Source: Armatimonadota bacterium | GTDB lineage: Bacteria; Sysuimicrobiota; Sysuimicrobiia; Sysuimicrobiales; Humicultoraceae | DNA: 27,300 nucleotides | Reading direction: 5' to 3' | Assembly (NCBI GenBank): GCA_037446215.1 | Contig: JBBIJB010000029.1 | Span: 1-27,300 of the forward strand | In this document: positions 1-27,300 of the stretch, one piece after another | Numbering within the stretch: the stretch's first letter is position 1 | Layout: every line of letters starts with the position of its first letter | Program-made: the position numbers and the translations under genes | The notes under the pieces: generated by a model | Database searches by the model: none | Told to the model about the DNA's origin: nothing | The model's input: only the letters and a program-made list of their open reading frames with translations

Positions 1-447
1 CGCGATCGAGCCTCGCCTCTCTGCCTCCTCGGTTTTCTCCCACTCGGCGAGCGCGCTGCGGATGTACCCGACCGCTGTGGCCTTCTCGCCCGGATCCAGC
101 CAGCGGCTCTCGAGGCCGATGAGGTTGAGCGCTGCCTCGATCAAGAACTCGTATGCGAACTGCCGCTCGCGGATCTTTCGCCCGGCGGTGTCGTCTGCAT
201 CGGACGCCAGGGGGCGCGCACCGCGGAAGCCGACTCCCAGGATCCTTATGGCTCCCCCTACGACCGCCGGCAGCGCTCCCGTGATCTCCGGCAGCAGCAG
301 GTGATCGGCGGCCAGGGCCGCGTGACCCCATCCCGTGAGTTGCACGATCTGGGCCACGTGGTCATCGGCGATCGGGCGTTTCCCGGGGTCGGAGAGGCGT
401 TCAGGGGAGCTGGCGGAGACGACCGCCAGGATGTCCTCTTGTGTCAT
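1..447 (-). CDS. Hypothetical protein, partial (runs off the left edge of the window)
   Basis: Manual minus-strand translation from ATG at 447 (MTQEDILAVVSASSPERLSDPGKRPIADDHVAQ...RERQFAYEFLIEAALNLIGLESRWLD...) stays open for 149 codons to base 1 with GC3-rich codons. It is absent from the ORF track because no stop lies in the window. No family recognised. Confidence 0.65.
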   Translation of the reverse strand, partial: MTQEDILAVVSASSPERLSDPGKRPIADDHVAQIVQLTGWGHAALAADHLLLPEITGALPAVVGGAIRILGVGFRGARPLASDADDTAGRKIRERQFAYEFLIEAALNLIGLESRWLDPGEKATAVGYIRSALAEWEKTEEAERRGSIA

Positions 448-531
448 GTCTCATCGGTTCGCCCCCCTAGGGCTCTATCCCTACGTAGGGAGAGAGGCAT
501 GCCCCGACCCGTGCCTCGCGGTGGAGGAGGC

Positions 532-557
532 GACTAGACCTCGTCTTAGGTGGGCAA
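532..557 (+). promoter_or_regulatory. Putative SigB-type promoter, copy 1 (GACTAG-N14-GGGCAA)
   Basis: Same bipartite motif and 14-nt spacer as copies at 16884, 21093, 22102 and 23591. Lies upstream of ORF 605..877. Confidence 0.5.
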
Positions 558-604
558 GACCCTCATGAGGCGCGCTGCACCTACCCTTTGCCGGAGGGTG
601 TGCC

Positions 605-877
605 ATGGCTGATCAGGAGTCGACAGATGTTGCACGGGTGTTGGCTGCGCTCTACGAGGCCAAGGCCTGGTTTCGCCACGGCATCTCGGACGGCAGGCTG
701 GCCGAGCTCACGGGCCTTCCCATGGTCCGCGTGGTCGGCGCCCGCGTGAGGGCGGAGGCGGAGGGGCTGGTCGAGAGGCAGGGCGTAGGCACGAAGGACT
801 GCGTGACCCTCCTGACCCCGGCGGGCGTCGCTAAGGCGCAGGCCGCCGCCTCGGGCGAGCAGGCACCGTCTGGTTGA
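605..877 (+). CDS. Small winged-helix-like protein (putative DNA-binding)
   Basis: GGAGGG RBS upstream. The pattern ISDGRLAELTGLPMVRVV...EAEGLVER...TLLTPAG resembles MarR/wHTH proteins. Confidence 0.6.
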   Translation: MADQESTDVARVLAALYEAKAWFRHGISDGRLAELTGLPMVRVVGARVRAEAEGLVERQGVGTKDCVTLLTPAGVAKAQAAASGEQAPSG

Positions 878-903
878 GGCCGCCGGAACCGCTGTGCTAC
901 AAT
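874..903 (+). promoter_or_regulatory. Sigma70-type promoter of tRNA-His
   Basis: TTGAGG-N18-TACAAT with an extended -10 TG at 895-896, about 10 nt before the tRNA. Confidence 0.55.
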
Positions 904-913
904 CAGCGGGCGC

Positions 914-992
914 GGTGGCCGTAGCTCAGCCTGGTTAGAGCGCCTGGCTGTGGCCCAGGAGGTCGCGGGTTCGAATCCCGTCGGTCACCCCA
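914..992 (+). tRNA. tRNA-His (GTG)
   Basis: Acceptor stem GTGGCCG/CGGTCAC with encoded G-1 and C discriminator, D arm AGCTCAGCCTGGTTAGAGC, anticodon arm CCTGG-CTGTGGC-CCAGG, T loop GGTTCGAATCC, encoded CCA. Confidence 0.96.
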
Positions 993-1016
993 GCAGCCCA
1001 ACAAGGCATAAAGAGA

Positions 1017-1044
1017 GGAGCCCGGGCCGACCGGCCCGGGCTCC
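1017..1044 (-). terminator. Intrinsic terminator hairpin downstream of groEL (possibly bidirectional)
   Basis: Inverted repeat GGAGCCCGGGCCG/CGGCCCGGGCTCC, followed on the minus strand by TCTCTTTAT. Confidence 0.7.
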
Positions 1045-1062
1045 CATCACATTACACCTGCT

Positions 1063-2703
<1,641 letters not shown>

Positions 2704-2716
2704 CTAGGCGTTTCTG

Positions 2717-2743
2717 CTAGCACTCTCTACGTTCAAGTGCTAA
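2717..2743 (-). promoter_or_regulatory. CIRCE operator (HrcA binding site)
   Basis: Minus strand reads TTAGCACTT-N9-GAGTGCTAG against consensus TTAGCACTC-N9-GAGTGCTAA, 25 nt upstream of the groEL start. Confidence 0.93.
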
Positions 2744-2968
2744 TCCATCCCATATTCTTCGGAGGCCCGAATGGCAAATCAAGGACAGTGGAGGGCTTCC
2801 TGGGAGGATGATGGCGTGCTGTCGCCCCCAGGCTCTGCGAGGCTCTGCCTTTCTCCTGTTTTCGTGGATTCTTGCTCTTCACCGCTGACGCCCGGCGCGC
2901 GGACACCCGTGGGAGCTCGGGTGGTGGGGCTCCCCGGGGGCGTGCGGGCGTGCTGGTATACTGTGAGG

Positions 2969-3694
2969 GTGCGGCTCGACGCGATGCGCCGGTGGCAGGT
3001 ACCGACCGCCCTCTTCCTACTGGGCGTGGGGTTCCTCATGGCGGTGATGGTGAGGACCCGGGAGCCGATCAGGGAGGCGGCCGCCCTCCCCTCGTGGCGG
3101 CTCCAGGAGCTCGCGGTCCTTGTCAAGCAGCAGGAGGACGCCCGCGCCGTCCTGGAGGCGGAGGTGGAGGCGCTGATGCGCCGGGTCCAGGAGTACGAGG
3201 CCGCCGTCATGGAGGGCCGGGGCCTGACCGAGGCGATGGAGCGCGAGATGGCGCGTTACAGGTTGGTGTTGGGCCTGGTGCCGGTTTCTGGGCCGGGCGT
3301 GGTCGTAGTGGTCTCGGACGAGCCCGGAGGTCGACCCATCGTCCTCCCGGTCGCGGTTGAAGCCACAGACCTCTATGGGTTGGTGAACGAGCTGATGTCG
3401 GCGGGGGCTGAAGCGATTGCGATCAACGGCGTCCGTATACTCGCCAACTCCGGAATCCGTGCCACCGCTGCCGGGATGGTGGTGGAGGGGAAGTTGCTGA
3501 GGTCGCCCTACACGATAGAGGCGATCGGCGACCCGGCGGCCCTGGCGGCGGTTCTTTCGGTCCGAGGCGGGTTCGTCGAAGGGCTCGGCGCGGTCGGGAT
3601 AAGGATCTCGGTCAGCCCCCGCGAGCGGCTGACCCTTCCTCCCCGCGAAGGAGCGACGCCTTTCCACCTGGCTAGGCCCAAGGACGGGCAGTAG
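2969..3694 (+). CDS. DUF881 (YlxW/YlxX-like) membrane-anchored coiled-coil protein
   Basis: N-terminal TM helix, coiled coil, then GPGVVVVVSD...DLYGLVNELMSAGAEAIAINGVRI...PYTIEAIGDP. Start is probably GTG 2969 or ATG 2984 rather than 2771. Confidence 0.85.
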   Translation: MRLDAMRRWQVPTALFLLGVGFLMAVMVRTREPIREAAALPSWRLQELAVLVKQQEDARAVLEAEVEALMRRVQEYEAAVMEGRGLTEAMEREMARYRLVLGLVPVSGPGVVVVVSDEPGGRPIVLPVAVEATDLYGLVNELMSAGAEAIAINGVRILANSGIRATAAGMVVEGKLLRSPYTIEAIGDPAALAAVLSVRGGFVEGLGAVGIRISVSPRERLTLPPREGATPFHLARPKDGQ

Positions 3695-3876
3695 ACCCCC
3701 GGAAACGCTGGTGCGGCCGCCGCCAGATGATCGGGAACGAGTCCCACCTCTTCTGGCCGACACGACCGCACAGCTTGCCCCGTCCTTTGAGAGGCCCGCC
3801 GCTCTTGGGTCGCGGTCGTGCGGCGCGTTCTTGGTTCGACCGGACCTTGCGGTGTTGCCCTCGTCCGAGACGGGTC
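3694..3876 (-). ncRNA. Probable 6S RNA (SsrS-like)
   Basis: About 183-nt intergenic segment behind a sigma70 promoter. Manual folding gives a rod: terminal stem GACCC/GGGTC, irregular closing helix, central bubble (AACCAAGAAC opposite CAGAAGAGG) and internal stem CACGACCGCG/TGCGGTCGTG. G-U pairs favour the minus strand. Confidence 0.6.
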
Positions 3877-3879
3877 TAG

Positions 3880-3908
3880 AGTATATTCGGCCCGACAGTG
3901 GCCGTCAA
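3880..3908 (-). promoter_or_regulatory. Sigma70 promoter of the putative 6S RNA
   Basis: Minus strand TTGACG-N17-TATACT. Confidence 0.75.
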
Positions 3909-3961
3909 CAGGCAGTTACGAGTCTGTAGCCGCTCCCTGCCGTCCCGGCGTGACGTGGTGC

Positions 3962-5128
3962 TCAACCCCGCTCGACCGCGACCGCCACTGCTTCGCCCCC
4001 GGCCAGGCATACGGCGGCCACGCCGCGTCTCGCCCCCCGGGCGGCCAGCGCATGGACCAGAGTCGTCAGAATCCTGGCACCGCTGGCACCTATTGGGTGG
4101 CCCACGGCAACTGCGCCGCCGTGGACGTTCACCCGCTCCGAGGATATCCCAAGCTCCCGCGTCACCGCGATCACGACGCCGGAGAACGCCTCGTTTACCT
4201 CGAAGAGATCCACGTCATCCGTGGTCCAGCCCACCTTCTCCAGCAGCCTCCAGGTGGCCTCTGCAGGGGCTATTGTGAACCACTCGGGGGCCATAGCGGC
4301 ACCTGCCTGGCCGACTATCCGCCCGAGCGCCTCACCCTTCCTGGGGCCGGCCGCACTCTCCGAAGCCAGGACCACCGCCGCCGCCCCGTCGCTGATGCTG
4401 CTCGCGTTGGCAGCTGTGACCGTTCCTCCCTCCTTGAAGGCCGGCCGCAGCTTCGGGATCTTCTCGAAGTCGACCCTCCTGGGTTCTTCATCCTCGACGA
4501 CCTCCGAGGCGTCCGGAGCGACCACCTTCAGGATCTGGGAGCGCAGCAGGCCGGCATCCATCGCCGAGATCGCCCGCCTGTAGCTCTCCGCCGCGAAGCC
4601 GTCCTGCTCCTCGCGGGTGATACGGAAGGTCTCGGCCAGGATCTCCGCGCAGTTCCCCATGTGGCCGTGGCCGTAGGCATCGGTCAGGCCGTCCCGCAGG
4701 AGGGAGTCCGCCACCGTGCCGTCACCCAGCCTGTAGCCCGATCGGGCCCTGTCCAGGAGGTAGGGCGCGGCGCTCATGTTCTCCATCCCGCCCGCAACCA
4801 CGACCTCCGCGTCCCCTGCCAGGATCGCCTGTGCGCCGAGCATCGCGGCCTTCAGGCCCGAGCCGCACACCTTGTTCACCGTGGTCGCAGCCACGGAGTC
4901 GGGCAGGCCCGCGCGTAGGGTCGCCTGCCGGGCAGGCGCCTGCCCCAGCCCCGCCCCAAGCACGTTTCCCATGTACACCTCGCTGACATGGTCAGGGGCA
5001 ACGCCGGCGCGCCGCACGGCCTCTGATATGACCAGGGCTCCGAGCCTCGGGGCCGGGACTCCCGCGAGCCCTCCCATGAACCTCCCGATAGGCGTGCGCA
5101 CGGCACTCAGGATGAATACCTCGCCCAT
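3962..5128 (-). CDS. atoB: Acetyl-CoA C-acetyltransferase (thiolase)
   Basis: RTPIGRF, NKVCGSG (catalytic Cys), NEAF, GHPIGASG and CLAGG motifs. Confidence 0.93.
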   Translation of the reverse strand: MGEVFILSAVRTPIGRFMGGLAGVPAPRLGALVISEAVRRAGVAPDHVSEVYMGNVLGAGLGQAPARQATLRAGLPDSVAATTVNKVCGSGLKAAMLGAQAILAGDAEVVVAGGMENMSAAPYLLDRARSGYRLGDGTVADSLLRDGLTDAYGHGHMGNCAEILAETFRITREEQDGFAAESYRRAISAMDAGLLRSQILKVVAPDASEVVEDEEPRRVDFEKIPKLRPAFKEGGTVTAANASSISDGAAAVVLASESAAGPRKGEALGRIVGQAGAAMAPEWFTIAPAEATWRLLEKVGWTTDDVDLFEVNEAFSGVVIAVTRELGISSERVNVHGGAVAVGHPIGASGARILTTLVHALAARGARRGVAAVCLAGGEAVAVAVERG

Positions 5129-5260
5129 CTCGCCCCTCCCCTCGACATCTCCGCGCCCGGCCGCGAAGCTTGCCTCTTCGACGGCGGTGCGGCGGCTCGG
5201 AGGTCTTCCCCGCCGTCAGGCCCGTGCCCTCCTGGCCGCGGCGGGCAGGCCGGCCCGTTT

Positions 5261-5290
5261 TTGACACCCAACTTTTCCGGGGTGTATAAT
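5261..5290 (+). promoter_or_regulatory. Consensus sigma70 promoter of the rpsU operon
   Basis: TTGACA-N18-TATAAT. Confidence 0.85.
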
Positions 5291-5296
5291 GCGCTT

Positions 5297-5470
5297 GCTG
5301 TCAGACCTGCCCGGGTGCAGGCGGCACGGTCGGCTGTGCCGGTCGTGCCGGGGTCTATCACGGCAGGTTCCTCAGTAGCGGGGCGGAGGAGCCTGCCGGA
5401 TGCGTGTCTGTGGGGCGAAAGGGCTCGCGGGAAGCGCAGCCGTCCCACCTGAAAGCCTCGCCCGCATCGG
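5297..5470 (+). ncRNA. Long structured 5' leader (or separate ncRNA) upstream of rpsU, family unknown
   Basis: Consecutive hairpins at 5306-5321, 5322-5350 and 5361-5398, plus a domain closed by GATGCG/CGCATC (5399-5468) just before the RBS. Confidence 0.4.
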
Positions 5471-5487
5471 GAGGGGGTGAAAGGTCT

Positions 5488-5664
5488 GTGGCCGAGATCC
5501 GCGTAGGCAAAGATGAGACTCTCGACTCCGCGCTGCGGCGGTTCAAGCGGCAGGTGAAGCGTTCTGGCGTTCTCTCCGACGCCAAGCGACACTCGCACTA
5601 CGAGACTCCTGGGGAGAAGAGGCGGCGCAAGCTCGCCCGTAGCGCGAAGCGCCGGCGGCGGTAG
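5488..5664 (+). CDS. rpsU: 30S ribosomal protein S21
   Basis: (M)AEIRVGKDETLDSALRRFKRQVKRSGVLSDAKRHSHYETPGEKRRRK; GTG start after GGGAGGGGG. Confidence 0.96.
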   Translation: MAEIRVGKDETLDSALRRFKRQVKRSGVLSDAKRHSHYETPGEKRRRKLARSAKRRRR

Positions 5665-5688
5665 CCGCGGGAAGGCGCCGGGTCGAAG

Positions 5689-6141
5689 ATGGCGACGACC
5701 ATCGAGCAGCGTCTGGAGGCCGACCTCAAAGAGGCGATGAGGTCGCGTGACGCCTTGAGGACCTCCACCATCCGGCTGGCTAGGGCCGCGCTCAAGAACC
5801 TTGAGATAGAGCGAAGGCGTCCGCTCGGCGAGGCGGAGGCGGTTGAGGTGCTGATGCGGGAGGCGAAGCGGCGCCGCGAGGCGATCGAGAGCTTCACGCG
5901 CGGCGGAAGGGACGATCTCGCGCAGAAGGAGCAGCTGGAGCTGGCCCTGCTGCTCGGATACATCCCGGCAATGCTGTCGGAAGATGAGCTGCGCCGTCTG
6001 GTCGCCGAGGTCGCCGCCGAGATAGGTGCCAAGGGCGAGAAGGAGTTCGGCCGGCTGATGGGTCAGGTGATGAGGCGCGTCGGTGGGCGGGCGGAAGGCC
6101 GCGCCGTCGAGCAGGTCGTGAGGGAGAGCCTCAAGGGGTAG
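5689..6141 (+). CDS. yqeY: GatB/YqeY domain protein
   Basis: DLKEAMRSRD...KRRREAIESF...YIPAMLSEDEL...GRLMGQVM; conserved position after rpsU. Confidence 0.92.
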   Translation: MATTIEQRLEADLKEAMRSRDALRTSTIRLARAALKNLEIERRRPLGEAEAVEVLMREAKRRREAIESFTRGGRDDLAQKEQLELALLLGYIPAMLSEDELRRLVAEVAAEIGAKGEKEFGRLMGQVMRRVGGRAEGRAVEQVVRESLKG

Positions 6142-6286
6142 GTGTGCAGGCTCCGTGAGGCGTCGGCGAGGCCCGGAAGAGATCCGGGCCTCGCTTTTCG
6201 CTGGCGCGGCACGCCCCGCTGGAGGTCAGGGCATCGTCGGGTTGAATCTACCTTCCGAAGGCGGCCCCAGGGGTAGTGAGAAGCAG

Positions 6287-6769
6287 GTGACGGCTCCCTC
6301 CAGGAGAAAGAGACCGGTCAAGCGGGCCCACAGCGCCGGCGGCGTGGTCTTCCGTCGGCTTGGAGGCGTGATCCAGATCCTTGTCCTGCAGCACGAGGGC
6401 GGGAAGTGGATGCTGCCCAAGGGCACGATCGAGGTGGGCGAGACACCCGAGTCCGTAGCCGTCCGCGAGGTGCGGGAGGAGACGGGGCTGTCGAGGGTTC
6501 GGATCGTCGGCGACCTGGGGCAAGAGCGCTATTCCTTCTTCTGGCGAACAGAGGATACCTTCTACGATAAGACCGTCCGCTACTTCCTGCTCGAGTTCCT
6601 GGGCGGTGAAGAGGCGGAGCCCCAGCGCGAGGAGGGGTTCGTCGCCGTCGAGTGGGTCACCATCGAGGAGGCGTTTGCCCGCATCAAGTACAGGGAGACG
6701 CGCGAGATCGTCCGCCGGGCGCAGGCGGCGCTCGACGGGGTCGCTGAGTCGGGGGAGGCAGGCGGGTGA
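6287..6769 (+). CDS. NUDIX hydrolase (Ap4A hydrolase-like)
   Basis: Intact Nudix box GTIEVGETPESVAVREVREETGL, with SAGGVVFR and WMLPKG. Start uncertain (GTG 6287 versus 6155). Confidence 0.85.
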   Translation: MTAPSRRKRPVKRAHSAGGVVFRRLGGVIQILVLQHEGGKWMLPKGTIEVGETPESVAVREVREETGLSRVRIVGDLGQERYSFFWRTEDTFYDKTVRYFLLEFLGGEEAEPQREEGFVAVEWVTIEEAFARIKYRETREIVRRAQAALDGVAESGEAGG

Positions 6770-8055
6770 GCAAGGAGATAGAGCAGCGCGTGCTGAGGGT
6801 GTTCGGGCAGTACACCAACCACCTGAACCCGTCATGGGTTCGAGGGTACAAGTTCCTCGGCGTCGAGACGCTCGAGGTGGAGGCCGAGGGGGCCGTAATA
6901 CGCGACGCATACGGCCGGGAGTATCTCGACTTCGCGTGTGGCCCCGCGGTCTTCATCGTCGGCCACAGGCATCCCCGCGTCGTCGAGGCGGCCCGCCGCG
7001 AGCTCGATCGGATGCCGCTCTCGGTCCGCCTGATGGCCAACGAGCCGATGGGGGAGCTGGCCGAACTGCTGGCAGAGGTTACGCCGGGCGACCTGCAGTA
7101 CGTCTTCTTCTGCAACAGCGGCGCCGAGGCCAACGAGGGCGCCATCAAGCTCGCCCGGGCCTCCACGGGGAAGCCCGAGGTGGTCTCTACGATCGGCGCA
7201 TTCCATGGGAAGACGATGGGGGCGCTGTCGATCTCGGGCCGGGAGAAGTACAGGAAGCCGTTCGAGCCTCTTCTGCCGGGAGTGACGCACGTCCCCTACG
7301 GCGACGCGGGCGCCGTGGCCGATGCGATGACCCCCAGGACCGGCGCGGTCATCGTCGAGCCCATCCAGGGCGAGAACGGCGTGGTCGTGCCCCCACCCGG
7401 CTACCTCGGCAGCCTGCGGGAGATCTGCGACGGCAGAGGGGCCGCGCTGATCCTCGACGAGGTTCAGACCGGGATGGGAAGGACGGGCAAGATGTGGGCC
7501 TGCGAGCACGAGGGCGTCGTCCCCGACATCCTCACCAGCTCCAAGGGCTTGGGCGGGGGGATCGCCCCGGTGGGCGCCTTCATCGCCCGCCCTCACCTGT
7601 GGGATGCGATGGCGCAGCACCCCTACATGCACACCACCACCTTCGGCAACCGCCTGGGGTGGGCCGCGTCGATCGCGACGATCCGGGTGATCCAGGAAGA
7701 GGGCCTGCTCGAACGGGCTTCGGTGATCGGGGACAGGCTGATGGCCGGGCTGCGCGCGGTCGCCCAGGGGGCCGAGGGTATGATCGCCGACGTGAGGGGG
7801 AAGGGCTGCCTGGTCGGCGTGGAGTTCCAGGACTCGGATGTCGCCTTCCTGGTGCTCTCAGGCATCGCGCAGCGGCGGGTCCTCGCCTTTCACGGGATAA
7901 ACAAGCCCGAGGTCATCCGCTTCGCACCGCCGCTCATCGCCACGGATGAACAGGTCGACAGGGTGGTTGCCGCGTTCGCGGAGGCGGTGGAGGAGGCGGG
8001 CGCCCTGGTGGCCGAACTGGCGGCCGCGGAGGGCGTTGACTCGCGGGGGGAGTAG
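6766..8055 (+). CDS. Class III PLP-dependent aminotransferase (putrescine/acetylornithine transaminase-like)
   Basis: FCNSGAEANEGAIK, FHGKT, EPIQGENG, LILDEVQTGMGRTG, SKGLGGG (PLP Lys), HTTTFG. Confidence 0.9.
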   Translation: MSKEIEQRVLRVFGQYTNHLNPSWVRGYKFLGVETLEVEAEGAVIRDAYGREYLDFACGPAVFIVGHRHPRVVEAARRELDRMPLSVRLMANEPMGELAELLAEVTPGDLQYVFFCNSGAEANEGAIKLARASTGKPEVVSTIGAFHGKTMGALSISGREKYRKPFEPLLPGVTHVPYGDAGAVADAMTPRTGAVIVEPIQGENGVVVPPPGYLGSLREICDGRGAALILDEVQTGMGRTGKMWACEHEGVVPDILTSSKGLGGGIAPVGAFIARPHLWDAMAQHPYMHTTTFGNRLGWAASIATIRVIQEEGLLERASVIGDRLMAGLRAVAQGAEGMIADVRGKGCLVGVEFQDSDVAFLVLSGIAQRRVLAFHGINKPEVIRFAPPLIATDEQVDRVVAAFAEAVEEAGALVAELAAAEGVDSRGE

Positions 8056-8110
8056 GCGGTCACCCGAGATCGCCGAAGGGCGGCCCCGGAGTGGGAGTTA
8101 TTCCCGATTG

Positions 8111-8140
8111 TTGACGCGCCGTATTGTGGTATCTTATTGT
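8111..8140 (+). promoter_or_regulatory. Putative sigma70 promoter of the ABC cassette
   Basis: TTGACG-N18-TATTGT in an AT-rich intergenic patch. Confidence 0.5.
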
Positions 8141-8222
8141 GCAACCGCCGCGGCAGCCGCGGCCCAGGGCGCGCAGAAGTGAGCAGCGAGATCGGCACCA
8201 CATGGAGGGAGGGGTAGCGGAC

Positions 8223-9759
8223 GTGAGGATCACTCTTGGACGGATAGTCGCGCTGGCCGTGGTCGCGGCCCTTGTGCTCTCACCGCTGGTTCCCAGCGAG
8301 GCTCAGCAGCCGCGCCGTGGGGGAGTCCTGCGCATAGCGCACATAGGCGAGCCCCCGACGCTCGATCAGCACTGGACGACGGCGTCGATCACCGGCCACA
8401 TCATGTACAACGTGAACGAGGGCCTGTTCGCCGCGACCAGCAAGTTCGAGCCCAAGCCGATGCTGGTGGACAAGTGGGTGATGAGCGCCGACCGGCTCAC
8501 CTACACGTTCACCCTGCGCCGAGGGATCAAGTTCCACAACGGCAAGGATCTGACCAGCGAGGATGTCAAGGCCTCGCTCGAGCGCTGGGGTCGAATAGCG
8601 ACCCGGGGCAGGTCCCTCTTCGCCAACGTCGTCTCGCTGACCGCGCCCGACCCGCTGACGGTCGTGATGAAGCTCCGCGAGCCCTACGGGCTCCTCATCC
8701 TCGACCTCTCCTGGGTAGGCCAGTCGGCGGTCATCTTCCCCAAGGAGGTCATCGACGAGGCCGGTACCGGCCCTGTAAGGCGGTTCATCAGCACTGGGCC
8801 CTACCGGTTTGTCGAGCACCTGCCGGACAGGCACATCCGCCTGGATAGGTTCGATGGCTACCAGCCCAGGAGCGAGCCGCCCGACGGCGCCGCCGGCCGC
8901 AAGAACGCCTACTTCGACTCGATCTACGTCATCCCGGTCCCCGATTCCGCGGTCAGGAGGGGAGTACCAGTTCGCCGAGACGATCCCCCCGGACGAGTAC
9001 GACCGGCTGCGCACCGATGCCGACCTCGTGCCTTACGTGACCGACACCGCCAACTGGCTGACCGCCGTATTCAACAACCGCTCGCCGCTCATGTCCAACA
9101 AGAAGATCCGGCAGGCGTTCCAGGCGGCCCTCGACCAGGAGGCCGTCATGCGGGCGGCCTACGGCAACCCCAAGTTCTGGCGCCTCGATCCGGGGTTGAT
9201 GCCCAAAGAGCACTACATGTGGACCGACGCCGGCAAGGAGTTCGTGAACCAGAAGAACCCGACCAAGGCCCGGCAGCTCCTGGCCGAGAGCGGCTACAAG
9301 GGCGAGCCCCTGCGGTGGGTGACGACGATGGAGTACGTTGCCTACGGCACGGCTGCCCAGGTGGTGAAGCCGATGCTGGAGCGCGCGGGCTTCACGGTCG
9401 ATCTTCAGGTCGTGGACTGGGCCACCCTCGTGGCACGTCGGGCTCGACCGGAGCTGTGGGACGTCTTCAGCACCGCGTTCAGCTTCGTGCCCGACCCCGT
9501 CTTCCTGCTCTCGCTCAACCCGGTCTGGCCCGGATGGTACGATAACCGCGACATGAACGCGATGATGACCCTGCTGCGCAGGCACTCCGATCCCAAGGTC
9601 CGACGCGACCTCTGGGCGCGGATGCAGAAGCACTGGTACGAGGACGCGGGAACGATCAAGTTCGGCGACTACTTCCTGCTGCACCTCCACAGGAAGGAGC
9701 TCAAGGGCTACGGCAGCAGCCCTACGCACGTCTTCTGGAACGCTTGGTTGGAGCGCTAG
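8223..9759 (+). pseudogene. Opp/Dpp-family (SBP family 5) substrate-binding protein, frameshifted near 8958 (pseudogene or sequence error)
   Basis: The N-terminal half (signal peptide, GGVLRIA, EPPTLD, IKFHNG, STGPYRF) is in the 8124 frame up to PDSAVR. The C-terminal half (GEYQFAE...KIRQAFQAALD...FWNAWLER) is in the 8809 frame. Confidence 0.85.
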
Positions 9760-9773
9760 ATCGTAGTCGTGAG

Positions 9774-9802
9774 CCGGTGGGGGACAGGCGTGCCCCCACC
9801 GG
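9774..9802 (+). terminator. Stem-loop after the SBP gene (partial terminator or mRNA stabiliser)
   Basis: CCGGTGGGGG/CCCCCACCGG inverted repeat with no U-tract. Confidence 0.5.
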
Positions 9803-9888
9803 TGTCACCGACGCCAGGGCTTGAGATTCAGGCACGACAAGTCGAGACCCGGCCCCAGAGGGCCATGGTAGAGGGTGCTTCGTACTAG

Positions 9889-10833
9889 ATGAGCGGCTAC
9901 ATCCTTCGCAGAGTGATTGCTCTCTTGCCGGTTCTGCTCATCGTCGCGACGGTGGGGTTCTTCCTTATCTACCTGACGCCGGGCGACCCCGCGTCGGTCA
10001 TGCTCGGCCCGGACGCCACGACCGACGACCTGGACAACCTGCGCCACCTGATGGGGCTCGACAGGCCGCTGCTGGTGCAGCTTGGGCGCTGGTACCTCCG
10101 GACGCTTCAGGCCGACTTCGGATACTCGATCTTCCTACAGAGGCCCGTGCTGAGCGCCATCTTCGAGCGGATCGAGCCGACGGCGCTGCTGACCTTGATG
10201 TCGCTGTTCGTGGCGGTCGCGATCGGGATCCCCGCGGGCGTCGTGGCCGCGGTCCGGCGGAACACCTGGGTGGATCAGTCCGCAATGGGGATAGCGCTGT
10301 TTGGCGTCTCCGTCCCGAACTTCTGGCTCGGGCTGAACCTGATCCTGGTCTTCTCGGTGTACTTCGGTCTGTTCCCGGTGGCGGGGTACGTGCCCCTGGC
10401 GCAGTCGCTCTCAGGGGCGCTTAGGTCCCTGGTCCTGCCGGCGTTCACGCTTGGGATCAGCAGTTCGGCGCTGATCGCCCGCATGACCAGGTCGAGCATG
10501 CTGGAGGTGCTGGGCCAGGACTACGTCCGTACGGCCAGGGCCAAGGGGAACAAGGAGCGCAAGGTGATCTACGGTCACGCCCTGCGCAACGCCATGATTC
10601 CCACCATAACGGTCATAGGGCTGGCAATGGGCGGACTGCTCTCGGGGGCGGTTGTTACCGAGACGGTCTTCGCGCTGCCGGGGGTCGGAAGGCTCGTGAT
10701 CTCGTCGGTGCTGCGCCGCGACTACCCCGTCGTGCAGGGTGTCCTGATGTTCATCGCCGCGATCTACGTCCTCGTGAACCTCCTCATAGACCTGCTCTAC
10801 GTCTACCTGGATCCCAGGGTCAAGTACGCGTGA
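9889..10833 (+). CDS. Peptide/nickel ABC transporter permease (DppB/OppB-like)
   Basis: PGDPA, RSSMLEVLGQDYVRTARAKG, HALRNA, ETVFALPGVG, RDYPVVQG. Confidence 0.93.
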   Translation: MSGYILRRVIALLPVLLIVATVGFFLIYLTPGDPASVMLGPDATTDDLDNLRHLMGLDRPLLVQLGRWYLRTLQADFGYSIFLQRPVLSAIFERIEPTALLTLMSLFVAVAIGIPAGVVAAVRRNTWVDQSAMGIALFGVSVPNFWLGLNLILVFSVYFGLFPVAGYVPLAQSLSGALRSLVLPAFTLGISSSALIARMTRSSMLEVLGQDYVRTARAKGNKERKVIYGHALRNAMIPTITVIGLAMGGLLSGAVVTETVFALPGVGRLVISSVLRRDYPVVQGVLMFIAAIYVLVNLLIDLLYVYLDPRVKYA

Positions 10834-10840
10834 GGTCGCG

Positions 10841-11743
10841 ATGAGCAACAGGGCAGGCTTGGCAGAGCATCCAGCGGCGATGAAGCCCCAGGCAGGGCCG
10901 TGGGCATCCGTGGCGAAGGGGCTGCGCCGCAGCACCTCCACGCTCGTCGGAGGGCTGATCGTCCTGGCCGTGGTGGCCGTGGCGCTCCTGGCGCCCGTCC
11001 TCTCGCCCTACGACCCGATGGAGATAGAGGTGCCCCGGCGCCTTGTGGGACCCGGCAGCACCCACCCCTTCGGTACCGACAACATGGGGCGCGACATCAT
11101 GAGCCGGGTGATCTACGGGGCCAGGATCTCGCTGACGGTGGGGATTCTCGTCGTAGCAGGCACCGCCCTGGCCGGCATAGTCGTGGGGCTCTCGGCGGGC
11201 TACGTGGACCGGCTCGACCGGATACTGATGCGGATCATGGACGGGCTGATGGCCTTCCCGAGCATCTTGCTGGCGGTGGCCCTGATGGCCGCCCTCGGGG
11301 CGAGGCTGTCGAACGTGATCATCGCGCTGGCGATCGTCTACACCCCTAACGTCGCCCGCGTGGTGCGCAGCGTCACGCTAGTCGTGCGCGAGCTCGACTA
11401 CGTGCAGGCGGCGCAGGCGCTGGGAGCGACCGACGCCAGGATACTCGGCCGGCACGTGCTGCCCAACTGCCTGGCTCCGGTCATCGTCCAGTGCACCTTC
11501 ATCTTCGCTCAGTCGGTCCTGGCAGAGGCCGCCCTGAGCTTCCTAGGGGTGGGCCTCCCGCCCTACATACCGAGCTGGGGGACGATAATCACCACAGGGC
11601 GGATGTTCATGCAGACCGCGCCGTGGATCACGATCTTCCCCGGGGTGGCCATCCTCGTTACCGTTCTGGGCCTGAACCTCCTAGGCGACGGACTCCGCGA
11701 CCTGGCGGATCCGAGGCTGCGCGGGCGCCTGGGAGAGGCGTGA
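10841..11743 (+). CDS. Peptide/nickel ABC transporter permease (DppC/OppC-like)
   Basis: HPFGTDNMGRDIMSRVIYGARISL, RHVLPN, EAALSFLG, NLLGDGLRD. Confidence 0.93.
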   Translation: MSNRAGLAEHPAAMKPQAGPWASVAKGLRRSTSTLVGGLIVLAVVAVALLAPVLSPYDPMEIEVPRRLVGPGSTHPFGTDNMGRDIMSRVIYGARISLTVGILVVAGTALAGIVVGLSAGYVDRLDRILMRIMDGLMAFPSILLAVALMAALGARLSNVIIALAIVYTPNVARVVRSVTLVVRELDYVQAAQALGATDARILGRHVLPNCLAPVIVQCTFIFAQSVLAEAALSFLGVGLPPYIPSWGTIITTGRMFMQTAPWITIFPGVAILVTVLGLNLLGDGLRDLADPRLRGRLGEA

Positions 11744-14397
11744 TGCACGGCACCGAACGGTCCGGCGGGATGGAGATCGCCCGCCGGTTCCTGCGCTTCT
11801 TCGAGGAGCGCGGCCACACGGTCGTTCCCAGCGCCTCGCTCGTCCCCGCCGGGGACCCCACGCTGCTCTTCACCAACGCCGGGATGGTCCAGTTCAAGGA
11901 TGTCTTCCTGGGGCTGGAGAGGCGATCGTACACCCGGGCCGCCTCGATACAGCGCTGCCTGCGCGTGAGCGGCAAGCACAACGATCTCGAGCAGGTGGGG
12001 CCGAGCCCGCGCCACCACACCCTCTTCTTCATGGCCGGGAACTTCAGCTTCGGCGACTACTTCAAGCGCGAGGCGATCGCCTACGCGAAGGAGTTCGTGG
12101 TCGGGGAGCTGGCGGTCCCGATGGATAGGCTCGTGGCGACCGTTCTGGCCGGGGACGATGAGGCCTACGGCCACTGGCTCGAGGCGGGCTTTCCCCCGGA
12201 GCGGATCCTGCAGATGGGGGAGAAGACCAACTTCTGGTCGATGGGAGACGTCGGCCCCTGTGGCCCCACGGCGGAACTGCACTACGATTGGGGCCCAGAG
12301 AGATGCAACTGCGGGCAGCCCGAGTGCGGGGTCGCGCTGGACAACGGGTGTGAGCGGTGGCTGGAGATCTGGAACCTGGTCTTCATGCAGTTCGATCAGG
12401 CCCCAGACGGCACCCGCAGGCCCCTCCCGAGGCCGGGCGTGGACACGGGGATGGGCCTGGAGCGGATCACGTCGATCGTCCAGCAATCGGCCACGAACTA
12501 CGACACCGACCTCTTCAGCCCGGTGGCCGACAGGATCCAGGAGATGCTTGGCCACACCGAGGAGCAGCGCGAAGAGGCGACGGTCGCGTACCGGGTCTTG
12601 GCGGATCACGGCCGCGCCGCCGCCTACCTGGTCTCCGACGAGGTGACGCCGGGCAACGAGGGGCGCTCGTACGTCCTGCGGATGATACTCCGCCGCGCCT
12701 TGAGGTTCGGGCGCCGGCTGGGATTCGAGGGGCCGTTCCTCGCTGAGGTGGCCGACGCCGTGATCGGGCTGATGGGTCAGGACCACAGGGAGCTCGTGGC
12801 GCGGCGGGACTACGTCCTCAGGGTGATCGGGGCCGAGGAGGACCGGTTCTCCCATACGCTGGCGGCGGGGCTGGAGCGGGCGGCCGAGATGATAGCATCC
12901 GCGCGCGAGCAGGGAGAGGGAACGCTCTCGGGCATCGGCGCCTTCCGGCTCTACGACACCTACGGCTTTCCGCTCGAGATGACCCGTGACCTCGCGGCCG
13001 AGGCGGGACTGGGCCTTGACGAGGCCGGGTTCGCGAGGGAGATGGAGGCCCAGCGGCAGAGGAGCCGCGAGGGCGCCGCCGGGGCAGGCGCGGCGCTGGA
13101 GACGGGCCTGCCGGCCGACGTCGCGCCCACGTCGTTTACCGGCTACTCACGCGACTTTGCCCCAGGAACGGTGTTGGCGCTCCTGCGGGACGGTGCGCGC
13201 ATCGAGGAGGCCGGGCGCGGCCAGGACGTGGTCGTGGTGCTCGACGCCACCCCGTTCTACGCGGAGGCCGGGGGCCAGGTGGGGGATACGGGCAGGATCT
13301 CGGCCCGCGGGCTGACGCTCGAGGTGTTGGATACGCGAAGGATCACGGCCTCTCACACGGGCCATCTCTGCAGGGTCATGCGCGGCCGGGTGCGGACGGG
13401 AGCGCGCGTCCGCGCCGCCGTGGACAGGGAGCGGCGGGCGGCGATCAAGCGCCACCACACCGCCACGCATCTCCTGCACCAGGCCCTCGGCGAGGTGCTG
13501 GGCGGCCACGTCGGCCAGGCCGGCTCGCTGGTGGCTCCCGAACGCCTCCGCTTCGACTTCACCCACGCCGTCCCCCTCTCGCCGTCGGAGCGCGAGGCGG
13601 TCCAGCGCAGGGTGAACGAGATGGTGATGAGCGCGAGGCGCGTGAGGGCGGCCACGATGCCTCTTGAACAGGCGCAGCGCAGCGGTGCGAAGGCCCTCTT
13701 CGGGGAGAAGTACGGTGAGCATGCTCGGGTGATCGATATCGACGGGACCAGCCGTGAGCTTTGTGGGGGCACGCACCTCTCCAACACGGGGCAGGTGGGG
13801 CTGTTCACAATAACGTCCGAGGGCGGCGTGGCCGCCGGGATAAGGCGGATCGAGGCCGTGGCGGGCTGGCAGGCGTACGAGCGGGCGGGCGACCTCGAGC
13901 GCCTGGTGGCCGAGTTGTCCGGCGTGCTCAAGGCGGCTCCAGCGGAGCTCGCCGAGCGTGCCAGGCGTCTCGCAGATGGCGTCAGGAGGCTCGAGCGCGA
14001 GCGTGAGACGCTCCAGAGGCAGGGCGCCCCGGCGCCGGTCTCGCTCGCCGAGCAAGACGTCGGCGGTGTCAAGGTGGTGACCTCACGCGTCGACGGGGCC
14101 GCGCAGGACGCGTTGCGGGCGGTTGGGGACCGCCTCAGGGAGCAGCGGGGTGAGGGTGCCTACCTGATCGGGGGCGTGGTCGGCGAGAAGGTGAACCTCG
14201 TCGCGATGGTGACAGCGGGTCCGAGAGAACGCGGCCTGAGGGCCGACGATCTAGTGCGCGCGGCCGCCGGGAGGCTCGGCGGATCCGGAGGCGGAAGGGC
14301 GGATCTCGCGCAGGGCGCCGGTCGCGACCCGGCCCGGCTGGACGAGGCCCTCGCGGCGGTTCCCGAGGATGTCGGCCGACTCATTGGATCGCGGTAG
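11743..14397 (+). CDS. alaS: Alanine--tRNA ligase
   Basis: DPTLLFTNAGMVQFK, GNFSFGDYFK, EIWNLVFMQ, DTGMGLER, editing motifs HTATH and ELCGGTH, C-terminal GGSGGG. ATG overlaps the permease stop (TGATG). Confidence 0.97.
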   Translation: MHGTERSGGMEIARRFLRFFEERGHTVVPSASLVPAGDPTLLFTNAGMVQFKDVFLGLERRSYTRAASIQRCLRVSGKHNDLEQVGPSPRHHTLFFMAGNFSFGDYFKREAIAYAKEFVVGELAVPMDRLVATVLAGDDEAYGHWLEAGFPPERILQMGEKTNFWSMGDVGPCGPTAELHYDWGPERCNCGQPECGVALDNGCERWLEIWNLVFMQFDQAPDGTRRPLPRPGVDTGMGLERITSIVQQSATNYDTDLFSPVADRIQEMLGHTEEQREEATVAYRVLADHGRAAAYLVSDEVTPGNEGRSYVLRMILRRALRFGRRLGFEGPFLAEVADAVIGLMGQDHRELVARRDYVLRVIGAEEDRFSHTLAAGLERAAEMIASAREQGEGTLSGIGAFRLYDTYGFPLEMTRDLAAEAGLGLDEAGFAREMEAQRQRSREGAAGAGAALETGLPADVAPTSFTGYSRDFAPGTVLALLRDGARIEEAGRGQDVVVVLDATPFYAEAGGQVGDTGRISARGLTLEVLDTRRITASHTGHLCRVMRGRVRTGARVRAAVDRERRAAIKRHHTATHLLHQALGEVLGGHVGQAGSLVAPERLRFDFTHAVPLSPSEREAVQRRVNEMVMSARRVRAATMPLEQAQRSGAKALFGEKYGEHARVIDIDGTSRELCGGTHLSNTGQVGLFTITSEGGVAAGIRRIEAVAGWQAYERAGDLERLVAELSGVLKAAPAELAERARRLADGVRRLERERETLQRQGAPAPVSLAEQDVGGVKVVTSRVDGAAQDALRAVGDRLREQRGEGAYLIGGVVGEKVNLVAMVTAGPRERGLRADDLVRAAAGRLGGSGGGRADLAQGAGRDPARLDEALAAVPEDVGRLIGSR

Positions 14398-14839
14398 ACC
14401 AATCCGCGTGATGGCGATCGACCACGGCGAGCGCCGGCTCGGGATAGCGCTCAGCGATCCCTCCGGGGTGATCGCGCTTCCATTCGAGGTCCTGGAGCGA
14501 TCCGGTTGGTCAAGGGACCTCGCCCACATTCGGGGGCTGATCGAGACCTACGGGGTAGGCGAGGTGATCGTCGGCAGGCCGCTGACGACGCGCGGCGAGG
14601 TAGGAGGTCAGACCCGCCACGCCGCGAGGTTCGCGGCGCGTCTAAGGGCGTCTATCGGCATCCCGGTGAGGGAGGTCGATGAGCGGTTCTCAACCGCTGC
14701 CGCGGAGCGGAGCATGCGCGAGGCAGGGGTCAGCCAGAGGCAGGGGCGCACGAAGAGAGACGCCGCCGCGGCCGCCCTTATCCTGCAGCCGTACCTCGAT
14801 CGTCGCAGGACGCAGACACCATTGCCCGGGCTGGAGTAA
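14384..14839 (+). CDS. ruvX: Holliday junction resolvase-like / pre-16S rRNA nuclease YqgF/RuvX
   Basis: AIDHGERRLGIALSD, IVGRP, VDERFST, DAAAAALILQ; follows alaS. Start uncertain (14369, 14384 or 14411). Confidence 0.92.
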   Translation: MDRGRPIRVMAIDHGERRLGIALSDPSGVIALPFEVLERSGWSRDLAHIRGLIETYGVGEVIVGRPLTTRGEVGGQTRHAARFAARLRASIGIPVREVDERFSTAAAERSMREAGVSQRQGRTKRDAAAAALILQPYLDRRRTQTPLPGLE

Positions 14840-14850
14840 GGTGCTATGCT
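14822..14850 (+). promoter_or_regulatory. Possible internal sigma70 promoter for DUF1292-mltG-yqeG
   Basis: TTGCCC-N17-TATGCT with an extended -10 TG. Confidence 0.4.
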
Positions 14851-14920
14851 CCGGCCGGGATGGACCGGCGGTAGGACCCAGACGTCGCCGCGCGAACGTG
14901 GAAGTTGCCGGAGGTGTTTC

Positions 14921-15280
14921 GTGATCGAGGAGCTAGACGTCGTCACCCTGCAGGATGAGGACGGGGCCGAGCACCGGTTCAACGTCGTCGACATCGTCGA
15001 GGTGGAGCGCCGCCGCTACGCGATCCTGCTCCCAGAGGACGAGGAGGACGCCGCGGCCGTCGTCTTTCGGATGGAGAGCGACGACAGGATGATCCCGATA
15101 GAGGACGATGAGGAGCTCGGCCGGGTCATGGCCGCCCTGGAGGAGACCGAAGGGTACAGCGAGATCATCATCGAGGAGGGCGAGGAGGACGAGGAGGACA
15201 TGGGCCTCCTCGACGACCTGGGCGACGCCTTCGAGGCCAACGGCGACAACTCCGACGCCGAGGACGAGGACGACTCGTAG
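14921..15280 (+). CDS. DUF1292 (YrzB-like) acidic protein
   Basis: VVTLQDEDGAEHRFNVVDIVEVERRRYAILLP...PIEDDEEL; GGAGG RBS before GTG 14921; conserved position between ruvX and mltG. Confidence 0.88.
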   Translation: MIEELDVVTLQDEDGAEHRFNVVDIVEVERRRYAILLPEDEEDAAAVVFRMESDDRMIPIEDDEELGRVMAALEETEGYSEIIIEEGEEDEEDMGLLDDLGDAFEANGDNSDAEDEDDS

Positions 15281-15297
15281 GCTCCATCGCCTCTGGC

Positions 15298-16374
15298 ATG
15301 ATGCCGGCTGGATCCACGCCGCCCCCGAGAACCCCGAAGACTCAAGTCAACGTGCGCGCGGCACTGCCTGTCCTGGCGGCCGCGCTGGTGCTGGTCGCGC
15401 TCGCGGCCGCCGTGTGCCTTTGGTGGGAGCTCAGGCCTCTATTGGGGCGGGATGGTCCGGTCTCCGCGGCAGGTCCTTCGCCCAAGACAGTAGTGATACC
15501 GCCGGGCGAGTCCGCCCGCCAGATCGGTCAGCGGCTGGAGCAGGCGGGCGTCGTCCGTAGCGCGCGCGCGTTCGTTCTGGCTGCGCGGATCACCGGCGTC
15601 GCCGGCAGCCTGAGGCACGGAGAGTACTCCCTGTCGCCGACCCAGGGCGCCCTGGAGATAGCGGGAGTGCTGGCACGGGGGGAGAGCGTCCTCCACCGTG
15701 TGACCATCCCGGAAGGATACACCGTGGCGCAGATCGCCGAGCTGCTCGCCGGCATGGGGCTGGCAGGCCGCGAGCGCCTGACCGAGCTGGCCACCGCCGG
15801 TGCCCACCGCTTCCCGAGGGCGACTCTCCGGAACCTCCCGATCGACAGCCTGGAGGGCTATCTCTTCCCCGACACCTACTACCTGGCGAAGGGGCTGGGC
15901 GAGGCCGCGGTGATCGAGCATCTCCTCAACCGATTCGACGCCGCCGTGGGCGCCGCCCTACGCGATGCCGCGGCTGCCAGGGGGCTCACCCTGCACCAGC
16001 TCATAACGATCGCCTCGCTGATAGAGAGGGAGGCCAGGGTGGCATCCGAGAGGCCGATCATCGCGGGCGTGATATTCAACAGGCTCGAGAGAGGCATGAA
16101 GCTCGAGATCGACGCCTCGGTGCTTTACGCGCTCGGAAGCCACAAGCCGATCGTGACCTACGCCGACCTGGAGGTCGACTCCCCCTACAACACCTACAGG
16201 TATCCGGGCCTGCCTCCCGGCCCCATAGCCAACCCCGGACTCGCGGCCATCGCGGCGGCCGCCGCCCCGGCACAGACCCCGTACCTGTACTACGTGCTCA
16301 AGCCCGACGGCACGCACCAGTTCAGCCGCACGCTGGAGGAACACAACCGGGCCGTGAGGCGATACCGGCCTTGA
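15298..16374 (+). CDS. mltG: Endolytic transglycosylase MltG (YceG-like)
   Basis: N-terminal TM, VTIPEG, LEGYLFPDTY, ASLIERE, SPYNTY, GLPPGPIANPG. Confidence 0.95.
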   Translation: MMPAGSTPPPRTPKTQVNVRAALPVLAAALVLVALAAAVCLWWELRPLLGRDGPVSAAGPSPKTVVIPPGESARQIGQRLEQAGVVRSARAFVLAARITGVAGSLRHGEYSLSPTQGALEIAGVLARGESVLHRVTIPEGYTVAQIAELLAGMGLAGRERLTELATAGAHRFPRATLRNLPIDSLEGYLFPDTYYLAKGLGEAAVIEHLLNRFDAAVGAALRDAAAARGLTLHQLITIASLIEREARVASERPIIAGVIFNRLERGMKLEIDASVLYALGSHKPIVTYADLEVDSPYNTYRYPGLPPGPIANPGLAAIAAAAAPAQTPYLYYVLKPDGTHQFSRTLEEHNRAVRRYRP

Positions 16375-16889
16375 TCGGGCTGCTGCGGCTCCTGCTTCCC
16401 AGTCACCGCGTCGGTGCCGTATTCGATCTCTCCCCGGATCTCCTCAGGGAGTGGGGAATCGATGCCCTCATGCTCGACCTCGACAACACGCTGCTGGCCT
16501 GGGGCGAGTCAGCCCCGCCGCCGGAGGTGAGCAACTGGCTCGATGAGATCCGGCGCAGCGGGATTCCCGCGTGCCTCGTCTCCAACAGCCTCTCGGGGCG
16601 GTCGCGGGATGCCGCCTCCCTGCTCGGCCTTCCGATCGCGACCGGCCGCTTCAAGCCGAGCGCGGACAAGCTTAGGCGGGCGCTCGTGATACTGGGCACC
16701 GCCCCGGAGCGAACTGCGATGGTAGGAGACCAACTCTTCACCGACATCCTCGCCGGGAACAGGCTGGGCGTGCCCACCATCCTCACCTCGCCGCTCAGCC
16801 CCCGGGAGCCGCTGCGGATCCACCTGGTGCGCGCACTGGAGCGGATCTTCCTCTCGGTGCTCGCCCTGAGGGACGGCAGGGGGGACTAG
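16371..16889 (+). CDS. yqeG: YqeG-family HAD IIIA phosphatase
   Basis: DLDNTL, VSN, KP and VGDQLFTDILAGNRLG motifs. Confidence 0.9.
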   Translation: MIGLLRLLLPSHRVGAVFDLSPDLLREWGIDALMLDLDNTLLAWGESAPPPEVSNWLDEIRRSGIPACLVSNSLSGRSRDAASLLGLPIATGRFKPSADKLRRALVILGTAPERTAMVGDQLFTDILAGNRLGVPTILTSPLSPREPLRIHLVRALERIFLSVLALRDGRGD

Positions 16890-16909
16890 GAGGTTCGTGG
16901 TGGGGGCAC
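16884..16909 (+). promoter_or_regulatory. Putative SigB-type promoter, copy 2 (GACTAG-N14-GGGCAC)
   Basis: Matches the repeated motif. Overlaps the yqeG stop codon and lies upstream of ATG 16972 of the HD-GYP gene. Confidence 0.5.
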
Positions 16910-16971
16910 CTTACGCCAGGGACGAGGACGCCGCCGGGCCGTCCGCGGCGAGCCCAGGAGGCAGAGACCGG

Positions 16972-18612
16972 ATGCTTGGATGGTGGCGGGTGGCCGCAAG
17001 GGGGCTGGGCGCGGTAGTGGCCGCCGCGGCCCTTGCCGGGGCCGGTAGCGGGATCCCGTGGCTCCCGGCGCTGGCCCTTCTCGCGCTCCTTCCCGGGAAC
17101 GGGCTGATCCTGGAGGCCTACCTCCGGCGGCCGGGCGCCAAGGCTGAGGTTCCCGCGGATCAGGAGTCGGACGCCGCCGAACCCCCCCGCGTCCACGGCC
17201 GCGCTCCGCACGCCGCCGCTGCCGTGGACGCCGCGTCGATCTCGGCGCTGCTGGTCGTGACCGGGGGGCGAGGCGAGGTCTTCTTCCTCTACTTCCTGGC
17301 CATCGCCTGGGGTGCCCTCGGGTGGGGCCCCCGGGTCGCCGTTAGCGCGGCGGTGATGGCCGCGGGCGCCTTCACGGCGTCCCAGCTCCTCCTCAGCGCG
17401 CCCCTCGCTGCCACCGCTGGTCAGGCGGCGCTGCTGCTCGCCGCGGGGCTGACGATCGGGCTGGCCGAGCTCCGCCGCGTCGGGGCCGCAGCTGCCGGGC
17501 AGCGCGTCGTCCGTCATGCCCTCCGGCGCAACCGGATGGCGGAGGTGCTCCGGGGGGCGCTGGCAGCGCCCGGCCCTCCGGAGCTGCCGGAGCGGTCGCG
17601 CTGGCTGCTGGAGTGGGCGATGCGCCTGGGCCGCTGCGATTGGGGTGCGGTGGTGGTGCTCAACCCCGACGAGCGCCCCGTCGTTGAGGCCGAGTCAGAC
17701 GGGGCCGGCGGCATACGCTCCCCCCGCGAGGAGGTGCCGAGAACGGCGGTTCTCGACGACGCCCTCTCGACCGGCCGGCCGCAGCGCACCGCGGACGCCT
17801 CAGGAGACGCCCAGTGGTCGGACGTCACCAGGGCCCACGCGGTCCGCGGGGCGGTGCTGATCCCGATGGTGTCTGACGGCAAACCTTTGGGCGCCCTGGC
17901 GCTCGGGCGCAGCGCGGCGGGCGAGGTCGCCCCCGTCGATCTCGATCCCGTGGTGGCGCTGGCCGGCGCGGCGGCCCCGCTGCTGAGGGACGGACAGCTG
18001 CACGGCCAATCCCACGAGTTCCTGCTGAGCATGGTCAACACGCTGACCGCCGCGCTAGAGGCAAAGGATCCTTACACGCGCGGGCACTCCCAGCGCGTGG
18101 CCACCAATGCCGCCGCGATCGCCGCCGAGATGGGCCTTCCGCCGGGCGAGGTCGAGCGCGTTCGGTGGGCCGGCCTGCTGCACGACATCGGCAAGATCGC
18201 CATTCCGGAGCCGATCCTGCGAAAGCGCGGCCCCCTCACCGACGAGGAGCGGGCGCTGATGAACCTGCACCCGGACCGGGGCGCGGACATCCTGGCCGAG
18301 ATAGCGCCGTTTCGCCAGTTCGTCCCCTACGTCCTCTACCACCAGGAGGCCTACGACGGAAGCGGCTACCCCGAGGGGCTGGCGGGAGAGGCGATCCCTA
18401 TGGGGGCCCGCATCATCCGGGTCGCGGACACGTTCGACGCCCTCATCTCGCACAGGCCGTACCGTCGCGGGCGCACGGTCGAGAGCGCCATGGAGGAGAT
18501 GCGCTCGATGGCGGGGACCGGGCTGGACCCCGCGCTCGTCGACGTGTTCATGAGGATCCTTGCAGAGAAGCCGCCCTTCGAGGTGCAGTTGCGCCGATGG
18601 AGGGACGGTTGA
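16972..18612 (+). CDS. Membrane protein with GAF and HD-GYP domains (putative cyclic dinucleotide phosphodiesterase)
   Basis: Several N-terminal TM segments, GAF-like region (AVLIPMVSDGKPLGALALG), EAKDPYTRGHSQRV, LLHDIGK, YHQEAYDGSGYPEGL, VADTFDA, RPYR. ATG 16972 has AGGAGG about 10 nt upstream; GTG 16897 is the alternative start. Confidence 0.88.
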   Translation: MLGWWRVAARGLGAVVAAAALAGAGSGIPWLPALALLALLPGNGLILEAYLRRPGAKAEVPADQESDAAEPPRVHGRAPHAAAAVDAASISALLVVTGGRGEVFFLYFLAIAWGALGWGPRVAVSAAVMAAGAFTASQLLLSAPLAATAGQAALLLAAGLTIGLAELRRVGAAAAGQRVVRHALRRNRMAEVLRGALAAPGPPELPERSRWLLEWAMRLGRCDWGAVVVLNPDERPVVEAESDGAGGIRSPREEVPRTAVLDDALSTGRPQRTADASGDAQWSDVTRAHAVRGAVLIPMVSDGKPLGALALGRSAAGEVAPVDLDPVVALAGAAAPLLRDGQLHGQSHEFLLSMVNTLTAALEAKDPYTRGHSQRVATNAAAIAAEMGLPPGEVERVRWAGLLHDIGKIAIPEPILRKRGPLTDEERALMNLHPDRGADILAEIAPFRQFVPYVLYHQEAYDGSGYPEGLAGEAIPMGARIIRVADTFDALISHRPYRRGRTVESAMEEMRSMAGTGLDPALVDVFMRILAEKPPFEVQLRRWRDG

Positions 18613-18615
18613 GGG

Positions 18616-19596
18616 TCAGAACCGGTGGGGGGAGGCGGCCGTCATCGTCGTGTTCGTTTCCTGGCGTGCCCTTGCGTGCGCCTCCTCCGCACGCTCGAGC
18701 AGCGTGCGGTCGTCCTCGGCGTCGCCTGGGAACGCGGCGAGGCCCACGCTCACGGTGAGCGTGACCGGGAAGACGTCGTCGGCCACAGTGACCGTTGTCT
18801 GCTCCACTGAGCGCCTGATCCGCTCCGCGGCCTCCAGAGCCCCCTCCAGGGAGGTTTCCGGAAGCACGACGCCAAACCGGGTGCCGCCAAGGAAGGCACG
18901 CACGTCGACCTGCCTGGTTGCATCCGTCAGGAGCCCTGCGATCCTGATGACCACCGCGCGCATGCCTTCCTCGCCGAGGGACTCCCTGAGGGCATCGTCC
19001 TGGTCCAACGAGAGAAGGGCCACGCTGAAGACACGGCCGAACCGCCTGCCGCGGGAGGCCTCGCGCCTCACCGAGGCGGCGAAGTGGTTTGCGTTGAACA
19101 ACCCCGTCAACGGATCCACGACGACCTGGCGCCGTGACCTCTCCCCAAGGCCCTTGATCCTGTCCTGGGCGGCCATCCTGCGCCGGCCGTTGACCTGCTC
19201 GTACCTCCTGGCGCACTCGAGGATCCCGGCCGAGAGCACGTTGCTCACCGCGTCGACGGTGCCGCTTGTCACCACTTGGGGGCCGCCGTTCTCGGCGAGG
19301 AAGGCCAGGACCACTTCTCTTACGCAGGTCAGCGCCCTGATGACCTCGTCGGCGGGGACCTCGTGGGCTATAACCTCCTGTCCGAGGCGGCCGGCGAACT
19401 CGACGAACGGGTCCGCGCGGCCCGAGGCGAGGGCATCGGCGAAGGCGTCCATGCCGGCCAGCGCGTGGCGGTCGACCCTTCCGGGCTCCCACCACATGGG
19501 TCCTGCCCCCGGCATCGCGGCCATCTCACGCGACCACCTGCCGGCCAACTCCCGGCGTCTCCGGCGCACCAGATCGGCGGACTGCGGACTGATCAT
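18616..19596 (-). CDS. Degenerate GGDEF-domain protein with N-terminal RsbRD_N/globin-like helical domain
   Basis: DPLTGLFN, LTVSVGLAAFP and LLERAEEA mark a GGDEF fold. The A-site reads GGTRF and DxDxFK is replaced by SLDQDD, while the I-site RQVD is intact. The N-terminal domain call is tentative. Confidence 0.85.
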   Translation of the reverse strand: MISPQSADLVRRRRRELAGRWSREMAAMPGAGPMWWEPGRVDRHALAGMDAFADALASGRADPFVEFAGRLGQEVIAHEVPADEVIRALTCVREVVLAFLAENGGPQVVTSGTVDAVSNVLSAGILECARRYEQVNGRRRMAAQDRIKGLGERSRRQVVVDPLTGLFNANHFAASVRREASRGRRFGRVFSVALLSLDQDDALRESLGEEGMRAVVIRIAGLLTDATRQVDVRAFLGGTRFGVVLPETSLEGALEAAERIRRSVEQTTVTVADDVFPVTLTVSVGLAAFPGDAEDDRTLLERAEEAHARARQETNTTMTAASPHRF

Positions 19597-19710
19597 GGAC
19601 CCAGATCACCTCATACTACGCGGCAAGCCCGCAATCCTCTTGCCGGGTCCCGGTTTGCGCGCAGGAAGCGTGCCCGGTGGGGCGAATGTGGCGCATATCG
19701 GAGGTTTGCG

Positions 19711-20070
19711 ATGAGCTCGCGCTTGAGGGGCATACTCCAGGAGCTGGTCGGCGACGACACACGCGCCGCCGCCGTGGTCGGCAATGATGGGGAAGTGGTC
19801 GAAGTTGTGGCCAAGGCCGGGGGACAGGAGCTGCAGAATGCCGCGGCCGACCTCGCCGCCCTGGTGAAGGTAGGAGCCTACTGCGGCCGTAAGCTTGAAG
19901 GAGGGGATCTGGAGTACCTCACGGCCACGACCGAGAGCCTATCCTTGCTGGCCGTGGTGCTGGGGCCGGCTCACCACCTCGTGGCGCTGCTGGACTCGGG
20001 AGGAAATGTGGCAAGGGCCCGCGTGCAGATACGGCGCCGCAAGTCGGAGATCGCGGAGGAGCTGAAGTGA
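19711..20070 (+). CDS. Roadblock/LC7 (MglB-like) protein
   Basis: 119 aa; [39 protein letters not shown] before ATG 19711. Confidence 0.75.
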
Positions 20071-21062
20071 GGCGGGCTCGACTCCGGGCGGCGCAGGCGG
20101 CGCTCCTGGCCCTCGCGGCCTTCACCCTGCTCGGCCCCGCGACGGCCGAGGCCCGCACACCCGCGGCCGCCGCGGGTGGGGCGACCCTGCGCACCGGCGC
20201 GGCGAAGTTCGCCCAGGGACGCCTGGCGGAGGCGGAAGCCGAGTTCGCTCTCGAGGCCGGCAGAAACCCCCGCTCCCCGCACGCCTGGCTGTGGTTGGGA
20301 GTCGCCCGGTTCCACCGGGGGGAGTTCGCGGGGGCGGAGGGCGCGCTCGGCCGGGCCGCACGGCTGTCTCCGAGGGATCCCGTAGTCCACCTCTGGTGGG
20401 GCCACGCCCTCGCCCGGGCCGGCCGGACCAGGGAGGCCGCGGCCGTCTTTCGCCTGGTCATGTTGATGCCGGCGCCGGCCGGCGTCCACGATCTCGCAGG
20501 GCGGGCTTCGCGGGCCCTCGGGGCGCTGCCGGAGGCGGCGCCTGCACCTTCGCCATCGCACGGGGCAGGCCTCCCGGCCGCACCCTCCTGGGTCCTGGAG
20601 CCGGGCAGCTACCGGACCCTGGCCAGGTTCCACAACCCACGCCTCACCCACGAGGAGGCAGACCTGATAGGCCGCTCGCTGCTGGGCTACAGCAAGCACT
20701 TCAACATCGATCCCCGCCTGGTGGTGGCGCTCGTCGTCGTCGAGTCGGGGTTTCAGCCGGCGGCACGCTCGCGGGCCGGCGCGCTGGGGCTTGGCCAGCT
20801 GATGCCGGGGACCGCCAGGGCGTTGGGCGTGGACGCCCTCGATCCCTCCCAGAACCTCTACGGTTCAATTCGATACCTGCGGGGCAACCTCGATCGGTTT
20901 GGATGGCACAATCTCCACCTCGCCCTGGCCGCGTACAACGCCGGCCGCGGGGCGGTGGAGAGGTACAACGGCATCCCGCCCTACGCGGAGACCGAGTGGT
21001 ATGTCGCCAACGTCTCGGGCCTGTACAGGCGGCTGCTGTCCATGGCCGGGGCCGCCAACTGA
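20067..21062 (+). CDS. Secreted TPR plus SLT-family lytic transglycosylase
   Basis: Signal peptide; TPR-like repeats ([10 protein letters not shown]...[10 protein letters not shown]...A); SLT motifs [36 protein letters not shown]. Confidence 0.9.
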
Positions 21063-21092
21063 CCCCACAGGCTGCCCGCGGGCCCACCGAAG

Positions 21093-21118
21093 GACTAGGC
21101 GCCCGGCCGGAAGGGTAG
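21093..21118 (+). promoter_or_regulatory. Putative SigB-type promoter, copy 3 (GACTAG-N14-GGGTAG)
   Basis: Matches the repeated motif; about 33 nt upstream of riboswitch 1. Confidence 0.62.
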
Positions 21119-21151
21119 AACCGTCGCAGCGGAGAACAGAAAGAAGAGAGT

Positions 21152-21249
21152 ACCGTCGAACGGGCAAACCCATCGCGAGGTGGGGACGCAAAGCCACGGG
21201 GACGCGCGGGTCGGTTTCGGACGCGCGCCCGGCCGGGTTGCCGAGCGGT
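21152..21249 (+). ncRNA. Cyclic di-GMP-I (GEMM-I) riboswitch, copy 1
   Basis: GGGCAAACCCATC-GCGA-GGTGGGGACGCAAAGCCACGGG...GCCGGGTTGCCGA matches the GEMM-I consensus; P1 ACCGTCG/CGAGCGGT. Confidence 0.92.
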
Positions 21250-21252
21250 CGT

Positions 21253-21283
21253 GATGCCTTTCGGTCACCGGCCGGAAGGCATC
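21253..21283 (+). terminator. Terminator-like hairpin (expression platform of riboswitch 1)
   Basis: GATGCCTTTCGGTC/GGCCGGAAGGCATC stem immediately after the aptamer; U-tract weak. Confidence 0.5.
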
Positions 21284-21322
21284 TTGCATGAGGTCGGCTG
21301 TCGCGCCGTTGAGTGAGCAGAG

Positions 21323-22081
21323 ATGAACAGGCGGGTCGAGGTTGAGCCACCGTCGCGCCCGTGGGCACTGATCCTCCCCGAGGTGCTCGCGACGGTAGAG
21401 AAGCGCCGCGGTGCCCGTCTGGCCGGCCGCTTCAGGTCTGCCCTCTCCAAGGCCCTGGCCGACTTCGGGGGAAGGCTCCAGGGCGAGCGCATCCTTGCAC
21501 CGCCACTCCCCGAGTCGATGTGGCGGGTGGCGGTGGAGGCGGCGTGCGCGCCGGTCGTGGCGGTGGCCGGGCGCAATTTCGTGGACATGGCGATCGCGGA
21601 GGCGGAGGAGGCAGTAGCCACGGCCGCCTCGGCGCAGGCGGAGAAGGAGGAGGTCGAGGAGGAGGCGGAGGAGGAGGCCGAAGCGGAATCGCTCCCAGAG
21701 GCGGGGGAGCAACCGGAGGTACAGGTCGAGGAGCAGGTCGAGGAGCCTCCGCCGGAGGTGGCGCGCGAGGAACCCCTCGTCGTTTCGGACCCACCCACGA
21801 GTCGCAGGGGAGCGGAGGAGCGAAAGGCGGGCGCGCGGTTTCTATCGGCGCTCCGGGTGGGTGAGATCCTGCCCCCGAGCACCGAGGCGCGGATAGTAGC
21901 GGTCGGTGGGAAGGCGGCCCTGGGAGTGCTTGCCCTGATGGACGGCGTCCGCACGGTGGAGGAGATAGCCGGGGAGGTAGGCCTGGAGGTCGAGCAGGTG
22001 ACCGCCGTAGCCGACCTGCTGGTCTCATCCAAGGCGGCCTTCAGGTACATCAGCCGGGCACGCCCTCCGGTGGGCCCGTGA
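21323..22081 (+). CDS. Hypothetical protein with Glu-rich linker and C-terminal winged-helix-like domain
   Basis: Basic helical N-terminus, acidic EEEAEEEAE/PEV linker, C-terminal LALMDGVRTVEEIAGEVGLEVEQV...LL. Confidence 0.7.
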   Translation: MNRRVEVEPPSRPWALILPEVLATVEKRRGARLAGRFRSALSKALADFGGRLQGERILAPPLPESMWRVAVEAACAPVVAVAGRNFVDMAIAEAEEAVATAASAQAEKEEVEEEAEEEAEAESLPEAGEQPEVQVEEQVEEPPPEVAREEPLVVSDPPTSRRGAEERKAGARFLSALRVGEILPPSTEARIVAVGGKAALGVLALMDGVRTVEEIAGEVGLEVEQVTAVADLLVSSKAAFRYISRARPPVGP

Positions 22082-22101
22082 CCGCCGTTGGCAGGGGAAA
22101 C

Positions 22102-22127
22102 GTCTAGGCGAGTTACGGCTTGGGTAC
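22102..22127 (+). promoter_or_regulatory. Putative SigB-type promoter, copy 4 (GTCTAG-N14-GGGTAC), upstream of the sigma gene
   Basis: Matches the repeated motif; upstream of riboswitch 2 and the sigma gene. Confidence 0.62.
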
Positions 22128-22144
22128 ATGAACTGACGCTAACG

Positions 22145-22173
22145 TTGCACCAATGTTCTCGATGGCCTATCAT
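22145..22173 (+). promoter_or_regulatory. Putative sigma70 promoter upstream of riboswitch 2 and the sigma gene
   Basis: TTGCAC-N17-TATCAT in an AT-rich patch. Confidence 0.55.
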
Positions 22174-22212
22174 CGGTCCATTGAGACCATAGTGAAGGAA
22201 AACAGCATAGGT

Positions 22213-22295
22213 TCCCCGAACGTGGCAAACCCATCGCGAGGTGGGGGCGCAAAGCCTCGGGACCGCGGGGGCGGTCGGCCGGGCTGCCGAAGGGA
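22213..22295 (+). ncRNA. Cyclic di-GMP-I (GEMM-I) riboswitch, copy 2
   Basis: TGGCAAACCCATC-GCGA-GGTGGGGGCGCAAAGCCTCGGG...GCCGGGCTGCCGA; P1 TCCCCG/CGAAGGGA. Confidence 0.92.
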
Positions 22296-22301
22296 GGGCT
22301 A

Positions 22302-22332
22302 GAGGCCTCTTGGGGCAGTCCCGGGAGGCTTC
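22302..22332 (+). terminator. Terminator-like hairpin (expression platform of riboswitch 2)
   Basis: GAGGCCTCTTGGG/CCCGGGAGGCTTC stem running into TTCTTCAT. Confidence 0.55.
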
Positions 22333-22359
22333 TTCATCACCAGGGGAATCGAGGCGTCT

Positions 22360-23151
22360 ATGCCGGGTGTAGGAGAGACAGGCGGTGTGCAGGTGGCCGA
22401 GCATGGCGCGGCGGCCAGGAGCGGAATCGATCTCCTCTCCGAGGAGTATGCCCGGACTCAGGACCCAGGGGTGCGAGATCGTCTTGTCGCCGAGTGCTCT
22501 CCGATGGTGAGGCGGATCGCCGCCGAGTTCACCTACTCGGGGGCTGCTCAGGAGGACCTGATGCAGGTGGGCTTCATCGGGCTGCTCAACGCGATCGCGG
22601 CCTTCGACCCCGGGCGGGGCGCCAGGTTCACGACCTACGCGGGGTACTTGGTCCGCGGCGAGATCCGCCACTACCTGCGAGACCAGAGGGACACGATAAG
22701 GAAGCCGAGATGGCTGCAGAAGCTGAACGCCAGGATCGAGGAGTCGGTAGGCCGGTACGTTAGTGAGACCGGCAAGTTTCCCGGCCTGGAGACGCTTGCC
22801 GAGGATCTGAACATAGCCGAGGAAGGGCTGCTCGAGGTCCTGCGGACGCGCGAGGTCCTCAGGACCGTCTCGCTCGAGAGCGAGGAGGACGACGGCACCC
22901 TCCGCGTCGATCGCGACCGGATAAGGCACAGGTCCCACATCAGCTTCCAGCTTCCCATAGAGGACAGGGTGATGCTGATGGAGGCGCTGGAGTCCCTGTC
23001 GGGCCTCCAGAGAAAGGTGGTCTACTACCTCTTCTTCACCGATCTGACGCAGATGGAGGCGGCGAAGAGGATCGGCATATCGCAGAAGCATGTGTCGCGC
23101 GTGCTTGCCGGGGCTCTAGCGAAGCTTCGGGGAATGATCGGCGTCTCGTAG
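22360..23151 (+). CDS. RNA polymerase sigma factor, SigB/SigF/SigG family
   Basis: EDLMQVGFIGLLNAIAAFDPGRGARFTTYA, GEIRHYLRD...IRKPRWL, region 4 LTQMEAAKRIGISQKHVSRV. Start could be GTG 22387 or 22393. Confidence 0.93.
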   Translation: MPGVGETGGVQVAEHGAAARSGIDLLSEEYARTQDPGVRDRLVAECSPMVRRIAAEFTYSGAAQEDLMQVGFIGLLNAIAAFDPGRGARFTTYAGYLVRGEIRHYLRDQRDTIRKPRWLQKLNARIEESVGRYVSETGKFPGLETLAEDLNIAEEGLLEVLRTREVLRTVSLESEEDDGTLRVDRDRIRHRSHISFQLPIEDRVMLMEALESLSGLQRKVVYYLFFTDLTQMEAAKRIGISQKHVSRVLAGALAKLRGMIGVS

Positions 23152-23180
23152 CGGGCGCCTGGGGGCGGGAGGGACTGGAG

Positions 23181-23537
23181 ATGTCTCAACTGAGGGACGT
23201 GCTCGTAGATCTCACGAAGGTGGGGGGCGTCGTTGCCGCCCTCGTTGTTGGCCGCGACGGCTTCGTGGTCGAGGGGATGACCACCGAGGAGACGGTCGAT
23301 CTGGAGGCCGTCGGCGCGATAGTCGCAAGCAACATCTCGGTCGCCGACTCGATGGGCCGCGAGATGGTGCGCGGTCCGCTCCGGAGCATGCTGCTGGAGT
23401 TCGACGACGGCCCCGTAGCTGTGGGCCCCGCGGGCGCCGACGCGATCCTGGTGGTAGTCGGCACCAAGCAGGCCAACCTCGGCCGGATACGCCTCGAGAT
23501 GCGTCGAAACGGCCAGCTGGCCGCCGCCCTCGTCTAG
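23181..23537 (+). CDS. Roadblock/LC7 (MglB-like) protein
   Basis: GVVAALVVGRDGFVVE...EAVGA...MLLEFDDG...ANLGRIRLEMRR; GGAGGG RBS. Confidence 0.9.
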   Translation: MSQLRDVLVDLTKVGGVVAALVVGRDGFVVEGMTTEETVDLEAVGAIVASNISVADSMGREMVRGPLRSMLLEFDDGPVAVGPAGADAILVVVGTKQANLGRIRLEMRRNGQLAAALV

Positions 23538-23590
23538 CACATCGGGGGGCAGCACGCGACAGCGCCAGCCGGGATCACAGCCCTCTGCGC

Positions 23591-23616
23591 GTCTAGCCGG
23601 ACGGCAGGGTGGGAAT
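23591..23616 (+). promoter_or_regulatory. Putative SigB-type promoter, copy 5 (GTCTAG-N14-GGGAAT), upstream of the pilin operon
   Basis: Matches the repeated motif; GGGAAT fits the SigB -10 consensus GGGWAW. Confidence 0.65.
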
Positions 23617-23709
23617 ACGCTTGAGGGGCAATCCCCGGAAGGTTTCCGGAAGACGTGAGGAGAATAGAAGGGCTCGACATTCCTCGCTCCGCAACAGGGG
23701 TGGACACAT

Positions 23710-24150
23710 ATGCGGCAGCGGCCGCGGGTCAGGCTCTTCGCAAGTGACGGAGGGTTCACCTACCTCGAACTGCTCGTTGCGCTGTCGCTCTTTGCCGGCG
23801 TCTCCGTATTCCTCATACAGACCTTCATAATCGGCATGGCGCACGCGGGCCGCGCCAACGAGCGCGCGGCCGGCACAACGCTCGCCATGCAGGTGATGGA
23901 GCAGATACGGGCGAGCGTCAACCCGTACGAGAGGGTGGGCTTCGTCGACCTACCGAGGTCCACGCTGCCGCTTGCCGATCCCTACACCGGGGTCAGTAAC
24001 CCCACACCGCACAACTTCCAGGTGGCGGTGGACGTCACCCGCGATATGAACCTGGGGCTCACAACGGCCACGGTCCAGGTCTTCCGGTCCTCGGATCCGC
24101 TCGGAAGCCCTCCCTTCGTTTCCCTGAGCACGGTGCTCGATGACCAGTAG
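23710..24150 (+). CDS. Type IV minor pilin (PilV/GspI-like)
   Basis: Class III signal DGG|FTYLELLVAL with E5; later motif LAMQVMEQIRA. Confidence 0.85.
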   Translation: MRQRPRVRLFASDGGFTYLELLVALSLFAGVSVFLIQTFIIGMAHAGRANERAAGTTLAMQVMEQIRASVNPYERVGFVDLPRSTLPLADPYTGVSNPTPHNFQVAVDVTRDMNLGLTTATVQVFRSSDPLGSPPFVSLSTVLDDQ

Positions 24151-24739
24151 GATGCGCACCCGGCCCATCCCGTCACTCCCCTCCGACGACCGCGGGATAA
24201 CCCTCATCGAGATGGTGGTGGCGCTCAGCCTCCTAACCCTGGTTCTCGGGGCCATCTACGCGTTCGTGGCGTTCGGCGGAAGATCGGCCCGGGCAACCAA
24301 CGACTTCCTGCAGACCCAGGCCCACGTAAGGGCTGCGCTGGACAACATGGTCGACGAGATCAGGTGGGCGCAGGGCGTGGTCTGCGCCTCCGCCACGGCG
24401 GTCTCGCTGCTGATCCCGCAGGACACGCCGTTCTCGGCTTCCAGTCCCTACCAGGTCACCTTCGCGCATGACGGTGCGCGGATGGCCCTTGTGCGAAGGC
24501 AGGATGGGGCAGGCACCGGGTGCCCTGACGACACCTCGGGAGAGGCCCTGGCCCTGTTCGTCTCCCACGAGGACGGGTCGGGCGGGCTGACCCTGGGGTA
24601 CTTCCTCGCGGACGGCGGGCCGTGGAACTCGGCTGCTGACCCCCTAGGCTCGATCGCCAGGGTAAGGATAACCGTGACGACGACGCGGGATCGGACAAGC
24701 CGCACCTTCGCCGGGGATGCGGCGCTTCGTGGCCGGTAG
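24140..24739 (+). CDS. Type IV minor pilin (PilW/GspJ-like)
   Basis: DRG|ITLIEMVVAL with E5; ALDNMVDEIRWA; C-terminal IARVRITV...ALR. Alternative start ATG 24152. Confidence 0.85.
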   Translation: MTSRMRTRPIPSLPSDDRGITLIEMVVALSLLTLVLGAIYAFVAFGGRSARATNDFLQTQAHVRAALDNMVDEIRWAQGVVCASATAVSLLIPQDTPFSASSPYQVTFAHDGARMALVRRQDGAGTGCPDDTSGEALALFVSHEDGSGGLTLGYFLADGGPWNSAADPLGSIARVRITVTTTRDRTSRTFAGDAALRGR

Positions 24740-24753
24740 GAGGCTGATGTAGG

Positions 24754-26844
24754 ATGATGGGCCTGCTGAGAAGCCAGAGGGGAATGGCGCTGGCCGCGGT
24801 CCTGACCGTGATACTCATCCTGTCCCTGCTGGGGGGGCTGATCCTCTACCTCAGCGGCAAGGAGATCGGGTTGAGCGCGGTGCGGGTGCTCGGGGCACAG
24901 GGCATGTACATAGCCGAGGGCGGGGCCTATTCGGCGCGGGCGGCCCTCATGGCGCTCATGAACGCCGACCCGATCGGGGCGACCACCCTGGACGGCTCAC
25001 TGGACGGCACGACACTGCACACCTGGTACGCCGGGGGCGATCCCGCGCTGCAGAACGCATTCGGCATATTCAACTTCCTGGTCCTAGATGGGGTAAGGTA
25101 CGTCCTCGCCGCGACGTCAGCCACGGAGTCGCTCGCCTTTCACGTCAACTGGGGGGTTCCCCAGCCCCACCGCAAGCTCGTGGCGGCCGCCGGGGCTCCG
25201 CCCTCCAACGCGCTCGGAGAGGGCAGCTACACGGCCACGGTGACCGTGCGCAGGAGGCTGGGACCCCATCCGACGGACGCATCCCAGCCCCTGCGGTACA
25301 TCCAGCGGGTTTGGGTCCCGGACAAGACGGACTACGTGTACGAGTTCTTCTACTCGTACGAGGTCGTCGCCGACGGCCGCGTGAACCCGCAGGCCCGCCG
25401 CCGTATCGGGCTGCGGGGCGACTACAGCCTGGTCGCGTCTCGGCTGAGCTTCGCGGAGTATGCCCTCTTCACCCACGTCCACACGGGTCCCGCGGGGGAG
25501 GCACTGTGGTTCGCCAACATGTCGTTCTACGACGGCCCGGTTCACACCAACGGGGAGTTCAGGTTCGCCTACTTCCCGAAGTTCGGCACCCCGGACTACA
25601 ACGTGCCCTGCCGGGACGCCAACGCGTCCACAACCCGCCTGACCAGCGCCGGGACGCACGCCCACTTCTTCAACAGGGGCAGCGCTGTCCGGCTCGCGGC
25701 CAACGAGAACGTGGACTCGAGGGGGAGCAGGGTCGACGCCCCGGTGGTGCCCGACTGCGATACCAACTTCAGCAACGACCACGACAACCCCCCTGCCAAC
25801 TTCACCCGGGGCGCGCCGGTCATACCCCTGCCCAGCAACCCCTACAGCCAGCAGGGGGTATCCATAGGGCGTGACCCGGCCGATACCACACTCGTCTCCA
25901 ACTCGCAGATACGGCAGGCTGTACCCGAGCTCGCGAACAACTCGGATCCGGTTCCGGCCGGCATCTACGTTCCTGTAACGGACACCAACGCGGACGGGGT
26001 CTCGAATGCCGGGGAGCCCATGCGGGGCGGGATCTACGTGCAGGGCAACCTGGACAGCCTGACCCTCGGCATGACCCACAGCACGGCCTCGCCGGGCGCG
26101 TGCAGCCTGCCCGCGGGGACGCCGGGCGGGTGCGCGGTGTACACCCTGGTCCAGGGAGGGCAGACCGTCACCGTGGTGGTGGACCGGGCCACCCAGAGGA
26201 CGACGGTCACCAACACCTCCTGGCCGGTTGCCTCCCGGACGCGGACCTTCGAAGGCGTGCCCAAGGGGTGGCAGGGCCCGGGTCAGAGCAGCGCGGCCGT
26301 CGTCTTCGTAGCGGGGAACATCGCTTCGCTCCACGGGACGCTGGAGGAGAAGGAACAGACCACGATAGCAGGATCAGGACGCATAGACATCACCAACCAC
26401 ATCCTCTACGAGGTGCCGCCGAGGGTCCACGATCCGAACCACAACCCGCTTAACGTGCTCGGCATCTACTCGGCCAACAACGACATCAGGTTCGTCACGA
26501 ACCCCAACGACCCGTCCACGAGAGACCTCGACATCCACGGAGTGCTGATGGCGGGCAACCTGGGCGACGGGTTCAACAGCCGGATCTTCAACTCGACCTG
26601 GAACGAGCCGCCCAACAGAGGGTACATTCGGCTGATCGGAGGGATGATCGCGGAGTACCTCGGGGTCTTCGGGGTGATGAACGCCGCCGGTCAGCTAGTC
26701 AGGGGCTACGGATCGGACTTCCTGTACGACCGGCGGATGAGCCGGGGCTTCATGCCGCCCTACTTCCCGACGATCGACCGGTACCACGTGAACGCCGTGA
26801 ACCTCGCCGGTCGCCGCCCGACCTGGCGCGAAGGGTCGCCGTGA
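24754..26844 (+). CDS. Large PilX/GspK-like pilin with DUF4900/ComZ-like C-terminal region
   Basis: QRG|MALAAVL lacks E5 (a PilX/GspK trait), followed by YIAEGG. The body carries FAEYALF, DGPVHTNG, GIYVQG and terminal YDRRM...PPYFP. Confidence 0.75.
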   Translation: MMGLLRSQRGMALAAVLTVILILSLLGGLILYLSGKEIGLSAVRVLGAQGMYIAEGGAYSARAALMALMNADPIGATTLDGSLDGTTLHTWYAGGDPALQNAFGIFNFLVLDGVRYVLAATSATESLAFHVNWGVPQPHRKLVAAAGAPPSNALGEGSYTATVTVRRRLGPHPTDASQPLRYIQRVWVPDKTDYVYEFFYSYEVVADGRVNPQARRRIGLRGDYSLVASRLSFAEYALFTHVHTGPAGEALWFANMSFYDGPVHTNGEFRFAYFPKFGTPDYNVPCRDANASTTRLTSAGTHAHFFNRGSAVRLAANENVDSRGSRVDAPVVPDCDTNFSNDHDNPPANFTRGAPVIPLPSNPYSQQGVSIGRDPADTTLVSNSQIRQAVPELANNSDPVPAGIYVPVTDTNADGVSNAGEPMRGGIYVQGNLDSLTLGMTHSTASPGACSLPAGTPGGCAVYTLVQGGQTVTVVVDRATQRTTVTNTSWPVASRTRTFEGVPKGWQGPGQSSAAVVFVAGNIASLHGTLEEKEQTTIAGSGRIDITNHILYEVPPRVHDPNHNPLNVLGIYSANNDIRFVTNPNDPSTRDLDIHGVLMAGNLGDGFNSRIFNSTWNEPPNRGYIRLIGGMIAEYLGVFGVMNAAGQLVRGYGSDFLYDRRMSRGFMPPYFPTIDRYHVNAVNLAGRRPTWREGSP

Positions 26845-27272
26845 GCACCCGAAGCCGCCAGGGGGGATACTCCCTCCTGGAGCTGGTCGTGGTGGGGATG
26901 GTGGTGGCGGTGCTGCTCGGGCTCGCAGTTTCGAACTGGCACGGCCACGCCGAGCGGCAGCGTCTCCGCTACGGCGTGGCCCAGGTCGCCTCCGCCCTGC
27001 GGGTGGCGGTCGAGCGTGCCAAGGCCGAGCGCATCGCCTACACCGTGACCTTCAATGCGGACTCCGGCGACTACACGATCGCTCGAAGCGGAGGAGGGTT
27101 CCTGGAGAACGCGCGCCTGCCCGACCGGGTGACGGCCGAGCGCAACCTCATCGTCACCGTCTCCGCGTTTGGGCGGCCCGATGCCGCGTGCACGGTGACG
27201 GTCCGGAACGGATCGGGTACAGCCGCGGCCTCGATCAACGCCGCGGGGGGAATCAGCTACCAGGAGCCCTAG
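26841..27272 (+). CDS. Type IV minor pilin (FimT/FimU/GspH-like)
   Basis: QGG|YSLLELVVV with E5; VASALRVAVERAKAE. Start overlaps the upstream stop (GTGA). Confidence 0.85.
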   Translation: MSTRSRQGGYSLLELVVVGMVVAVLLGLAVSNWHGHAERQRLRYGVAQVASALRVAVERAKAERIAYTVTFNADSGDYTIARSGGGFLENARLPDRVTAERNLIVTVSAFGRPDAACTVTVRNGSGTAAASINAAGGISYQEP

Positions 27273-27300
27273 TCCGCCACGTAGACCACGCGCAGGATCT

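Follow-up and report, generated by a model that had tools for sequence, protein, structure and literature searches.

A c-di-GMP riboswitch before a SigB-like sigma factor gene and a predicted type IV pilus regulon in Sysuimicrobiota

In the leader of a gene for a SigB-like sigma factor, a c-di-GMP-I riboswitch is followed by a predicted intrinsic terminator, and one promoter motif is shared by the sigma gene and by pilin genes around it. The most probable reading, to which I give a probability of about two in three, is that of a graded pilus regulon repressed by c-di-GMP under this riboswitch-gated sigma. High c-di-GMP would terminate the sigma transcript at the riboswitch, and low c-di-GMP would allow read-through, after which the sigma would transcribe a type IV pilus regulon from promoters of the form G[AT]CT[AG]N-N14-GGGHA. 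A housekeeping-type promoter would provide the basal input, to be amplified from the sigma's own candidate promoters, of which one lies directly upstream in some genera and the other stands before a second riboswitch in the whole family. In this way the riboswitch would take over the job that RsbW and RsbV have in ordinary SigB systems; as c-di-GMP falls, the output is expected to rise in a graded and amplified manner and not to flip like a toggle. Coordinates refer to the window, the whole analysed stretch of 27,300 nucleotides, and to its plus strand unless stated otherwise.

Both c-di-GMP-I riboswitches named in an earlier, sequence-only reading of this DNA are recovered with Rfam: RS1 at 21153 to 21245 (RF01051, 52.8 bits, gathering threshold 35) and RS2, in the sigma leader, at 22215 to 22292 (RF03167, 59.6 bits, gathering threshold 59; 60.1 bits with RF01051), both above the gathering threshold of the covariance models of the c-di-GMP-I (RF01051) clan. 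Each carries G20, A47 and C92 at the ligand-contact positions, in Vc2 numbering; across relatives G20 is present in 51 of 53 copies and A47 in all 53, while C92 was demanded by the search pattern. As position 47 is an A, RS2 was rejected as a c-di-GMP-I-GGC ligand variant. An aptamer lies directly upstream of the sigma orthologue in 55 of the 73 relatives checked: in 28/28 members of the source family (f1) and, in other families of the phylum, in 18/19 (f2, two of them by pattern only), 8/17 (f4), 1/1 (f7) and 0/8 (f5). The eight f5 and nine f4 orthologues thus have no riboswitch directly upstream, nor do any of seven f1 sigma paralogues. The synteny comparison therefore places the riboswitch-sigma pair in four families and finds the motif conserved, in favour of the arrangement first proposed; the relatives in the motif and riboswitch counts are kin and not independent samples.

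Predicted terminator hairpins follow both aptamers. That of RS1 (21255 to 21281) has a 5' arm complementary to the 3' strand of the aptamer, and that of RS2 (22305 to 22329) can pair, through its 5' arm and its loop, with the 3' strand of the aptamer, which would form an antiterminator. Terminator-like hairpins are found after 23 of 29 RS2 and 16 of 17 RS1 copies, against 23 of 74 shuffles. In f2 and f7 a terminator is recognisable in only one of six RS2 copies tested, so the expression platform may differ there. The RS2 stem shows 30 cells with two-sided changes, matched by none of 500 shuffles, and a covariation of 0.402; an imperfect register of the alignment lets a slide by +1 score nearly the same (76% paired, 0.407). 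In folding, a transcript cut within the terminator adopts the antiterminator, and the full transcript the aptamer together with the terminator. The antiterminator complementarity exceeds that of shuffled arms in the window copies (RS2, p = 0.043; RS1, p = 0.007), and reaches p < 0.05 in only 11/23 RS2 and 7/16 RS1 copies. A promoter and terminator scanner reported no sigma-70 promoters and two terminator-like sites, shuffles doing as well, and missed the riboswitch terminators. Both RS1 and RS2 have the arm layout that PMC9262584 describes for the transcriptional OFF switch Cd1. As the strand competing for the 5' arm of the terminator is the 3' strand of the aptamer itself and no separate element is involved, OFF logic is predicted, which supports the earlier proposal that the sigma gene is gated with read-through at low c-di-GMP.

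The opposite sign, an ON switch or one sensing another cyclic dinucleotide such as c-AMP-GMP, with pili at high signal, appears very improbable. Two congeners (L044, L045) have A20 in RS2, a change linked to c-AMP-GMP sensing; against this stand the G20 of both window aptamers and of nearly all copies, the competing aptamer strand just described, and six cyclase domains with intact GG[DE]EF in the genome. The PilB protein carries the c-di-GMP-binding MshEN motif, so low c-di-GMP need not give more pili, and in Vibrio c-di-GMP activates a PilB of the MshEN type (PMC8325347).

The sigma gene itself (22360 to 23151) fits TIGR02980, the SigB/SigF/SigG family, best, with 173.7 bits, below the curated cut-off of 234.35; the cyanobacterial SigF model NF005644 gives 150.8 bits (cut-off 261). 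The closest solved chain is 8x6g_H, presumably S. aureus SigB. It is the sole SigB-like member of the six sigma factors found in the genome, beside RpoD, SigH, a FliA/WhiG-like factor, an ECF factor and one without an assigned class. Partner-switch genes had been reported as missing from the window, and this extends to the whole genome searched (91% complete), in which neither an RsbW-like match nor a STAS domain was found; STAS is likewise absent from 8/8 genomes of the genus. The genome contains ten HATPase_c_2 matches, all in frames of at least 370 aa, too long for RsbW, and one partial SpoIIE match (43 of 192 positions). Neither adjacent to the sigma gene nor elsewhere in this assembly was a canonical SigB stress system of RsbW with RsbV or another STAS protein found, though at 91% completeness an anti-sigma gene could be missing from it. 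In relatives that do have RsbW, it adjoins a separate SigB clade (tree support 0.996); the grouping of all riboswitch-type sigmas in a single clade has a basal support of only 0.46.

The motif occurs, with a spacer of 14 nt each time, at all four places claimed: before the HD-GYP gene (16884 to 16909, overlapping the yqeG stop codon; PWM score 13.4, the lowest of the window sites), before RS1 (21093 to 21118), upstream of the sigma riboswitch (22102 to 22127; PWM 23.5, the best of the genome) and before the minor-pilin operon (23591 to 23616). A fifth copy (532 to 557) precedes a 90-aa open reading frame at 605 to 877, a putative further regulon member; a 31%-identical frame also stands behind the motif in another genome (G023). 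Conservation differs between these sites. The copy feeding RS1 is found in 18/18 family relatives, and the pilin-operon copy at the same place in six (L042, L043, L045, L046, L048, L049), as a variant in L056 and L057, and not in L050. A pattern restricted to CTA made the HD-GYP copy look non-conserved, which was discarded since a GTCTG-type variant occupies that place in 9/10 relatives, against 0/94 control gene ends; in a separate comparison the tenth relative shows it too. At the sequence level, one promoter class thus stands before sigma, pilins and HD-GYP, as had been proposed. As to the proposed transcription of the sigma gene by its own product, the motif at 22102 is a candidate direct self-promoter, yet only 13/28 family relatives have it, and a housekeeping, sigma-A-like promoter would also feed the riboswitch (TTGCAC-N17-TATCAT, 22145 to 22173), which both the sequence-only reading and a strict scanner had missed. 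Similar elements are present in 13/21 relatives within the family and 5/7 outside it.

Genome-wide, GWCTAG-N14-GGGHA occurs 11 times (six outside the window) where about one is expected, and 25 other spacers give 0 to 4. In 94 genomes of the phylum GWCTAR-N14-GGGHAT has 381 matches in 83 genomes, against 23 in 20 for an N12 control, though these loci also served to derive the motif, which makes its enrichment partly circular; it is weak in f5 and f2. In the source genome it precedes 5/7 pilin loci and an MshEN-pilT-pilT operon, that is, four pilin loci and a pilT operon beyond the sites first claimed; it lies before the pilB/T/C operon in 12/12 family relatives, and among 20 additional sites sampled, seven have pilT, pilins or the secretin operon behind them. 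A proposed link to competence finds no such support, as comEC is present and has no motif nearby. The 14-nt spacing and the -10 box are the same as in B. subtilis SigB, as quoted in PMC2532724.

All genes listed in the sequence-only reading are where it had put them. The four prepilin-type genes (23710 to 27272; 146, 199, 696 and 143 aa) exist, and of these supposed minor pilins the one at 24140 alone passes the Pfam N-methyl cut-off; 26841 matches below it, 23710 has weak matches to GspI/ComGE models, and 24754 encodes the 696-aa DUF4900 protein. Of the first 21 relatives in the family, five have this set behind the Roadblock gene, as do two further ones; in others a different pilin set or the pilus machinery genes come next. 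The supposed wHTH gene in the RS1 operon (21323 to 22081), with a weak C-terminal winged helix, is a remnant in which the ends of two genes are fused; the parent genes are separate in the RS1 operon of relatives, and neither they nor the remnant have a Pfam family above cut-off or an Atlas match above 0.84. Between the degenerate GGDEF gene and RS1 lie a first Roadblock/LC7-like gene (19711 to 20070; a weak match below cut-off, E = 0.002, conserved in the locus) and a gene for a TPR protein with a soluble lytic transglycosylase domain (20067 to 21062), which is conserved close to the sigma gene in the loci of most relatives.

The second Roadblock/LC7 gene (23181 to 23537; E = 2.6e-15) figures in a rival reading, in which the riboswitch only trims sigma levels and the decisive control is post-translational, through an unrecognised partner such as this Roadblock protein or the RS1-operon proteins, or in which another sigma reads the motif. 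In each of the 21 f1 and four f5 loci compared, the riboswitch-less f5 included, the Roadblock gene lies directly 3' of the sigma gene, its product is strongly conserved (mean column identity 69%), and a crude P-loop scan found no MglA-like short GTPase in the genome. A predicted sigma-Roadblock complex scored 0.00, which is evidence neither way. Any of the five further sigma factors might in principle read the motif, but the known promoter types of the other classes differ from GGGHA, and two incomplete genomes without the sigma orthologue (G026, G029) have no motif match. The riboswitch, moreover, is retained in every one of the 28 family members, and I consider both versions distinctly unlikely.

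The sequence-only reading went further and had the sigma drive itself and an active phosphodiesterase, two positive loops that would make piliation bistable; I regard this circuit as unlikely, given the HD-GYP protein. This membrane-anchored GAF and HD-GYP (HD_5) protein, with its HD-GYP domain at about residues 375 to 571, was placed at 16897 to 18612. The GTG at 16897 is inside the promoter motif, so that translation more likely starts at the ATG at 16972, behind GGAGG. The full set of HD-GYP metal ligands, HHE included, is not found here: HQE replaces HHE in 14/14 sequences, with Gln at the position of the metal-ligand His H277 of PmGH, whose exchange for Ala essentially abolishes activity (PMC4159591), and Tyr occupies the E185 position. 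The substitution here is to Gln, not Ala, and other motifs are intact, with HD and GYP in 14/14, RxYR in all 11 aligned (RPYR, the substrate motif, here) and Lys-x-Gly kept. RpfG too lacks one His, perhaps a non-essential one, according to a passage in section 8 of a review (10.1101/2021.11.05.467447), which does not specify the residue. The HD-GYP literature searched does not mention HQE, and no description of it together with RpfG and HD-GYP was found. Orthologues occur in 19/33 f1 genomes and in none of the other families searched, whereas the riboswitch-sigma pair is found in four. With HQE throughout and a single family, the phosphodiesterase loop is doubtful, and the protein may be a weak or inactive phosphodiesterase or a c-di-GMP binder.

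The neighbouring gene for a degenerate GGDEF protein (18616 to 19596, minus strand) has GGTRF in place of GGDEF. RxxD lies five residues upstream in 12/13 sequences, one being unmatched by the pattern, which is presumably I-site spacing, and the protein is a possible c-di-GMP receptor. Both products are more plausibly weak enzymes, or c-di-GMP binders peculiar to this family, than a strong drain on c-di-GMP. The remaining turnover genes do not suggest positive feedback either, as the three HHE-type HD-GYP genes and the cyclase genes of the genome have no motif (no EAL domain was found), and in one relative (G014) the motif precedes an operon of a kinase and a REC-GGEEF cyclase, which would be negative feedback.

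In a toy model, self-activation without the phosphodiesterase loop was bistable in 0/4000 parameter sets, and with a sigma-driven phosphodiesterase in 163 to 254 of 4000. The on/off toggle is doubtful, because the c-di-GMP-degrading enzyme that it requires lacks a key metal-binding residue. A true toggle, in which riboswitches replaced partner switching and the sigma both transcribes itself anew through two serial riboswitches and induces an HQE-type HD-GYP and an I-site-only GGDEF protein, which drain or sequester c-di-GMP, seems to me improbable. Were it real, cells would split into piliated and non-piliated ones, and a renewed rise of c-di-GMP would let MshEN-bearing PilB motors deploy the pili.

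That no system of this wiring had been described is correct for the exact arrangement in the literature searched, although survey supplements (riboswitch-gene tables, PMC11604079 Table S5) could list it; the general logic is on record at the protein level for Rubrobacter. The locus is an RNA-level variant of known logic, here compared with Rubrobacter RsiG-WhiG, C. difficile Cd1-sigD and Synechocystis SigF. In Rubrobacter, c-di-GMP represses an alternative sigma in the complex (RsiG)2-(c-di-GMP)2-WhiG, with predicted targets among type IV pilus and c-di-GMP turnover genes and a proposed feedback (PMC8325347; PMC12871210). The locus would share the repression and the predicted target classes. 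There, however, an anti-sigma protein armed by c-di-GMP acts on a sigma-28/WhiG factor, whereas here an RNA switch would act on the sigma's own transcript, and the sigma is of the SigB/F clade (93.8 bits with the FliA/WhiG model against 173.7) with the promoter given above. In C. difficile, Cd1 is a class I c-di-GMP OFF riboswitch of the flgB operon, which includes sigD (PMC6366702, PMC9262584), and the same competition of aptamer and terminator bears on an alternative sigma. There sigD is embedded in a long flagellar operon, its targets are flagella and toxin genes, and c-di-GMP induces pili by way of a class II riboswitch; in the present locus the sigma leader itself contains the switch, pili are the predicted sigma targets, and candidate self-promoters are present. 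Synechocystis SigF, an autoregulated group 3 sigma related to SigB, transcribes pilin from the pilA1 promoter with a GGGT-type -10 box (PMC2532724, PMC7690835), and shares with the locus, at the level of promoter sequence, a promoter class of its own that precedes both the sigma gene and pilin genes. A riboswitch is mentioned nowhere in the review searched. The main target of SigF is the major pilin, whereas the locus motif is also found before minor pilins, before pilT and before the pilB/T/C operon. SigB of Bacillus and Staphylococcus is of the same sequence clade as the locus sigma, resembles it in the motifs of regions 2.4 and 4.2 and likewise has a 14-nt spacer with a GGGTA-like -10 box, but works with RsbW and RsbV on stress genes, in contrast to the predicted pilus targets here.

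The overall regulatory logic is thus already known, and the toggle is unproven. The locus would add a third route to c-di-GMP control of an appendage sigma, with a riboswitch placed in the leader of a sigma gene of the SigB clade, and it flags a conserved HQE-type subfamily of HD-GYP proteins. As the parts are small, a laboratory host suffices for experiments, and culture of the organism is unnecessary. For this uncultured and widespread phylum (CSP1-3/Sysuimicrobiota), in which the riboswitch-sigma arrangement is kept in four families, a predicted pilus regulon is now marked by a sharp promoter signature, and the arrangement suggests that SigB-like factors can drop RsbW and RsbV and be gated by RNA instead.

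All genes listed in the sequence-only reading are present in the window, contig C29 of a 2.16 Mb genome (68% GC, 91% complete), and Rfam confirms both claimed riboswitches as aptamers of the c-di-GMP-I clan, RS1 at 21153-21245 and RS2 at 22215-22292, the latter in the leader of the SigB-like sigma gene (22360-23151). A third such aptamer of this genome lies on contig C71, 5' of glycoside-hydrolase-like genes. The arrangement of riboswitch, sigma factor and pilus genes is a real, conserved regulatory module. The sigma factor has an orthologue-level match in 86 of the 94 genomes of phylum CSP1-3/Sysuimicrobiota, and among the 73 relatives with a locus examined (out of 85 with a match), 55 carry an aptamer no farther than about 450 nt 5' of the orthologue: 28/28 in the genome's own family f1, and 18/19, 8/17, 1/1 and 0/8 in families f2, f4, f7 and f5, one f5 locus spanning 360 nt only. 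None of the seven f1 sigma paralogues has an aptamer upstream. The sigma gene of relatives is located within the main pilus cluster; in genus g29 (L169, L172, L174) it occurs in two tandem copies, with a riboswitch before the first copy only. Elsewhere in the window, a tRNA gene (915-989, Rfam RF00005) lies between ORF 605-877 and groEL, and the peptide ABC substrate-binding gene at 8124-9759 is seemingly split over two frames (8124-9545, 8809-9759), which appears to be a frameshift or assembly error.

The promoter-like motif, G[AT]CT[AG]N-N14-GGGHA, is real. As had been claimed, it precedes the HD-GYP gene, the "wHTH gene", the sigma gene and the pilin operon (16884, 21093, 22102, 23591); a further copy lies at 532, and the boxes are 14 nt apart in every copy. 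GWCTAG-N14-GGGHA has 11 copies in the source genome (about 1 expected), 6 of them beyond the window, versus 0-4 at each of 25 other spacers (5 to 30); the relaxed motif, counted where intergenic and 5' of genes, marks 12 genes at N14 versus 1-4 at any other spacer length between 10 and 18; and the 94 phylum genomes hold 381 N14 matches in 83 genomes versus 23 in 20 for the N12 control, all counts that express conservation and not significance, because the motif was derived from these same loci and the kin are non-independent. Motif strength is highest in f1 and f4 and weak in f2 and f5.

Of the seven pilin loci of the source genome, five have the motif (C14, C29, C31, C91 and C120, where the pilin follows pilB-pilT-pilC), and it was not found at those on C20 and C69. 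The motif there also precedes mraZ, an operon for UDP-glucose dehydrogenase, epimerase and GT2, an MshEN-pilT-pilT operon (C10) and a handful of unknown genes. The UDP-glucose operon has the motif in two genomes (G000:C72:8089, L084; and L205), and co-regulation with pili may extend to surface polysaccharide or to pilin glycosylation. mraZ-rsmH, with which the division and cell-wall cluster usually opens, begins 58 nt downstream of a high-scoring copy at G000:C122:1746 (L086). An operon headed by a 525-aa DnaB-like helicase protein (L050:1112-2686 and orthologues), followed by a small MerR-type HTH protein, DUF6812, pilB, pilT and pilC, has the motif in 12/12 f1 loci versus 0/3 f5 loci; the best match of the helicase protein in the source genome reaches only 24%. 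Lists of four to six sites each for five relatives supplied 20 further motif regions; 7 of these preceded pilT, a pilin gene or the secretin operon, and the others lay before polysaccharide, signalling, transport or unknown genes, two being without a nearby gene. At one locus (L188, G014:C1:1564611) the motif lies 5' of an operon for a histidine kinase and a REC-GGEEF cyclase, an arrangement that might give negative feedback; the closest cyclase of the source genome is without the motif. A second degenerate GGDEF protein (G000:C103:564-1463) is encoded amid pilus genes, with prepilin-peptidase-like and secretin genes nearby.

I infer that the motif is read by the SigB-like sigma, one of six sigma factors found in the source genome, the other five being RpoD, SigH, a FliA/WhiG-like, an ECF and one without assigned class. 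SigB/F/G is its closest family, yet it scores under every SigB-clade cut-off; among solved chains 8x6g_H matches it best and shares its motifs in regions 2.4 and 4.2. The B. subtilis SigB promoter, as quoted in PMC2532724, has a 14-nt spacer and GGGTAT, and the related Synechocystis SigF drives pilA1 and is autoregulated (PMC2532724). The claim that partner-switch genes are missing from the window extends to the genome, which has no RsbW-like match and, like its 7 congeners, no STAS match. The HATPase_c_2 matches, all long proteins, are unlike RsbW in size. In relatives possessing RsbW, it adjoins a second sigma (33-38% identity); nine such sigmas form a separate clade (support 0.996), with no aptamer nearby in the loci examined.

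Gating of the sigma gene by the riboswitch is supported by an OFF-type layout. The full window leader is predicted to fold into aptamer plus terminator (z -2.9), and when it is cut inside the terminator, the aptamer 3' strand is predicted to pair with the terminator arm, alternatives that agree with the PA/TH versus AT scheme of the C. difficile OFF switch Cd1 (PMC9262584). A hairpin with T-rich tail lies 3' of 23/29 RS2 and 16/17 RS1 copies versus 23/74 shuffles, and two-sided changes in the RS2 stem exceed shuffles, in an alignment of imperfect register. However, the aptamer-terminator pairing surpasses shuffled arms in only about half of the copies, and a clear terminator was not seen in 5 of 6 f2/f7 copies tested. 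G20/A47 is kept in 51 of 53 aptamer copies. RS2 of two congeners (L044 and L045, from G003 and G004) has A20 in place of G20, a change linked to a shift in specificity toward c-AMP-GMP.

The predicted autoregulation is patchy and would not be the sole input: a candidate direct self-promoter is present in the window and 13 of 28 f1 relatives and absent in six congeners examined, and a sigma-A-like element, TTGCAC-N17-TATCAT (22145-22173), which may give basal transcription, also lies upstream of RS2. Similar elements occur in 13/21 f1 and 5/7 other relatives, and in six f1 relatives and f7 (L048, L049, L053, L056, L057, L061, L065) the place is taken by AGGA-N-GAAT, a SigH-like element; the source genome encodes a true SigH. 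A looser look-alike lies at 23640-23665, 5' of the pilins. The motif precedes RS1 in 18/18 f1 relatives, and transcription from there could run on through both switches into the sigma gene. RS1 of relatives heads a two-to-five-gene operon for periplasmic-binding, TAXI-type, membrane and two unknown proteins; the "wHTH gene" (21323-22081) consists of the joined ends of two of these genes. In L154 (G083), a motif copy sits between riboswitch and sigma gene, which would let self-activation skip the riboswitch.

The proposed phosphodiesterase loop fares worse. The motif before the HD-GYP gene (16897-18612) is conserved as the GTCTG variant in 9/10 relatives versus 0/94 controls, but in 14/14 sequences HQE replaces the family's HHE, and the orthologue was found in 19 of 33 f1 genomes and in no other family. 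The Gln aligns with H277 of PmGH, where H277A essentially abolishes activity (PMC4159591); the enzyme here has Tyr at the E185 position, which goes with the binuclear group of that paper (PMC4159591). A review (10.1101/2021.11.05.467447) describes inactive HD-GYPs with an altered HHE, but also an RpfG that is active despite a lost key His, so the enzyme here may or may not be active. Three other HD-GYPs of the source genome keep HHE, and neither their genes nor its cyclase genes are preceded by the motif. Random parameter sets of a toy model in which self-activation is hyperbolic gave bistability in 0/4000 when the sigma-driven phosphodiesterase was left out, for one switch as for two, and in 163/4000 and 254/4000 when it was included; the toggle thus depends on the doubtful HD-GYP limb, and the bistable piliation switch is unlikely. 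As the GGDEF neighbour (18616-19596, minus strand) has lost its active site and kept RxxD, both proteins may be receptors.

The module is a variant that I did not find described, of a general kind already known. The literature search returned no riboswitch placed directly on a SigB-clade pilus sigma, and the phylum paper (PMC11604079) mentions in its main text neither pili, pilus, sigma nor c-di-GMP. In the RsiG-WhiG switch of Rubrobacter, c-di-GMP represses a sigma whose predicted targets include pilus genes as well as DGC/PDE genes (PMC8325347, PMC12871210), Cd1 of C. difficile gates sigD, which lies inside the flgB operon (PMC6366702), and cyanobacterial SigF is autoregulated and pilin-driving (PMC2532724, PMC7690835). 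PilB on C120 has the MshEN c-di-GMP motif. Six relatives (L042:~15840, L043, L046, L047, L050, L062) have a third aptamer some 3.5-7.2 kb downstream of the sigma gene; encoded on the minus strand, it precedes a TPR-MshEN-PilB-like ATPase gene and lies back to back with the pilus-machinery promoter, overlapping its -35 box. The ATPase gene was not found in the source genome, whose contig ends at that place. If MshEN acts as in Vibrio (PMC8325347), the components of the pilus would be produced while c-di-GMP is low and put together upon its rise.
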